Notes under the pieces: generated by a model
What the model was told of the DNA's origin: nothing
The model's input: the letters and a program-made list of their open reading frames with translations, nothing else
The model's database searches: none
Assembly: GCA_963805975.1 (NCBI GenBank)
Contig: CAWDVR010000001.1
Span: 32,001-96,000 of the forward strand
From: an uncultured Acidobacteriota bacterium
Lineage (GTDB): Bacteria; Acidobacteriota; Thermoanaerobaculia; Multivoradales; SZUA-115
Direction of reading: 5' to 3'
DNA: 64,000 bases
Program-made: the position numbers and the translations under genes
Part shown: one piece after another, positions 1 through 64,000 of the stretch
How positions within the stretch are numbered: position 1 is the first letter of the stretch
Layout of the letters: each line of letters starts with the position of its first letter

Positions 1-450
1 GCCGGGAGGAGAGGGCTCCGGTGACACGCGATGGAGCTCGGTCAGCGCCTCGCCGTCGCGCACGCCGACTCGAAAAGTACAGGGCAGGGTCGCGCCCTCT
101 TCGAGCAGCGGCGTGAAAGAGAAGTAGGCCTCTTCGCCCGGCGTGAGCTTCCAACCCAGACGCGAGCCCACGGCCTGCTCCAACACCCGCACCTGGCCGG
201 CGGACTGGTGGGGATAGGTCGCGAGCGTCGCGGGCGGCACCTGCGCCAGATTGCGCATCTCCTCGGCACCGAGAAAGCCGATCGCGCGGCGAAACGGGGC
301 TTGCGTTGCAGCGAGAGGAGAGATCTCGACGCGCGGCGCGACCTGCGTCAAGTCCAGGTGGTGCCAGGCGTGGCGGGATCCGCTGCGATCACAACCGCCG
401 GCTAGCAGGAGAGAGACCAGGAGGACGGCGGGGCGGAGCGGTCGTAGCAC
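1..450 (-). CDS. Partial lipoprotein (runs off the window start)
   Basis: Open frame from GTG at 450: VLRPLRPAVLLVSLLLAGGCDRSG (lipobox-like); TAACAT -10 box 8 nt upstream; not in ORF track because it has no stop in the window. Confidence 0.6.
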   Translation of the reverse strand, partial: MLRPLRPAVLLVSLLLAGGCDRSGSRHAWHHLDLTQVAPRVEISPLAATQAPFRRAIGFLGAEEMRNLAQVPPATLATYPHQSAGQVRVLEQAVGSRLGWKLTPGEEAYFSFTPLLEEGATLPCTFRVGVRDGEALTELHRVSPEPSPPG

Positions 451-554
451 GCGCGAGGATGTTAGCAGGCGGGACAGGCGCGTAAGGCTCGCCCGCCGCT
501 TTCCGTCTCTTCTCCCAGAAACGCGCTTCCTCGAGGAAGCGGCCATCAAGAGCC

Positions 555-583
555 TTGACAGCCATTAACCTGGGAGTTAATAT
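555..583 (+). promoter_or_regulatory. Sigma70-like promoter and palindromic operator of the TA pair
   Basis: TTGACA 555-560, 17 nt spacer, TAATAT 578-583; inverted repeat ATTAAC-N6-GTTAAT 564-581. Confidence 0.6.
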
Positions 584-980
584 GCGCCTCGAGATCATTC
601 GCAGCGGGTCCTGGCAGGTGCTCGCGGTCTGCTCGGAACGTCGGCAATGTCAGCTCTTGGACTTTCTCGGCAGCGTGGAGGGGTCTCTCGCGAAGGATGC
701 ACGGAGGATGCTGGCGCTCTTTGCGCAGGTGGCCGAGCACGGTCCACCGCGGAACACGGAAGTCTCGCACCAGGTCGGAGCCGCAGTCTGGGAGCTGCGG
801 CAGGGTCGCCTCCGGGTGCTGTGGTTCTACGACGTGGGGCGGATCGTGGTGTGCAGTCACGGGTTCGTCAAGCGCACCTCGAAGGTTCCCGCCCGCGAGA
901 TAGACCTGGCGCGGGCGAACCGAGCCCGATACCTGCGCGCCAGAGAGCGACGGCAGATTGAGATCGCATGGAGGCGATGA
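582..980 (+). CDS. Type II toxin, RelE/ParE (phage Gp49-like) family
   Basis: WELRQGRLRVLWFYD...VCSHGFVKRTSKVPAREI matches the Gp49/HigB-like pattern; ATGA overlap with downstream HTH gene. Confidence 0.8.
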   Translation: MRLEIIRSGSWQVLAVCSERRQCQLLDFLGSVEGSLAKDARRMLALFAQVAEHGPPRNTEVSHQVGAAVWELRQGRLRVLWFYDVGRIVVCSHGFVKRTSKVPAREIDLARANRARYLRARERRQIEIAWRR

Positions 981-1354
981 TGAAGGCGAAGAGCATTGCT
1001 GAGCTGTATCGAGAAGCCGAGCATCACGACGACTACCATGCTGCGGCCGTGGCGAATATCTTCCTGGAAGTGCTGGTAGACGGGATGGAGAAGGGCGGGA
1101 TCTCCCGTGCCGAGCTGGCGCGTCGTCTCGGGACGTCCCCCGCCTACGTCACCAAGGTCTTGCGCGGCAACGTCAATTTCACGCTGGCGAGCCTGGTCAA
1201 ACTGGCCCGGGCTGTCGGAGGCGAGCTGCGGCTCGCCATCGAGCCGTCCAAGCCCGTCGAGGTGCGTCGCTCTACCCGGCCGGGGGTTGGCGGCGCCAGC
1301 GCTTGTGCCACCAGACCCACTGCTCGGGCGCGCGCCGCACCTGCCGCTCGATGA
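977..1354 (+). CDS. XRE-family HTH antitoxin (HigA-like)
   Basis: GISRAELARRLGTSPAYVTKVLRGNVNFTLASLVKLARAVG HTH; GGAGG RBS at 970-974. Confidence 0.85.
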   Translation: MMKAKSIAELYREAEHHDDYHAAAVANIFLEVLVDGMEKGGISRAELARRLGTSPAYVTKVLRGNVNFTLASLVKLARAVGGELRLAIEPSKPVEVRRSTRPGVGGASACATRPTARARAAPAAR

Positions 1355-2168
1355 CGGCGGTCATCGCGGCCGTGGCCGCGGTCTCGTCGGCCGGCAGGTC
1401 GAGCGCCGGGTAGAAGCGGGCGAGGTGCGTGCCGTCCGCCCGCCGTTCGATGAAGGCGGGGATCACGGCCGCACCGAGCTTGGCCGCGATCCTCGCGGCG
1501 CCCACCGGCGTGAAGGACGGGCGGCCGAAAAAGGGGACCCAGACGCCGTCGACGGGGGTGTCCTGGTCGATCAGCATGCCCAGCGCGCCGCCCCCCCGCA
1601 GGGTCGAGAGGAGCTGCCGCGCGGCACCGGCCCCGCCACGCTCGATGGTGCCGGTGCCGAACCGCGCCCGCAGCGCGAGCAGCAGGCGGTTCAGGTGGGG
1701 AGACTCGATCTCCCGTGCCACCACCTTCATGCCGAGGCCGCGCACGTTGATGAGCGCGGCGAGCAGCTCCCAGTTGCCGCAGTGACCGGTCAGGATCAGG
1801 ATCGGCCGGCCGGCGCGCCGGGTGGCCTCGACCTCCTCCCACCCTTCGACCACCGCGTAGCCTTCGAGATCCGCGCTCGAGCGGTGGAGCAGAAGGAGGC
1901 ACTCGGCGAGGTTGGTACCGTGGTGCAGGAAACAGCCGCGCGCCACCCGCCGGCGCCAGACGGCGGTCTCGGCGGGAAAGGCGAGCGCCAAGTGGTCGAG
2001 CGCCCGGTTGCGGTCACGGCGGGAGAGATGCCAGGCGAGGCGGCCGATCGCGCGGCCCGAGCGCTGGGCGAAGCGCCAGGAGAAGGGTGCGAGCAATGCG
2101 GAGACGGCCGAGAGCGCGCCACCCACGAGGCGGTCGCGCTGCGGATGCCGCGGTTTTTCGTTCCGCAA
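1272..2168 (-). CDS. lpxL: Lipid A biosynthesis lauroyl/myristoyl acyltransferase
   Basis: GHCGNWE, LIDQD, VPFFG and PEQWVWWHKRW motifs; last gene of the kds operon. Confidence 0.85.
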   Translation of the reverse strand: MRNEKPRHPQRDRLVGGALSAVSALLAPFSWRFAQRSGRAIGRLAWHLSRRDRNRALDHLALAFPAETAVWRRRVARGCFLHHGTNLAECLLLLHRSSADLEGYAVVEGWEEVEATRRAGRPILILTGHCGNWELLAALINVRGLGMKVVAREIESPHLNRLLLALRARFGTGTIERGGAGAARQLLSTLRGGGALGMLIDQDTPVDGVWVPFFGRPSFTPVGAARIAAKLGAAVIPAFIERRADGTHLARFYPALDLPADETAATAAMTAVIERQVRRAPEQWVWWHKRWRRQPPAG

Positions 2169-2170
2169 CC

Positions 2171-2740
2171 CTACGCTCCGGGAAGCAGGTGCTCCCAGAC
2201 GCCGCGCGCTTTGAGAATCAGCTCGATCATCTCGCGGACGGCGCCCTGCCCGCCGCCGGCCGAGACCACGACGTCGACTCGCGCCGCCACCTCGGTGGCG
2301 GCGTCGGCCGGGGCCAGGGAAAGGCCGCAGCGGGCGAGCACCGGCAGGTCGGGCCAGTCGTCGCCCGCGTAGGCCACTTCCTCGGCGGCGAGCTTGCGCC
2401 GCCGCAGGAACTGCTCGAAGGCCTGGGTCTTCTCGCCTTTGCCTCGGATCACGGCGTCGAGCTTCAGCTCGGCGGCGCGATGGGCGAGGGCAGGGTCGTC
2501 GCGGAGCGACAGGGTACCCACCTTGAGCCCTGCCTCGCGCGCCAGGCGGATGCCGAAGCCGTCCTTGGTGTGGAAGGCCTTGGTGACGCCGCCGTCGGGT
2601 CCGAAGGCCAGCCTCCCATCCGTCAGCACGCCGTCCACGTCCAGCAGCAGCCAGGCGAGCCGGCGCGACCGTGCCCTGAGCTCGGCAGGCCGCAGGCGGC
2701 AGAGAGGGCTCGACGGAGCGGGCACGCGCGGTTTGGACAC
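2171..2740 (-). CDS. kdsC: KDO 8-phosphate phosphatase
   Basis: HAD motifs DVDGVLTDG, KDGFGI, GDDWPD, GGQGAVRE. Confidence 0.92.
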   Translation of the reverse strand: MSKPRVPAPSSPLCRLRPAELRARSRRLAWLLLDVDGVLTDGRLAFGPDGGVTKAFHTKDGFGIRLAREAGLKVGTLSLRDDPALAHRAAELKLDAVIRGKGEKTQAFEQFLRRRKLAAEEVAYAGDDWPDLPVLARCGLSLAPADAATEVAARVDVVVSAGGGQGAVREMIELILKARGVWEHLLPGA

Positions 2741-2743
2741 GGC

Positions 2744-3748
2744 CTAGAAGATCTCCAGGCCCCAGAGATCGTGCAGATGAACGATGCCGATAAGCTTACC
2801 GTCCGGATCGCAGACGAAGAGCGAGGTGATGCGGTGCTCCTCCATGCTCTGGAGCGCCGCTGGCGCCAGCTCCCGCGGCTCGATGGTCCGCGGCCCCGGC
2901 CGCATGCACTGGCCCGCGGTGCGGGTCAGGATCTCCGCGTCATCGGCCAGCAGGCGCCGTAGGTCGCCGTCCGAGATGCAGCCCACCAGGCGGCCGCCGT
3001 CGTCCGTGACGCCAGTGATGCCGAGGCCTTTCCTGGTCATCTCGTAGATCGCCTCACGCATCGGCACATCCACGTGGACCGCGGCCAGCGCCTCGCCGGC
3101 GTGCATGAGCTGCTCCACCTTGAGCAGGCGCTTGCCGAGCCGGCCGGCCGGGTGCAGGCGTGCGAAGTCGTCGGGAGTGAAGCCCCTCGCCTCGAGCAGG
3201 GCCATGGCGAGCGCGTCCCCCAGGGCCAGCATGGCGGTGGTCGAGGCCGTGGGCGCGAGGTTCAACGGGCAGGCCTCTTTGTCGATCACCACCGCGAGAT
3301 GGACGTCGGCGTGCTGGGCGAGCGGGCTCTTCGGGTTGCCGGTCATGGTGACCAGCGGCGTGCCCAGGCGCTTGACGGTTTCCACCAGACGGATCAGCTC
3401 CTCGGTGGCGCCGGAGAACGAGGCCGCCAGCACCACGTCGCCGGGCACGATCACCCCGAGGTCGCCGTGGACGGCCTCGGCCGGATGGAGGAAGAGGGCC
3501 GGGGTGCCGGTCGAGGAAAGGGTGGCGGCGATCTTCTTCAAGATCAGCCCGCTCTTGCCCATGCCGGTGCAGACCACGCGGCCACGGGTGGCGAGCAGCA
3601 GCTCCACGGCGCGGTCGAAATCGCCGTCGAGCTGGTCGAGGAGCCCCCGCACGGCGGCGGCTTCGATCTCGATCACCTCGCGCGCCACCTCACGCGGGGA
3701 GCGCAGAGGCGGGCGTCGAGGCTGCTCCGTCCTCGTCCCCTCGCTCAC
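2744..3748 (-). CDS. kdsD: Arabinose-5-phosphate isomerase (KpsF/GutQ; SIS + CBS)
   Basis: GMGKSG, EAVHGDLG, APTASTT, HPAGRLG, C-terminal CBS pair. Confidence 0.95.
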   Translation of the reverse strand: MSEGTRTEQPRRPPLRSPREVAREVIEIEAAAVRGLLDQLDGDFDRAVELLLATRGRVVCTGMGKSGLILKKIAATLSSTGTPALFLHPAEAVHGDLGVIVPGDVVLAASFSGATEELIRLVETVKRLGTPLVTMTGNPKSPLAQHADVHLAVVIDKEACPLNLAPTASTTAMLALGDALAMALLEARGFTPDDFARLHPAGRLGKRLLKVEQLMHAGEALAAVHVDVPMREAIYEMTRKGLGITGVTDDGGRLVGCISDGDLRRLLADDAEILTRTAGQCMRPGPRTIEPRELAPAALQSMEEHRITSLFVCDPDGKLIGIVHLHDLWGLEIF

Positions 3749-4593
3749 TCGGGGGCCGCCTCGCCGAGGAGCGCGCGCCGCACGGCCAGCACCGAATCGA
3801 TCAGCTCCTCGGCGCGATCCGGGTCGAGCTGGGTCGTGGCGTCGGATAGGGCCTGCTCCGGGTGCGGGTGGACCTCGAGGAAGATGCCGTCGGCGCCGGC
3901 CGCCACCGCCGCTCTCGCCAGCGGCTCGGCGAAGCGCCGGTTGCCGCCGCTCTCCTCACCGCCGCCGGGAAGCTGCAGGGAGTGGGTCACGTCGTAGATC
4001 ACCGCCAGCCCGTCGTCGTGCAGCATGGCGAAGCTCCGCATGTCGACCACCAGGTTGTGGTAGCCGAAGGACGCGCCGCGCTCGGTGATCACCACCCGTC
4101 CGTTGCCGGCGGCGCGCGCCTTGTCGGCCACCCGGCGCATGTCGTCCGGCGCCACGAACTGTCCCTTCTTCACGTTCACCGTCCGTCCGGTCGCGGCGGC
4201 GGCCACCACCAGGTCGGTCTGGCGGCAGAGGAAGGCTGGAACCTGCAGCACGTCGCAAACCGCGGCCACGCTTTCGCATTGCGCCGGCTCGTGGACGTCG
4301 GTGAGGAGGGGCAGGCCGGTCTCGGCCTTGATCTGCGCCAGGATGCGCAAGCCCTCTTCGAGGCCTGGCCCGCGGTAGCTCGCGATCGAGCTGCGGTTGG
4401 CCTTGTCGAACGAGGCCTTGAAGATCAAACCCAGGCCGCGGCGGCGGGCGAAGGCGGCGAGGCGCAGCGCCACGCCGAGCGCCAGCTCCTCGCTCTCGAG
4501 CACGCAGGGACCGGCGATGATCGGCAGCGCTGCGCCGCCGATCGAGACACCCGGCGCGATCTCGAACGGCACGAAGGAAGGGTGGTCCCGCAT
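3745..4593 (-). CDS. kdsA: KDO 8-phosphate synthase
   Basis: AGPCVLES, KASFDKANRSS, AFLCRQTDL, KKGQF. Confidence 0.97.
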   Translation of the reverse strand: MRDHPSFVPFEIAPGVSIGGAALPIIAGPCVLESEELALGVALRLAAFARRRGLGLIFKASFDKANRSSIASYRGPGLEEGLRILAQIKAETGLPLLTDVHEPAQCESVAAVCDVLQVPAFLCRQTDLVVAAAATGRTVNVKKGQFVAPDDMRRVADKARAAGNGRVVITERGASFGYHNLVVDMRSFAMLHDDGLAVIYDVTHSLQLPGGGEESGGNRRFAEPLARAAVAAGADGIFLEVHPHPEQALSDATTQLDPDRAEELIDSVLAVRRALLGEAAPE

Positions 4594-4600
4594 GCCTCGG

Positions 4601-6358
<1,758 letters not shown>

Positions 6359-7144
6359 CTAGAGTACCGCCTCGCGAGCCGCGCTCGCTCCGGCGAGGTG
6401 TGCCCGCGCCGCCTCGAGATCGGCGGGCGTGTCGACGCCCAGCGCCTCGCCTTCGACCACCAGCACCCGGATCCGGATGCCGTTCTCGAGCGCCCGGAGC
6501 TGCTCGAGCGACTCGCTCACCTCGAGCGGCGTCTGCGGCAGGCCGGCGAGGCGCAGCAGCGTCTCGCGCCGGTAGCCGTAGAGCCCGAGGTGCTTCAACG
6601 GCCGCGGACCGCCGGGCTGGCGCGGAAACGGGATCGGCGAGCGGCTGAAGTACAGCGCGTGGCCGCCCAGGTCGAGAACCACCTTGACGGCGCTCGGCTC
6701 TCCCATGTCGCCTTCGCCGGCCGGCACCGCCAGGGTCGCCATCTCCTCCTCGGGATGGGCGCGCAGGTGCTCGCCCAGGACCCGGATCAGCATCGGGTCG
6801 AGAATCCAGTCTCCCTGCACGTTGATCACCGCCCCGGCCTGCCAGCCGCGCGCCGCCCAGGCGATGCGGTCGGTGCCGCTGGCGCAGTGGGCGGGCGTCA
6901 TCTCCCACTCGCCGCCGAAGGCCGCCACCGCTTCGCCGATGCGCTCGTCGTCGGTCAACACCACCACCCGGTCGAGCCCGGCCTCCTCCGCCCGCCGGTA
7001 CACGTGCTCGATCAGCGGCCTGCCACCGACCTCGGCCAGCGGCTTGGCCGGCAGGCGGGTCGAGCCATACCGCGCCGGGATGGCGGCGACGATCGGACCT
7101 GGAGGCTGGGATGGCGTGGGAGACGGGGCTGCCGGGCGATGCAC
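6359..7144 (-). CDS. kdsB: CMP-KDO synthetase
   Basis: IPARYGSTRLPAKPL, SGTDR, NVQGD, YFSRSPIP, ESLEQLRALE; GTG start chosen from promoter spacing. Confidence 0.95.
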   Translation of the reverse strand: MHRPAAPSPTPSQPPGPIVAAIPARYGSTRLPAKPLAEVGGRPLIEHVYRRAEEAGLDRVVVLTDDERIGEAVAAFGGEWEMTPAHCASGTDRIAWAARGWQAGAVINVQGDWILDPMLIRVLGEHLRAHPEEEMATLAVPAGEGDMGEPSAVKVVLDLGGHALYFSRSPIPFPRQPGGPRPLKHLGLYGYRRETLLRLAGLPQTPLEVSESLEQLRALENGIRIRVLVVEGEALGVDTPADLEAARAHLAGASAAREAVL

Positions 7145-7149
7145 GGCCA

Positions 7150-7179
7150 AATCTAAGGCGGCACATGGGGAGCTGTCAA
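7150..7179 (-). promoter_or_regulatory. Sigma70 promoter of kds operon (likely leaderless)
   Basis: Minus strand TTGACA (7179-7174), N18, TAGATT (7155-7150), 5 nt, GTG. Confidence 0.6.
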
Positions 7180-7212
7180 TGTGAAGGGGGAGGGGGCAGT
7201 ACAATTCGGGCC

Positions 7213-8304
7213 ATGCCCGCCGCTCCGGTTGCCGAGCCCCGACCGCGCGGCTCTCGCGGGCGGCGGTGGCTGACGCTGGCGGCGCTGGCGCTCACCGTGG
7301 CCGGCATCGACCGCGCGGTCCATCCCTGGCTGGCGCGCCGCTTCTCCCCGCTGGGGCCGGCGGCCTGGATCTGGACCCGGGACTCTTTGCGCGAGGTGGT
7401 GCCACGCGCCTTCTTCCTGGTCAAGGACTTCGATCTCGAGATCGTGCCGCATGCCGCCGAGATCGCCGTGCAGGGTGACGAGGAGTACGTCCTCTACCTC
7501 AACGGCCGGCGGATTGGTTCCAACGCCTATGCCGAGGGGGCTGGCCTGGACCGCTACCAGGTGGGTGATCTGCTGACCCTCGGCGGCAACCGCCTGGTGG
7601 CCGAGCTGCGTAGCGGCCGGGGCGTAGGGGCTTTTCTGCTCCGCCTCGAGGCCTCTCCCGGTGGTCCGCTCCTGGTGGTGAGCGATGCCACCTGGCGCGT
7701 GCTGCGCCAGGCCAAGCCCGGGCTCGTGGCCGGCTGGCTCGCCCTCGACGAAGCCGAGCGGCCCCAGGTCTGGGGTCTGCCTCCGGTGGGCCGTTGGGGC
7801 CGGCCGGAGCTCGGTCCGGTGCGGCCCGTCCAGCCGTTCCTCGACGGCCGCGTGGAGCGCTCCCCGGCGCTCGCTCGCCAGCCGGTGAGCAACCCGGCCG
7901 CAGCGATCCAGGCCACGCTCTTCGACTGGGGTGAGGACACGATCGGCTACCTGATCCTGGCGCTGCCGCCCGAGGGTCTGCCTCCGAGCCTGCTGTTCGT
8001 GGGCGAGACCCCGCCGGACCCGGACCGGCAGGGCTCGTCCGGGCTCGTGCTCGCCCCGGCCGGCGCGTCGAGCTGGCGCGACGCCGTGCCCCGGCGCTTT
8101 CGCTACGCTCTCGTCGTCGGGCCCAGTGCACCCCTGGCAGCGTCGGTCGAGCCCGTCACGCACGAGCTCTGGGCCTCGTTGCAGGCCGTGACGCCTACCG
8201 TCCCCGGGGTGCTCGGTCTCGATGCGCCATCGCGGCTGCCGTGGCTCGAGACCGAGATTCGCCGCCGGCAGCGTGCCGAGGGCGCTGTGGAGAAGCCGCC
8301 CTAG
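7213..8304 (+). CDS. Membrane-anchored protein with alpha-L-rhamnosidase N-terminal-like beta-sandwich domains, no catalytic barrel
   Basis: TM segment, then AWIW...DEEYVLYLNG...GGNRLVAE, then FDWG...GYL...FRY; TACAAT 7 nt before ATG. Confidence 0.6.
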   Translation: MPAAPVAEPRPRGSRGRRWLTLAALALTVAGIDRAVHPWLARRFSPLGPAAWIWTRDSLREVVPRAFFLVKDFDLEIVPHAAEIAVQGDEEYVLYLNGRRIGSNAYAEGAGLDRYQVGDLLTLGGNRLVAELRSGRGVGAFLLRLEASPGGPLLVVSDATWRVLRQAKPGLVAGWLALDEAERPQVWGLPPVGRWGRPELGPVRPVQPFLDGRVERSPALARQPVSNPAAAIQATLFDWGEDTIGYLILALPPEGLPPSLLFVGETPPDPDRQGSSGLVLAPAGASSWRDAVPRRFRYALVVGPSAPLAASVEPVTHELWASLQAVTPTVPGVLGLDAPSRLPWLETEIRRRQRAEGAVEKPP

Positions 8305-8358
8305 CCGCCTCGCTGCTGCTATCCTGCGATTCGCTGGCCAAGACCCATCCAAGAGACG

Positions 8359-9609
8359 ATGTCGGACCCGCTCTCCCGCCGTACGGCACGCGGTTCAGTG
8401 CGCACCCCTTTTCAGGGTGAGATCCGCTTGAAGTACGGGCGCGACCGCGAGGTGGTGACCCGCACGATCGACCTCGGCGGCGGCGGTGTCTTCGTCCTGG
8501 CGCGGCCCCCGCAGCCGGTCGGGACCCTGGTCCGCTTCGAGATGCCGGTCCTGGGCGGCAGCCGCACGGTGACCGGTTACGGCGAGGTGGTGTGGATCCG
8601 CGTGCGCGACGATCCCAAGGCCGGGCCGGCCGGCATGGGCATCCAGTTCCGCTACATGGACGCGCCGGGCGAGACCTGGCTGCGCGAGCACGAGGCGCAA
8701 GTGCAGGCCCAGGCGGCGCTGGCGCCTCCGCCTCCGGCGCCGTCCCCGCCGAGCTCGGAGACCGGGCGGCCGCTGCCGCTCGTCCTGCCCGGCGCTCCTC
8801 CCAGGCCGGTGCCGGCAGCCGATCCTGCCCTGTGGCCGCCGGACCGGCTCGCGGTGCCGGAGGTTCCCGCCGCTACGAATGCGGCCGCCGCGTCGGCGGC
8901 GGACTGGGAAGGGGAGGACCCGTTCCCGGAGCCTCCGGAGCTCGGGCCGGCCGACCTCGAAGCCTTTGCCGGCGAGGAGGGAGGGGCCTCCCGCCGGTAC
9001 GCCCGGCCGCTCATCCTGGCCGCAGTCGGGCTGTTGCTCGTCGTCGCCGCCTTCCTCGGCCGGGCACTGCTCTCGCGCTGGACGGCGGACGAGCCGGCGG
9101 CGATCGCGGTACCGGTCGCGCCCCGGCCGTCCGCGCCCGAGGTCCCAGCGCCCGTGGCGGCCACACTTGCTCCACCCCCAATCCAGGGAACGGCGAGCCC
9201 GAGCCTTCCGCCATCGAGCCCGCGGACTCCCAGCTCGGGCGCCCCGGCGGCAGCGAACGGCCCCCTGACCCGCGTCGCCTCCATCACCTACGGCACGGTG
9301 CCCGGCGAGACGATCGTGGTCCTCGCCGGTGACGGCCAGATCCTGGAAGAGCGCGTCTCACGCCAGCGCCTCAACGGGACCGAGCCGCGCGAGCTGCTGC
9401 GCATCGCGGGCATCGTCGCGCCCTACGAGCCGGCAGTGATCCCCGTGGGCACCGGCGAGGTGGTCCGCATCCGCACCGGCCATCACCCGGGGCCGGGCGG
9501 CGGCGAGCTCTACGTGGTCTTCGACCTGCCCAGCCCCAAGGCAGGCGTGCACCACCTGGACTATCAGCCGACGGGCCTGCGGATCTATCTCAGGCGAAGG
9601 GTGAACTGA
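8359..9609 (+). CDS. PilZ-domain (TIGR02266-like) protein with Pro-rich linker, TM and AMIN-like C-terminal domain
   Basis: RGSVR, DLGGGGVFV, VVWIR...GMGIQF; TM LILAAVGLLLVVAAFLG; VVRIRTGHH...ELYVVFDL. Confidence 0.75.
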   Translation: MSDPLSRRTARGSVRTPFQGEIRLKYGRDREVVTRTIDLGGGGVFVLARPPQPVGTLVRFEMPVLGGSRTVTGYGEVVWIRVRDDPKAGPAGMGIQFRYMDAPGETWLREHEAQVQAQAALAPPPPAPSPPSSETGRPLPLVLPGAPPRPVPAADPALWPPDRLAVPEVPAATNAAAASAADWEGEDPFPEPPELGPADLEAFAGEEGGASRRYARPLILAAVGLLLVVAAFLGRALLSRWTADEPAAIAVPVAPRPSAPEVPAPVAATLAPPPIQGTASPSLPPSSPRTPSSGAPAAANGPLTRVASITYGTVPGETIVVLAGDGQILEERVSRQRLNGTEPRELLRIAGIVAPYEPAVIPVGTGEVVRIRTGHHPGPGGGELYVVFDLPSPKAGVHHLDYQPTGLRIYLRRRVN

Positions 9610-9614
9610 CGCCG

Positions 9615-10637
9615 TCAGGAGCGCCGGTGCAGCACGAAGTCCGGCGCGTATTCGAGCGCCTCGCGGGCCGGTGAGGGCGGGAAGAACTCGAGCTCGCGCC
9701 GCGCGGTCTCCGCGTGTCCCCTGGCGATCTCCTCGGCTTCTTCGAGCGTGCCCTCGGCACGCACCAGCGAGAGCACGTCGTGCGGCCCGACGCGATCGAA
9801 GCCGCGGTCCTCGAGCACCCACTCGATGGTGCGGCGGCGCGCCGGATCGAGCCGCGGCAGCAGCAGCAGCAGCGGCAGCGTGAGCTTGCCTTCCTTGAGG
9901 TCCGAGAGCGCCGGCTTGCCGAGCTCCGATTCGCGGGCGGTGAAGTCCAGCAGGTCGTCGACCACCTGGAAGCAGAGCCCGAGCTGCCGGCCATAGCGCT
10001 CGAGCACCGCGCCCGCCTCGGGCCGCGCCGGGGCGATCAGGCTGGGCAGCGAGCACGCGGCGCCGAACAGGCGGGCCGTCTTGCGGTCGATGATCTCGAA
10101 GTACTCCTCGATGGTGAGGTCCGGTGCGCCGAGCCGCTCGAGCACCAGGAGCTCGCCCTCGGTCATGCCGAGGGTGGCACCGCACAGGCGGCGGATCACC
10201 TCCACCCGCCCGTGGGCGAGCGCCATCTGCATGCTGGTGGTGTAGAGCCAGTCCCCCAGCAGCACGGTGCGGTGGTTGTCGTAGAGCTGGTGCAGGCTCG
10301 GCCGGCCGCGGCGCAGGGGCGCAAAGTCGATGATGTCGTCGTGGATCAGCGTCGCGGTGTGGATGAACTCGATCACCGCCGCATAGGTGACCTCTTCCTC
10401 TCCGTCGTGGCCCAGGAGCTGCGATGCCAGGAGCAGCAGGGCCGGCCGCACCCGCTTGCCGCCGCCCTCGCCGATGTAGCGGCCGGCGTCGGCAACGAAC
10501 GGGACGTCCGAGGCGAGGTGCTTGCGGAACAGGTCTTCCGTCGCCGAGAGCTTGTCGGCCACCAGCTCCAGGAAGCGATAGGGCGAGACGGCCTCCGGCT
10601 GCGGCTCCCGGCTGGCGATGGGCGCGTTCTGGCTCAA
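9615..10637 (-). CDS. ispB: Polyprenyl (octaprenyl-type) diphosphate synthase
   Basis: GGKRVRP, LIHDDIID, FQVVDDLLD, GKLTLP. Confidence 0.88.
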   Translation of the reverse strand: MSQNAPIASREPQPEAVSPYRFLELVADKLSATEDLFRKHLASDVPFVADAGRYIGEGGGKRVRPALLLLASQLLGHDGEEEVTYAAVIEFIHTATLIHDDIIDFAPLRRGRPSLHQLYDNHRTVLLGDWLYTTSMQMALAHGRVEVIRRLCGATLGMTEGELLVLERLGAPDLTIEEYFEIIDRKTARLFGAACSLPSLIAPARPEAGAVLERYGRQLGLCFQVVDDLLDFTARESELGKPALSDLKEGKLTLPLLLLLPRLDPARRRTIEWVLEDRGFDRVGPHDVLSLVRAEGTLEEAEEIARGHAETARRELEFFPPSPAREALEYAPDFVLHRRS

Positions 10638-10665
10638 GTTGGAGGGCCTCTCCGCGGTCGTGGAA

Positions 10666-11349
10666 CTAGAAAGCCTTCACGGGATCGAAAGTATCGGTCT
10701 TGTCGAGGCGTCCGTCGCGAAAGCGGAGAACCTTGCCGGCCTCGAAGTACCACCAGGCGACCTCGTAGTGGCCGGGAAGCTCGACGCGCTCCACCTTGTC
10801 GGGCTCGCCCATCTGTTGGTGCGCGGAACGCTCGTCCTCGGTGCGAATGGTCGCGAGGAAGGCGCGCAGATTGTTCACGTAGGCGTGATCGTCCACCACC
10901 ACGGCGGAGACCACCGGCGTGCCGCGCTTGATCTTCTGGCTGATGTCGATGCGTTCGAGCACCTTCAGCCGCTCGCCGTCCGGGCGGCGGATCGGCACCC
11001 CCACCAGCAGCTCGAAGTTGTTGTAGAAGCGGTTCCACGGCCACTCGAGCGTGTACTCGCCGCGCTCGTTGGTGACGCCCAGCAGGCGGGTGGTGTCCTT
11101 CTTGGTCTTGCCGAGCTGGCGGAAGCTGAAGCCGCCGCGGGACGCCTCGACCACGACGTGCAGATTGGCCATCGGATGGCCGGCCGGGTCGGTGACCAGG
11201 CCGGTGAGCTGGATGCGCTGGCCCTCGTCGTAGCCGGCCTCGGCCGGCCCGGCAAAGAATGCCAGGCCCACGACGAGGAGCGCCAGGAGACGGCGGACAG
11301 GGGCCGGCAAGGGCGGGCTCGGATCGGTGTCTGAAGAGTTGGTCGGCAT
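10666..11349 (-). CDS. Secreted hypothetical protein with carboxypeptidase-regulatory-like domain
   Basis: Signal peptide; LTGLVTDPAGHPMANLHV...TNERGEY pattern. Confidence 0.65.
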   Translation of the reverse strand: MPTNSSDTDPSPPLPAPVRRLLALLVVGLAFFAGPAEAGYDEGQRIQLTGLVTDPAGHPMANLHVVVEASRGGFSFRQLGKTKKDTTRLLGVTNERGEYTLEWPWNRFYNNFELLVGVPIRRPDGERLKVLERIDISQKIKRGTPVVSAVVVDDHAYVNNLRAFLATIRTEDERSAHQQMGEPDKVERVELPGHYEVAWWYFEAGKVLRFRDGRLDKTDTFDPVKAF

Positions 11350-11379
11350 GCGGGCTCCGAAGGCGAAGCCATTATACCT

Positions 11380-12057
11380 TCAGGGCTTATCGCTCTCCTG
11401 CCAGTCGATCCCCGGCGGTGGGGCAAAGAGGTCGGTCTCGGTCAGCGGGCTGTAGGTCTGGAGGACGAAACGGGTGAGGTTTCCCTCGCCGTCCGTGTAC
11501 TCCAGGCCGGTGACCACCCCCGCCCCCGGGTCGAGCGTCAGGATGGCCTCCTTCACCTCCTCCATGGGCTGGAGAGGCACCAGGTGGATGCGGAGCTGGC
11601 CGCCCGCGGCCTCCTCGGCCGTGGCGCGGTAGCGGCCCTTCAGATTCTCGGTGCCGAGGAGCAGCAGATCGAGGCCCGGCTCGTTCCGGCTGTCGATGAG
11701 CTGGCGGTGGCCGGTCTTGTCCTCGCTGTTCCAGTAGTGGGCCACCGTGCCGCAGACCAGGAAGCTCTTGGGATAGGGCTCGCCGTAGTCCCAGCGCAGG
11801 CAGTCCGGGAGCGACAGGGCCAGGCGGCCGCTCTCCCGCTCGCCCTGGGTGAAGCCGGCGGGAACGTAGAGGTGCTCGAACTGGGCCACGCGCGGCCCCG
11901 AGGCCGCCAGGCGCCCGCGGACCTTCTCGAGCGCGGCCCAGGGATCGGCCCCGGCGGGGCTCGCCGCGCGAGACACGGCGGCAGTCAGGACCAGGCAGGA
12001 GAGAGCGAGGACGGCGGCGAGGCGTGGGGCAGAGAATCGAAATCGGGGTCGTTTCAC
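11380..12057 (-). CDS. lolA: Outer-membrane lipoprotein carrier LolA-like
   Basis: Signal peptide; ESGRLALSLPDCLRWDYGEPYPK; GNLTRFVL; LFAPPPG. Confidence 0.8.
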   Translation of the reverse strand: MKRPRFRFSAPRLAAVLALSCLVLTAAVSRAASPAGADPWAALEKVRGRLAASGPRVAQFEHLYVPAGFTQGERESGRLALSLPDCLRWDYGEPYPKSFLVCGTVAHYWNSEDKTGHRQLIDSRNEPGLDLLLLGTENLKGRYRATAEEAAGGQLRIHLVPLQPMEEVKEAILTLDPGAGVVTGLEYTDGEGNLTRFVLQTYSPLTETDLFAPPPGIDWQESDKP

Positions 12058-12100
12058 GGTTGGATCTCCAGGCGAGGGGTGCCCCGTCCATGTCGCCGCG

Positions 12101-13654
12101 TTAGTGACGGAAGTGCCGCTGTCCGGTGAAGAGCATGGCGATGCCGTGCCCGTTGGCGGCGGTGATCAGCTCGTCGTCCCGCTTGCTTCCTCCCGGTTGG
12201 ACCACCGCCCTGATGCCGGCCTCGGCCAGCGCGTCGAGACCGTCGCGGAAGGGGAAGAACGCGTCCGAGGCGGCGACCGCCCCGGCCACTGAGGATCTGG
12301 CTTTGCGCACTGCCAGGTGGCAGGAGTCGACCCGGCTCATCTGGCCGGCGCCGATGCCGAGGGTCGCGTCGCCGCGGGCGAGGACGATGGCGTTCGACTT
12401 GACGTAGCGGGCCACCTTCCACGCCAGCTCCAGGGCACGCCGCTCCTCGGCGGTAGGCGAGCGCTCGGTGACCGAGGTCCATCGCGTCGCGTCCTCGGCG
12501 TAGCCGTCCGGCGCCTGGGCCAGGAACCCGCCGTCGATACCCCGCAGCTCGATCTCGTCCGCCCCCGGCCGGTAGGGAGGGCAGGCGAGGAGCCGCAGGT
12601 TGGCCTTCCTTCCGAAGCGCTCCCGCGCTCCGGGCTCGAAGTCGGGGGCCACGATCACCTCGACGAAGAGGTCGGCCATCGCCTCGGCGAGCTCTGCCGT
12701 GGCCGGCCGGTTGAGCGCCACGATCGACCCGAAGGCCGACACCGGGTCGCAGTCGAAAGCCAGCCGGTAGGCGGCGACGAGATCGGCGCCACGGCCCACG
12801 CCGCAGGGGTTGTTGTGCTTGATGATGGCGACCGCGGGCTCGTCGAGGAGCGCCGCCAGCTTGCGGGCGGCGTCCGCGTCGAGGAGGTTGTTGTAGGAGA
12901 GCTCTTTGCCCTGGAGCTGCCTCAGGCCGCCCAGCGCCCCCTTCCCTCCGGTGATCCCGTAGACGGCGGCGTCCTGGTGAGGGTTCTCGCCGTAGCGCGG
13001 CAGCAGCACGCGCTCGAGCGGCAGCGCCAGGCGCTCCGGAAAGCGCTCCCGGGATGGGCGGGCCTGGGCCTCGATCCAGGCCGTGATCGCCGCATCGTAG
13101 TCGCGCGTGTGGGAGAAGGCCTTCGCGGCCAGGGCCCGGCGGAGCACCTCCGGCACCGGGCCGCCGCCCTCGGCCCGGAGATGCCCGAGCACGGCCTCGT
13201 AGTCCTCCGGGTCCACCACCACCACCACTCCGCGATGGTTCTTGGCCGCGGCGCGTACCATGGCCGGGCCGCCGACGTCGATCATCTCGACGACCTCGTC
13301 GAACGACGCGCCGTCCCGGGACGCCGTCTCGCGGAAGGGATAGAGGTTCACCGCCACCAGGTCGATCGGCGCGATGCCGTGCGCCTCGAGCTCCGCAAGA
13401 TGAGCGGGAACGGCGCGGTCCGCCAGGATCCCACCGTGGATGCGCGGATGGAGCGTCTTGACCCGGCCGTCCAGGATCTCGGGAAAGCCGGTGATCTCCG
13501 AGACCTTGGTGACGGCAACCCCGGCCTCCACCAGGTGGTTGTAGGTGCCTCCGGTCGACAGCACTTCGATCCCGAGGTCGACCAGGCCACGGGCAAAGGA
13601 GGCGAGGTCGCGTTTGTCGGAGACGGAGAGCAGAGCACGGCGGACTGGCATCAT
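12101..13654 (-). CDS. purH: Bifunctional AICAR transformylase/IMP cyclohydrolase
   Basis: [43 protein letters not shown]. Confidence 0.98.
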
Positions 13655-13689
13655 GAGCGGCAGTTTTCCTGAGCAGAGGAGGAAAGACG

Positions 13690-14487
13690 TTAGCGGCTGG
13701 GTGTGGCGCGCGGCAGGACGACCAGATGCTGGCCGGCCAGGGGTAGGCCTCGGCGCGGGTCCGCCCCGCCTGCCCGCAGCCAGATGTAGCGGAACACCTG
13801 CGCCACGTCCGTCACCGCGTGGCTGAAGGCGAGAGAGGACACGCCGAAGGCCGTGGAGCGGTCGTCGAAGACCCGTTTTCCGGCCGCGAAGTCGACCCGC
13901 CGGTACTCGCGGCCGATCATCGGGTAGTACCCGCGGCTGCGGGCGAGAGTGCGGCGCACCACGGGCGAAACGTCCGCCGCCCGGTCGAGGCCCGGTTCCA
14001 GGCCGAAAAAGGTCAGCGGAAAGCGGGGCAGAGCGGAATCGACGTACTGGAGGTAGTCGCGAAAGTAGCGCCCTTCCTGGCTGTCCCCGGTCGAGGTGTT
14101 GAGCGGGTTGTTGGCATCGGCGACGTAGTGCGACACCACGCCGAGCCGCTGCACGATCTCCGCGAACGGTTGGTGCCCGCGGATCGCCACGATCACCGCT
14201 TCGACGTGCGAGGTGATCGTGCGGCCGAGCGTGCCGCTGCCGTCACCGTTCTCCATGTGCGCCTCGCCGTCGGTATCCGAGAACGGCGCGACCACTCCCG
14301 CCCTGAGCTGCCGCTTGTGACGGAAGATCTGTCGGGCCAGATCCTTCGGCGCCAGAGCGGCCGCCTCCTCGGCGATCACCGTCTGGGTCGAGGGCGACCA
14401 GCCTCCCGCCGGAGCGGCGGCCAGCGTAAGGAGGAAGAGGAACGACCTCAGCAGCCAGATTCGTGAGCGCTGGGAAGGTCTCTCCAT
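13690..14487 (-). CDS. Secreted protein, zinc phospholipase C / S1-P1 nuclease-like fold
   Basis: Signal peptide followed by W; LGVVSHYVADANNPL motif; TAGAAT 7 nt before ATG. Confidence 0.55.
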   Translation of the reverse strand: MERPSQRSRIWLLRSFLFLLTLAAAPAGGWSPSTQTVIAEEAAALAPKDLARQIFRHKRQLRAGVVAPFSDTDGEAHMENGDGSGTLGRTITSHVEAVIVAIRGHQPFAEIVQRLGVVSHYVADANNPLNTSTGDSQEGRYFRDYLQYVDSALPRFPLTFFGLEPGLDRAADVSPVVRRTLARSRGYYPMIGREYRRVDFAAGKRVFDDRSTAFGVSSLAFSHAVTDVAQVFRYIWLRAGGADPRRGLPLAGQHLVVLPRATPSR

Positions 14488-14555
14488 CCGGCGTATTCTA
14501 CAGGTCGCCGCTCGACCGAACGTTTCGCACGGCCGACGCTTCCGCCGGAGGCCCG

Positions 14556-14828
14556 ATGAGCAGCCCCAGAAAGCTCGACACGCTCGGCCAGGTCTGCCCG
14601 CTTCCGATCCTCCTCACTGCGAAAGCCCTGAAGGAGCTGCAGGTGGGGGACCTGCTCGAAGTGGTGGGCGACGACCCGGCGATCGCCGACGACATGCCGA
14701 TCTTCTGCTTCCGCGCCGGACACCGCCTGCTGAAGCTCGACGAAGAGGAGACCGGGCTCGTCCGCTGCACGATCGAGAAAGGAAGGACTGAACGCCCACC
14801 GATCGCCGGCAGCGTGCCGCAGCCTTGA
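14556..14828 (+). CDS. tusA: Sulfurtransferase TusA family
   Basis: LDTLGQVCPLPIL...DDPAIADD; GGAGG RBS. Confidence 0.9.
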   Translation: MSSPRKLDTLGQVCPLPILLTAKALKELQVGDLLEVVGDDPAIADDMPIFCFRAGHRLLKLDEEETGLVRCTIEKGRTERPPIAGSVPQP

Positions 14829-14893
14829 CGGCCGCCCATCCCGCTGCCAGAATCCGCCCTTCGGCGCCAGCCGCCGCGCATCCGCATCACCTT

Positions 14894-14969
14894 GCCCAGG
14901 TAGCTCAGTTGGTAGAGCACGTGACTGAAAATCACGGTGTCGCTGGTTCGATTCCGGCCCTGGGCACCA
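14894..14969 (+). tRNA. tRNA-Phe (GAA)
   Basis: 76 nt cloverleaf: GCCCAGG/CCTGGGC acceptor, AGCTCAGTTGGTAGAGC D arm, CGTGA-CTGAAAA-TCACG anticodon arm, GGTTCGATTCC T loop, CCA end. Confidence 0.98.
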
Positions 14970-15122
14970 TCTAAACACAAGAAAAATAAGATAGTTAGGG
15001 CGGCGAGGCGAAACGCCTTGCACGCTCAGTTGTCGCTCTGGGTTCCGTTTGGGTCCCAGCTCAACAGCAGTGGCGCCAACCTCGGGTGGGCGAGGAGCAG
15101 CTGACCGCGATGACGGCTGGCC

Positions 15123-15788
15123 TCAACCGGGCCCTTCCTCCTGCGCTTCATCGCTCACCGAGGTCACCGTCTTGCTGTCCTCGATGGTCACGCGAGTTCC
15201 GTAGAGCTGGGCCACGGGAGTACCGACCGCGTCGCCCTCACCGTCCTGGAGAAAGAAGTCGATGCTTCCCGTCGTCGCCTTATAGACCGAGCCGACCTCG
15301 GGCCAGGCGTTGATGTCGGCCTCGAGGACGATGGGATCACGATTGACCAGGGTCATGCCCATCGCGGAGATCTGGAGAAAGAGCCGGACCCGGCTGTGGA
15401 CTGGAAAAACGGCGTCGTCCGTCGTCGTGACATGGAGGCCATGAATGGGCAGGGCCGGGTTCTTCGAGATCACGACCGTGCCGATGGTGGGGTCGTTGAA
15501 GGTGCCCTGCAGAAACGCGAAGGAGTTGGTGAACTCCCATCGGTCGAGCGAGCCGTTGAAGACGGCGCTCTCCGCCTGGCACTGGGCGTGCGCCTTGACG
15601 CGGTCGGACAGGGGAATCGGAGTCCCGACGCCGGACAGCACCAGGTTGGTCTCCACCGTCGCGTCGATCTCGGTCGCCGTGCCACCCGCAGGGAGCGGAT
15701 CGTTGACCGCCGCCCCGCCCGGGAGCGTCATGGCGAGCAGGAAGGCCGTCGAGCCGAAACCCCCCAACTTCCGTAGGACTCTGTTCAT
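15123..15788 (-). CDS. Secreted hypothetical beta-rich protein
   Basis: GAGGAGG RBS; signal peptide MNRVLRKLGGFGSTAFLLAMTLPGGAA; natural protein composition. Confidence 0.7.
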   Translation of the reverse strand: MNRVLRKLGGFGSTAFLLAMTLPGGAAVNDPLPAGGTATEIDATVETNLVLSGVGTPIPLSDRVKAHAQCQAESAVFNGSLDRWEFTNSFAFLQGTFNDPTIGTVVISKNPALPIHGLHVTTTDDAVFPVHSRVRLFLQISAMGMTLVNRDPIVLEADINAWPEVGSVYKATTGSIDFFLQDGEGDAVGTPVAQLYGTRVTIEDSKTVTSVSDEAQEEGPG

Positions 15789-16003
15789 GCGCGGATCCTC
15801 CTCATCGCGACGCTGGAGGCAGACCAGCGACGTGCAACCAAGCTGACCTTGTCTTGATGTACTTGAATGCTCTCGATCGACCGATTCGGGACACCGCCGG
15901 GAGTCTCGAAGCATCCGCTTCGCCTGCCGCTCTCTCCGTGCTCTGCCAGGCAACGTCGTCTATCCTGTTCTCGGCCCCCGCGCACCGTCCAGGAGGACAT
16001 TCC

Positions 16004-18754
16004 ATGCAGACCGCCCTCTGGCTACTCGTCGCCCTGCTGCTCGCCCTCCCCTTGCGCGCCACGATCGCGCCGGAGCCGATCCCTCCGGACCTGGCCGACT
16101 TGACGCAACAGATCGAACGCTTCCCCCAGGACACGGCCGGGACCGAGAGCGAGCGCCTGGCCAAGTTCTTCGACCTCTACTGGGCGGCGAGCATGCGCGA
16201 GGCCCCCGCCTTCGCGGCGTACATCGGCTACCGGGGCGTCGACGACCGCTTGCCGGACCTCTCGCCGGAGACGCACGCGCACTCCCGCCGCCTCCTGCAC
16301 CTCGAGCTCGCGGCCCTCGCCTCGATCGACCGCTCGCGGCTCACGCCCGCCGAGCAGCAGAGCTACGACCTCTTGCTCCGGAGCTTCGAGGAGGCAATCG
16401 AGGGCGAGCGGTTTCCCGGTGAATACCTCCTGGTCGACCGCATGGGCAACCGCCTGACCCAGGCGCTCGGTCTTCTCTACTACATGCCCACCGGCACGGT
16501 AGGGGACTACGAGAACATGCTCACCCGGCTGCGCGGCTTTCCCCGGCTGGTGGAGCAAGGCATCGCCCTGCTCGAGGAGGGCGTGAAGCGCGGCGTCACC
16601 CCGCCCAGGGTGACCCTCGACGGGGTCGCCGCCCAGGTGCTCGCGCCGCTGGCCAACGACCCCCTGGAGAGCCCGACGCTGGAGCCGTTCCAGCGCATGC
16701 CCGACACCATTCCGGCGGCCGAGCGGGAGCGCCTGCGCGGCGCCGCGGCGGAGGTCTTCCGGCAGCAGGTGGCGCCGGCCCTCTCCCGCCTCCACGACTA
16801 CCTCGCGGACAGCTACGTGCCCCGGGCAAGGGAGTCGATCTCGGTCGCCGCGCTGCCGGACGGGGAGGCCTACTACGCCTACCTGCTGCGCGCCTACACG
16901 ACGACCGACCTCAGCCCCGACCAGATCCACCAGCTCGGCCTCTCCGAGGTGGCGCGGATCCGCAAGGAGATGGACGAGGTGGTCGCGGCCACCGGCTTCC
17001 AGGGGACCTTTCAGGAGTTCTTGGAGCACCTGCGCACCGATCCGCGGTTCTTCTACGACCGGCCCGAGGACCTGGTCGCCGGCTACCGCGACATCGTCAA
17101 GCGCATCGATCCGGAGCTGCCCAGGCTGTTCGGCCGCCTGCCGCGCCTGCCCTACGGCGTCAAGCCGATGGGTGACGACGACGCGAAGTTGGCGCCCTCG
17201 GCCCTCTACGAGAACGGCTCGCTCGCCGCGGGGCGTCCGGGCTGGATGCGGGTCAACACGTTCGACCTCCGGGCGCGGCCCAAGTGGGCGATGGAGAGCC
17301 TGGCGGCCCACGAAGCGGTGCCGGGGCACCACCTCCAGTACGCTCTCGTCGAGGAGCTCGGCGCGCTGCCCGAGTGGCGGCGCTGGGACATCTACCCGGT
17401 GTTCTCGGAAGGGTGGGGGCTCTATGCCGAGAGCCTCGGCGGCGAGCTCGGGCTCTACCGCGACCCCTACTCGAAGTTCGGCCAGCTCAACGCCGAGATG
17501 TGGCGGGCCATCCGGCTCGTGGTGGACACCGGCCTGCATGCGAAGGGATGGACCCGCCAGCAGACGATCGACTACTGCCGCGCCAACTCGGCCAGGACCG
17601 ACCGCGAGATCGCCAACGAGGTCGACCGCTACATCGTGCAACCGGGAGGGGTGACCTGCTACAAGATCGGCGAGCTCAAGATCCGCGAGCTGCGCCGCTA
17701 CGCGGAAAAGGAGCTGGGAGCGACCTTCGACGTGCGCGCCTTCCACGACCGGGTCCTGGGCCACGGCCAGCTGCCGCTCGATCTCCTGCAGAAGAGCATC
17801 GAGGCGTGGGTGGCGGCGTCGCGACCGGAGCGAGGCCCAGTGGAAGGACGCCTGGCTGCCGGGGAGATCGCTCCCGGCGTCCACCTGCTGCCCGGCAGCT
17901 TCGTGGCCGGAAGCCAGCCGGACGGCAATACCGTCGTCTTCCGGGGCCCGGACGGGCTGGTGGTGGTGGACACCGGCCGCCACGCCGAGCACACCCAGGC
18001 CATCGTGGACTTCGCCAAGGCCGCGGGGGTGCCGGTCCGGACGATCGTCAACACCCATTGGCACCTGGACCACATCGGCGGCAACCCCCGCCTCCGGCGC
18101 GAGTTCCCCGGCTTGAAGGTCCATGCCAGCCAGGCGCTCGAAGGCGCCATGAAAGGCTTCCTCGCGAGCTACCGCACCTACCTCGAAGAGACGATCGCCA
18201 AGGCCCCGGACGCGGAGGCCGCCAAGCCGCTGCGTGCCGAGCTGGCGATCCTCGACGCCGGTTCGGCCCTCGCCCCGGACGAGGTCGTCACCACCTCGGG
18301 AGCGCGCACCCTCGCGGGCCGCAGGCTGGTCCTGGAGCTCGAGAGCCGCGCGGTGACGGAAGGCGACGTCTGGGTGCTCGATCCCGAGGCCCGCGTGCTG
18401 GCAGCGGGAGATCTGGTGACCTTGCCCGCGCCGTTCTTCGATACCGCGTGTCCGGCGCGGTGGAAGGCAGCTCTCGAGCACCTCTCGAAAGCCGACTTCG
18501 AGCTGCTCGTCCCGGGCCATGGCGAGCCCATGCGGCGCCAGGACTTCGACGCCTACCGCCAGGCCTTCGACGGCCTCCTCGCGTGCGCGGCCTCGCCCAA
18601 GGCCCAGGACGAGTGCGTGGCAGGCTGGCTGCGCGACGCCGGCACCCTCGTGCCGGAGAAGGATCAGCCCCTGGCGCGCTCGCTGGTCGAGTACTACCTG
18701 GAGAACCACCTGCGGGCCGACCCGGCCAAGGTCGCGAAGCTCTGCACAGGCTGA
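16004..18754 (+). CDS. Secreted DUF885 family protein fused to an MBL-fold metallo-hydrolase
   Basis: AGGAGG RBS, signal peptide; DUF885 HEAVPGHHLQ, EGWGLYAE, RLVVDTGLH; MBL NTHWHLDHIGGN, AGDLV, VPGHG. Confidence 0.88.
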   Translation: MQTALWLLVALLLALPLRATIAPEPIPPDLADLTQQIERFPQDTAGTESERLAKFFDLYWAASMREAPAFAAYIGYRGVDDRLPDLSPETHAHSRRLLHLELAALASIDRSRLTPAEQQSYDLLLRSFEEAIEGERFPGEYLLVDRMGNRLTQALGLLYYMPTGTVGDYENMLTRLRGFPRLVEQGIALLEEGVKRGVTPPRVTLDGVAAQVLAPLANDPLESPTLEPFQRMPDTIPAAERERLRGAAAEVFRQQVAPALSRLHDYLADSYVPRARESISVAALPDGEAYYAYLLRAYTTTDLSPDQIHQLGLSEVARIRKEMDEVVAATGFQGTFQEFLEHLRTDPRFFYDRPEDLVAGYRDIVKRIDPELPRLFGRLPRLPYGVKPMGDDDAKLAPSALYENGSLAAGRPGWMRVNTFDLRARPKWAMESLAAHEAVPGHHLQYALVEELGALPEWRRWDIYPVFSEGWGLYAESLGGELGLYRDPYSKFGQLNAEMWRAIRLVVDTGLHAKGWTRQQTIDYCRANSARTDREIANEVDRYIVQPGGVTCYKIGELKIRELRRYAEKELGATFDVRAFHDRVLGHGQLPLDLLQKSIEAWVAASRPERGPVEGRLAAGEIAPGVHLLPGSFVAGSQPDGNTVVFRGPDGLVVVDTGRHAEHTQAIVDFAKAAGVPVRTIVNTHWHLDHIGGNPRLRREFPGLKVHASQALEGAMKGFLASYRTYLEETIAKAPDAEAAKPLRAELAILDAGSALAPDEVVTTSGARTLAGRRLVLELESRAVTEGDVWVLDPEARVLAAGDLVTLPAPFFDTACPARWKAALEHLSKADFELLVPGHGEPMRRQDFDAYRQAFDGLLACAASPKAQDECVAGWLRDAGTLVPEKDQPLARSLVEYYLENHLRADPAKVAKLCTG

Positions 18755-18779
18755 CGGTACTCGGTGACTGTGCCTTCCC

Positions 18780-19775
18780 CTACCACTTCGTCCCGGCCAG
18801 GAGACCTTCGAGGTCGACGGTGACGATCGCGGGCTCCGCGCCGGGCTCGTAGACCAGGCTCGCGCCGGAGCCGCTGCCGCTGGCGAGCGGTGCTCCGGGC
18901 GGGCGCGGGCGGATGAAGGAGACTACGGCCCGGCGGTCGAGGGCCGACCTCTCCGGAAGCAGTCGCAGCTCGGCCGAGCGCGGGCGGCCCTCGTCGTCCA
19001 GCTTCACGCGCAGCCCGAAGGCGGCGCGCTCGAAGCCTCCTCCCAGGGCGCGCACGTCCAGGCGATAGGTTCGCGGTCGGCGGTCGCGAAAGAGGGTCAC
19101 AGCCGAGTCGGCGCAGAAGCGCTCGGCGGCCGGTTCGTCGCAGATCCGGGCCCGCACCAGGCGCGCCAGGATCACCAGCACGCGGTGGTCCTCGGGCCCG
19201 AGCCGGCAGTCGGCCGGGCGCACCAGCGCACCGAAGCCCCAGCTCAGGGCGCTCGCCGCGGCGAGGTCCGGCCGGCCCGCGACGTTGCCCAGCCGGAGCG
19301 AGACCGGTGCCTCGGCTCCGCTACCCTCGGGAGGGGAAGTGACCGTGACGAAGACCCGTCGCGGGTGCCCGGCCGGCACCAGGTCCGTGCTCATCGGGTC
19401 GCGATGCAGGGCGAGGAAGGGCAGCGGCGGGCGGGCAGGGTTGCGCTGCAAGCGCCGCGCGCCGATCTCGGCCGTGAAGCCGAGCTGGGTCTCGGGCTCC
19501 GCCAGGACACCGTTGGGCCTCCAGTCGCTGAGCAGCGCCAGGCCCTGGTAGGAGCCGCAGTCGTCCCCGAGGGTGTACGTGATCTGCGCCACTCTCTGCG
19601 TGCCTGGGGTCTCGATCCGTGTTCGTGCGGCGAGGCCGGCCAGGTGCTGCCCGTCGGCGCGGACCTCTTCCGAGGAGAGGGACACCGGCCCCCCGAGGTG
19701 GCCGGCCAGGAGCAGAAAGGCGACGCCGGTCGTGAGGCTGGCGAAGAGCGCGACGGTGGTGGTCTGGTTGCGCAT
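18780..19775 (-). CDS. Hypothetical exported protein
   Basis: N-terminal hydrophobic anchor; 9 nt downstream of opgC-like gene on the same strand. Confidence 0.6.
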   Translation of the reverse strand: MRNQTTTVALFASLTTGVAFLLLAGHLGGPVSLSSEEVRADGQHLAGLAARTRIETPGTQRVAQITYTLGDDCGSYQGLALLSDWRPNGVLAEPETQLGFTAEIGARRLQRNPARPPLPFLALHRDPMSTDLVPAGHPRRVFVTVTSPPEGSGAEAPVSLRLGNVAGRPDLAAASALSWGFGALVRPADCRLGPEDHRVLVILARLVRARICDEPAAERFCADSAVTLFRDRRPRTYRLDVRALGGGFERAAFGLRVKLDDEGRPRSAELRLLPERSALDRRAVVSFIRPRPPGAPLASGSGSGASLVYEPGAEPAIVTVDLEGLLAGTKW

Positions 19776-19784
19776 CCGACGGCC

Positions 19785-20879
19785 TCAGCGCGGGATCACG
19801 GTGACGAGCACTCGCTGGCGGACCATCAGCCAGTGCAGGGCCACCAGCGAGAGGTTCGCGGCCAGCAGCCGCCAGGGGTGGCCGAGGAGCTCGAAGGGGA
19901 GGTACGGCTCGACGATCAGCCGCAGGCCGTTGAGCAGGATGTGGACCAGGAAGATGTAGAGAGCACTCTGCCCGAACGGCAGCAGCAGCGGGCCGAGATA
20001 GCGGCAGAGCGGCTGCCACAGCCGGTCGGTGACCACGAAGAAGCAGGCGAAGGCCGCCGCCAGGTTGAGCAGGCGCCCGAGGCCCAGGTGCTCGCGGCCG
20101 AAGAGCTCCCAGATCACCCAGGGCCTGGCCTCGAAGAGGCCGAAGGCCAGCCCGCGCTCGAAGAGGACGAAGGCCGCGAAGAGCGCGCACGGCAGGCCAA
20201 GGCCCGCCCAGGCCGGCAGCGAGCGCCAGAAGCGGCCGATCCGCTGCCGGTGGTAGCCGGCGGCCATGCCGGAGAAGAAGAGGAGCTGCCAGGCGATGAT
20301 CTGGAACCCGGCGCCCTCGCCGGGCTCGAGGAAAGGCAGGTGGAGCCGCTGGTCGAAGAGGAGGTTGGCGCCGTGGAGCGAGGCGCAGCCGGCGAGGAGC
20401 CAGGCGGTGTGGCCGTGCTTCAGGCACCACAGGGCGACGGGGGCGAGCGCCAGGTAGAGACTGTAGCGTGGGAGCATCTGCAGGAAGTAGGGCTGGTTGA
20501 AGGAGAAGAGCCGCGGCCACTCGAAGCCCTGGTGCCAGAGGAACGAGGTCGGCAGCAGGCTTCGGACCTCGAAGGCGAAGAAGAGGAACACCAGGGCGAG
20601 GTTCGAGACGTAGAGGTGGAGGCCGCGCTGCAGGAGGCTGCGGCTGGTGGCGGCGAGGCCCTGCTCTTCCATCCGGCGCCCGTAGACGATAGCCGCCACC
20701 GCGCCCGAGATGAAGAAGAAGGCCTCGGCGGCCGAGACGTAGCCGAGCCAGTTCTGCACCGCGTGCAGCGGCGTGTGCCAGAGGTGGTTGAAGATCATCT
20801 TGAGCAGGCAGAGGCCGCGCAGGAAGTCGAGCCGCAGATCACGCGGGCCCGAGTCGGGGTCGTACCGCCAGCTCGCCAT
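19785..20879 (-). CDS. opgC: OpgC-domain membrane protein (acyltransferase-like)
   Basis: RDLRLDFLRGLCL, SAAEAFFFISG, AWQLLFF, GQSALYIFLVH. Confidence 0.85.
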   Translation of the reverse strand: MASWRYDPDSGPRDLRLDFLRGLCLLKMIFNHLWHTPLHAVQNWLGYVSAAEAFFFISGAVAAIVYGRRMEEQGLAATSRSLLQRGLHLYVSNLALVFLFFAFEVRSLLPTSFLWHQGFEWPRLFSFNQPYFLQMLPRYSLYLALAPVALWCLKHGHTAWLLAGCASLHGANLLFDQRLHLPFLEPGEGAGFQIIAWQLLFFSGMAAGYHRQRIGRFWRSLPAWAGLGLPCALFAAFVLFERGLAFGLFEARPWVIWELFGREHLGLGRLLNLAAAFACFFVVTDRLWQPLCRYLGPLLLPFGQSALYIFLVHILLNGLRLIVEPYLPFELLGHPWRLLAANLSLVALHWLMVRQRVLVTVIPR

Positions 20880-21038
20880 CGGGGAAGGGTGGCCGCATTC
20901 TAGCGCTCCGCCGCCGTCTCCCCGGGCGGGCCCGCTGGCCGCGGTGCTATCCTCCGCCCTCGTCGAGGGGAGCCGGCCCGCCGCAGTTTCACGCCTTTTT
21001 CCTGGTCCCACGAGCCTCCCCGCGACCGGAGAGCCCTG

Positions 21039-22508
21039 ATGAGCACCCCTGTCGAGCCGCGCCTGTCGCGCGGCCTGCGCGACCTGCTGCCGGGCGAGAT
21101 GATCGCCCGCCAATGGATGATCGACACCGTGCGCGGTGTCTACGAGCTCTACGGCTTCGTGCCGATCTCGACCCCGGCCGTCGAGTACCTGGACGTGCTC
21201 AAGGGATCGGCCGGGCAGGAGGCGCAGCAGTCGATTTTCACCGTCTCGAACCCGGAAGGCGAGGCGCTCGGCCTGCGCTTCGACTTGACCGTGCCGCTCT
21301 CCCGGGTCATCGCCCAGTACGCCGACCTGCCGCGGCCTTTCCGCCGCTACCAGGTGGCGAGCGTCTGGCGGGCGGACAAGCCCGGCGCCGGCCGTTTCCG
21401 GGAGTTCACGCAGTTCGACCTCGACTCGGTGGGCGTGCCCTCCGAGGTGGCGGACACCGAGATCCTGGCCGGCATGTGCGACTCGCTCACCGCCCTGGGG
21501 GTCGGCGCCTACCGCGTGCGCTTCTCGAGCCGCGCGATGCTCAACCTGCTGCTCGCCTTCGCCGGCATCCCGGAGGGCCGGGCGGCGGACGTCTTCCGGG
21601 TGCTCGACAAGCTCGACAAGGTGGGCCTCGGCAAGGTGAAGCGGGAGCTGACCACCGGCTACGTGGACGAGTCCGGCGACCGCATCCCGGGGCTGGGCCT
21701 CGCCGAAAGCCAGGTGGAGAAGATCGAGCGCTTCCTGGCCATCCGCTCCGAGGCGCGCGCCGAGGTCGTGGCAGCGCTCCGCGAGCTCTTCGCGGGAGTC
21801 GAGAACGCGACGGGCGAGATCGACGTGGTGGAGCGCATCTCGAGCCACCTCGCGGCCCTGGGCTACGGCGACGACCGCGTGTCGCTCGACCTCTCCATCG
21901 CCCGCGGCCTCGCCTACTACACCGGGCCGGTGTTCGAGGCCGTCCTCACCGATGCGCCGCAGTTCGGCTCGGTCTTCGGCGGCGGGCGCTACGACGGGCT
22001 GGTGACGCGCTTCCTGGGCGAGCGGGTGCCGGCGACCGGCGCCTCGATGGGCGTCGACCGCCTGCTGGCCGCGCTCGTCCACCTCGGGCGCACCGGCGAG
22101 CGCAAGGCCACGGCGCGCGTGCTGGTGACGGCGATGGATGCCGGGCTCACCAGCGACTATCTCGCGATGACCTACGAGCTGCGGCGCGCCGGCATCCCGA
22201 CCGAGCTCTACCTGGGCGAGGCGCGGGTCGGCAAGCAGCTCAAGTACGCCGACCAGTGGGACTTAGCCGTCTGCGTGCTCTACGGCTCGAACGAGAAGGC
22301 GGCCGGCAAGGTGACCCTCAAAGACATGGAGGTCGGGCGCGCCAAGACGGCCGCGCTCGCCGAGCGCGGGGCCTGGCTCGCCGAGCGGCCGGGGCAGCGC
22401 GAGGTGCCGCGCGCCGACCTGGTGGCGGCGGTCGTGGAGATGCTCGCCGCGGTCGATGCCGGCCGCGCGCTGCGCGCGGGGAAGCCGGCCGCCGAGGTCT
22501 CCACGTGA
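21039..22508 (+). CDS. hisS: Histidine--tRNA ligase
   Basis: RGLRDLLP, LRFDLTVPL, GRFREFTQFD, ARGLAYYTG, GGGRYD, KQLKYAD. Confidence 0.96.
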   Translation: MSTPVEPRLSRGLRDLLPGEMIARQWMIDTVRGVYELYGFVPISTPAVEYLDVLKGSAGQEAQQSIFTVSNPEGEALGLRFDLTVPLSRVIAQYADLPRPFRRYQVASVWRADKPGAGRFREFTQFDLDSVGVPSEVADTEILAGMCDSLTALGVGAYRVRFSSRAMLNLLLAFAGIPEGRAADVFRVLDKLDKVGLGKVKRELTTGYVDESGDRIPGLGLAESQVEKIERFLAIRSEARAEVVAALRELFAGVENATGEIDVVERISSHLAALGYGDDRVSLDLSIARGLAYYTGPVFEAVLTDAPQFGSVFGGGRYDGLVTRFLGERVPATGASMGVDRLLAALVHLGRTGERKATARVLVTAMDAGLTSDYLAMTYELRRAGIPTELYLGEARVGKQLKYADQWDLAVCVLYGSNEKAAGKVTLKDMEVGRAKTAALAERGAWLAERPGQREVPRADLVAAVVEMLAAVDAGRALRAGKPAAEVST

Positions 22509-24367
22509 CGGAGATGGATCCCGATCACCGCGCGGGCTGCGACACGGTCGAGCTCGACGGCGACAGCCTGACGATCGAAGTGCTCGCCGCCCTCGCCCGC
22601 GCCCCGCGCATTCCTGTGCGCCTGGCGCCCGAGGCCCTCGAGCGCGTGGAGCGCGCCAGCCGCCTGATCCGCTCGATCGCCGAGCGCTACGGCGCCGAGT
22701 ACGAGCGCTACGAGCGCGGCGAGGCGGCCGAGAAGCCGGTGCAGGACTACGGCATCACCACCGGCTTCGGCGAGTTCAAGGACGTGCCCATCCCGCCGGC
22801 GCGGCTCGAGGACCTGCAGCGCAACCTCCTCCTCTCGCACGCCACCGGCGCCGGCCTTAACCTGGATGCCGACGATCTCTCCAACTACTACCCGCCCGAG
22901 GTGGTGCGCGCAGTGCTCGCGCTGCGCCTCAACACCTTCCTCAAGGGCCATTCCGGGCTGCGGCGCGAGATGGTGGAGGCCGTGGCGGCGATGCTCAACC
23001 GCGGCATCGTCCCCCTGGTCCCGCTGCACGGCTCGGTGGGCTCGAGCGGCGACCTCTGCCCGCTGGCCCACCTCTTCGTGCCGCTGGTCGGACACGGCCG
23101 GTACGTCGTGATCCGCGAGCCGGTCGAGATGGCTTGGGGAAGCACGGTCCGACCGGGCAGGGTGCGGGAAGCGGGCGCTCACCTGGCGGAGGACCTCGGC
23201 CAGGCACCGCCTTCGCCGAGCTTCAAGGAATCGCTGGCGCTGATCAACGGCGCCACGTTCTCGGCGGCGATGCTCGCGCTCGCCGTCCACGACGCCGAGA
23301 CGCTGGCCGACACCGCGGACGTGGCCGCGGCCCTGGCGCTCGAAGCCGTGTGTGGCTGCGCCCGTGCGCTCGATCCGAAGGTCCACGCGGCGCGGGGCCA
23401 GCGGGGCCAGATGGCGAGCGCCGCCCACCTCCGCGCTCTCCTTGCCGGGAGCCGGCTCCTGGACTCGGCCGGCGCCGTGCAGGACGTCTACTCGCTGCGC
23501 TGCGCGCCCGCCGTCCACGGCGCCAGCCGCGACGCCATCGCCTACGCGCGGGGGACGGCGGAGCGGGAGATCAACGCCGCCACGGACAACCCGCTCTTCT
23601 TTCCCGGCGACGACGGCCCGGGCGGGGAGGTCTCACCGCACGGCGAGCCGCCGTGGGACCTGGCGTTTCGCGCCAACTGGCCTACGGGCTACCGCGGTGA
23701 GGATCGCGCTTCGTACTCGGCGGGCAACTTCCACGGCCAGCCCATGGCCGTGGCGGCGGACGTGCTCTCGATCGCGCTCGCCGAGCTGGCCGACATCTCC
23801 GAGCGCCGCACGCAGCTCCTGCTCGACCGCAACCAGAACCGCGGGCTGCCGCCGAACCTGGTGGCGGACGCGGGCGTGCAGTCCGGCCTGATGCTGGTGC
23901 AGTACGGGGCTGCCGGGCTGGTGTCCGAGAACAAGGTTCTGGCGCACCCGGCCTCGGTCGACTCGATCCCCACCGCCGCCAACAGCGAGGACCACAACTC
24001 CATGGCCACCATCGCCGGGCGCAAGCTCCGCACCGTGGCCGCCAACACCCAGGCGGTGCTCGCCATCGAGCTGATGGCCGCGGCCCAGGCGATCGACTGG
24101 CGGGCTGGCGCCGGAGTGCCGCCCCGCCGCAACTCGGCCACCCCGGCCACGGCTCCCGCGCCATCAACACCGTCCCTCGAAGCCTTCCGCGCCGCCACGG
24201 CTCCCGGCCGCCGCCAGGAGATCGCCGCCCGCCTGGGCCGTGGCACCGGCGCCGCCTACCTGGCCATCCGCCACGCCGCCGAGCCGGTGGTGGAGGACCG
24301 ACCACTCGACGGGGACCTGCTGGCGCTGCGGAGGTTGATCGCGGGTGGGGAGGTGAGGGGGGTCTGA
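22505..24367 (+). CDS. hutH: Histidine ammonia-lyase-like MIO enzyme (SSG triad)
   Basis: YGITTGFG, LQRNLLLSHA (HAL-type SH), GSVGSSGDL, QDVYSLRC, TDNPL, GNFHGQP, SEDHNSM; GTG 22505 overlaps the hisS stop (alternative ATG 22514). Confidence 0.85.
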   Translation: MTEMDPDHRAGCDTVELDGDSLTIEVLAALARAPRIPVRLAPEALERVERASRLIRSIAERYGAEYERYERGEAAEKPVQDYGITTGFGEFKDVPIPPARLEDLQRNLLLSHATGAGLNLDADDLSNYYPPEVVRAVLALRLNTFLKGHSGLRREMVEAVAAMLNRGIVPLVPLHGSVGSSGDLCPLAHLFVPLVGHGRYVVIREPVEMAWGSTVRPGRVREAGAHLAEDLGQAPPSPSFKESLALINGATFSAAMLALAVHDAETLADTADVAAALALEAVCGCARALDPKVHAARGQRGQMASAAHLRALLAGSRLLDSAGAVQDVYSLRCAPAVHGASRDAIAYARGTAEREINAATDNPLFFPGDDGPGGEVSPHGEPPWDLAFRANWPTGYRGEDRASYSAGNFHGQPMAVAADVLSIALAELADISERRTQLLLDRNQNRGLPPNLVADAGVQSGLMLVQYGAAGLVSENKVLAHPASVDSIPTAANSEDHNSMATIAGRKLRTVAANTQAVLAIELMAAAQAIDWRAGAGVPPRRNSATPATAPAPSTPSLEAFRAATAPGRRQEIAARLGRGTGAAYLAIRHAAEPVVEDRPLDGDLLALRRLIAGGEVRGV

Positions 24368-24420
24368 GGCTCCGAGGCTTGCGTGATCGAGCACTCGACC
24401 GACCGCGCAGGCGGTGCCTC

Positions 24421-26958
24421 CTACCCTCCCACCACCAGCGTCCAGGCGCTGGTGTCGCCGGTTTCGAAGCCGTCTTCGAACACGTCGGGCCCCAGGCAGG
24501 CGCCGGGGACTTGCGCGTGGGTGAGGGCGAGGTCGTCGAGGTACCAGCCCTCGAAGCCGACGTCGGGGTCGGTCGAGAACAGGAAGCGGATCAGGATCGT
24601 CCCGCCGGCCAGCCCTGAGAGGTCGGCCGCGTGCCGGCGCCAGGTGAGGTCCGTGCCGGTGAACGCCGGGAGGCCGGTCGCGAAGCCGCAGGCGTCGGCG
24701 CTGGCGCCCATGGTGCCGGGGTAGCCCGGAACCAGGGCCAGCGGCAGCCAGGTCTCGCCACCGTCGCTCGAGATCTCGACCACACCGCCGTCGTTGCCGG
24801 CCTCGGTCTCGTGCAGGGTCCAGAAGGAGAAGCTCGACGCCTGGCCGGCCGTGAGCTCGATGGCGCGCGTCGCGAGGCCGGAGCACTGGGTGGCGCCGTA
24901 GGTGCTGAAGTAGCTCCGGCTGCCGCCGTGGACGCGCTCGGGCACGGGCTCCCAGCCCACGTGGCGGAACGGTCCGGTGGTGCCCTCGAGCGGTGGGTCG
25001 CCGATCTCGGCGCCGGCCGCCCAGGTGCCGTCGATGAACGGCCCGACGGGTGTCGCCGAGAGCTCGACCGTGTTGCCGTCCTCCACGCCGTTGCCGGTGT
25101 CGGTCGAGCGCACCACGTAGAACGCCGCGGCGTCCGGAGCCAGCGTGGTGTCGCGGTAGGTGGTGCCGGTGAGGCCCGCGGCGATGCGGTTCGCCGCTCC
25201 CGGCGTGAAGCCGGAGGCCGCGGACCGGTAGACGGAGTAGGTCACCGCCCCGCCGCAGCTCGAATCCGCGGCATCCCAGGACAGGTCCACCGTGCAGCGG
25301 CCCTCGGGGGGCGTGGCGATCTCGCCGAGCCCGCCGAAGGCCGGCGGCGCGTTGCACACGCCGGTGGTCGAGGCCTGGGCGCAGGCGCTGGCGGCCGAGA
25401 CGCAGAGCCCGGTCGGGTCCACGGCGGTCACCCGGTAGGAGTAGGTCACGCCGCCGGCGACCGAGATATCGGGGAACGAGGTCGCGGTAAGGCCGTTCGC
25501 CACGGTCGCGAAGGCGCTGCCGGGGCAGGCACCGAACGAGCGCTCGAGCTTGAACTTGGTTCCGGGCGGCGCGCCCGGTGCGCTCCAGGCGAGGTCGATG
25601 CGGTTGTCGCCGTTCGCGATGGCCGTGAGCCCGGCCGGCGTCGCCGGCGCGTCGCAGAGGTGGGGCGTGAGCACGAAGAGCCCCTGCTCGATGCCGCCGA
25701 CGATCACCGTGCCGCTGTCGAAGAAGGGGAACACGCTCCACGAGCCGTTGAAGCTCGCGTTGTCGTTGGCGGGGTAGACGTCGAAGAAGGCCACCTCGGT
25801 GAGCTCGCCGGCGGCCACGTCCTCGAGCGAGTGGATGCGCAGGCCGCTCCGGTAGTTGGCCTGGTAGACGAAGCCGCCCTTGACGTACTGGTTGTGGTCG
25901 ATCGCCGGCGTGGTGTTGGTGGGGCGGCCGATGATCCGCGGCGCCTCGAGGTCGGAGACGTCCCAGACGTAGGTGCGGGTGTCGTGGCCGAAGTTCGACT
26001 CGTCGAGCTCGTCGTCGAGCAGGAAGTGGACATGGTCCTCGGTGAGCCAGCCCTGGTGCACGTAGCCGCTGCCGGTGTAGCCGGTGCGCGAGATCTGCAC
26101 CGGGGCGGCCTTGGTGGTCACGTCGATGATGGTCAGCGTGTCCTCGTTCGAGGAGAAGCAGATCTCGGCCCCGGCGTGCGCCGTGTCCGGGCCGTGGTAG
26201 GTCACGCACTGGGTCTCGTGGGTGTAGGCGTCGGAGCCCACGCAGCCGGCGAAGGCCGGTGTGGCCGGAGTCGAGACGTTCACCATGTGGAGGCCCGAGT
26301 TGCAGATGTTGGCTCCCTGGCGTGAGCCGGCGGCGTAGGCGAAGCCGGTGTCCTCGTTCATCGCCAGGGTGTGGGCGCGGCCGAAGCCGGCGTAGTGCGC
26401 GGTCTCGGTGAAGGTGACGGGAGGCGAGGGGACGCTCCGGAGCTGGCGCAGGTCGAAGACCTGCATGCCGTGGTCGGTCGCCTCGCTGACGATGAAGGCA
26501 TGGTCGGCGTAGACCTTGAGGCTGCGCCACAGGCTGTTCGAGGAGTGGGTGGCGAGGCGCCCCAGGTAGACCGGGTGGTCGGGCGTCGAGATGTCCACGA
26601 AGGCCGTGCCGTTCGACAGGCCCACCAGGGCGTACTCCTTGCCGGTCAGCGAGTCGGTCCAGCCCCAGATGTCGTTGGCGTTGCCGCCCGGAGCGCCGAT
26701 CGAAGCGAGCGGCAGCACGGCCGCCAGGTCCACGCGGTGGCAGGGGTAGGTGCCGGCGGCGAAGCCGCCGGTGCAGGGCTCCGCGTGGCGGGCCTCGAGC
26801 TCGGCGGCGGGCTCGCGATCGGCGACCAGGGCGAGGTCGGCGGGCGAGAGATCGTCCGGGATCTCGACCGGAGGGGTGGCATTTGCGGCGGGCGCCGCGA
26901 ACAAACAACCCCAGGCAAGAAGCCCGGCCGAGCGGCCTAAAAGTTTAAGCCCCCGCAT
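24421..26958 (-). CDS. Choice-of-anchor B family secreted protein with FN3-like repeats and C-terminal FEDGFE motif
   Basis: NDIWGWTD...EYALVG, HQGWLTED, DDELDE, IDHNQYV, YQANY, WSVFPFF; ends VFEDGFETGDTSAW. Confidence 0.88.
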   Translation of the reverse strand: MRGLKLLGRSAGLLAWGCLFAAPAANATPPVEIPDDLSPADLALVADREPAAELEARHAEPCTGGFAAGTYPCHRVDLAAVLPLASIGAPGGNANDIWGWTDSLTGKEYALVGLSNGTAFVDISTPDHPVYLGRLATHSSNSLWRSLKVYADHAFIVSEATDHGMQVFDLRQLRSVPSPPVTFTETAHYAGFGRAHTLAMNEDTGFAYAAGSRQGANICNSGLHMVNVSTPATPAFAGCVGSDAYTHETQCVTYHGPDTAHAGAEICFSSNEDTLTIIDVTTKAAPVQISRTGYTGSGYVHQGWLTEDHVHFLLDDELDESNFGHDTRTYVWDVSDLEAPRIIGRPTNTTPAIDHNQYVKGGFVYQANYRSGLRIHSLEDVAAGELTEVAFFDVYPANDNASFNGSWSVFPFFDSGTVIVGGIEQGLFVLTPHLCDAPATPAGLTAIANGDNRIDLAWSAPGAPPGTKFKLERSFGACPGSAFATVANGLTATSFPDISVAGGVTYSYRVTAVDPTGLCVSAASACAQASTTGVCNAPPAFGGLGEIATPPEGRCTVDLSWDAADSSCGGAVTYSVYRSAASGFTPGAANRIAAGLTGTTYRDTTLAPDAAAFYVVRSTDTGNGVEDGNTVELSATPVGPFIDGTWAAGAEIGDPPLEGTTGPFRHVGWEPVPERVHGGSRSYFSTYGATQCSGLATRAIELTAGQASSFSFWTLHETEAGNDGGVVEISSDGGETWLPLALVPGYPGTMGASADACGFATGLPAFTGTDLTWRRHAADLSGLAGGTILIRFLFSTDPDVGFEGWYLDDLALTHAQVPGACLGPDVFEDGFETGDTSAWTLVVGG

Positions 26959-26978
26959 CGTCCCTACCTTTCCCTGTT

Positions 26979-27041
26979 TGTCATCCTGAGCGCAGCGAAG
27001 GATCTCCGTGGTCGGCCGCCCCTCACCAGATCAGGATGACA
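26979..27041. repeat. REP-like element (TGTCATCCTGAGCGCAGCGAAGGATCT family) with truncated inverted partner
   Basis: 27-mer identical to 60908-60934; TGTCATCCTGA / TCAGGATGACA inverted arms. Confidence 0.8.
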
Positions 27042-27056
27042 GCTAAACAATCGTCC

Positions 27057-28619
27057 CTATGTGCCTGGCGAGCCGCCTTTCGCCGCCGTCTCCGGCAGCG
27101 TAGCAGAGGCGGCCGCGACGGCGTCGATGTCCTGCAGCAGGCGATGGTGCCGGCGCTTGACCTCGATATAGGCCGGGTCGTTGGCCAGGTTCTGGTGCTC
27201 GCCGGGGTCGGTCTGGTGGTCGTAGAGCTCGGAGTCGCGCCGCGTCAGCCACTCGTTGTAGCGGTAGCGCTCGGTGCGCAGCGCCCGGCCCCAGAGGAGA
27301 GCGTCCTTGCCGAAGCGGAGCAGGGTCTCGGCGCCCCGTCCGCGGTGCTCGGCGGGATCTCTCAGGTGGCGCACCAGGCTCTTGCCGTCGAGCCCCTCGG
27401 GACGCTTCATGGAGGCGAGCTGGAGGAGAGTGGGGAAGAGATCGACCAGCTCGACCGGGCTCGGCGCGCGCCCCGGCGGGATGCCCGGCGCGGCGATCAG
27501 GAGCGGCACCCGCGTCGTCTCCTCGAAGAGCGTCATCTTCTCCCAGAGACCGCCGTGCTCGCCGAGGTGGACCCCGTGGTCGCCCAGGAAGACGATGATC
27601 GTGCTCTCCGCCAGGCCGAGCCGGTCCAGGGCATCGAGGATGCGGCCGAGCTGCTCGTCCATGAAGGAGACGGCGGCGTAGTAGGCGCCGCGCATCTCGC
27701 GCTGCTCCCGCGGCGGCATCTCCGGGTGCCGCTTGGCGGCGTGCACGGCGCGGGGGGGCACGTCCGCGAGGTCGTCCGGCGGCGCGTCGGGGAGCGCCAC
27801 CTGGTCCACCGGGTACATGCGGAAGAAGCGCGACGGCGCCACGTACGGCAGATGGGGCATCGAGAACCCCACGCCGGCGAAGAACGGCTGGTGCCGCCGG
27901 GCCTTGCCGAGGAGGCGGATGGTTTCGTCAGCCACCACGGCATCGCTCAAATGCCGTCCTTCCTGGTCGCTCACTTCCTGCCAGTAGACGTACTCGAGGC
28001 CGGCCAGGTGGCTTCCCGGTGCGGGCTGCGCCACCGCCTGGACGTTCTTCGAGCGCCAGCCCGGCGCGGGTGGCGTGCGGGAGACGCGGCGGAAGGCGCC
28101 CTCGAGCGCGCTCACCTCGTCCCACTCGATCTCGCCCTCGAACTCAGCGTGCAGGATCTTGCCGGCGCGGAAGGTGTAGTAGCCGCGGCGGCGGAAGACC
28201 TCGGGCAGGAAGGTGAGGCCGGGAACCAGGGCGCGCGGCAGGTCGGCGTTGGTGAAGACGCCGGTCCGCACCGGCCGGAGGCCGGAGAGGAAAGAGGTAC
28301 GGGAAGGGTTGCAGAGCGGGAACTGGCAGTAGGCGCGCTCGAAGAGCACGCTGCGCGCCGCCAGGCGGTCGAAGTGAGGCGTCGACATCTCCGGCCGGCC
28401 GTAGGCGCCGAGCTGAGTGCGCAGGTCGTCGGCGACGATGAACAGCACGTTGGGACGCTGCCGTCCGGCCCCGGGGGCGGGATCCTCTCCCTTGCAGCCG
28501 AGGACGGTCAGCACCATCACCCCCAGGGCGAGGGCGACCGCCGGCGGCCGGGAAAGGGCGTGCCCGGGTGGCGGGAGGCGCTGGGGCTGGGCTCGAAGGA
28601 GGCTCAAAGGTTTGGGCAA
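27057..28619 (-). CDS. Sulfatase (iduronate-2-sulfatase/choline-sulfatase-like), probable lipoprotein
   Basis: PNVLFIVADDLR, CNPSRTSFLSG (CxPxR), GKILH, PHLPY, GDHG, ELYD...DPGE; VLGC lipobox; start uncertain. Confidence 0.9.
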   Translation of the reverse strand: MPKPLSLLRAQPQRLPPPGHALSRPPAVALALGVMVLTVLGCKGEDPAPGAGRQRPNVLFIVADDLRTQLGAYGRPEMSTPHFDRLAARSVLFERAYCQFPLCNPSRTSFLSGLRPVRTGVFTNADLPRALVPGLTFLPEVFRRRGYYTFRAGKILHAEFEGEIEWDEVSALEGAFRRVSRTPPAPGWRSKNVQAVAQPAPGSHLAGLEYVYWQEVSDQEGRHLSDAVVADETIRLLGKARRHQPFFAGVGFSMPHLPYVAPSRFFRMYPVDQVALPDAPPDDLADVPPRAVHAAKRHPEMPPREQREMRGAYYAAVSFMDEQLGRILDALDRLGLAESTIIVFLGDHGVHLGEHGGLWEKMTLFEETTRVPLLIAAPGIPPGRAPSPVELVDLFPTLLQLASMKRPEGLDGKSLVRHLRDPAEHRGRGAETLLRFGKDALLWGRALRTERYRYNEWLTRRDSELYDHQTDPGEHQNLANDPAYIEVKRRHHRLLQDIDAVAAASATLPETAAKGGSPGT

Positions 28620-28830
28620 ACGCCGGCTCCTGAAGGGGGCCGGCGAGAACCGGAAGTTTAGCCCGCGTTGCCACCCGGGGCTCGACGGGTCTCGGAACCG
28701 ACAAATAGGAGAAAAAGTGAGTTGAGGATGGAGCTGGGTGACTTTTATGATATTATATGCATGTTTCGATTTATCAGGCTCAGTCGTTGTCGTCGCGCGG
28801 GAGCTAGATCGGTTCAACAGGAGGCGCAGC

Positions 28831-28938
28831 ATGCACCCTCTCCTCGACCTGCTCGCGCAGTGGCTTCTCGCCCTGTCCCCCGACGGCCTGCACCAGGAAG
28901 GAGGCACCAGTGATCCGGTCGGCGGTCCCGGTGGCTAG
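28831..28938 (+). CDS. 35-aa peptide MHPLLDLLAQWLLALSPDGLHQEGGTSDPVGGPGG
   Basis: AGGAGG RBS at 28819-28824, ATG 28831, TAG 28936-28938; AT-rich promoter-like region upstream. Confidence 0.6.
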   Translation: MHPLLDLLAQWLLALSPDGLHQEGGTSDPVGGPGG

Positions 28939-29032
28939 CGGAAAGCCGGGGCCAGGCCCTCCATCTCGGCAGTGGACAGTGCGCTGAAGAGCTGGTAGAA
29001 GGGCGCGAGCGGCCGACAAGGCAGAAGCACCG

Positions 29033-30376
29033 ATGGCTCGACCGAAGCACCCACGGCCCGAGACCCTGGCCCTCTTCAGCCAGGGCGCCGCCGCAGCCGG
29101 GTCCACACGCACCGTGGTGGCGCACTTCCTCTTCGGCTGTGCTCCCTGCGCTTCGACCGTGGCCCGGGCCGCGGCGCTGGTGTCGGCCGCGCCCGAGCCT
29201 CCGGAGCGCTACCAGGAGGCGATCGCCCGCGCCGCCCGGGCGGCCGAGCACCGCTGCCGAGAGCTGGCCCGCGCGGGGGAGACCACCGACGAGTTCCTCG
29301 GCCTCCTCCTGCGCCAGCCGCGCACTCGCCAAGTGCTCCTGCTGCGCAACTCCGAGCGCGGCAAGACCTGGGCCCTGGTCGAGCGCCTGCTCGCCGCGAG
29401 CTTCGAGGTCCGCTTCGACGACCCGCAGAAGATGGTGGCCTTGGCGGAGCTCGCGCTGCGCGTCGCCGCCGGCCTCGAGCCCGCGCGCTACGGGCCGCAC
29501 CGGGTCGTCGACCTCCAGGCGCGAGCGGCGGCCGAGCTCGCCAACGCCCTGCGCGTGGCGGACCGGCACGACACCTCCATGCTCGCCCTGCTGGCGGCGT
29601 TCGAGCTCGCGCGGCACGGCACGCTCGACCCGCTGCTCAAGGCACACCTCTTCGTGGTGGCGTCGTCGGTGCTGCGCCAGCGGCGTCGCCTGAACCTGGC
29701 CGCACTGGCTCTCGAGCGCGCCCTCCGCGTCTACCAGCGCCACGGCCTGCGGCACGAGGCGGGCCGAGTGCTGGTGAGCTGGTCGCTGCTCGAGACCCAG
29801 CGCCCCGACGTGCCGAAGAGCGTCGAGCTCCTGTGCCGCGGCGCCGACCTGATCGAGGTCTGGCGGGACCGCCGCCTGGCGACCACGGTGGTCAAGAACC
29901 TGCTCTTCAGCCTCGTCGACCTCGGCCGCTTCACCGTCGCCGGAGAGCTGCTCGCCGAGTGCCGCGGCATCTTCGCCGAGTTCGGGGACCGCCTGGTCGA
30001 GCTGCGGCTGAAATGGCTCGAAGGCCGGATCGCCGCCGGCACCGGCCGCGAGGTGGAAGCCGAGGTGAAGTTCCTCGAGGTCGGCCGTGGCCTCGAACGC
30101 GCCGCGCTCCCCTACGACGCCTCCCTGGTGCGGCTCGACCTGGCGCTGATCCTGCGCCGCCAAGGGCGGCTCTTCGAGCTCCGGCGGCTGGTGCAGGAGA
30201 TGCTCGAGAGCTTCCGCCTCCTGAAGCTCGAGCGCGAGGCGGTCGCCGCCCTGCTGGTGCTCTCCGAAGCCGTCGACCAGCCACCGGTGCCGATGGTCCT
30301 CATCAGCCGGGTGCGGGACTTTCTGTGCCGCCTGCCGCTCGAGCCGGGGCTGAGATTCGAGCCCGCCGGCGCCTGA
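29033..30376 (+). CDS. Zinc-finger (H-x4-C-x2-C) + TPR-like helical repeat protein
   Basis: N-terminal HP...L..F...VVAHFLFGCAPC, then Ala/Leu-rich helical repeats (AELANALRVA, ALERALRVY, LKWLEGRIAAG, SLVRLDLA). Confidence 0.75.
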   Translation: MARPKHPRPETLALFSQGAAAAGSTRTVVAHFLFGCAPCASTVARAAALVSAAPEPPERYQEAIARAARAAEHRCRELARAGETTDEFLGLLLRQPRTRQVLLLRNSERGKTWALVERLLAASFEVRFDDPQKMVALAELALRVAAGLEPARYGPHRVVDLQARAAAELANALRVADRHDTSMLALLAAFELARHGTLDPLLKAHLFVVASSVLRQRRRLNLAALALERALRVYQRHGLRHEAGRVLVSWSLLETQRPDVPKSVELLCRGADLIEVWRDRRLATTVVKNLLFSLVDLGRFTVAGELLAECRGIFAEFGDRLVELRLKWLEGRIAAGTGREVEAEVKFLEVGRGLERAALPYDASLVRLDLALILRRQGRLFELRRLVQEMLESFRLLKLEREAVAALLVLSEAVDQPPVPMVLISRVRDFLCRLPLEPGLRFEPAGA

Positions 30377-30407
30377 GGCCGGTGGTGAAAAGACGAGGGG
30401 CTGGGAC

Positions 30408-30559
30408 CAATACCGTTCACTGAAGCCTCGTTGCTCGTCATCCCCGCGAAAGCGGGGATCCATCTGGGTCTGGTCGCCCGCCCTGGATCCCCGCTTTCGC
30501 GGGGATGACGGCAAAGAGAAGAACTCGATTGGAGGACAGTCACTAAGTGAACGGTATTG
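30408..30559. mobile_element. IS4-like MITE (152 bp) carrying a REP doublet
   Basis: Perfect 14-bp TIRs CAATACCGTTCACT / AGTGAACGGTATTG; flanking 10-bp direct repeat GGGCTGGGAC / GGGCTAGGAC. Confidence 0.75.
30436..30510. repeat. REP doublet CGTCATCCCCGCGAAAGCGGGGATCCA and its inverse
   Basis: Perfect 27-bp inverted repeat, each arm itself a hairpin. Confidence 0.9.
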
Positions 30560-30562
30560 GGG

Positions 30563-31348
30563 CTAGGACGACGCCGAGGAGTAGGCCGCCAGGCCGCGCT
30601 TCCAGATCCAGGAGACGGCGGCCGAGAGCCCGGCGGTGACCGCCGCCGCGTGCAGCAGCAGGCGCCAGCTCGGGCCGTCGAAGAGCGCCGTGGCCGGCAC
30701 CGAGGCGATGAACCCGAGGGGCAGCACGGTCAGCAGCGCCAGGCGCAGCCAGCCGCGGTAGATGCTGACCGGCCGCTCGCCCAGGTGGCTCAAGGTCCAG
30801 CTCACCTCGAGCAGGCCGTGCGTCGAATGCAGCCAGAACACGGGCAGGATGAACATCAGCCGGTTGAGGTAGATGAGGAACGTGCCGAGCGGGATCAGCA
30901 GGAGATACGCCACCACGTGGCCGGTGCCGAGCTCGCCGGGGTAGCGCGCCAGGGCCCACACGACGAGCCCCGCGGCGGCGAGCACGTTGAGGAAGGAGTT
31001 GGCCGCGAAGTCGCGCAGCGAAAGGAAATAGAGCGACGACACCGGCCGCACCAGGTAGTAGTCGAGGTCGCCCTTGTTGATAAGTAAGGGCAGTGCCCAG
31101 AGGTTGTTCGAGAAGACGGTCATGTAGATGGCGTCCGAGAGCAGGTAGGCGCAGACGAAGAGATAGATCTGATCGAGGTCCCAACCGCCCAGGAGCGGCG
31201 TCTGGCCGTAGATCACGGTGAAGAAGGCGAGGCTCACGGCGTAGTAGATGAGGTCCATGACCACTCGGAAGAAGAAGTCGAGCCGGAACTCGAAGGCACG
31301 GCTCGCCGAGTAGCGCAGGAAGTGGAGGTAGAGCGTCAGGTAGCGCAT
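30563..31348 (-). CDS. ABC-2 family transporter permease (DUF990/ABC2_membrane_6)
   Basis: EFRLDFF, GGWDLDQ, INKGDLDYYLVRPVS, RPVSIY, GLAAYSSASS. Confidence 0.88.
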   Translation of the reverse strand: MRYLTLYLHFLRYSASRAFEFRLDFFFRVVMDLIYYAVSLAFFTVIYGQTPLLGGWDLDQIYLFVCAYLLSDAIYMTVFSNNLWALPLLINKGDLDYYLVRPVSSLYFLSLRDFAANSFLNVLAAAGLVVWALARYPGELGTGHVVAYLLLIPLGTFLIYLNRLMFILPVFWLHSTHGLLEVSWTLSHLGERPVSIYRGWLRLALLTVLPLGFIASVPATALFDGPSWRLLLHAAAVTAGLSAAVSWIWKRGLAAYSSASS

Positions 31349-31404
31349 GGAATGCCCGGCGGAGCATACTGCCCCCATTGGAACGCCCCAATTCGAGCGT
31401 CCCC

Positions 31405-31454
31405 AATTCAATAGCAAGGGGCGGAGTGATCGGCCGCGGCGGCCGGCCTATCCT
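31405..31454 (+). promoter_or_regulatory. Putative Ada box and -10 of ada
   Basis: AAT-N6-GCAA at 31405-31417; GCAAG-N3-CGG; TATCCT 31449-31454, 6 nt before ATG. Confidence 0.65.
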
Positions 31455-31460
31455 GCCGCC

Positions 31461-32588
31461 ATGATGACCCAGACGATCGACCCCACCCCGGACCGGAGAC
31501 CCTTGTTGCAACCCACCCTCGACACGCTCGACGAGGCCCGCTGGCAGGCGGTCGTCGCGCGCGACGCGGCGGCGGACGGACGGTTCGTGACCGCCGTCAA
31601 GACGACCGGCATCTACTGCCGGCCGAGCTGCCCGGCACGGCGGCCGAAGCGGGAGAACGTGGAGTTCTTCCTCACCTGCGGCGAGGCCGAGGCCGCCGGC
31701 TTCCGCGCCTGCCTGCGCTGCCGGCCGGCCGGCGCCCCGCCCGCCGACGAGCGCCTGGCCAAGATCCAGCGCGCCTGCCGGCTGATCGAGCAGGCCGAGG
31801 AGCCGCCGAAGCTGGCCGAGCTGGCGGCCGCGGTGGGCCTCTCGCCCTTCCACCTGCAGCGCAAGTTCCGCGAGGCGGTGGGCGTCTCGCCACGGGTCTA
31901 CTTCGAGTCGCTGCGCCGCAAGCGGCTACAGCAGAGCCTGGAGGCCGGCCGCTCGGTGACCGACGCGCTCTACGAGGCCGGCTTCGGCTCCAGCAGCCGG
32001 CTCTACGACGCCTCGTACGATCTCCTGGGGATGACGCCGTCGCGCTACCGTGCCCGGGCGCCCGGCGAGGTGGTGCAGTGGACGGTGGCCGCCTCGCCGC
32101 TCGGCCGGCTGCTGGTCGCTGCCACGGACAAGGGCGTCTGCCGGATCGAGCTGGGCGACGACCGCGAGGCGCTCGCCCGGCGCATGGAGCAGCTCTTCTC
32201 CGAGGCGCACCTGGTCGAGGGCGGCCCGGAGCTGGCGCGCTGGGTGGAGGAGATCCTCGCCTTCCTGGCCCAGCCGGCAAAGGGCCTCACGCTGCCCCTC
32301 GACATCCGCGGCACGGCCTTCGAGCAGCGGGTGTGGGAGGCGCTACGCCAGATCCCGGTAGGCGAGACGGCGAGCTACGGCGCCGTGGCGCGGGCGCTCG
32401 GCGAGCCGCGCTCGGCGCGGGCGGTGGCGCGCGCCTGCGGCGCCAACCCGGTGGCCCTCGCCGTGCCCTGCCATCGAGTGATCGCGAGCGACGGCTCGTT
32501 GGGCGGGTATCGGTGGGGGGTGGAGCGGAAGCGGAAGCTGCTGGAGCGCGAGGGGGCGGCCGGTGCGCCTGCTATAAACCCGGCATGA
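31461..32588 (+). CDS. ada: Bifunctional transcriptional activator / O6-methylguanine methyltransferase Ada
   Basis: GIYCRPSC...GFRACLRC Zn site, AraC HTH, VPCHRV. Confidence 0.96.
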   Translation: MMTQTIDPTPDRRPLLQPTLDTLDEARWQAVVARDAAADGRFVTAVKTTGIYCRPSCPARRPKRENVEFFLTCGEAEAAGFRACLRCRPAGAPPADERLAKIQRACRLIEQAEEPPKLAELAAAVGLSPFHLQRKFREAVGVSPRVYFESLRRKRLQQSLEAGRSVTDALYEAGFGSSSRLYDASYDLLGMTPSRYRARAPGEVVQWTVAASPLGRLLVAATDKGVCRIELGDDREALARRMEQLFSEAHLVEGGPELARWVEEILAFLAQPAKGLTLPLDIRGTAFEQRVWEALRQIPVGETASYGAVARALGEPRSARAVARACGANPVALAVPCHRVIASDGSLGGYRWGVERKRKLLEREGAAGAPAINPA

Positions 32589-34606
32589 AACTGTGCTATC
32601 TCGCGGCGATCGGCCTGCTCGCCGCCTGTGGCAGCCCGCAACCTGCCACGGACCCGGCCGCGCTCACCGCCGTACGCCTGGCCGAGGATCTGCGCGTCGC
32701 CGACTCGCCGGTCCTCCGCCAGGCGCTCGCCTCGCCCGACGCCACCCTGCGCGCGCGCGCCGCCCTCGCCATGGGCCGCATCCAGGCGCCCGCGTATGCC
32801 GAGCCGCTGGCCGAGCGCGCCCGCACGGACACCGACCCGAAGGTCCGGCAGGCCGCCTTCTTCGCCCTGGGCGAGCTTGGGTTGGTCGAAGGGTCCACAC
32901 CGCCACCCGCCGCGATCCAGGCCGCGGAGAGCGCGCTCTCCGATCCGGACATCACCATCGCCGCCGCGGCCGTGGAGGCTCTGGGCAAGCTGGCGGTGGC
33001 CGGGTCGGCGGCCCCTCTCACCAAGGCGTTGGCGGATGGCAGACCGGAGATCCGCCGCGAGGCGGCCTACGCCCTGTTCCGACTGCGCTTCGTGCCAGTC
33101 TGGCGGCAGGAGGCGCCCTCGCCGCCGGAGCTGCCGGCGGAGGCCGTGACCGAGCTCATCGCGGCGCTTTCTGACGCCCACCCCGAGGTGCGCCGGGCGG
33201 CGACCTACTCGTTCTCGCGCTTCGGCATGTCGCCGTCGCCGGGCCGCGAGGCGGTGGTGGCCGGCCTTGCGGCCCGGCTCGTGGACGAGGACGAGTGGAC
33301 GCGTCTCTTCGCGGCACGGAGCCTCGGCCGCGCCGGCGACCCCGGCGCAGCCACGGCGCTGGCGGTCCGGCTCGGTGACGACAGCCTCCACGTCCGCGCC
33401 GAGGCGGTCTCGGCCCTCACGGCCCTGAAGCGGTCCGACCTGCTGCCGCCCGACCTCGCCCGCGACCGCTCGTTCCACGTCCGCGCCGCCGCCGCCCGCG
33501 CGCTCGCCGACCTCGATACGCCGGCCTCGCTCGAGACCCTGCGCAACCTGCAGAAGGATTTGAGCCCCACGGTGCGCGGCGCGGCCGTCGAGGCGCTGGG
33601 CAGGCGGCTCGGGACCGGGATGCACGCCGAGATCTCGGGGCTGCTCAACGCGCCCGCCTGGACCGACCGCGTGGCCGCGGTGCGGGCAGCGGCCCACTCC
33701 GGCGCGGCCGCGCTGCCGATCCTCGAACGAGCGCTCCAGGACTCCGACCGCCGGGTGCAGACCGCCGCCGTCGAGGCCCCGGGGAGCCTGCCCGGCCCCG
33801 CGGCCGACGCCCTGTTGACGCAGGCGCTCGCGGTCGCCGACCTCGCCGTGCGCTCGACGGCGGTGGGCGCGCTGCCCAAGCGCACGAGCATGGACCGCCT
33901 GGCGCGGCTCCAGGAGGCGTACCAGGGCTCGGCGGGAGTCGATTGGATCGAGGTCCGCGAGGGGATCGTCGACGCGCTGGTCGAGCTGCTGGAAAGCGGC
34001 GGGCTCCAAGGAGCCGAGCCGGCCGGCGCACTCGGTCGGCTGCACGGGATCGCGGCCGAGGACCCCGCGCCCTCGGTGCGCGCCAAGGCGCGGCTCGCCC
34101 TGGCCAGGCGGGGCGAAGCGCTGCCGCCCGAGCCACCGAGCGCTGCCCAGCCCTCGCCCTTCCTCACGACCAGGCTCGATCGCGATCCGGTGGTGGTGAT
34201 GGAGACGAGCAAGGGGACGATCGAGATCCGCTGCTTCCACGAAGCGGCGCCTCTCCATTGCGCCAACTTCCTGGCCCTGGTGGGGAAGCGCTTCTACGAC
34301 GGGCTCACCTGGCACCGGGTGGTCTCGAACTTCGTGATCCAGGGCGGCGACCCACGGGGGGACGGCTTCGGCGGACCCGGCTACACGCTGCGCGACGAGG
34401 TGAGCCCGCTGCGCTTCGGTGCCGGCACCGTGGGCATGCCCAAGGCCGGCAAGGACACCGGCGGCGGCCAGCTCTTCATCACCCACCTGCCAACGCCGCA
34501 CCTCGACGGCAACTACACGGTCTTCGGCCAAGTGATCGCCGGGCTGCCGGTGCTGGACGCGATCGAGGTCGGCGACTCGATCGCTCGCGCGTACGTGAAA
34601 CCGTAG
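32585..34606 (+). CDS. HEAT-repeat lipoprotein with C-terminal cyclophilin-type PPIase
   Basis: LLAAC lipobox; VR..AA.ALG repeats; FYDGLTWHRVVSNFVIQGGDP, PHLDGNYTVFG. Confidence 0.9.
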   Translation: MKLCYLAAIGLLAACGSPQPATDPAALTAVRLAEDLRVADSPVLRQALASPDATLRARAALAMGRIQAPAYAEPLAERARTDTDPKVRQAAFFALGELGLVEGSTPPPAAIQAAESALSDPDITIAAAAVEALGKLAVAGSAAPLTKALADGRPEIRREAAYALFRLRFVPVWRQEAPSPPELPAEAVTELIAALSDAHPEVRRAATYSFSRFGMSPSPGREAVVAGLAARLVDEDEWTRLFAARSLGRAGDPGAATALAVRLGDDSLHVRAEAVSALTALKRSDLLPPDLARDRSFHVRAAAARALADLDTPASLETLRNLQKDLSPTVRGAAVEALGRRLGTGMHAEISGLLNAPAWTDRVAAVRAAAHSGAAALPILERALQDSDRRVQTAAVEAPGSLPGPAADALLTQALAVADLAVRSTAVGALPKRTSMDRLARLQEAYQGSAGVDWIEVREGIVDALVELLESGGLQGAEPAGALGRLHGIAAEDPAPSVRAKARLALARRGEALPPEPPSAAQPSPFLTTRLDRDPVVVMETSKGTIEIRCFHEAAPLHCANFLALVGKRFYDGLTWHRVVSNFVIQGGDPRGDGFGGPGYTLRDEVSPLRFGAGTVGMPKAGKDTGGGQLFITHLPTPHLDGNYTVFGQVIAGLPVLDAIEVGDSIARAYVKP

Positions 34607-34657
34607 CCGCTGTGGTATAAGCGCCGAAGATCGTTTCTACGTCTCCGGGGGCGTTCG

Positions 34658-35341
34658 ATGCCCATCAAGCTGCAAGGCCAGCATAGCTTCCCCGCTCCAC
34701 GCGAGGTGGTCTGGCGGGCGCTCGTCGATCCCCAGATCCTCGCCCGCACCCTGCCCGGCGCCGAGCGCCTGGTGGAGGTGGCCGAGAACCGCTTCGAAGG
34801 GCAGATCAACCTCAGGATCGGCCCTGTGCAGGGCCAGTTCGCGGGCAGCGTGGCGCTGTCCGAGGTGCGGCCCCTCGAGGGCTATCGGCTCGAGCTCAAG
34901 GGCCAGGGCGCCCCGGGCTTCGTCGAAGGCGCGGGCCGCGTCTGGCTCGAGGATGGCCCCGAGGGAACCACCGTCCTGCACTACGACGTCGACAGCCAGG
35001 TCGGCGGGCGCATCGCCGGCGTCGGCCAGCGGCTGCTCGACAGCTCCGCCAAGGTGCTGACGCGGCAGGCGCTCGAAGGCCTCGAAAAGCAGATCGCGGC
35101 CCTGGCCCCGGCGGTCGAGAGCAGCGCCCCGGGCGAGCTCACCGGTGCGGCGCCGGCTGCTGCCGCGCCCTCGCCAGTCCCGGCGGCGCCTTCGCAGGCC
35201 GCGTTCGCCTCCGAGTTCGTGAAGGGCCTGGCGGGCGAGATGGTGCCGAGAGACAAGAAGCTCCTGATCTGGCTCGGCCCGGCGCTGGCCCTGGTGGGCA
35301 TCGCCGTGCTGGTCGTGATGCGGGGCTGCGGCACGAGCTAG
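34658..35341 (+). CDS. coxG: CoxG / SRPBCC family protein with C-terminal TM
   Basis: APREVVWRALVDP...LPG, VGGRIAGVGQRL. Confidence 0.88.
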   Translation: MPIKLQGQHSFPAPREVVWRALVDPQILARTLPGAERLVEVAENRFEGQINLRIGPVQGQFAGSVALSEVRPLEGYRLELKGQGAPGFVEGAGRVWLEDGPEGTTVLHYDVDSQVGGRIAGVGQRLLDSSAKVLTRQALEGLEKQIAALAPAVESSAPGELTGAAPAAAAPSPVPAAPSQAAFASEFVKGLAGEMVPRDKKLLIWLGPALALVGIAVLVVMRGCGTS

Positions 35342-35359
35342 AAAAACAGGAGGCGGCCC

Positions 35360-35827
35360 ATGACGATCCCCATCCGAGTCGAGGTCAACGGCAAGGCGTA
35401 CGAGCGGGAGGTCGAGCCCCGGCTGCTGCTCGTCCACCTGCTGCGCGACGTGCTGGGCCTGACCGGCACCAACGTCGGCTGCGAGACCAGCCTGTGCGGT
35501 GCCTGCACGGTGTGGATGGACGGCGCCGCGGTCAAGTCCTGCACTCAGCTCGCGGTGCAGGCGGACGGCAGCTCGGTGACCACCATCGAGGGCCTCAAGA
35601 AGAACGGCAAGCTCCATCCCGTGCAGGCGGCGTTCTGGGAGGAGCACGGCCTGCAGTGCGGCTACTGCACACCGGGGATGATCATGGCCTCGGCGGCGCT
35701 CCTCGAGCGCAACCCCGATCCGAGCGAAGAGGAGATCCGCGAGGCGCTCAAGGGCAACCTCTGCCGCTGCACCGGCTATCACAACGTCGTCCGCGCCGTG
35801 CGCCGCGCGGCGCAGGAGGGGACCTGA
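35360..35827 (+). CDS. coxS: 2Fe-2S subunit of molybdenum hydroxylase
   Basis: [26 protein letters not shown]. Confidence 0.93.
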
Positions 35828-35829
35828 CC

Positions 35830-38181
<2,352 letters not shown>

Positions 38182-38190
38182 GAGGGAGCG

Positions 38191-39057
38191 ATGTTCCCAG
38201 CCCCGTTCGAATACCACCGCGCCTCGAGCGTCGACGAAGCGCTCGCCCTCCTGGCCGCCCAGCCCGGCGCCAAGCTCCTGGCCGGCGGCCACAGCCTGAT
38301 CCCGCTCTTGAAGCAGCGCCTGGCGGCGCCACCGGCGCTGATCGACATCGGCCGCATCGCCGAGCTCGCCGGCATCACCGAGACGGGCGGCAAGCTGCAC
38401 GTCGGCGCCCTCACTCGCCATGCGGCGATCGCCTCCTCCGAGCTGGTGCGGCGCGCCTGCCCGCTTCTCGCCGAGGCGGCGGGCAAGATCGGCGATCCCC
38501 AGGTCCGCAACAAGGGCACCATCGGCGGCAACGTCGCCCACGCCGACCCGGCCTCGGACCTGCCGGCGGTGCTGGTGGCGCTCGACGCGACGATCCACCT
38601 GCGCGGCCCGGCCGGGCCGCGCCAGGTGCAGGCGTCCGCCTTCTTCACCGACCTCCTGACCACCGACCTGGGCGAGGGCGAGATGCTGACCGCCGTCGAG
38701 GTGCCGGTGCTCGGCATGGACACCGGCACCTGCTACCTCAAGGCCGAGCACCCGGCCTCGGGCTACGCCCTGTGCGGCGCCGCGGCCGTGGTGGGGCTGG
38801 ACGCGGACGGGCGCGCGACCCATGCCGCCCTGGCCTTCAACGGCATCGCCGCCACGCCGGTCTCGGTGCCCGGTCTCGCCGCCGCGCTCGCCGGCCGCAC
38901 GCCGGACGACGGCGCTATCGCCGCCGCCGTGGCCGGGCACCTCTCGGTGCCGGACCCGCTGGGCGACATCCACGCTTCGGGCGAGTACCGCGTGGAGCTG
39001 GCGAGGGTCTACGGCCGGCGCGCGCTCGAGCGCGCGCGGGACCGGGCGCGGAGCTGA
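38191..39057 (+). CDS. coxM: FAD-binding subunit of molybdenum hydroxylase
   Basis: LAGGHSLIP, IGDPQVRNKGTIGGN, DPASD. Confidence 0.93.
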   Translation: MFPAPFEYHRASSVDEALALLAAQPGAKLLAGGHSLIPLLKQRLAAPPALIDIGRIAELAGITETGGKLHVGALTRHAAIASSELVRRACPLLAEAAGKIGDPQVRNKGTIGGNVAHADPASDLPAVLVALDATIHLRGPAGPRQVQASAFFTDLLTTDLGEGEMLTAVEVPVLGMDTGTCYLKAEHPASGYALCGAAAVVGLDADGRATHAALAFNGIAATPVSVPGLAAALAGRTPDDGAIAAAVAGHLSVPDPLGDIHASGEYRVELARVYGRRALERARDRARS

Positions 39058-39074
39058 TTGCGCCCGCGGCTGCG

Positions 39075-39209
39075 CCCCTCACCCTAGCCCTCTCCCCGCA
39101 AGCGGGGAGAGGGGACCAGAAGGGGGCTCCGGCGCAGGTTCCGGCCTTCCCCGTCACCGAATCCGGCCCCCTCGCCCCGCGTGAGCGGGGAGAGGGCTGG
39201 GGTGAGGGG
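39075..39209. repeat. REP doublet, CCCTCACCCTAGCCCTCTCCCC family
   Basis: CCCCTCACCCTAGCCCTCTCCCCGC (39075-39099) vs GCGGGGAGAGGGCTGGGGTGAGGGG (39185-39209); internal hairpins. Confidence 0.85.
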
Positions 39210-39249
39210 TACTGGCGACCGCGTAGAATGCCCGCGAGAGGTCTTTCCC

Positions 39250-39561
39250 ATGCGTGAGGTTCTACCCGACGTCGAGCGCTGGCGTACCGCCGGTAAGCAG
39301 GTGGCGCTCGCCACCGTGGTCAAGGTCTGGGGCTCGGCGTCGCGGCCCCCCGGCTCCAAGATGGCCATCTCCTCGGCCGGCGAGATGGCCGGCTCGGTTT
39401 CCGGCGGCTGCGTCGAGGGTGCGGTTCACGAGGAGGCGCTGAAAGTGCTCGCCACCGGCGAACCGAAGCTCCTCACCTTCGGGGTCAGCGACGAGCAGGC
39501 CTGGGCCGTGGGCCTCTCCTGCGGCGGCGAGATCCAGGTCTTCGTCGAGCCTCTGGGGTGA
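39250..39561 (+). CDS. XdhC/CoxI N-terminal domain protein
   Basis: ALATVVKVWGSASRPPG, GSVSGGCVEG, GLSCGG. Confidence 0.9.
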   Translation: MREVLPDVERWRTAGKQVALATVVKVWGSASRPPGSKMAISSAGEMAGSVSGGCVEGAVHEEALKVLATGEPKLLTFGVSDEQAWAVGLSCGGEIQVFVEPLG

Positions 39562-39568
39562 GCGGGCC

Positions 39569-41500
39569 ATGAATGGCGAGATCTTCGAGGCCCTTCGCCA
39601 GTCGCTCGACGGCGAGCGGCTCTGCGCCCTGGCGACGGTCGTCGATGGCCCAGGGCTGGGCGCCGAACGCCTGCTGTGGCCGGACGGTCGCGCGCTGGGC
39701 AGCCTGGGCTCGGCGGAGCTGGACGCCGCCGCGGACACGGCCCTCCGCCGCCAGCTCGCGGTGCTGCGCAACGAACGGCTGACCCTCGACTCGCCCGGTG
39801 GCCCGGTCGAGGCCTTCGTAGAGGTCTACGCCCCACCGCCGCAACTCGTGGTGGTCGGCGCCGTCCACGCTGCGATCTCGCTGGTCGCCTTCGCCAACGC
39901 GCTCGGCTGGCGCACCTTCGTCGTCGACCCGCGCGGCGCCTTCGCGACCGCGGAGCGCTTCGCCCACGCCCACCGGCTGATCACCGAGTGGCCGCAGGAG
40001 GCGTTCGCCGGGATCACGCTCCACGAGCGGACGGCGGTGGCGTTCCTGTCCCACGATCTGAAGCTCGATCTGCCGGCGCTCCGCATCGTGCTGCGCAGCC
40101 CGGTCGCCTACGTCGGCGCCCTGGGCTCCAAAAAGACCCACGGCAAGCGCGTGGCAGCGCTTCGCGAGGAGGGATTCACCGATCAGGAGATCGGTCGCGT
40201 ACGGTCACCCATCGGCCTGCCGCTGGGCGGGCGGGCGCCCGAAGAGATCGCGCTCGCGGTGATGGCGGAGATCGTCGCGGCGTCGAACGGGGTCTCGCTG
40301 GAAGTGGTGGCAGGAGGGAAGAAGTGGATTCCCGCTTTCGCGGGAATGACAGAGCCTACTGTTGCGGAATGTCGAGCCTCCTCGCTCCGTCGTTCCCGCG
40401 AAAGCGGGAATCCATCCGCTCTCCTACGCTTCGAGCCGCTTCAGCGCGCCGAAGCCCACCAGCTTGCGCTGCTCTTCGTCCCACAGCTTCAGCCGCGCCG
40501 TCCGCAGGCTGTCGCGCACGGTGAGCCGCGTCACCTGCTGCAGCTCCGGCACGTTCTCCATGCAGTCCCGCAGCCGGTAGTTCGGGATCCGGCTCGCCAG
40601 GTGATGGATGTGGTGGAAGCCGATGTTGCCGGAGAGCCAGTGGAGCCAGCGCGGCAGGTCGTAGAACGAGGCGCCCTGCAAGCTGGCCTCGTGGAAGTTC
40701 CACTCCGGATGATCGCGCCAGTAGGTGTCCTCGAACTGGTGCTGGACGTAGAACAGCCACACTCCGATCGAGCCGCCCACCAGCGTGATCGGGAGCTGCA
40801 CTGCGAGAACGCGCCCGAGGCCGAGCGTGTACCAGCCGAGCGCGACCGCCGCGGCGAGCGCCAGGTTGGTTCCCACGACGCTCGCCCACTCCTTCTTCCA
40901 GCCGCGCGGTGCGTCGAGCGGCAGGCGGTGCTTGAGGAGGAACTGGTACGCGGGGCCGATCACGAAGAGCGTCAAAGGGTTGCGGTAGAGCCGGTAGGCG
41001 AATCGGCCCCAGAACGACCGGCTCTGGTACTCCCGCACGGTGATCGTCCGGATGTCGCCGAACTCGCGGTTGTCGAGGTCGCCCGAGCTCGCGTGGTGGA
41101 TGGCGTGGGTACGGCGCCAGTAGTGGAACGGCGTCAAGGTCACGATGCCGAGCACGAAGCCCACCGCTTGGTTGGCGCGCGCCGAGCGGAAGAACGAGCC
41201 GTGGCCGCAGTCGTGCTGGATGATGAACAGCCGCATCATCATGCAGGCGGCCGGCAGCGAGAGCGCCAGAGTGAGGAAATAGGAGACCTGGAGGCTCCAC
41301 AGCATCGCGGCCCACATCAAGGCGAAAAGAAGCGCGCTGTTGGCGAGCTGGAAGACGCTCTTCCAGGCCACGGGCTCCTTGTAGGGGGCGAGGATCTCGT
41401 TCCAGGACCGCGTGCTCGCGGTGGCATCCAACGTCGACATCGGGGGGCCTTTCTCGTCTTCGGTTGTGCTCGATGCAGGTTCGAGGCGGCCTTCTGGTAG
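39569..41500 (+). CDS. xdhC: XdhC family Moco maturation factor; homology ends near 40300 and the frame reads on through a REP and antisense to the desaturase
   Basis: [47 protein letters not shown]; no stop until 41500. Confidence 0.8.
40325..40414. repeat. REP doublet with ATTCCC-N8-GGGAAT core
   Basis: TGGATTCCCGCTTTCGCGGGAATGAC (40325-40350) and GTCGTTCCCGCGAAAGCGGGAATCCA (40389-40414). Confidence 0.9.
40424..41440 (-). CDS. Membrane fatty acid desaturase
   Basis: His boxes HDCGH, HAIHH, HHIHH; [10 protein letters not shown]. Confidence 0.93.
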
Positions 41501-41592
41501 CGCCGAAGCGAGGCTAACACGGGACCTCGGGGCCGCCGCTTGATAGCATCAAACCATACAGATTCCTGACAGTTGCCGTCCCCGAGGAGCCC

Positions 41593-42864
41593 ATGACAGA
41601 GACCGCCGTCCTACCCGCCGCCACGTGCGCCCCGGGCACGCTCGACCTCGATTTCGTGCGCGCGCAATTCCCCGCCCTGGTGGACAACGACTGGGCGCTC
41701 TTCGACAACGCCGGCGGCAGCGTGCCGCCGCGGACGGTGATCGACCGCGTGACGCAGTACATGTCGCGCTACGGCGTGCAGCTCGGCGCCTCCTACGCGC
41801 TCTCGGCCGAGGCCTCGGAGCGGGTGGCAGCCGGGCGCAGGGCCGCGGCGATCCTGGTCAACGCCTCCCCCGACGAGGTCGTCCTCGGCGCTTCGACGAC
41901 CATGAACACCTTCACCCTGGCGCGGGCGCTCGCGCCGTGGTTCGCGGCCGGCGACGAGGTGGTGGTCACCAACCTCGATCACGAGTCGAACATCGGGGCT
42001 TGGCGGCGGCTCGCGGAAGGCGGGGCGGTAGTCCGGGAATGGCGCCTGCGGCCGGAGAGCGCGGCCCTCGAGCTCGAGGACCTCGATGCCCTGCTCAACG
42101 AGCGCACGCGCCTGGTGTGCTTCACGCAGTGCGCCAACGTCACCGGCCGCCTGCTGGACGCCGCGGCCGTCTGCCGCCGTGTCCACCAGGCCGGCGCCCT
42201 GGCCCTGGTCGACGGCGTGGCCTACGCGCCGCACCGCCGGGTGGACGTGAAGGAGATCGACGCCGACTTCTACCTGGTGAGCCTCTACAAGGTCTTCGGG
42301 CCCCACGTCGGGCTGCTCTACGGCAAGAGCGAGCACCTGCTGCGGGCCCGCAACATCAACCACTTCTTCTTCGGCGAGGACGAGGTGCCCTACAAGCTGC
42401 AGCCGGGCAACGTCAACCACGAGCTGACCGCGTCCCTGCCCGGCGTCCTCGACTACCTGGACGCCGTGGACCGCCATCACTTTGCGGCCGAGGAGCCGGA
42501 CACGGGCCGGCGCCTGGCGCGCACCTTCGATCTGCTGGAGCGCCACGAGGAGGCGCTGGTCTCGCCCTTGATGGAGTTTCTCTCCGCGCGGCGCGGCGTG
42601 CGAGTGATCGGGCCGCGCTCTGCCGACCGTGCGCTCCGCGTGCCGACCGTGGCGTTCGCCATTCCGGGCCGCGATGCCGCGGAGATCCCGCCCCGCCTCG
42701 ACGAGCGGCGCGTGGCCGTGCGCTTCGGCCACTTCTACGCCTACCGCGCCATGCAGGCCCTGGGGCTCGACGGGAGCCACGGTGTGGTGCGCGCCAGCCT
42801 CGCGCACTACAACACGCACGAAGAGGTGGCGCGCCTCATCCGGGCGCTCGACGAAGTGCTCTAG
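41593..42864 (+). CDS. Cysteine desulfurase-like aminotransferase class V
   Basis: FDNAGGS, LDHESNIGAW, DGVAYAPH, SLYKVFGPH (PLP Lys), RASLAHYN. Confidence 0.9.
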   Translation: MTETAVLPAATCAPGTLDLDFVRAQFPALVDNDWALFDNAGGSVPPRTVIDRVTQYMSRYGVQLGASYALSAEASERVAAGRRAAAILVNASPDEVVLGASTTMNTFTLARALAPWFAAGDEVVVTNLDHESNIGAWRRLAEGGAVVREWRLRPESAALELEDLDALLNERTRLVCFTQCANVTGRLLDAAAVCRRVHQAGALALVDGVAYAPHRRVDVKEIDADFYLVSLYKVFGPHVGLLYGKSEHLLRARNINHFFFGEDEVPYKLQPGNVNHELTASLPGVLDYLDAVDRHHFAAEEPDTGRRLARTFDLLERHEEALVSPLMEFLSARRGVRVIGPRSADRALRVPTVAFAIPGRDAAEIPPRLDERRVAVRFGHFYAYRAMQALGLDGSHGVVRASLAHYNTHEEVARLIRALDEVL

Positions 42865-42964
42865 TCGCGGGCGGGCGCTGTCACCGTCGGACCGGCCCCA
42901 CGCACAGTTTTAGCAGAGGTAGCAAGACCGCGGCGGACTCCGCCGCCGAAAAGGAGAATGACCG

Positions 42965-43234
42965 ATGCTGAAGCTTTCGCGCTCACTTTTCCACCGCCGG
43001 TCCGTGGCTCTCGTCCTCACCTTCGCGGCCGTCGCCGCCGCGGCCGCCTTCCTGGTACCGCAGACCACGGACGCCCAGCAGGGCCGTTGCGGCCTGGAGT
43101 TCATCTACTACAGCGACGCCTCGCACACCGACGTGGTGGGCTACCGCGCCTACGAGCCGCCCGAGTGCGGCTGCACGCTCTACTCGTGGGGCACGATCAG
43201 CGTCCACAAGGAGATCTTCGACTTCTTCTGCTAG
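42965..43234 (+). CDS. Small secreted Cys-containing protein (DUF6289-like)
   Basis: AGGAG RBS, signal peptide, YYSDASHTDVVG...C.C...WG. Confidence 0.7.
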   Translation: MLKLSRSLFHRRSVALVLTFAAVAAAAAFLVPQTTDAQQGRCGLEFIYYSDASHTDVVGYRAYEPPECGCTLYSWGTISVHKEIFDFFC

Positions 43235-43291
43235 GCCCCACCTGGCCTCGTCTCCCGCGGCCGAGCGCCGCGGGAGCCTTCCTTCCACCGG

Positions 43292-45352
43292 CTAGTCTCC
43301 GCCGCGGATCTTGCGGTCCAGGATCTCCTCCGCGTCGAGCGGCGCGCTCCGCTTCGCCTGCACCCGGCGCACGAAGTCGGCGGTCACGCCGTGGATCCTG
43401 TAGCTCACCAGGTCATCGGCCGTCAGCTTGCCGAGGCCGGTGGCCTCGAGCTCGCGGATGTAGGCCGGCGTCACGCCGTGGATGCGGAAGCTGATCAGAT
43501 CCTCGAGAGGCACGCCGCCGTACCCGAGCTTGCCCATCTCGCGCAGGAACTCGGTGGTGGCGCCGTGGATGCGGAGCGACACCACGTCGTCGAGCGCGGG
43601 CTTCGGATAGCCCAGGGCCTTGAGCTCGTGGAGGAAGGAGGGCTCGACGCCGTGAATCCGCAGCGACACCAGCTCGTCGAGCGGGGGCCGCGCGTAGCCC
43701 AGACCGGCGAGCTCGCGCACGAAATCGAGGGTCACGCCGTGGATGCGCAGGCTGACGAGGTCGTCGACCGCCGGGTGCTGGTAGCCCGCCGCCTGGAGGC
43801 CGCGGATCAGCGCCGGCTCGACGCCGTGGATCGCCATGCTCATCAGCTCGTCGTAGGGCAGGCGTGAGTAGCCGAGCGAGTCGAGCTCGGCGAGCTCCTG
43901 GCTGGTGACGTCGTGGAGCGCGAGCAGGAACAAGTGCTCGGGCTCCGGTGCCGGATAGCCCAGCTTGGCGAGCTTGCCCTCGTACTCGCGGCTGGGCTCG
44001 AAGCGGAACTGGCCGGAGCCCTTACCACCGGAGAAGCTGCCCTCGAAGCGCAGCACCCCGGCCTCGCGCACCAGCTCGAAGCTCGCCGGTCCGCGGAAGC
44101 CCGCCGCCGGCAGTCCCCGGAAGTCGCTTCGCGGGCGGTCCTCGCTCGAGGAGTGGCGGCTTCCGGGCCGTGGGCTGAACTCGACGTGGAGATCGACTTC
44201 GCCGTCCTTGCCGTCTTCGAGCTGCCATTTGCCCGAGACGGCGCCGGAGCCCGCCGGGGCCGGGGTCGCCACCGCCGCGGGCCCGAGCGTCGCGAGGCCC
44301 AAGGCCAGGCCGGCCGCGATGAGTGCGGCGACCGCCGCGGCCTGCGGCGCCGGTCCCAGCTCGAAGCGCCGAGCACCCGCCGGCTGGAGCAGGCGGCGCA
44401 CGCGGGCGAGCAGCGCGCCATTGCCTGCGTTGCCGTCGGCGGCCAGGGCGAAGGCGGCAGCGATGTCGGTCCGGCGCTCCGGCCGCAGCAGCTCGATGCC
44501 GGCCAGGGCCCGCGCGTAGGTCAGGCGGTCGCCACAGGCGTCGACCGCGAGGTCGTCGCAGCAGTGCTCGCGCTCCTGCCGGGTGCGCGCCGCCATCCAG
44601 CGCACTGCGGGATGGAAGAAGAAGAGGATCTCGACCAACGCCGCCAGCAGGTTGGCCAGGTAGTCGTTGCGGCGGACGTGCGCCAGCTCGTGCGCCAGGA
44701 GCGCTTCGAGCTCGGCGGCCGGCAGGCCGGTGAAGCAGGAGACGGGCACCAGCACCACCGGCCGCAGCCAGCCCACCACCGCCGGCACCTCCAGCCGGGA
44801 GGTGGCGAGCAGGCGGACGGCCCGCTCGAGGCGGAGCCGGCCGCAGAGCGCCTCGAAGCGGGAGCGCCAGTCTTCGGGGGGCGCTTCGACGCCCACTCTG
44901 GTCAGGCGGTGCGCCTGCCGGAAGCCGCCCAGCCAGCGCGCGGAGAGCATCAGCACACCGGCGAGCCAGCCGGCCGTGAGCCAGGGCAGGGCCGCCTCGG
45001 TGGCGCTGCGCAGGCGCGCGATCCGGGTCGCCGAGACGTTTACGCCGAGGCTGGCGATCTCGGCCACCGGGGCGCTCAGCACAACTGCGGGGCCGGCCGC
45101 GACAGAGCTCGGCGAGGCTGCCGGTGGCGTGCCGCTCCCGAGCCAGATCACCGTGCCCGCCAGTGCCGTGAGCGTCGAGGCAAGGGCCACACAGCAGGCC
45201 GTGTAACGTAGCTCCGGACGGCGCGGCCCGATCAGCAGCAGGGCTCCGGCCAGTGCCGAGGCGATCAGCAGCCCTTGCCACAAGGAATGGACCAGCGCCC
45301 AGCCCAGGGCCTCTACGCCGGTGTGGGAGAACAGGCTCGCGATCGGGTTCAT
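43292..45352 (-). CDS. M56 family (BlaR1-like) metallopeptidase with C-terminal ~29-aa HGV repeats
   Basis: GWALVHSLWQG, PAVVGWLRPVVL, HELAHVRRND, EREHCCDD, YARAL; ATGA overlap with blaI. Confidence 0.92.
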   Translation of the reverse strand: MNPIASLFSHTGVEALGWALVHSLWQGLLIASALAGALLLIGPRRPELRYTACCVALASTLTALAGTVIWLGSGTPPAASPSSVAAGPAVVLSAPVAEIASLGVNVSATRIARLRSATEAALPWLTAGWLAGVLMLSARWLGGFRQAHRLTRVGVEAPPEDWRSRFEALCGRLRLERAVRLLATSRLEVPAVVGWLRPVVLVPVSCFTGLPAAELEALLAHELAHVRRNDYLANLLAALVEILFFFHPAVRWMAARTRQEREHCCDDLAVDACGDRLTYARALAGIELLRPERRTDIAAAFALAADGNAGNGALLARVRRLLQPAGARRFELGPAPQAAAVAALIAAGLALGLATLGPAAVATPAPAGSGAVSGKWQLEDGKDGEVDLHVEFSPRPGSRHSSSEDRPRSDFRGLPAAGFRGPASFELVREAGVLRFEGSFSGGKGSGQFRFEPSREYEGKLAKLGYPAPEPEHLFLLALHDVTSQELAELDSLGYSRLPYDELMSMAIHGVEPALIRGLQAAGYQHPAVDDLVSLRIHGVTLDFVRELAGLGYARPPLDELVSLRIHGVEPSFLHELKALGYPKPALDDVVSLRIHGATTEFLREMGKLGYGGVPLEDLISFRIHGVTPAYIRELEATGLGKLTADDLVSYRIHGVTADFVRRVQAKRSAPLDAEEILDRKIRGGD

Positions 45353-45759
45353 GGTTTCTCTCCAGGAGTACGGTCGGCTTCCGCTTCGGTTTCCGCCAGC
45401 AGGCGCCGGATCTCGGCCAGCTCGCCGTCGCTGGCGCGGCCCTGGGAAAGCGTCTGCATCACCAGCTTGAGCGCCGAGCCGCCGAAGGCGCGGTCGAGCA
45501 GGTGGTCGATCAACTGGCCCTGCGTCGCCTCCTCGGAGAGCCGGGCACGGTAGACGTGGGCGCGCTGGCGCTCGTCGCGGACCACCAGACCCTTGTCGGT
45601 CATGATCTGCAGCAGCTTGAGCACCGTGGTGTAGCCGGGGTTCGGAGTGCGCTCGATCTCTTCCTGCACCTCGCGCACGGTCGAGGCCCCGCGCCGCCAC
45701 AGCGCGCGCAGGATCTCGAGCTCGGCGTCGGTGGGCTTGGGGAGCTTGCCGGAAGGCAC
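45349..45759 (-). CDS. BlaI/MecI/CopY family repressor
   Basis: PTDAELEILRALW, YTTVLKLLQIMTDKGLV, FGGSALKLV. Confidence 0.95.
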   Translation of the reverse strand: MPSGKLPKPTDAELEILRALWRRGASTVREVQEEIERTPNPGYTTVLKLLQIMTDKGLVVRDERQRAHVYRARLSEEATQGQLIDHLLDRAFGGSALKLVMQTLSQGRASDGELAEIRRLLAETEAEADRTPGEKP

Positions 45760-45765
45760 GGCGAG

Positions 45766-45808
45766 ATTAGATACGAAGCTCTTCGTAATGTCAACGAAGA
45801 GCTTCGTA
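45766..45808 (-). promoter_or_regulatory. blaI promoter with two operator palindromes
   Basis: TACGAAG-CT-CTTCGTA 45772-45787 and AACGAAGAGCTTCGTA 45793-45808 flank TTGACA (45794-45789); TCTAAT 17 nt downstream; GTG 6 nt after. Confidence 0.8.
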
Positions 45809-45919
45809 TAAACCGGGCCTAAGGGAAGAACGGGGCAGTTGCATGTCAAGAGTGTGGGTTGAAACGGTAGGAGGCAAGCCTCCCGGGGAGGCCTTGCACG
45901 CCGCCGCCAGAGGGCCCGT

Positions 45920-46006
45920 TCAGCCGAACAGCTCTTCGAGCGGGATCGACAGGCCCGGAAGCAGAGAGCTCTCGAGCTTCGCCGCCATGCCGAGCACCGC
46001 GCTCAC
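45920..46006 (-). pseudogene. C-terminal remnant of a Uma2-family endonuclease
   Basis: VSAVLGMAAKLESSLLPGLSIPLEELFG*, resembling the Uma2 terminal L.S.LLPGL.I.L.ELF; overlaps pepQ stop. Confidence 0.5.
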
Positions 46007-47352
46007 TCCCCCCTCGGCCCCGGGATGTGCGGCCGGGTGAGGTCTCTGGGCTCGCCGTCGGTGCAGAGGATGTTGTCCTCGATGCGCACGCCACCGTGTG
46101 GCAGCAGGCGCTCGACCAGCGTCCAATCGACGAGCGAGCCCTCGGGGCTGGCTCTCAGGGGATCGAGCAGCATGGGGATGAAGTAGATGCCGGGCTCGAT
46201 GGTGACGTAGTGGCCCGGCTCGAGCACCCGGGTGTTGCGCAGGTAGGAATGGCCCTCGGGAGGCGGGTTCGTGCCGCCGTCCGGTGAGGCCTGGCGGCCG
46301 CCCACGTCGTGGACCTGGATCCCCAGGTGGTGGCCTACGCCGTGCGGGAAGAAGGCGCGGGTCACGCCGCGGTCGAGCGCCTCCTCGGCGCTTCCCTTGA
46401 CGATCCCCACCGCGGAGAGCAGCTCGGCCGTGAAGCGGTGGGCCGCGAGGTGGATCTCGGTGTAGGGACGGCCCGGCGTCACCAGGGCGCAGAGGCGGCG
46501 CTCGTACGCGTCGAGCCCCTCGACCAGGGCGCGGAAGGCGGGGTCGGCGTCGGGCCGCACCCAAGTGCGGGTGATGTCCGAGGCGTAGGCGCCGTGGCGC
46601 GCCCCGGCGTCGAGCAGCAGCACGCGCCCGGGCGACTCGCCGGCCCGCCGCTTGTGCTGGTAGTGGAGGATGGCGGCCTTGCCGTCGAAGGCGACGATGG
46701 CGCCGAACGGCAGCTCTTCGAGCACCTGGTCGGCGCCGGTGAGGAAAGCCCAGAACACGTCGCGCTCCGAACCGCCCTGCTCCCAGGCGCGGCGCCCGGC
46801 CCGGTGGCCGGCGGCGCCCTTGACGGCCGCCTCCGCCAGCAGCTCCACCTCGAAGTCGGTCTTCACGGCGCGGTACCAGTCGAGCGGGGCGAGGAGCGGC
46901 GTGGGATCGACGCTCTCCGCCGGGATGCCCGCCTCCGCGGCGGCGGCCGGCGAGTTGCCCACGTAGGCCACGCGGTCGAGCGAGCCGAGAACCTTGGGCA
47001 GCTCGGCGAAGCTCTCGACCTCCCGCAGATCGACCGCTTCCTCCCAGAACGACCGCGGCGCCGGCGAGGTGTCGTACCAGTAGTCCCGCGGCTGTACGCG
47101 CACCACCACGGGCGTCGTTCCCGGCCGCGCCAGCACGGCGTGCTCGGGGCCGGCGAGCGGCACCCAGCGCGCGAAGTGGGCGCCGGACCAGAAGGGGATC
47201 ACCGCGTCGTCGGCGTGGTAGGTCTCTTCACGGCCGGCGTGGAAGAGCACGCCGTCGAAGGCCACGTCCCGCCGCTCCGCCCGCTCCAGGGCGTCGGCCA
47301 GCCAGCGGTCGAGAGTGGCGAGATGCTGGCGGTACAGGTCGATCGTGCTCAC
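46003..47352 (-). CDS. pepQ: Xaa-Pro dipeptidase (prolidase)
   Basis: DYWY, ILHYQH, LLDAGA..YASDITRT, FFPHGVGHHLGIQVHDVGG, TIEPGIYFI, GGVRIEDN. Confidence 0.93.
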   Translation of the reverse strand: MSTIDLYRQHLATLDRWLADALERAERRDVAFDGVLFHAGREETYHADDAVIPFWSGAHFARWVPLAGPEHAVLARPGTTPVVVRVQPRDYWYDTSPAPRSFWEEAVDLREVESFAELPKVLGSLDRVAYVGNSPAAAAEAGIPAESVDPTPLLAPLDWYRAVKTDFEVELLAEAAVKGAAGHRAGRRAWEQGGSERDVFWAFLTGADQVLEELPFGAIVAFDGKAAILHYQHKRRAGESPGRVLLLDAGARHGAYASDITRTWVRPDADPAFRALVEGLDAYERRLCALVTPGRPYTEIHLAAHRFTAELLSAVGIVKGSAEEALDRGVTRAFFPHGVGHHLGIQVHDVGGRQASPDGGTNPPPEGHSYLRNTRVLEPGHYVTIEPGIYFIPMLLDPLRASPEGSLVDWTLVERLLPHGGVRIEDNILCTDGEPRDLTRPHIPGPRGE

Positions 47353-47394
47353 GCGGCCTCCGGGAGTGTAGGTCTGGAACCGAGCATATCCCGC

Positions 47395-47435
47395 GCAAGA
47401 TCCGGCTATCGAGCCGCACCGGCCGCCGCTAGAGT
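47395..47435 (+). promoter_or_regulatory. Putative Ada box and -10 of alkA-ogt
   Basis: GCAAGATCCGG at 47395; TAGAGT at 47430; same 35-nt spacing as upstream of ada. Confidence 0.6.
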
Positions 47436-47444
47436 AGCCGCGCC

Positions 47445-48698
47445 ATGGCCACCGCTCGCGCTCCTCGACCTTCTGACCCGGCTGCCGACGCCGAGCTCGA
47501 TCTCGTCGAAGCCGCGGTGGTGCGCTTGCGTCGCGAGGCGGGCTCCTTCCTCGACGTGCGGGCGTGGAGCCGTGCCACGGGGACCGACCCGGGCGAGCTG
47601 GAGCGGCTCTCGGTGACGCACTTCCACGCCACTCCCGCCGAGCTCCTGGCCCGCGCCCGCGTCGCCCAGGCCGCGCGGTCGCTCCTCGCCACCTCGCGGC
47701 CGCTGGCTCAAGTGGGCGCCGAGGCAGGTTTCGCGAGCGTTTCCAGCTTCGAGACGCAGTTCTGCCGCCGCATGGCCCTACCTCCGGCCGAGTACCGGGC
47801 GCTCGCCGGCGCCCGCGCCTTCGAGGTCCGCCTGCCGCGGACGTTCCATCTCCGGCGCACGCTGGCCTACCTGGGGCGCGACCCGATGAGCGCCACGGAG
47901 CAGCTCGCGGGCAACGTCTGGGAGGCGGCGCTTCGCCTGGGCGGAAAGCCCCTGCGCGTGCGGGTGGAGATCGGCGCCCGGTCCGCCGTCTGCAGCCTCG
48001 AAGCACGGGGGCGGCTGCCGGTGCGTGCCGCGGTCGATGCCCACGCCAAGGTGCTCCGGCGGCTGGGCCTGGCCGCCGACCCGAAGCCGTTCGAGGAGCT
48101 GGCCGCGAGCGACCCGGCCCTGGCGCCGCTCGTCGCCGGGCGGCGCGGAGTGCGGATCCTGCTCGTCGCCGAGCTCTTCGAGGGCCTGCTGTGGTCGATC
48201 GTCGGCCAGCAGATCCACCTGGGCTTTGCCCGCACCCTGATGCGCCGCCTGGTGGAGGCGACGGGCGAGCCCGCGGGCGAGGGCCTCTACACCGTGCCGG
48301 AGCCGGCCGCGGTGGCCGCCCTCGAGCCGCGGCAGCTCCTCGAACGGCAGTTCTCGCGCAACAAGACCGACTATCTGCTCGCTGCCGCCCGCCTGGTGGC
48401 GAGCGGCGCTCTCGACCTCGAGGCGCTCGCCGCGGGCCCGGCCACGCGGGCGGAGCGCGCCCTCCTCGCCGTGCGTGGGCTCGGCCCCTGGTCCGTCCAC
48501 TACCTGATGATGCGTGGCCTGGGGTTCGGCGACTGCGTGCCGGTCGGCGACTCCGGCCTGGCGCGCGGCCTCGAACGCTTCTTCGGCCTCGCGGAGCGGC
48601 CCGGCCCGCGGCAGACCCTGGAGCTGATGGAGCCCTTCCGGCCGCACCGCAGCCTGGCCACCTTTCACTTCTGGCAGCTCCTCTCGGAGGCGGTATGA
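47445..48698 (+). CDS. alkA: AraC-HTH + DNA-3-methyladenine glycosylase (AlkA-like), lacking the Ada Zn domain
   Basis: AEAGFASVSSF HTH; WSIVGQQI; RGLGPWS HhH; DCVPVGDSGL. Confidence 0.85.
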   Translation: MATARAPRPSDPAADAELDLVEAAVVRLRREAGSFLDVRAWSRATGTDPGELERLSVTHFHATPAELLARARVAQAARSLLATSRPLAQVGAEAGFASVSSFETQFCRRMALPPAEYRALAGARAFEVRLPRTFHLRRTLAYLGRDPMSATEQLAGNVWEAALRLGGKPLRVRVEIGARSAVCSLEARGRLPVRAAVDAHAKVLRRLGLAADPKPFEELAASDPALAPLVAGRRGVRILLVAELFEGLLWSIVGQQIHLGFARTLMRRLVEATGEPAGEGLYTVPEPAAVAALEPRQLLERQFSRNKTDYLLAAARLVASGALDLEALAAGPATRAERALLAVRGLGPWSVHYLMMRGLGFGDCVPVGDSGLARGLERFFGLAERPGPRQTLELMEPFRPHRSLATFHFWQLLSEAV

Positions 48699-49222
48699 GC
48701 TGGTACGGATCGACCCTGGAATCGCCCTGCGGCCCCCTGGGCCTGGTGGTGGACGAACGCGGCGCCGTGCTGCGGGTCGAGTTCGTGGGCGGCCGCGACG
48801 CCGCGCGGTTCCGCCGGGCGCTCGCGGCGCGCGGCGACACGCTGATCGAGGCCCCAGAGCGCACCCGCTCGCTCGCGCTCCAGCTCGGCGAGTACTTCGC
48901 CGGCACCCGGCGGAGCTTCGACCTCGAGCTCGCCTTCACCGGCACTCCCTTCCAGCTCCTGGTGTGGCGCGCGCTGACCGCGATCCCCTACGGCGAGACC
49001 ATGAGCTACCGCAACCTCGCGGCGGCGATCGGCGATCCGGCGGCGGTACGCGCCGTGGGCACCGCCAACGGCGCCAACCCGATCGCCATCGTGGTGCCCT
49101 GCCATCGCGTGATCGGCGCCGACGGCTCGCTCACCGGCTACGGCGGCGGCCTGGAGAACAAGCAGCTCCTGCTCGAGCTCGAGGGCTGGCGTGGCGGTGA
49201 AAAGCAGCTCTCTCTCATCTAG
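48695..49222 (+). CDS. ogt: Methylated-DNA--protein-cysteine methyltransferase
   Basis: GTPFQLLVW, IPYGET.SY, NPIAIVVPCHRVIG; ATGA overlap with alkA. Confidence 0.95.
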   Translation: MSWYGSTLESPCGPLGLVVDERGAVLRVEFVGGRDAARFRRALAARGDTLIEAPERTRSLALQLGEYFAGTRRSFDLELAFTGTPFQLLVWRALTAIPYGETMSYRNLAAAIGDPAAVRAVGTANGANPIAIVVPCHRVIGADGSLTGYGGGLENKQLLLELEGWRGGEKQLSLI

Positions 49223-49288
49223 AAGAATGCTGGGCGGTGCTAGGCTTCCAGGCAGCATTGGAGCTCGCAAACTAGAGAGGAGACCGCC

Positions 49289-51325
49289 ATGCACCCGAGA
49301 GACACACCCTCGAGAAACATGCCCTCGAGAATCCCTGCCACCGTGCTTCTGCTCACGATCTGCTTTTTTCTCGCCGCTAGCGGCGCGAGCGCGGAGATCG
49401 GCGTCCGGCCGGCCGTGACGCCGGCCACCGACCCCGGCTTCGGGCCGGTTCCGCAGCTGCGCTTCGGAGCGCTGGACAAGGCGCTCCTCGAAGCTGAGGA
49501 CGCAGAGGCCCAGGACGGGCCGCTGCGCTTCGCCATCTCGCACCCGGTCTCGGTGTCGCCCGACCGGGACGGCCTCTGGGACCGTACGGACGACGGCAAG
49601 CTGCGCTGGCGCTGGCGGGTGAGCGCGGCAGAGGCCACCAACCTCAACTTCGGCTTCGGCCGCTACCGCATGCCGCCCAAGGGCCAGCTCCTGATCTACG
49701 CCGCGGACGGCCTCACGGCCCTCGGTCCCTTCACCGCCGAGAACAACCAGGACCACGGCGAGCTGTGGACGCCGATCCTCGCCACCACGGACGCGGTGCT
49801 GGAGCTCACCCTCCCGGAGGCCGAGCGCGGCCGGCTCGAGCTCGAGCTCACGGCCGTCAACCAGGGCTACCGGTACTTCAGCAACCTCGGTCCGGACAAG
49901 TCCGGCTCCTGCAACGTGGACGTGGTCTGCTCGCAGGGCGACCCCTACCGCGACATCATCCGCTCGGTGGCGGTCTACAGCCGCAATGGAACGTTCGCCT
50001 GCACTGGCGCCATGATCAACAACACGGCGCAGAACCTCCGGCCGTTCTTCCTCACCGCCAACCATTGCAGCGTCAACTCGGGCAACGCGGCCACGGTGGT
50101 CGCTTACTGGTTGTACGAGAACTCCACCTGTCGGACCCCCGGCAGCGGGGCCTCGGGCGGGCCGGGCAACGGCAGCCTTTCGAGCACGCTCTCCGGCACC
50201 ACTTTCCGGGCGAGCCACCCGCCTTCCGACATGACCTTGGTCGAGTTCAACAGTGCCCCGCCCTCCGGCCACCGCGTGTTCTGGGCGGGCTGGGACCGGG
50301 GTGGCGGCAACCCCGGCTCCGCCATTGCGATCCATCACCCGCAGACGGACGAGAAGCGCATCAGCTTCGAGAACCAGGGCCTCACCACGACCAGCTACCT
50401 GAGCAACTCGGCCCCCGGTGACGGCACGCACCTGCGGGTGATCGACTGGGACGTCGGCACCACGGAGCCGGGCTCCTCGGGCTCGCCGCTCTTCAACTCC
50501 TCGAAGCGGATCGTCGGCCAGCTCCACGGCGGCTTCGCCGCCTGCGGCAACAACGACTCCGACTGGTACGGCCGCGTGTCCACCTCGTGGACCGGCGGCG
50601 GCTCGAACTCCACCCGCCTCTCCAACTGGCTGGACCCGGGCAGCACCGGCGCCACCACGCTGAACGGTACCCAGCAGCCCACCGGTAGCACGCCGGCGGC
50701 CCCCACCAACCTGACCGCCGCGCCGCAGTCGCCCTCGCAGGTGCTGCTCAACTGGCAGGACAACGCCAACAACGAGAGCGAGTACCGGATCGAGGTCCGG
50801 CCGCCGGGCGGCGGCTTCGGCGATATCGGCTCGGTGCCGGCGAACAGCAACGGCGCGATCGTCACCGGCCTGGCCTCGGGCACCACCTACCAGTTCCGGG
50901 TCCGGGCGCGCAACGCCAGCGGCAACTCCGCCTACTCGAACACCGCCTCGGCGACCACGCCCACGAACACCGGGCCTTGCGTGGCCGACGCGGACACCAT
51001 GTGCTTCAACGGCGGGCGCTTCCGGGTGGAGATGATTTGGCAGTTCCCCAACGGCCAGTCCGGAACGGGCAAGGTGGTGCCGCTCACCGACAACTCCGGC
51101 GCCTTCTACTTCCTGAACGCGAGCAACCTCGAGATGCTGATCAAGGTGCTCAACGCCTGTAGCATCGGGAACCGCTTCTGGGTCTTCTTCGCCGCCACCA
51201 CCAACGTGCAGTTCACGGTCACGGTCACCGACACTCAGACGGGCAATGTCAAGAGCTACTTCAACCCGCAGGGCACCGCGGCGCTGCCGGTGCAGGACAC
51301 CAACGCGTTCGCGACCTGCCCGTAA
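49289..51325 (+). CDS. Secreted lysyl-endopeptidase-like (S1) serine protease + FN3 + lineage-type C-terminal domain
   Basis: Triad LTANHC / SDMTL / GSSGSP; FN3 PAAPTNL; MCFNGGRFRV...EMLIKVLNAC...FWVFFAATTN...DTNAF. Confidence 0.88.
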   Translation: MHPRDTPSRNMPSRIPATVLLLTICFFLAASGASAEIGVRPAVTPATDPGFGPVPQLRFGALDKALLEAEDAEAQDGPLRFAISHPVSVSPDRDGLWDRTDDGKLRWRWRVSAAEATNLNFGFGRYRMPPKGQLLIYAADGLTALGPFTAENNQDHGELWTPILATTDAVLELTLPEAERGRLELELTAVNQGYRYFSNLGPDKSGSCNVDVVCSQGDPYRDIIRSVAVYSRNGTFACTGAMINNTAQNLRPFFLTANHCSVNSGNAATVVAYWLYENSTCRTPGSGASGGPGNGSLSSTLSGTTFRASHPPSDMTLVEFNSAPPSGHRVFWAGWDRGGGNPGSAIAIHHPQTDEKRISFENQGLTTTSYLSNSAPGDGTHLRVIDWDVGTTEPGSSGSPLFNSSKRIVGQLHGGFAACGNNDSDWYGRVSTSWTGGGSNSTRLSNWLDPGSTGATTLNGTQQPTGSTPAAPTNLTAAPQSPSQVLLNWQDNANNESEYRIEVRPPGGGFGDIGSVPANSNGAIVTGLASGTTYQFRVRARNASGNSAYSNTASATTPTNTGPCVADADTMCFNGGRFRVEMIWQFPNGQSGTGKVVPLTDNSGAFYFLNASNLEMLIKVLNACSIGNRFWVFFAATTNVQFTVTVTDTQTGNVKSYFNPQGTAALPVQDTNAFATCP

Positions 51326-51338
51326 AAGAAGCAGGCCC

Positions 51339-52226
51339 TCATGCGGCGGGCGCCGGTTGCCGGCGCCCGTCCCGCAGTCGCAGGGCGAGGATCGCCGCCG
51401 TCACCACCAGCGCCGCGCCGAGCAGGAAGAGGCCGTCGAGCGTGGTGCCCCAGAACAGCCAGTCCAGGAGGCCCGAGAACACCACGCTGGTGTAGAGGAA
51501 CGGCCCCACCTGGCCGGCGGGCGCCGAGGCGTAGGCCAGCGTCAAGAGAAGCTGGCCCACGGTCGCCAGCAGGCCGGCGGCCAGGAGCAGGCCCCAGGCC
51601 CGGGCCGAGGGCGCCTGCCACGAGCCGGCGAGCGGCAGCGCCGAGACCACGGTCGAGATGGCGGCGAAGTAGAAGACGATGCGCGTGGCCGGTTCGGTCA
51701 GGGTCAGGCGCCGGATCCCCACCTGGCCCACCGCGGCGAGCACCGCCGCGGTGAGCGCCACCAGGGCCACGGGATCGAACACCCCTGTTCCCGGTTTCAG
51801 GATCAGCAGGATGCCCGCGAAGCCCACGGCGAGCGGCGCCCCCAGGCGCCGCGCGATGCGCTCGCCCAGCCACAGGCGCTCGACCGCCGGCAGGAAGAGC
51901 GGCAGCGTGTAGTTGAGCAGCACCGCGTCCGCCAGCCGCAGGCGGCCGATGGCGTAGAAGAAGCAGTACATCGCCGCCAGGCCGAAGAGCCCGCGCACCA
52001 GGTGCTGCGAGAAGTGCCGGGTCTTGAGGCTCGCCGGCCCCCGTCGCGCTACCAGCGGCAGCAGCACGGCGACCGCCACCGCGTTGCGGAAGAACACGAT
52101 CATCGTCGTCGGCAGCGATTGCGAAGCGGCCTTCACCGCCGCGCTCATGGCGGCAAAGAACAGCGCCGAAGCCACCATGTAGAGCGCGCCGCGGGAAATG
52201 GACTGCGCCAGGCGAGGTGAGGTCAT
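51339..52226 (-). CDS. DMT/EamA family transporter
   Basis: Ten hydrophobic segments; VFFRN, LWLGERI, GFAGILLILKPG. Confidence 0.9.
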   Translation of the reverse strand: MTSPRLAQSISRGALYMVASALFFAAMSAAVKAASQSLPTTMIVFFRNAVAVAVLLPLVARRGPASLKTRHFSQHLVRGLFGLAAMYCFFYAIGRLRLADAVLLNYTLPLFLPAVERLWLGERIARRLGAPLAVGFAGILLILKPGTGVFDPVALVALTAAVLAAVGQVGIRRLTLTEPATRIVFYFAAISTVVSALPLAGSWQAPSARAWGLLLAAGLLATVGQLLLTLAYASAPAGQVGPFLYTSVVFSGLLDWLFWGTTLDGLFLLGAALVVTAAILALRLRDGRRQPAPAA

Positions 52227-52436
52227 CGGGAGAGGAATCATCCCATCTCGGCAGGAAGTTCCGCGGCGGCGTTGCGGCTCGCTCCTCGAACACCTTGCCA
52301 ACGGGGCACCGGAGTGAGTGTAAGTGTAGCTCCCGACAGCACGAACTGGCTTTGCCGCTGGCTCTCGTGCAGTCGCAACTCGCACGAGGCACGACCTTTG
52401 AATAGTGGCGTTCTCGATGGATGAGAGGGAGAGGAA

Positions 52437-53537
52437 ATGACCAGAACGCCGGCTCGATCTAGCCATGCAGCTCTTTGTTTGCTCTTCGCGGCCGGTGCAT
52501 TGCCGGCCGTCGCTCAGTCATACGTTCGTACCGTCGTCGTCTCACCCGTGCCCGGCGATTCGCTGGCGAGTGGCCAGGCGCTCCTCGCCGCAGTGTCGGC
52601 GATTCCCGGCCCCACCAGCGCCGATCCCTGGCTGGTGAAGGTGGAGCCCGGCATCTACGACCTCGGTGAGAGCTCTCTCCTGCTGCGCGAGTGGGTGGAC
52701 GTCGAGGGCTCGCGCAACACCGTGATCCGCGGCCACGGCCGCGACGACATCTACGGCGGCACCGTGGTCGGTGCCAACGATTCGGAGCTGCGCGAGGTGA
52801 CCGTCGAGACCGACGGCATGGGCTTGGTGCCGGCCGTGGTCGGCGTCTTTCTGCCGAATGTGGGCACCCGGCTCCATCGCGTGCGGGTGGTGTCGAGGAA
52901 CGGCGTCGAGGGCTCGGACGCGATCTTCATTCGGGGCGGCTCTCCCAAGCTCACCGAGGTGGAGGTGGTGGCATCCGGGTCGGCCTTCGCATCCGGCATC
53001 GTGATCGACGAGGCCGGCTCTCCCGCCATCGCCAACAGCACGATCGAGGTGAGCGGCGCCACCTCTACGAACCGCGGCATTCTGGTGCAGGAAGCCTGTG
53101 CCGGCGGCGAGCCGCTGCTCAACAGCGTGCGCATCACGGTCCAGGGCGGCGAGAAGGCCTACGGCATCGTGGGGCGCTACAAGATCCGGCCCGAGCCCAT
53201 CGTCCTCGACTCCACCATCATCCGGGTCTCTTCCGGCAAGATGGAGAACGTCGGTGTGGTGTTCACCAAGGGCGCCGGTCTCATGCGGCTGATTGGCTGC
53301 GTGGTCGAGGCCAGCGGTGCGGGGAGCCACGGCGTGTGGACCAAGGTGGGCGGCGCGGGCGTCACGGTCACCGGCTCCGAGGTGAGCGGCGAGACCGCGA
53401 GCGTGGCGGGCATCGGCGGCGCAGGCGTGGTGTCGGTCGCCTCGTCGGTGCTGCGCGGCGGGCCGGCCGGCATCGGCACGGTCTGCGCCGGCGTGACGGA
53501 CGAGGCGTACGCGTTCTATCCCAGCACCTGCCCGTAG
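52437..53537 (+). CDS. Secreted protein, predicted right-handed beta-helix (pectin-lyase-like)
   Basis: Signal peptide; VKVEPGIYDLG...VDVEGS; repeated I.V.G...GI strands. Confidence 0.65.
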   Translation: MTRTPARSSHAALCLLFAAGALPAVAQSYVRTVVVSPVPGDSLASGQALLAAVSAIPGPTSADPWLVKVEPGIYDLGESSLLLREWVDVEGSRNTVIRGHGRDDIYGGTVVGANDSELREVTVETDGMGLVPAVVGVFLPNVGTRLHRVRVVSRNGVEGSDAIFIRGGSPKLTEVEVVASGSAFASGIVIDEAGSPAIANSTIEVSGATSTNRGILVQEACAGGEPLLNSVRITVQGGEKAYGIVGRYKIRPEPIVLDSTIIRVSSGKMENVGVVFTKGAGLMRLIGCVVEASGAGSHGVWTKVGGAGVTVTGSEVSGETASVAGIGGAGVVSVASSVLRGGPAGIGTVCAGVTDEAYAFYPSTCP

Positions 53538-53548
53538 CGTCGTAAGTC

Positions 53549-53650
53549 GTTCGGCTCGCGTACACCAGGGCCGCCTCGGGAGGCGCTCGACGCCCCCTGC
53601 GGGTAACGCTGCGCGCCTCCTGAGGCGGCCCTGGTGTACGCGAGCCGAAC
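53549..53650. repeat. 38-bp inverted repeat between convergent genes
   Basis: GTTCGGCTCGCGTACACCAGGGCCGCCTCGGGAGGCGC (53549-53586) vs 53613-53650, one G-T mismatch. Confidence 0.85.
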
Positions 53651-53665
53651 TGCGAGCTCTCTCTC

Positions 53666-55186
53666 TCAGCGGTCGCTTACCAAGTGAGCGTTCACCAAGT
53701 AATGCCACGCCACCAGCCGGGCGCGCATCGGCACCTCGCCGGTGGGCCCCGGCTCGAGACCGGCGCGGATGCCGGCGGCGAACGGCACCGCGTCGGTCAC
53801 GAGCAGCCGATAGGCCGAGACGCGGTCCTCGCCGCCGGCCACCTCGTGCGCCGTCATGCCGGAGAGCGGGCGCACCACTTCTTCCTGGTCGAAGTAGAAG
53901 CCGCCGTTGAAGAAGTCCTCGACGCCGGTGCCGTGGATCGCCGGCTGTTCCCCGCCGTCCACGTAGATCCGCTCGTCCCCTTCGAGATAGCGGCGGCTCG
54001 GCGTAGCGACCGAGGAGAGCCGCGCCGCGAGCCCCACCCACTTGCCGGGGCCTTCGACGGCGAGAAACAGCAGGTCGTTGCCGGCAGGGGCCGGCTCGGC
54101 CGCCGTCAGCGTGGCGCCGAAGGCACCGCTGCCGGCGAGCGGCGGCCCGGCGTGGCGGCGAACGCCGAAGCCCACGATCACCGGCGCGCTCCCGGCCGGC
54201 GCCGTCGAGCGCAGCACGATCGTGGCCGAGCGCTGGAAAGGCATCGGGAAGTAGCTGTAGAGGCCCCCGGTCGAGTCCGCGCCCACCAGCAGAGAGCGGG
54301 TCGGGCGCCTGGGGTCGGCGCCCACGCCGAAGAGGTCGGTGGCGGCCAGGCGCGCCGTGGTCACGCCGTCGAAGGCGAGCTCCACCTCGGTGGTCGCCCA
54401 GGCGCTCGGCGGCAGCGCGAGCGTGAAGCGGGTGAGGACGCCCGGCCCGGCCGCGGAGTAGACGGTCCGCGAGCCGCCGGCCGGTAAGGGGAAGAGGCCC
54501 TGGCTGGACTTTCCGGCCGTCTCCGCCGGCCAGGGGTCGGCACCGGGCGGGGTCGAGAGCAGTGCTCGCCAGGCGGCCAGGTCTTCGCCGCCGGTGAAGG
54601 TCGGGACCGCAGGACCGGCGGCCAGGCGATGGAAGCCGAGCTGGAACCAGAGCCGGAGGTTCTCGGCGCCGGTGAGGGTCGCGACGCAGGAACGGCTGAA
54701 GGCGATCGGCACGTAGGAGACGTATCCGCCGCTCGAGCCGAGGCGGTCGCCGGTCAACGGTGGCGTGAACGGCGGCACGGCGCCGCTGAAGAGGTCGGGC
54801 AGAGGGAGGTCGATGCGCGGCGTCGCCTCGCCGTCGAAGTAGAAGCGGATGCGCACCCCGGGGTCGAGCGGCACGCTCGACGAGTCGCCGCTCGTCATCC
54901 AGATGCGGGTGATGGCGCCCGGCCCCTCTTCCTCGAAGATCACCCCCTCCGGCCCGATCGAGCGCAGGAAGCGCGGGTCCCCCGGCGCGTGCTTGTCGCT
55001 CCAGCAGCCCGTGGGGCAATGGCTGCTGCGCATCAGCACCCGGTCGCCCGGATGGATCATCGCCAGCGAGCGCAGATCGCGCCAAGCCTCCCAGGGGAGG
55101 GGCGAGCGCTCGACGGGTGCGGCGTGGAATTCGGTGGCGAAGGAAAGGAGTGCGAGGGCTATGAGTGGGAAGAAGCGGAGCGACAT
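53666..55186 (-). CDS. DUF2961 / GH172-like secreted glycoside hydrolase
   Basis: GPGAITRIW, IRFYFDGE, YSYFPMPF, LEGDERIYVDG, GTGVEDFFNGGFYF. Confidence 0.85.
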   Translation of the reverse strand: MSLRFFPLIALALLSFATEFHAAPVERSPLPWEAWRDLRSLAMIHPGDRVLMRSSHCPTGCWSDKHAPGDPRFLRSIGPEGVIFEEEGPGAITRIWMTSGDSSSVPLDPGVRIRFYFDGEATPRIDLPLPDLFSGAVPPFTPPLTGDRLGSSGGYVSYVPIAFSRSCVATLTGAENLRLWFQLGFHRLAAGPAVPTFTGGEDLAAWRALLSTPPGADPWPAETAGKSSQGLFPLPAGGSRTVYSAAGPGVLTRFTLALPPSAWATTEVELAFDGVTTARLAATDLFGVGADPRRPTRSLLVGADSTGGLYSYFPMPFQRSATIVLRSTAPAGSAPVIVGFGVRRHAGPPLAGSGAFGATLTAAEPAPAGNDLLFLAVEGPGKWVGLAARLSSVATPSRRYLEGDERIYVDGGEQPAIHGTGVEDFFNGGFYFDQEEVVRPLSGMTAHEVAGGEDRVSAYRLLVTDAVPFAAGIRAGLEPGPTGEVPMRARLVAWHYLVNAHLVSDR

Positions 55187-55249
55187 CCTGGGAATCTAGC
55201 AGCCTGAACAATCAGCCACGCAGATGAAGCACCACAGCATCAGCACATC

Positions 55250-55278
55250 TTGACATCGCACGGTGGGACTCCTAGGCT
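55250..55278 (+). promoter_or_regulatory. Sigma70 promoter of vapBC (leaderless)
   Basis: TTGACA 55250-55255, N17, TAGGCT 55273-55278, 6 nt, ATG. Confidence 0.8.
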
Positions 55279-55284
55279 CCGGCC

Positions 55285-55509
55285 ATGCGTACCACTTTGC
55301 AAATCGACGACGACGTGCTCGAGGCTGCCAGGAGCCTCGCCGAGGCCGAGAGGACCCATGTCGGCACGGTGCTGTCGAGGCTTGCTCGCAAGGGGCTGGC
55401 CCCCGGGAGCGCAGGTGGGACGGACCGCGGGTTCCCCGTGTTCGAGGTCCCGCCCGGCGCTCGGCCCCTGACCCTCGAAAAGGTGCGTCAGGCGCTCGAG
55501 GACGACTGA
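55285..55509 (+). CDS. vapB: VapB-type RHH antitoxin
   Basis: MRTTLQIDDDVLEAARSLA...GTVLSRLARKGL. Confidence 0.88.
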   Translation: MRTTLQIDDDVLEAARSLAEAERTHVGTVLSRLARKGLAPGSAGGTDRGFPVFEVPPGARPLTLEKVRQALEDD

Positions 55510-55961
55510 TGGTCGCGCTGCTCGACGTCAACGTGCTCGTAGCTCTGGCCTGGCCCCACCACGTCCACCATGAGCTGGCGCTTGCCTGGTTTCAAGAGAA
55601 TCAGGCCCTGGGTTGGGCCACTTGCCCCACGACCGAGAGCGGCTTCGTCCGCGTCTCCTCCAATCCGCGGGTGCTGCCGGAGGCGAGGTCGCCGCACGAG
55701 GCGGTGCTGATCCTGCGGCGGATCCGTGCGCTCCCCGCGCACGTCTTCTGGTCGGAGGAGGTCTCGATCGCCAGCCAAGAGCTCGTTGCGGCGGAACGGC
55801 TGATGAGCTACCGCCAGGTCACGGATGCTCACCTGCTCGCGGTGACCCTGCACCGCGGCGGGCGGCTCGCCACCCTCGACCGTGCGGTGCGCAATCTGGT
55901 GCCGCCCACCTTTCGTGAGCGAGAACGCGTCGTGGTGATCTCGGACAGCACCGCCCCATGA
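55509..55961 (+). CDS. vapC: VapC PIN-domain toxin
   Basis: LLDVNVLVAL, TCPTTESGFVR, QVTDAHLL, LATLD; TGATG coupling. Confidence 0.92.
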   Translation: MVALLDVNVLVALAWPHHVHHELALAWFQENQALGWATCPTTESGFVRVSSNPRVLPEARSPHEAVLILRRIRALPAHVFWSEEVSIASQELVAAERLMSYRQVTDAHLLAVTLHRGGRLATLDRAVRNLVPPTFRERERVVVISDSTAP

Positions 55962-56332
55962 CCCTCGAATCCTTCATCGCCCGCTGGACGGCGAGCGGGC
56001 AGGCCGAGCGGGCCAACAAGGACTCGTTCCTGAACGAGCTCGCCGACGCGCTGGGCGTCGAGCGGCCGCACCCCAAGACCGGCGATCCGGAGCGCGACCT
56101 CTACGTCTTCGAGAAGGACGTTCCCTGGGCGCGCGCCGAGGGCAGCTCCACCCGCTTCATCGATCTCTACAAGCACGGCTGCTTCGTGCTCGAGGCCAAG
56201 CAGGGCGCGGCCAGCGGCCCCAAGCGGCGCGACACCCCGGCCTGGAATTTGATGATGAGCGAGGCGCACGGCCAGGCGATAGAGGCTACTGAGAACCGGG
56301 TATGCCTGCAAGAGCGGTCGACCAATGCGTAG
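55958..56332 (+). pseudogene. Truncated MmeI-like type IIL restriction-modification enzyme (N-terminal nuclease domain only)
   Basis: FIARW...ERAN...FLNEL..LGV..P, YVFEK.V, FIDLYKHGCFVLEAKQG, A.GQA; homology ends near 56280 where GC falls. Confidence 0.8.
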
Positions 56333-56353
56333 CGTTCTGGCATAGTACGAACT

Positions 56354-57121
56354 ATGGCGCAAGGCTCCTCGATCGAGTGGACCGACGCAACGTGGAACCC
56401 GGTGGTGGGGTGCTCGCCAGTTTCCCCGGGGTGCCTGAACTGCTACGCCGCCCGGATGGCGCTTCGCTTGGCTAGCATGCCGAACAGCGCAGGCCGGAAG
56501 TATAAGGGAACCGTCAGACGGGCGCGTGACGGGAGAGCGGTCTTCTCTGGGCGGATCAAGTCTGCTGAAGAGTCGTTGGATCTCCCGCGGATTTGGCGTC
56601 TGCCGCGAACAATTTTCGTCAACTCGATGAGCGATCTTTTCCACGTCGCTGTACCGCTGGAGTTGATTCAACGAGTTTTCCGAGTGATGAACGAATGCTC
56701 GCGCCACAGGTTCCAGGTGCTGACCAAGCGCCCCGATATCGCCCTGGAATTCTCGGAGCACTTGGAGTGGAGCAACAACATCTGGTTAGGAACCAGTGTC
56801 GAGACGTCCAAGTACTATGGGCGCATCGAGGCACTTCGACGCACTCCGGCGCGTATCCGATTTCTTTCGTGCGAGCCGCTCCTCGGCCCACTGCGAGATC
56901 TGCCATTGGAGGGTATCCACTGGACTATTGTCGGCGGGGAGTCAGGGCCGGGTGCCAGGCCAATGAGGGAAGAGTGGGTGCGGAGCATCCACACTAGGTG
57001 CCGCGAGCATGGAGTGGCCTTCTTCTTTAAGCAGTGGGGAGGAGTCCGGAAGCGAGAGACCGGAAGGGTGCTCGATGGACGCACCTGGGATGAGATGCCG
57101 CTAATAGAGGCGAGCCACTAG
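56354..57121 (+). CDS. DUF5131 / phage Gp37-Gp68 family radical-SAM-like protein
   Basis: SIEWTDATWNPVVGCSPVSPGCLNCYA, FVNSMSDLFH, FQVLTKRP, WLGTSVE, FLSCEPLLGP, VGGESG, FFFKQWGG. Confidence 0.95.
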   Translation: MAQGSSIEWTDATWNPVVGCSPVSPGCLNCYAARMALRLASMPNSAGRKYKGTVRRARDGRAVFSGRIKSAEESLDLPRIWRLPRTIFVNSMSDLFHVAVPLELIQRVFRVMNECSRHRFQVLTKRPDIALEFSEHLEWSNNIWLGTSVETSKYYGRIEALRRTPARIRFLSCEPLLGPLRDLPLEGIHWTIVGGESGPGARPMREEWVRSIHTRCREHGVAFFFKQWGGVRKRETGRVLDGRTWDEMPLIEASH

Positions 57122-58318
57122 ATGCCACACCAGGCGGGAGTGGACTTCTTCAAGGTAAAGAGATCGTGGTCCAGGTACAAAGATTCGATCTTAGCCTACT
57201 ACCTGAAGCCTTATCTAGCCAAGGTTCGCAAGCTAGATCGGCCCATACTGCTTGTTGATCTATTTGCAGGGCCGGGAAAGTTCGAGGATGGCGAGCCAGG
57301 GTCCCCGCTAATAATGCTTGAGGCTGCTGAACCTCTTGCGGTCGCAGGCCACCCAATTCGAGTGCTACTGGTCGAGCGAGACCCAGACCTAGTTGCAAGG
57401 CTGCGCAAGAATACTGCCCCCTATGAGGGGCTCGCAGATGTTCGCCATGCGGACAGCCTCGATTTGATGGAAGAGATAGCCGCTGCCGCCGCGACGAGTA
57501 CGGTGTTCTTGTATGTTGACCCATTTACGATCGGCCGGCTCCACCTCGACCGACTCGCGGCAGTATACTCGAAGATTCGGGATGGCTCGAGCGTAGAATT
57601 ACTTTTTGTCTTCATGGTGCCGATCTTCTTGCGCTGGGCAAGAGCATGTTTGGAGGCAGAGGAGAGCAGTCAGGATGCTCTGGGAGACAGGCTCGTAGTG
57701 GATGAGGCTGGGAATTTTGATTCCATGATGGCGTACGCACTCTGGGATGCCCCGGTCGTTCGAGCCCTAAAGCGCGCAAGAACCTCCGGCGAGGAGCTAG
57801 ACGCGATTGCTGGTGGGACCTACTGGCGGGACTATGTGGAACAACCTCTTACTCCTGAGGTGTACTTGGCTTTCGCCAGACGGTACTGCGACGTGCTGCG
57901 CGGTTGGTTTCCGACGGTATGCATGTTCCCAGTCTATGCCACTGATAGTGCACGCATCCCCAAGTACTGGCTTATTTTTGGTACGAGGTATCGTCCTGCG
58001 TTAGATCTCATCAATCGTGCCACGGCCGAGGCGCGAGCGCGGGAATTTAAGACTTGGGGGGATGGAACTCTGTTCGCTGGGATGGGTGTTCAGCTACCGA
58101 CTCAGCCAGACCTGCGCCGACTGATTGCAGAACAGCTTCGTGGGACCGCTCGGACAGAATGGCGAGAGCTCCGATGGCAGATCAGTGAGCAAGAGCTGGG
58201 TTGGTTTACCGACTCCGCCATTAACGACGGCATCAAGAGACTTCTCAGCGAGGGGAGACTCCGGGGGGCTTTAGGTAAGAAGGTAGAGGAGCGGGCAGTT
58301 CTTGAGTGGGTCGTCTGA
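57122..58318 (+). CDS. tcmP: Three-Cys-motif partner protein TcmP (methyltransferase-like fold)
   Basis: WSRYKDSILAYYL, VDLFAGPG...GSP, FLYVDPF, YWLIFGT; abuts the DUF5131 gene. Confidence 0.85.
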   Translation: MPHQAGVDFFKVKRSWSRYKDSILAYYLKPYLAKVRKLDRPILLVDLFAGPGKFEDGEPGSPLIMLEAAEPLAVAGHPIRVLLVERDPDLVARLRKNTAPYEGLADVRHADSLDLMEEIAAAAATSTVFLYVDPFTIGRLHLDRLAAVYSKIRDGSSVELLFVFMVPIFLRWARACLEAEESSQDALGDRLVVDEAGNFDSMMAYALWDAPVVRALKRARTSGEELDAIAGGTYWRDYVEQPLTPEVYLAFARRYCDVLRGWFPTVCMFPVYATDSARIPKYWLIFGTRYRPALDLINRATAEARAREFKTWGDGTLFAGMGVQLPTQPDLRRLIAEQLRGTARTEWRELRWQISEQELGWFTDSAINDGIKRLLSEGRLRGALGKKVEERAVLEWVV

Positions 58319-58420
58319 CTGCCGTTTCAAGGGCCTGAAGGCCGAAGTGGCCGCTGTGGGAGCGGAGCGGTCTTGGCGACTGGTGAAGTGAGGAGTGACC
58401 GCGCGAGACCATACTTCCCA

Positions 58421-58622
58421 ATGAGCACGGCGGCCATGAGGGATCGAGTTCGTGGTGGATGAGAGCGGCGAGCGACGGGCCGTTCTCATCGACCTGAAGC
58501 GCCACTCTGACCTATGGGAAGACCTCTACGACACCTTGGTAGCGCACCAGCGGCGCGCCGAGCCGAGGGAGTCTCTGGCGGAGGTGAAGCGGAGACTCGC
58601 ACGAGGAGTGCGCTCCTCCTGA
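58421..58622 (+). pseudogene. Frameshifted orphan antitoxin-like small gene
   Basis: Frame 58440-58622 gives GIEFVVDESGERRAVLIDLKRHSDLWEDLYDTLVAHQRRAEPRESLAEVKRRL; ATGs at 58421/58436 are out of frame with it. Confidence 0.55.
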
Positions 58623-59062
58623 TGAGCACTGCAGGATCCCTCTTCGCCATCGCCGTGGCAGCCGCTCTGTTGCCCGTATGCGCCGGCGAGCTGGCTTCGC
58701 CCGGAGCGGCAGCGGAGCTGACGATCGACCCCGGCTCGCGGCCTGTTCGCGTGGTCTATCGATGGCGGGTCGAGGCTGGCCGGGAAGCGGCGTTCGTCGA
58801 GGCTTGGCGGCAGGCGACGGTGGCGATCCGTGGGGCCGCCCCGGGCGCCCTCGGCAGCGAGCTCTTCCGGTTGCGCGGGAAGCCGTCCGAGTACCTGGCG
58901 ATCGCCCGCTGGCGGACGATCGGAGCGTGGGAGGCCTTTCGTTCGACCCTCCGTGCGCCACTCGCGGGAGTGGCCGAGATGGCCGCCGCCGGCGAGCTGA
59001 TTTCCACCGAGCCGATGATCGAGGTCGCCAGCGCGCTCGGCCCGGAAGTGCCTCCCCGCTAG
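58622..59062 (+). CDS. Antibiotic-biosynthesis-monooxygenase (ABM) domain protein with signal peptide
   Basis: VVYRWRVEAGREAAFVEAW...GALGSEL...YLAIARW; TGATG coupling. Confidence 0.75.
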   Translation: MSTAGSLFAIAVAAALLPVCAGELASPGAAAELTIDPGSRPVRVVYRWRVEAGREAAFVEAWRQATVAIRGAAPGALGSELFRLRGKPSEYLAIARWRTIGAWEAFRSTLRAPLAGVAEMAAAGELISTEPMIEVASALGPEVPPR

Positions 59063-59075
59063 CGAAGCGCCTGTC

Positions 59076-59888
59076 TCAGATCCCCACGCCGGTGTAGGCC
59101 AGGCGGCCCCTCGTCCACACGGTTCGCGCCGCGAGCGCGAGCAGTGCGGACCAGCCGAGGGCGATGGCCATGCCGGCCGCCCACTCGGCGGCGCTCACGC
59201 GGCCGAGGAAGGTCATCACCGGGAAGTAGTAGAGGAAGCGGAACGGCAGGAGGTCGAGGAGCGGCTGTGCCCAGGCCGGGAAGAGGTTGAGCGGCAGGAG
59301 CTGGCCGCCGAGCAGGTGGCCGAGGAAGCGCAGCAGCACCAGGAGGGACCACACGTTGTCCGCCCAGAAGGCCACGGCCTCGAGCAGGAAGGCCAGCAGG
59401 AAGGCAAGGAGGTTGCCGGCCGCGATGGCGGCGAGCGTGCGCAGGACGGAGGCGGCGCTCACCTCGCCGGCCGCGGAGAGGTCGAGGAACAGCACCGCGG
59501 CGCCGCCGAAGAGCACGAGCTGCACCAGGGCCGCCACCAGCGTGCCCAGGTGCTCGGCGTACTTGAAGGCGAAGTAGTTGGCCGGGAACAGCAGGTAGCG
59601 GGTGAGGCCGCCGTCGTAGATGTTCTGGGCGATGGTCGACTGGCGGTCCTCGCCGCGGATCAGCTTGCCGAAGAGGATGGCGAGCACGTAGTAGAGCGTG
59701 ATGCCGGTCTGGGTGAAGCCGCCGATCACCTCGCGGCCGGACTCGCGGAAGATCGCCGCCCACAGGTAGTAGGCGACGGCGATCTCGACCACGAAGGCGG
59801 CGACGGCGGAGAGCCAGAAGTCGCCGCGGTAGCTCATCAGCTTGCGGGCCTCGACGCTCACCACGCCGAAGAAGAGGCGGGGCTTCAT
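59076..59888 (-). CDS. ABC-2 family transporter permease (DUF990)
   Basis: SYRGDFW, IGGFT, IYDGGLTRYLLFP, GGQLLPLNLFP, LPFRFLYYFP, YTGVGI. Confidence 0.9.
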   Translation of the reverse strand: MKPRLFFGVVSVEARKLMSYRGDFWLSAVAAFVVEIAVAYYLWAAIFRESGREVIGGFTQTGITLYYVLAILFGKLIRGEDRQSTIAQNIYDGGLTRYLLFPANYFAFKYAEHLGTLVAALVQLVLFGGAAVLFLDLSAAGEVSAASVLRTLAAIAAGNLLAFLLAFLLEAVAFWADNVWSLLVLLRFLGHLLGGQLLPLNLFPAWAQPLLDLLPFRFLYYFPVMTFLGRVSAAEWAAGMAIALGWSALLALAARTVWTRGRLAYTGVGI

Positions 59889-60901
59889 GGCGTGGTCGCG
59901 GCCGGCCGCTGCCGGTTCTGCAGGATGGCCTCGATCACCGAGCCGATGTCCTCCTCCTCGATCGAGAGGTCGGCCACCGGCAGCGTCTCGAGCATGCGCC
60001 CGGCCGCCTCGGTGACGCGCTCGCGCGGTACCTCGAGGCGGACCTCGTGGTCGCTCGCGGCGAGCAGGCGGCCGAGCGGCGCGAGGCTGGTCACGTCCGG
60101 GGCGGCGGCGCCGCCGGACCCGGCGTCGCGCCGCAGGTGGGCGGTGAGGATCTTGTGGCGCTGGTAGCTCTGGGCGACCTCGGCGAGCGGCCCGTCGAAC
60201 ACCAGCTCGCCGTGGCGCAGGATCAGGATGCGCGGGCAGAGGCGCTCGATGTCCTCCATGTAGTGGCTGGTGAGGATCATCGCCGGCCGGTGGTCGCGCC
60301 GGTACTGGAGGAGGAAGTCGCGGATCGCGCGCTGGGCCGTCAAGTCGAGGCCGATGGTGGGCTCGTCCAGGAAGACGACGCGCGGCGAGTGGAGGAGCGC
60401 CGCGATCAGCTCCATCTTCATGCGCTCGCCGAGCGACAGGCGGCGCACCTGCACCTTGAGCTCGTCGCCCACGCCGAGCACCTCGCAGAGGTAGGCGAGC
60501 GTCGCCCGGTAGCGGTCGGCCGGGATGCGGTAGATCTCCTTGAGCAGCAGGAAGCCGTCGCCGGCCGGCAGGTCCCACCAGAGCTGCGCCTTCTGGCCCA
60601 TGATGAGCGCGATCTGCTGGCGCAGCCGGTCGTCGCGGCGCCAGGGGTCGAAGCCCAGCACGCTCGCCGCGCCGGCCGTGGGGTGGATGATGCCGGCGAG
60701 CATCTTGACCACCGTGGTCTTGCCGGCGCCGTTGGCGCCCACCAGGCCCACGATCTCGCCGGGCTCGACCTTGAAGCTGACGTTCCGGACCGCGTGGCGC
60801 GGCACCTTCCGCCGGCGGACGAGCGAGGCCACCGAGCCCCAGAACCCCGGCTCCTTCTCGTGCACCCAGAAGGTCTTGGACAGGCCGGTCGCCTCGATCA
60901 T
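59885..60901 (-). CDS. ABC transporter ATP-binding protein
   Basis: GANGAGKTT, MGQKAQLWWDLP, LSLGERMK, FLDEPTIGLD, TSHYM. Confidence 0.95.
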   Translation of the reverse strand: MIEATGLSKTFWVHEKEPGFWGSVASLVRRRKVPRHAVRNVSFKVEPGEIVGLVGANGAGKTTVVKMLAGIIHPTAGAASVLGFDPWRRDDRLRQQIALIMGQKAQLWWDLPAGDGFLLLKEIYRIPADRYRATLAYLCEVLGVGDELKVQVRRLSLGERMKMELIAALLHSPRVVFLDEPTIGLDLTAQRAIRDFLLQYRRDHRPAMILTSHYMEDIERLCPRILILRHGELVFDGPLAEVAQSYQRHKILTAHLRRDAGSGGAAAPDVTSLAPLGRLLAASDHEVRLEVPRERVTEAAGRMLETLPVADLSIEEEDIGSVIEAILQNRQRPAATTP

Positions 60902-60907
60902 AGCCAG

Positions 60908-60934
60908 TGTCATCCTGAGCGCAGCGAAGGATCT
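60908..60934. repeat. REP-like element, second copy
   Basis: Identical to 26979-27005. Confidence 0.8.
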
Positions 60935-60962
60935 GGGCGGGCCGCCTCGGCCCGCCTCCGCG

Positions 60963-63203
60963 TCAGCCGGTCGGCGCCCCCACCGCCCAAAGCAGGAAGG
61001 CATACTCCATGGCGAGCTCGGAGAGCGAGCCGTAGCGGCCCGAGGCGCCGGCGTGGCCGGCGCCCAGGTGGGTCTTCAAGAGCAGCATGCGGTCGCCCTT
61101 CCGCGTGGCGCGCAGTTTCGCCACCCACTTCGCCGGCTCCCAGTAGGAGACCCGCGGGTCGTTGAAGCCCGCCGTCACCAGCAGGTGCGGGTACTCGACC
61201 GGCGCCACGTTGTCGTAGGGCGAGTAGGCGCGCATGGCGTCGAAGAAGGCGGGCTCGTTGGGGTTGCCCCACTCCTCGTACTCGGGCACCACCAGCGGCA
61301 GCGTGGGGTCGAGCATGGTGTTCATCACGTCGACGAACGGCACGCGCGCGATGGCGGCGCGGAAGAGGTCGGGCCGCAGGTTGACCACCGCGCCGACCAG
61401 CAGGCCACCGGCGCTGCCGCCGGAGATGGTGAGCCTCTCCGGCGTGGAGTAGCCGGCGCGCACCAGCCGCTCGGCGGCGGCGACGAAGTCGGTGAAAGTA
61501 TTTTTCTTGGCGAGGAGCTTGCCGCTGTCGTGCCAGGTCTCGCCGGTCTCGCCGCCGCCCCGCACGTGGGCGATGGCGAAGCAGAAGCCGCGGTCGAGGA
61601 GCGACAGCCGGTTGGGGTTGAAGACCGGGTCGGTGGGGGCGCCGTAGGCGCCGTAGCCGGTGAGCAGGCAGGGCCCCGAGCCGTCGCGCGGGCGGTCCTT
61701 GCGGTAGACGACCGAGATCGGGATCTCGGTGCCGTCGCCGGCCCGCGCCGAGAGCCGCTCGGTGAGGTAGGCGGCCGGGTCGTAGCCGCCGCGCACCGTC
61801 TCCTGCTTCCGGAGCTCGCGGGTGCGCGCCGCCATGTCGTAGTCGAAGACCGTGCCCGGGGTCACCATCGAGGTATAGCGGAAACGCAGCGCCGAGGTCT
61901 CGAAGTGCTCGTTGGCCCCCGGCCAGACGGTGTAGACCGGCTCCGGGAAATCGACCTCGTGCTCGGCGCCGCTCGCGAGATCGCGCACCAGGATGCCGGC
62001 GAAGCCGCCGCGGCGCACGAAGACCGCCAGGTGATGAGCGAAGACCTCGAAGCCGGTGAGGGCGAGATCCTCGCGGGCGGGGATCACTTCCTGCCAGCGC
62101 GCGGGGTCGAGGTCGGCCTCCGGCACGGCCAGCAGGCGGAAGTTCTTGGCGCCGTCGTTGGTGCGGACGAAGAACGACTGGCCGTGGTGCTCCAGCCAGT
62201 ACTCGACCCCCGGCCGCCGAGCCGCGAAGAGCTGCAGCCTGGCCGTGGGCTGGTCCGCGGGCAGGAAGCGCCACTCGGAAGTGGTGTTGCTCATGCCGCC
62301 GAGGAAGATGACGCGGCCGTCCTTGCTCCGCGTGACGTAGATCTCGAAGGCGGCGTCGGTCTCCTCGTAGAGCAGCACGTCGTCGCCGGGCCGCCCGCCC
62401 AGCGGGTGGCGGAAGAGACGGTAGGGCCGGTGGGCCTCGTCGTGGGTGACGTAGAAGAGCGTGCGGTTGTCGTTGGCCCAGGCGAGGCCGTAGGCGGCGC
62501 CGCTGATCTCGTCGGCCAGGAGCTCGCCGGTCGCGAGGTCCTTGACCCGCACTGTCAGGTACTCCGAACCGTCGTCGTCGAAGGCATACGCCAGGAGCCG
62601 TCCGTCCGGGCTGACCTCGGAGCTGCCCAGGGAGAAGTACTCGAGCCCTTGGGCCAGGGCGTTGACGTCGAGCATCACCTCTTCCGGCGCTTGCGGCTCG
62701 CCGGCGCGGGTGACCCGCCGACGGCAGAGGATGGGGTACTCACCCCCCTCTTCGTGGCGGTCGTAGTAGTAGAACCCGCCCTTGCGGTAGGGAACGGAGA
62801 GGTCGGTCTCCTGGATGCGCCCGACGAGCTCCTGGTAGAGCTGCTCCTCGAGAGCGCGGGTGGGCTCCATCACCGCCTCGGTGTAGAGGTTCTCCTGCTC
62901 GAGGTAGTGGGTCACCTCGGGGTTCTCGCGCTCGCGCAGCCAGCCGTAGTCGTCCCACAGCGTGCGGCCCAGCACCTGGCGCGAGGTTGGCACCACCTTG
63001 GCAATGGGTGGGAGCGGCGTGCCGTCCGCGGCGCGCCGGAAGGGCACGGTGGGCGCGGGTGGCGGTGGAGCCGGGAGGGCCGCGGCCGGCACGGGCGCCA
63101 CCGGCGCGGCGGGCGCGGGCGGTGCGGGAGACTGGCAGGCGAGGCTGAGGGACAGACAGACGACCAGCAGGAGCGGCAGGCGCCGGCTCGGAGCGAGAGA
63201 CAT
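60963..63203 (-). CDS. ptrB: Oligopeptidase B (S9A), lipoprotein
   Basis: LSLAC lipobox; DDYGWLR, YGAYG, HVRGGGE, GGSAGG, DPRVSYWEPAKW, GH. Confidence 0.92.
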   Translation of the reverse strand: MSLAPSRRLPLLLVVCLSLSLACQSPAPPAPAAPVAPVPAAALPAPPPPAPTVPFRRAADGTPLPPIAKVVPTSRQVLGRTLWDDYGWLRERENPEVTHYLEQENLYTEAVMEPTRALEEQLYQELVGRIQETDLSVPYRKGGFYYYDRHEEGGEYPILCRRRVTRAGEPQAPEEVMLDVNALAQGLEYFSLGSSEVSPDGRLLAYAFDDDGSEYLTVRVKDLATGELLADEISGAAYGLAWANDNRTLFYVTHDEAHRPYRLFRHPLGGRPGDDVLLYEETDAAFEIYVTRSKDGRVIFLGGMSNTTSEWRFLPADQPTARLQLFAARRPGVEYWLEHHGQSFFVRTNDGAKNFRLLAVPEADLDPARWQEVIPAREDLALTGFEVFAHHLAVFVRRGGFAGILVRDLASGAEHEVDFPEPVYTVWPGANEHFETSALRFRYTSMVTPGTVFDYDMAARTRELRKQETVRGGYDPAAYLTERLSARAGDGTEIPISVVYRKDRPRDGSGPCLLTGYGAYGAPTDPVFNPNRLSLLDRGFCFAIAHVRGGGETGETWHDSGKLLAKKNTFTDFVAAAERLVRAGYSTPERLTISGGSAGGLLVGAVVNLRPDLFRAAIARVPFVDVMNTMLDPTLPLVVPEYEEWGNPNEPAFFDAMRAYSPYDNVAPVEYPHLLVTAGFNDPRVSYWEPAKWVAKLRATRKGDRMLLLKTHLGAGHAGASGRYGSLSELAMEYAFLLWAVGAPTG

Positions 63204-63302
63204 CGGTTGGGTTCTCCGTGTGAGTGAATGAGACGGCGAGAAGGGGGGCGCGAAAATCGTAACACAGAGGCCTTGCCGCGAAAGCAGGGGGTAAGATCGA
63301 AA

Positions 63303-63381
63303 CCGAGTGGATTCCCGCTGGCGCGGGAATGACGATCCGGCTTCGCTCCGGTCATTCCCGCGCCAGCGGGAATCCACTCGG
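63303..63381. repeat. REP doublet with ATTCCC-N8-GGGAAT core
   Basis: Perfect 31-bp inverted repeat, 63303-63333 vs 63351-63381. Confidence 0.9.
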
Positions 63382-63421
63382 CTCCGGGTTCAAACCAGCA
63401 AGCTGTCGAGGAGCTTTCTTC

Positions 63422-64000
63422 ATGAGCATCGAGCCGCGTTCCAAGAGCCTTCCCGCCCGCCATGTGTGGGCTCATCTCCTGCTGGCTCTCGCTGTGTCGG
63501 CGATCGGCGTGGCAGTTGTCGGCCAGACCGCAGCCGCTCAGAGCTCCGCCGCCGAGACCCCACCCGGACAATTCGTCGAGGAGGCGCGGGTGACGGCCAT
63601 CGAGATTCCGGTGGCGGCGAAGAATCCCTCCGGGGCCGTTCCCGCCGAGCTCAAGCCGGAAGATTTCACGGTGGCCGAGGAGGGCGAGGTGCGGCCGGTG
63701 ACCCAGGTGGAGGCGATCGGCGGCGCGTCCGGCGTGCCCTGGCGGCTGGTGATCTACGCCGACCTCGCCACCGCCCGCGCCGCCAACCTGCAGGCGGCGG
63801 CGCTGTCGCTCGCCGAGCGGGCCGAGGCCCTGACCGCCCTGGGCGAGATCGAGATCTGGGTCGCCGACCCGGCTCCGATGCCGCTCCTGCCGCCCACCCG
63901 CGACCGCGACCTGCTGGGCAACGCCCTCGCCCGCTTGCTGCTCGAGTTCGACGCCAAGGACGAGGTGAACGAGCTGCGGCGCGGCGTGCTCGCGGCGCTC
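63422..64000 (+). CDS. Partial secreted VWFA-related Acidobacteria-type protein
   Basis: Signal peptide; FVEEARVTAIEIPV...ELKPEDFTVAEEG...WRLVIYAD; open to window end. Confidence 0.7.
   Translation, partial: MSIEPRSKSLPARHVWAHLLLALAVSAIGVAVVGQTAAAQSSAAETPPGQFVEEARVTAIEIPVAAKNPSGAVPAELKPEDFTVAEEGEVRPVTQVEAIGGASGVPWRLVIYADLATARAANLQAAALSLAERAEALTALGEIEIWVADPAPMPLLPPTRDRDLLGNALARLLLEFDAKDEVNELRRGVLAAL

Follow-up and report, generated by a model that had tools for sequence, protein, structure and literature searches.

The locus examined here raises the question of whether a gene for a very short peptide and the gene for a helical protein directly after it form a signalling pair, and what such a pair would control. 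An earlier sequence-only reading of the window (the whole stretch of DNA that was analysed, 64,000 nucleotides) had pointed to an AT-rich tract at about 28740-28776, an AGGAGG ribosome-binding site, an open reading frame of 35 amino acids and, 94 bp further on, one of 447 amino acids. All of these were present as claimed, with 72.5% A+T in the 40 nt from 28741 in a genome of about 70% G+C. The peptide encoded at 28831-28938 is MHPLLDLLAQWLLALSPDGLHQEGGTSDPVGGPGG, and the 447-aa protein, which we call the receptor after the role proposed for it below, is encoded at 29033-30376. Pfam and NCBIfam hold no family of its own for either product. The features are collected in Table 1.

Table 1. Features of the peptide/receptor locus and its neighbours, in window coordinates
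Feature	Position	Strand	Remarks
Sulfatase	27057-28625	-	window neighbour
Extended -10 promoter-like box	28748..28763	+	TG-n-TATTAT, then NTGCATG; within the AT-rich tract
Shine-Dalgarno sequence AGGAGG	28819..28824	+	6 nt 5' of the ATG at 28831; identical in sister species G001
35-aa peptide gene	28831..28938	+	Trp-containing amphipathic helix (about residues 3-15), then one E-G-G-T-S-D-P-V-G core
TGGACA-N14-TGnTA promoter-like box	28973..29001	+	kept in G001; last -10 base off consensus
Zinc anti-sigma domain (ZAS, class I ASD-like), predicted	29033..29179	+	ligands H6, H31, C36, C39; three predicted helices
TPR superhelix, modelled	29321..30376	+	about 8 helix pairs; conserved N171, R174, N289, R325, W328, D369
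ABC-2 family membrane protein	30563-31348	-	window neighbour
Ada-type methyltransferase regulator	31347-32588	+	window neighbour

The same gene neighbourhood was found in the sister species G001, where the syntenic locus encodes a 36-aa counterpart of the peptide and retains the ribosome-binding site and two short boxes, and the remaining intergenic DNA has diverged. Between the two peptide genes 13 codons are identical, 12 differ synonymously (one of them the stop) and 11 non-synonymously, with 9, 6 and 18 differences at the first, second and third codon positions; the G001 copies are 68% (peptide) and 73% (receptor) identical to ours. Because the frame is kept in G001 with this third-position bias, 28831-28938 is very likely a real gene, presumably translated. 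A longer reading of the same frame (66 aa) was rejected, as it overlaps the upstream promoter box, and a 17-nt indel interrupts it in G001. That box is likely the promoter of the peptide gene, judging from its sequence; it is kept at the three syntenic loci (the source genome, G001 and G004), is absent from every other locus fetched, and is overlapped by a sigma-70-like site reported at 28722-28751 by a consensus scan. Neither Gibbs sampling nor dyad counts found a family-wide promoter motif upstream of the peptide genes. No RNA sequencing run was listed as containing the locus, and two DNA sequencing runs contain related strains, in pieces. It was also noted that a palindromic REP/MITE-like repeat (25 BLAST pieces in the genome) lies directly after the receptor gene at 30385-30559; it is a recent insertion or variably present, since contigs of two related strains join across it. 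The sulfatase, ABC-2 and Ada neighbours are syntenic in G001 and partly in G004, and no functional link between them and the pair was seen.

We then considered what kind of protein the receptor is. Its AlphaFold2 model is all-helical (pLDDT 93.9), with three short helices (residues 9-16, 22-34 and 37-49), a long linker helix and about eight helix pairs; no membrane helix was detected in the 447 residues, the best 19-residue hydropathy being 1.55. The N-terminal profile of the family matched ChrR (E 2.4e-5), DdvA (1.2e-4) and chain 3hug_B (9.7e-4), the last named RslA in the available text of PMC11506125. In the profile alignment H6, H31, C36 and C39 fall one for one on the zinc ligands of ChrR. 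These four residues are invariant across the nine closest proteins, and the pattern is kept in 112 of 130 further full-length representatives. The anti-sigma-like finger that had been proposed, H31-x4-C36-x2-C39, is therefore present, together with a fourth ligand, H6, that had been missed. Zinc anti-sigma domains carry four ligands (H/C ... H-x3-C-x2-C) in a three-helix domain, and this arrangement was found here with x4 spacing. The head is a zinc anti-sigma domain by its sequence, with zinc binding and sigma inhibition as predicted activities.

The remainder of the receptor was modelled as a TPR superhelix, in agreement with the TPR-like helices expected of it. The closest folds were LGN/Pins (Z 23.3 and 22.1), RapI (20.5), NprR (19.8) and a phage Rap (18.7), and Foldseek also placed LGN first. 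Matches to RRNPP proteins span Z 15.7-20.5, below LGN, at 9-12% identity, and the superposition on RapI gave an rmsd of 4.6 over 306 residues. With eukaryotic LGN/Pins TPRs heading the matches, the fold does not point to RRNPP proteins in particular; as modelled, it is RRNPP-compatible and not diagnostic. No RRNPP protein appeared among the 60 of 106 matches listed in a PDB sequence search, and no Rap, Rgg, NprR, PlcR, PrgX or AimR model was among the 15 NCBIfam models matched. TPR_12 was matched by 81 of 89 family members; the focal protein itself matches no TPR model. Across these 89 receptors six positions stand out, namely N171 (89%), R174 (95%), N289 (87%), R325 (80%), W328 (84%) and D/E369 (98%), all of them kept in the focal receptor. 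They correspond to TPR positions 9, 12, 6, 2, 5 and 6, which we take to be groove-facing. No catalytic motif is conserved across the alignment of the 89 receptors.

The source genome was found to hold 14 paralogous receptor loci (one split by a frameshift) and two truncated copies, and 13 of the 14 paralogues have a partner peptide gene beside them when variant cores are included. The genome has 68,677 small ORFs, and 23 terminate in G-x3-D-P-x-G. For eight, the stop is followed within 315 bp by a paralogue in the same orientation; one further nearby hit is a repeat element, and the remaining 14 are more than 20 kb away. With 8 of the 23 motif ORFs sitting directly upstream of paralogues, the adjacency is more than chance. 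Relatives of the receptor were detected in 18 of 21 related genomes (1-42 matches each) and in 80 of 151 genomes of the order (E up to 1e-60). Across the phylum, where five candidates were scored for each of 301 genomes, 11 genomes had relatives, every one of the same class; the database names of the relatives are Thermoanaerobaculia and Acidobacteriota. The statement in the sequence-only reading that Thermoanaerobaculia carry many such paralogues beside peptides with a W-L..L...EG.x.DP.G motif is thus borne out. A profile search of 1.84 billion representatives (50%-identity clusters) returned 5,592 matches (E up to 1e-30), some of which may be other TPR proteins. No relative was found in viral contigs using this query or in a first metagenome scan, and a second scan gave one locus.

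The flanks of the paralogues were scanned for G-x-x-x-D-P-x-G small ORFs, as had been suggested. A strict match adjoins 60 of the 97 distinct receptor loci with enough flanking sequence (59 after dropping a shadow frame at L015). Among the 37 loci lacking one, 23 have a signal-plus-helix ORF with a variant core by manual reading, and about 15 of the 97 show no recognisable partner in the available flank. A conserved small ORF is therefore present beside the homologues both in G001 and at most family loci. Among 236 proteins there was no fusion of an ECF sigma factor to a receptor and no G-x-x-x-D-P-x-G core in any of them; one longer relative was seen besides this set. The same TPR core also occurs with XRE helix-turn-helix heads, making the regulatory head exchangeable, and these XRE receptors are arranged as tandem pairs, separated by a gene on the opposite strand for a multi-core peptide that contains Cys. 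A distant TPR relative of uncertain start codon, L017 (in G012), has an N-terminal part that presumably resembles an AraC-type helix-turn-helix.

We sought to characterize how the focal peptide differs from these partners. A typical partner has a Sec-like signal, a Trp-rich helix and one to six G-x-x-x-D-P-x-G cores. Long peptides of this kind make up 48 of the 57 collected, with an A-x-A site in 39 and a Trp-containing helix in 44 of the 48. Signals were called by a heuristic of charge and hydrophobicity, not by SignalP; by this measure all 48 have K/R within the first ten residues and a hydrophobic stretch of at least 2.28. The focal peptide is acidic, has no K/R, reaches a hydropathy maximum of 1.68 and starts at the Trp helix. 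Its first half had been read as leader-like; it is neither leader nor signal, and corresponds to the Trp-rich helix that follows the signal peptide in the long family members. In 92 cores the residue before Asp is mostly I, L or M and that after Pro mostly N or D; in the focal core, unlike most, Asp is preceded by a polar residue. Conservation among the partner peptides is limited to a 7-residue stretch, and in eight orthologous peptides the core is nearly invariant and the spacer variable. Twelve partner peptides had no family in Pfam or NCBIfam. It was noted that clade-specific cores do not prove co-evolution by binding, because linked genes are inherited together.

The two nearest outgroups, the syntenic G004 locus (84 aa) and the metagenome locus L137 (76 aa), encode signal-bearing peptides by the same heuristic. 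On a quick tree of 30 receptors, signal-less peptides stand at four places and well-supported branches force at least three changes. A single clade of five of the signal-less loci was rejected (p-AU 5e-6), for a group that was chosen after an earlier tree had been seen. By the heuristic, the focal peptide has lost its signal, and such loss is repeated in the family. Since it is predicted to have no export signal, the focal peptide would act inside the cell that produces it.

We assessed the connection to sigma factors in the same set of loci. Immediately upstream of the receptor, 27 of the 97 loci have a full ECF sigma gene and eight a gene with sigma region 2 only; the 16 XRE-headed loci all lack an upstream ECF gene. 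For the family, the connection to ECF sigma factors put forward earlier is thus supported, through these genes and the ChrR/DdvA/RslA profile matches; the focal locus itself, like its two syntenic orthologues, has no ECF gene directly upstream. Because the locus carries no sigma gene, the identity of the partner of the focal receptor is a guess. Four full-length ECF sigmas of the linked clade (E 1e-62 to 1e-71) are encoded in the genome, at G000 C1:1249506-1251389 and C1:1331276-1331953, with no receptor adjacent, which by sequence makes them the obvious choice of a candidate partner in trans; the other full-length ECFs match the clade at 1e-18 or weaker.

The 94-bp spacer was found to contain a TGGACA-N14-TGnTA box, likely the receptor's own promoter to judge from its sequence. 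The same box precedes the ECF gene in three-gene cassettes. Among 39 full-length ECF-clade genes, drawn from related loci with one entered twice, 20 have it upstream, compared to 3 of 2207 background genes. Its interpretation as an ECF promoter was dropped: one of the three exact copies in the genome precedes a gene that we presume to be mraZ, and for this reason the box is read as sigma-70-like. The spacer keeps the box that precedes the ECF genes of the clade, as would be expected if the sigma gene of a peptide-sigma-receptor cassette had been lost here; L005 and L108 are complete examples of such cassettes. The focal pair likely descends from one, without its sigma gene and without the signal peptide.

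Several other sigma arrangements were recorded. Mini genes of about 85-100 aa that hold sigma region 2 only occur in the source genome (G000 C5:45115-45414, C5:626021-626758, C4:146601-146903 and C5:412380-412640), two directly upstream of receptors and two solitary; such genes recur in other genomes, and their products are possible decoys or anti-anti-sigma factors. Three tandem linked-clade ECF genes stand at G000 C1:1249506-1251389 with no anti-sigma gene adjoining. Low-copy ECF and receptor cassettes (L130-L133, families f4 and f9) lie directly before a dihydrolipoamide acyltransferase gene and near a lipoate ligase gene; three of the four have a variant-core secreted peptide, and they may represent the ancestral locus.

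What the pair does is answered here by a proposal that in our judgement has about as much chance of being right as wrong: it would be an RRNPP-like peptide/receptor switch on an ECF sigma factor encoded elsewhere, here with a likely intracellular ligand. Translation of the peptide, its binding to the receptor, control of the sigma factor and the sense in which the switch turns are all predictions. The 447-aa protein would be a cytoplasmic peptide receptor built from a zinc anti-sigma domain and a TPR superhelix. Through its core, G-x-x-x-D-P-x-G, the 35-aa peptide would occupy the TPR groove and, by way of the linker helix, alter the grip of the zinc domain on the sigma factor. For the peptides of typical family members, the predicted route is Sec export followed by trimming and re-import, on the model of Rap-Phr or NprR-NprX; the genome encodes two family-5 solute-binding proteins, and no precedent for peptide re-import across two membranes was found. 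The focal peptide would instead set the state of its receptor within the producing cell, governed by the peptide promoter, and imported cores of paralogous origin may still elicit a response from the receptor. A complex prediction of the TPR part (57-447) with the 35-mer scored 0.01 against a mark of 0.32; the controls did not fold, so that this result is uninformative.

Comparison with known systems places the pair close to, and outside, the described groups. Cytoplasmic peptide receptors with adjacent propeptides are known from Firmicutes and their mobile elements, to which the survey in PMC10075063 is limited in its available text. Set against the ranges given there, the propeptide (10-100 aa) has 35 residues, the receptor (250-500 aa with TPRs) has 447 and a modelled superhelix, and the genes (-60 to 400 bp apart) are separated by 94 bp; Sec export is where the focal peptide departs, as judged by the heuristic that all 48 long relatives pass. 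The earlier suggestion of a paralogous peptide/TPR-sensor module analogous to RRNPP signalling accordingly finds its layout here, with the function predicted. Like Rap-Phr and NprR-NprX of Bacillota, the family joins a small peptide gene to a 250-500 aa TPR protein of similar fold, with many paralogous pairs per genome, an N-terminal effector domain (protein-binding in Rap, HTH in NprR/PlcR) and duplicated cores in the propeptide, up to six in this family; intragenic core duplication is known for the Phr and NprX autoinducers (PMC5199041, available text). It differs in its diderm phylum, the usually upstream peptide gene, the zinc anti-sigma effector, the low identity with no sequence match among those listed, the Trp helix and DPxG core and, for the focal copy, the missing Sec signal (heuristic). 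By analogy the pair would work like Rap-Phr, yet we do not class it as an RRNPP member.

Other systems share single traits with the pair. Rgg-SHP and PrgX-PrgQ, with PptAB export (PMC10075063, available text), likewise place a very short non-Sec propeptide beside a TPR-type receptor; there, SHP-type signals have a basic N-terminus followed by a hydrophobic stretch, whereas the focal peptide is acidic with no K/R, and its receptor has no HTH. The ZAS proteins ChrR, RslA and RsiW share the three-helix domain with an HHCC zinc site and, for many family members, the ECF gene directly upstream. In contrast to them, the family mostly has H-x4-C, its sensor is a soluble TPR superhelix and not a cupin or membrane domain, and the focal copy has no adjacent sigma gene. 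DdvA of Myxococcus xanthus, partner of the ECF sigma DdvS, also unites a zinc anti-sigma domain and TPRs in one protein; according to the available text of PMC11506125 it is a membrane protein with a periplasmic TPR-CHAT part, whereas the focal protein lacks both a membrane helix and a CHAT domain and is partnered by a peptide gene. Our literature search found no description of this peptide/anti-sigma-TPR system. No such group is named in the available part of the ECF reclassification PMC7826278, whose ECF group tables may name the linked sigma clade. The module is real and apparently undescribed in the literature, and the focal copy is a derivative that lacks a sigma gene and, by the heuristic, a signal.

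For the class as a whole we advance, tentatively and with more doubt than belief, that Thermoanaerobaculia hold a large RRNPP-like network independent of Firmicutes, in which DPxG peptides would switch soluble TPR receptors wired to ECF sigmas or, through XRE heads, to DNA, and in which repeated signal loss would give a cell-internal switch. If true, cytoplasmic peptide-receptor signalling would extend to two-membrane bacteria, with up to about 40 family copies per genome in a diderm class, and would gain a new output, the peptide-gated soluble anti-sigma factor. What had been communication between cells would, on loss of the signal as at this locus, become an internal peptide switch acting on a sigma factor whose gene lies elsewhere, and the signal-less copies offer a natural experiment on whether export is needed at all. 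As the components involved are small and soluble, E. coli could serve for tests of binding, specificity and the control of sigma, with no need to culture the organism.

An unlikely alternative is that the receptors monitor export: each would bind un-exported precursor in the cytoplasm, the family would report Sec capacity or envelope state, and the signal-less copies would be constitutive intracellular ligands. ECF sigma factors usually respond to envelope stress, this account avoids re-import through two membranes, and signal-less forms that keep helix and core arose repeatedly, with at least three forced changes. However, dozens of paralogues with differing cores per genome suit a diversified extracellular signal better, as do the tandem core repeats and the paired cysteines of the XRE clade.

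We regard it as distinctly unlikely that the adjacent regulator senses something else and has the peptide as its output, in the form of a small product that is secreted or acts on membranes. The amphipathic Trp helix of 44 of the 48 long peptides would suit such a product, and in the XRE clade the peptide gene and one receptor gene are divergently oriented, as a regulated target would be. Conservation confined to the 7-residue stretch, the recurrence of the same short core beside receptors with different heads, and the Asn/Arg-rich set of conserved residues kept by the TPR part all argue against it.

That the focal copy is a decaying remnant, with a non-functional peptide and a receptor orphaned after the loss of sigma gene and signal, we hold to be quite improbable. 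Both losses are evident here, the core is atypical, and another paralogue in the genome is split by a frameshift; several sites conserved in the family are changed in the receptor (W166 to A, D178 to R and H288 to K among them), which by sequence also fits decay. However, the peptide has stayed at 68% identity to G001 against 73% for the receptor, with third-position bias and with its ribosome-binding site and promoter boxes intact between diverged flanks, and all four zinc ligands and the six conserved TPR residues are retained.

The second option of the sequence-only reading, a RiPP-like precursor with a binding partner, was not supported; a RiPP precursor served by the TPR protein as its binding partner or as a helical maturase of unknown type is highly improbable. 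Other RiPPs of Thermoanaerobaculia are treated in PMC13083261 (available text). A leader-like helix and multi-core precursors recall such a system, and 3 of the 89 members weakly match the cyclophane-RiPP TPR model HaaT (best E 1.5e-6). Against this, no modifying enzyme or RRE protein recurred in the 61 neighbouring ORFs scanned (of 215 called in 23 regions) or stood among the window neighbours (sulfatase, ABC-2 membrane protein and Ada). The long precursors have a Sec-like signal, and catalytic motifs are not conserved. With no shared modifying enzyme seen and with N-terminal domains that are regulatory (anti-sigma or HTH), this alternative is unsupported. A cis-acting leader or ribosome-arrest peptide controlling the downstream gene, of which SecM and MifM are examples, is scarcely credible despite a short same-strand ORF directly upstream with a Pro/Gly-rich C-terminal motif, since cores are repeated, the XRE-clade peptide is on the opposite strand, related peptides of family f14 lie downstream, and the 94-bp spacer holds its own promoter-like box and has ordinary structure with no attenuator (z -0.57).

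Returning to the peptide/receptor switch as the preferred reading, two further groups of family members were noted. Family f14 (L034-L037, L040-L043, L135 and L136, of the same class) is a distant zinc-domain/TPR branch, several members of which have an ECF gene upstream. Its peptides are secreted helix peptides with a Pro-rich tail (D/E-x-x-x-x-P-x-P), mostly encoded downstream of the receptor, and its receptors have a different groove residue, Glu at TPR7 position 9; the f14 peptides may be a second ligand class. Finally, L128:4596-5888 (G000 C3:403595-404932) is the only paralogue of the source genome with no partner peptide gene, and it carries D-P-N-G in its own N-terminal linker. The background expectation for D-P-N-G is about 0.002 per protein of this size, and the linker motif was seen in no other full-length receptor checked and also in the truncated copy at C3:215787; it is possibly a tethered ligand, or chance.

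Follow-up and report, generated by a model that had tools for sequence, protein, structure and literature searches.

The DUF5131–TcmP gene pair in the window (the whole 64,000-nucleotide stretch of DNA analysed here) is a horizontally acquired cassette flanked by two remnants of a type IIG R-M gene. Our best explanation, to which we give roughly even credence, is that the acquired cassette likely replaced the middle of this gene, and that its predicted function is a coupled, two-step modification of DNA bases. The locus contains the following features, in window coordinates:

55958–56278, + strand: left stub of an MmeI-like type IIG R-M gene, about codons 1–107 (PF20464 MmeI_N; PADLOC REase_MTase_IIG)
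56279–56353, + strand: leader of the cassette, in which a possible weak sigma-70 promoter was read from the sequence
56354–57121, + strand: DUF5131 (Gp37/Gp68 family), a small SPL-like radical-SAM protein with CX6CX2C at C20/C27/C30
57122–58318, + strand: TcmP, with an RlmJ-like Rossmann methyltransferase-fold domain at about residues 1–314 (HMM, model, profile), landmarks K20, D46–G52, G60-S61-P62, E85 and D133-P134, a linker with LF at 317–318, and a probable C-terminal winged helix at about residues 331–398
58323–58391, + strand: right stub, roughly the final 22 codons of that same MmeI-like type IIG gene through its stop (end-anchored alignment)

The two ORFs (255 and 398 aa) are joined by a TAG-ATG junction with zero gap, and both are of lower GC than their flanks, as the initial annotation had described. 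GC is 0.60 for the DUF5131 gene and 0.56 for the TcmP gene, with GC3 values of 0.73 and 0.59, respectively, versus 0.77–0.95 in the measured flanking genes. The complete block between the stubs (56279–58322; 2,044 bp) has a GC of 0.577 compared with a genome mean of 0.704, and GC this low occurs in 8 of 2,618 equal-sized segments of the genome. By composition, the two-gene cassette is foreign. Each gene is present in a single copy in the 5.36-Mb genome. The DUF5131 protein contains all residues that are at least 85% conserved across 222 family members, except N44, and the strongly conserved TcmP residues are also present; the copy in the window therefore looks intact. In a separate observation, which we do not count as evidence, one DNA sequencing run and no RNA run was listed as carrying the sequence, at a small share; the two 150-bp contigs from that run match parts of DUF5131 exactly.

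The flanking stubs derive from one MmeI-like type IIG enzyme, to which the cassette itself is unrelated in sequence. The left stub is ∼70% identical to the intact 1,127–1,129-aa MmeI-like IIG proteins of relatives. DNA similarity to the corresponding genes ends at about position 56278, and the reading frame goes on into foreign DNA until it meets a stop at 56332, giving a 124-codon ORF. The right stub begins four bases past the TcmP stop. Its end-anchored alignment score against three intact IIG C-termini is 101, with 76.5 as the next best among 30,000 peptides sampled from the 84,176 stop-terminated 22-mers of the genome, in a comparison whose start point and gap costs were picked after the match was seen. 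About 1,000 of the ∼1,130 IIG codons are gone, and the middle of the gene was not found in the rest of the genome, where just a distant MmeI-like gene is present, on C4. Because the block lies between an N-terminal stub of 107 codons and a C-terminal stub of 22 codons, the simplest history is that the cassette likely replaced ∼3 kb of the type IIG gene.

The pair had initially been placed in an R-M locus, a description that did not hold up: we found no intact REase-MTase gene there, and a single dead type IIG gene survives as two small stubs. A role for the pair as an accessory of the local MmeI-like R-M system would fit its position inside the footprint of the IIG gene and the R-M genes that flank 8 of 59 GTDB loci. 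This role is largely refuted, and we regard it as barely credible, given the two stubs and the missing middle, the absence of both DUF5131 and TcmP from all five intact IIG loci of relatives (15–16 kb fetched for each), and the promoter that same-order cassettes carry themselves. Since the IIG gene is destroyed, the pair is absent from the five intact IIG loci of relatives and the cassette has a candidate promoter of its own, it is probably a self-contained unit that does not belong to an R-M system.

The promoter-like site lies in the 75 bases between the left stub and the DUF5131 start codon. A −35-like element (56318–56323) is followed by a 17-nt spacer and a TG-extended −10-like element (56341–56346) positioned 7 nt before the ATG; in the window copy this is a possible weak promoter, and its transcript would likely be leaderless. 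A promoter scanner returned no promoters, scoring the leader candidate below threshold, and no + strand terminators. A related site (TTG..-N15-19-TA...T) is present within 90 nt upstream in 19 of 26 same-order relatives, compared with 1.6 in shuffled sequences. Searches at the cassette ends gave no terminal repeats or target duplication, and a scan of adjacent ORFs revealed neither an integrase nor a transposase. Two other candidate elements were discarded. A possible LexA box (GTTC-N7-GTAC at 56334–56348) has 35 copies in the genome, none of them at lexA or recA, and a genome-unique 6-bp palindrome over the start (56341–56356) is absent from the 26 relatives.

The DUF5131 protein scores 308.2 bits against PF07505, where the cut-off is 28.9. 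The C-x6-C-x2-C motif that first drew attention to this gene is formed by C20, C27 and C30; the spacing is found in 218 of 222 aligned sequences and each cysteine is 99% conserved. The predicted model (pLDDT 92) places the cysteine triad on a partial TIM barrel. Its top 18 structure matches are all radical-SAM enzymes, the best being SPL (Z 13.5, rmsd 2.9, 196 aligned), followed by a match at 10.9 and, third, by viperin (Z 10.8). Foldseek gave no match at E ≤ 0.001, with RlmN among the weak matches, and single-sequence searches of the PDB returned nothing significant. By triad and modelled fold the protein belongs to the radical SAM superfamily, with [4Fe-4S] binding and reductive SAM cleavage as predicted properties. 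The family is very common: all 7,998 candidates that were scored passed. It occurs in bacteria and phages, and an archaeal example is also present among the loci (L073). Sequence identity is 64–76% over the best 119 matches.

The likeness to SPL extends to classification: RadicalSAM.org assigns DUF5131 to Megacluster-5-2, for which CX6CX2C is noted, and SPL to 5-3 of the same megacluster (PMC9477430). Compared with SPL, DUF5131 is ∼90 residues shorter, has CX6CX2C in place of CX3CX2C, shows no match to PF20903 at E ≤ 0.05 and usually has TcmP as a partner. The SPL reaction ends with the H-donor Cys140, and mutants form adducts (PMC3467042). DUF5131 appears to lack this cysteine: there is no Cys in residues 31–114, where it would fall, although a profile alignment does not fix the register around the H-donor position (Cys140/141 in SPL; prob 10.7). 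Cys216 is 96% conserved and might stand in for the missing donor.

TcmP scores 88.9 bits against TIGR04474 (cut-off 53) and its model (pLDDT 94) has a class I Rossmann fold with motifs I–III. The best structure match is RlmJ (Z 18.0, rmsd 3.0, 219 aligned), with the next unrelated protein at 13.6, and a profile of 121 TcmP sequences also finds RlmJ by sequence (E 4.5e-4). RlmJ, the closest fold, methylates rRNA (m6A2030 of 23S rRNA), an observation that runs counter to our best explanation. The profile alignment pairs motif I, the GSP segment, the motif II Glu (E85), the motif III Asp and D133-P134, features that TcmP shares both with RlmJ and with DNA N6/N4 amino-methyltransferases. The previously noted VDLFAGPG and DPF segments correspond to residues 45–52 and 133–135. 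Residues at SAM-binding and catalytic positions are 94–100% conserved; D133 is kept in 219 of 219 aligned TcmPs and K20 in 217 of 219. Motif IV reads DP(Y/F), with D133 at 100%, P134 at 92% and a following Tyr or Phe at 69%. The proposed resemblance of DPF to an amino-methyltransferase motif IV thus stands for the Asp-Pro, which aligns with RlmJ, but the motif is one proline short of (D/N)PP(Y/F/W). This second proline of the DPPY found in RlmJ and DNA m6A methyltransferases is missing from TcmP, as is the 45-residue insert of RlmJ. In RlmJ, neither K18 nor D164 is dispensable (PMC3814359). K20 of TcmP falls on K18 only in a forced global alignment (probability 30%), and is likely the equivalent motif X lysine.

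Beyond the part shared with RlmJ, TcmP has a clamp-like linker and a C-terminal extension. The final ∼70 residues are modelled as three helices plus strands and are probably a winged helix, as initially suggested. This assignment is backed by leads only: the modelled helices and strands, PF22560 GMT-wHTH clusters (feature score 0.93–0.94) and weak profile matches to the MCM4, Z-alpha and RPA32 winged helices (E 0.01–1). TcmPs of 330 aa or less, 81 of 218, mostly lack the winged helix. Identity among TcmPs is mostly 28–61%.

The pair in the window passes the cut-offs of both TIGR04474 and PF07505 and has adjacent genes on the same strand, with CX6CX2C in DUF5131. The wide co-occurrence stated in the initial annotation, and the presence of DUF5131 in phages, are both evident in the loci that we collected. 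Of 80 GTDB loci, 72 have TcmP no more than 2.5 kb from DUF5131, and two of the eight misses sit at the edge of a contig; among 80 viral loci, 62 contain both genes within the fetched locus. DUF5131 adjoins TcmP in 59 of 80 TcmP-anchored metagenome loci. Fifteen of the 21 TcmP loci without DUF5131 were examined, and in 12 of these TcmP adjoins a CX3CX2C radical-SAM gene, usually for an SPL-like protein, in place of DUF5131. A profile of nine such proteins matches SPL structures (E 8e-26), and the two tested individually both match PF20903. Alignments between the DUF5131 profile and the profiles of these SPL-like partners were not significant. The SPL-like protein of one locus (L191) also matches PF07505 weakly, and by sequence it bridges the two families. 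TcmP is thus tightly paired with SPL-superfamily radical-SAM enzymes.

Gene order differs among the pairs. TcmP comes first in 64 of 72 GTDB pairs and DUF5131 in five, so the order in the window is a minority arrangement there; in the window's own TcmP subfamily it is the rule (54 of 59 pairs). In viral loci, 25 of 48 pairs are arranged tail-to-tail. DUF5131 is present in 22 of 61 related genomes, a patchy and mobile distribution, and a search of a single genome from the same genus did not find it.

Two lines of evidence bear on the substrate. The consensus of the sliding-clamp motif is QLxLF (PMC4549789), and QxxLF is present in 57 of 182 non-redundant TcmPs, compared with ∼12 in shuffled sequences. 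Among short TcmPs, 17 of 67 carry a clamp-like pattern within their final 12 residues, versus 7 of 326 neighbouring ORFs; among long TcmPs, 37 of 110 have one in the linker, versus 8 of 326. The linker of the TcmP in the window keeps the LF (317–318) without the Gln, and 8 of 50 members of its subfamily have the clamp motif. Of 29 DUF5131 loci that lack TcmP, 7 have a DNA methyltransferase gene no more than two genes away from DUF5131. Among the viral loci covered by Pfam scans (17 of 18 without TcmP, and 48 of 62 with TcmP after short or redundant loci were dropped), such neighbours are found in 4 of 17 TcmP-less versus 2 of 48 TcmP-bearing loci (p 0.036), a contrast that may reflect phage early regions, partly or wholly. 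Together, the clamp-like motif and the methyltransferase neighbours suggest that DNA, rather than RNA, is the substrate. If RNA were modified instead, TcmP would methylate an adenine in rRNA or tRNA and DUF5131 would elaborate it in a reaction of the RlmN/Cfr or TYW1 type. RlmJ as the best fold and profile match of TcmP, and RlmN among the weak Foldseek matches of DUF5131, agree with this idea. We nevertheless consider it very unlikely, as the clamp-like motif, the winged helix, the DNA methyltransferase and R-M neighbours and the proximity of DUF5131 to SPL all point to DNA.

The same proximity raises the question of repair. DUF5131 might reverse a DNA lesion as SPL does, with TcmP finding or flipping the lesion at the replication clamp, in a pathway of damage repair or tolerance. 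In its favour, SPL gives the best fold match, close relatives of SPL are also found paired with TcmP and the clamp-like motif would suit such a role. One TcmP-less DUF5131 gene (L063) adjoins a radical SAM and DUF4130 pair, which we take to be an SOS-linked repair cassette. We judge this function unlikely for several reasons. No Cys is seen at the likely SPL H-donor position in DUF5131, and the TcmP-linked SPL-like proteins have Glu there. When five LexA-box or palindrome patterns were compared with 26 same-order upstream regions, four matched none and one matched two, and no shared LexA box was found in the window's TcmP subfamily. The host lexA and recA leaders also lack GTTC-N7-GTTC; the host's true box was not found. 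The patchy, mobile distribution of DUF5131 and the retained methyltransferase active site of TcmP also fit poorly with repair.

The different rates of divergence of the two proteins can be read in another way, with TcmP acting as a sensor bound to DNA or the clamp and DUF5131 converting a free nucleotide or cofactor, in the manner of viperins, to a toxic or chain-terminating product that aborts infection. A conserved DUF5131 and a divergent TcmP agree with this reading because a small fixed substrate and a variable sensor would be expected. The fold similarity to viperin, the lack of any need for a nuclease, the frequent tail-to-tail arrangement of viral pairs and their positions near integrases or recombinases (8 of 48) and CI-like repressors (6 of 48) also agree with it. 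However, the conservation of SAM-binding and catalytic positions in TcmP goes beyond what a pseudo-enzyme would need, and the SPL match of DUF5131 is clearly above that of viperin (13.5 versus 10.8). On balance, we find this mode of action improbable.

We return to base modification as the favoured function of the cassette and consider its genomic context. DUF5131 matches the PADLOC models PDC-M41B (E 5e-104) and PDC-M30B (E 8e-97). TcmP matches PDC-M30A partially (E 7e-9 to 1.5e-4; residues 15–74 at E 7e-9) and gives no match to PDC-M41A, in an HMM comparison made without PADLOC's own rule thresholds. PDCs are computational candidates defined by their embedding in BREX, DISARM or type I R-M loci and are offered for future study (Payne et al., 10.1101/2024.01.29.577857); the main text of that paper mentions neither M30 nor M41. 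In contrast to this definition, the pair described here replaced, in its likely history, an IIG gene and is not sited between intact R-M genes.

Enrichment of defence genes near the pair, proposed initially as a check, was borne out. A PADLOC match (E ≤ 1e-20) lies within two genes in 19 of 59 GTDB loci and 2 of 31 control regions (p 0.008; ∼5-fold), and an R-M gene in 8 of 59 versus 0 of 31 (p 0.047); genes in the test loci were called with a crude rule that takes the longest ORF, which makes their counts lower bounds, and those in the controls with a codon model. PADLOC was run on 59 of 80 GTDB loci (at least 1.5 kb on each side) and 31 of 40 control regions, drawn from eight genomes of the host's order, with phyla unmatched to the test loci and kin that are not independent. 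Some of the neighbour matches are generic (two SNF2 helicases and three partial matches), and 40 of the 59 GTDB loci have no PADLOC neighbour. For the window's TcmP subfamily we scanned 39 of 80 metagenome loci (44 with at least 2.5 kb on one side, minus five near-duplicates) and found a PADLOC match in 8 and an R-M gene in 5. Four of these five R-M-flanked loci carry the SPL-like partner, and 1 of 32 DUF5131-type loci has an R-M gene. A pooled R-M count of 14 of 98 was set aside since it included a DISARM stub. The enrichment is real but moderate, as for insertion-hotspot cargo. Because the pair matches PADLOC candidates and lies in ∼5-fold enriched surroundings, a defence role is plausible, as a candidate function only.

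The initial proposal of nucleic-acid modification is supported by the SPL-like and RlmJ-like folds, the conserved catalytic-position residues, the clamp-like motif of homologues and the methyltransferase neighbours, all better evidence than position. Its reasoning from an R-M neighbourhood carries little weight, since the R-M gene is destroyed, the cassette seems to have its own promoter and only 1 of 32 DUF5131-type loci of the subfamily has an R-M gene within two genes.

In the reaction that we envisage, TcmP would bind DNA through its winged helix and, in many homologues, through the sliding clamp as well. It would flip a base and use the K20/D133 pair to move a SAM-derived group, most likely methyl, onto an exocyclic amine, either adenine N6 or cytosine N4. 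DUF5131 would bind a [4Fe-4S] cluster through C20, C27 and C30, cleave SAM to the 5′-deoxyadenosyl radical and act on the same flipped or methylated base. Because Cys appears to be lacking at the place of the SPL H-donor, the radical on the base would end in a new bond, not in restoration. The target would be set by TcmP, which evolves fast, and the invariant chemistry would fall to the highly conserved DUF5131. The modified base could be used in genetic conflict, either by shielding the DNA of the carrier from restriction or by damaging foreign replicating DNA. A point against this reading is that the cassette has no nuclease, so that marking only the host's own DNA would not be enough to stop a phage. 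A more specific version, which we put forward tentatively and with some doubt, is an undescribed DNA hypermodification: a clamp-riding amino-methyltransferase would mark newly replicated DNA, and an SPL-derived radical-SAM enzyme without the repair Cys would convert the methylated base to a new base or cross-link, shielding carriers from restriction or crippling phage DNA during replication without a nuclease, in a system able to take over an R-M site.

The pair is already catalogued as TIGR04474 with PF07505 and as the phage-defence candidate PDC-M30/M41 in PADLOC. A literature search that had most subscription papers outside its reach gave no functional study of the DUF5131/TcmP reaction or of phage protection, in agreement with the earlier remark that no biochemistry has been demonstrated; the available text of two papers (PMC12445080 and PMC12429752) only lists TcmP in tables. 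New from the copy in the window are the likely replacement of the IIG gene, the self-promoted subfamily and residue-level tests. The copy is intact in appearance and compact (2 kb), and offers precise mutant targets in C20/C27/C30, C216, K20, D133 and the LF linker. The locus would be a clear example of a conflict cassette that took the place of another. If the pair does modify DNA, radical chemistry on a methylated base would join the known DNA modifications and would provide a nuclease-free route to defence or anti-restriction.

The cassette formed by DUF5131 (a radical-SAM-like gene) and TcmP (a methyltransferase-fold gene) is flanked in the window by the ends of an MmeI-like type IIG restriction-modification gene, around which genes of toxin-antitoxin type are also found:

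55285-55961, VapBC-type toxin-antitoxin pair: a VapB-like protein of 74 aa and a PIN toxin (TIGR00028, 127.8 bits)
58421-58622, RelB-like antitoxin ORF (PF18506, E 0.023, under the cut-off)

The VapBC-type pair overlaps the start of the IIG stub, and a second PIN gene lies on another contig, C3. The RelB-like ORF carries an apparent 1-base frameshift just past its first codons, reflecting either decay or an assembly error, and no partner toxin for it was seen among the ORFs scanned. The genome also contains a second, distant MmeI-like IIG gene (contig C4, 281101-283752; 23-28% identity), where an open frame of 960 codons and a separate frame of 246 codons are seen.

Among the loci fetched from GTDB, metagenomes and viruses, L064 (615-8077) is a true case of the pair embedded within a restriction-modification locus: here hsdR and hsdS of a type I system flank the pair, and a Septu-like PtuA comes after that system. 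In Table 1 of PMC12445080, among genes up-regulated about 2-fold, a TcmP gene, SMa2243, is listed beside the hna defence gene SMa2245. DUF5131 genes that lack TcmP directly adjoin DNA methyltransferases (N6/N4 or C5) in L029 (5235-8795), L102, L292, L329 and L332.

Of 48 phage pairs in the viral loci (L270-L334), 25 converge so that the 3' ends of the two genes touch; such pairs often adjoin CI-like repressors or integrases. In viral contig L283 (3-4244), DUF5131 ends an open frame of >1,400 codons and may be part of a large fusion.

In other loci, TcmP adjoins a spore-photoproduct-lyase-like (SPL-like) radical-SAM protein (CX3CX2C) in place of DUF5131. The partner in L191 (327-1226) bridges DUF5131 and SPL: it has CX3CX2C, but begins with WNP..GC as DUF5131 does and matches PF07505 (E 1.7e-9). 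Four of the seven TcmP/SPL-like loci scanned (L137, L145, L157 and L172) lie directly behind IIG or Mod-type methyltransferase genes, a position far commoner for them than for DUF5131-type loci; TcmP with an SPL-like partner is possibly a distinct variant linked to restriction-modification.
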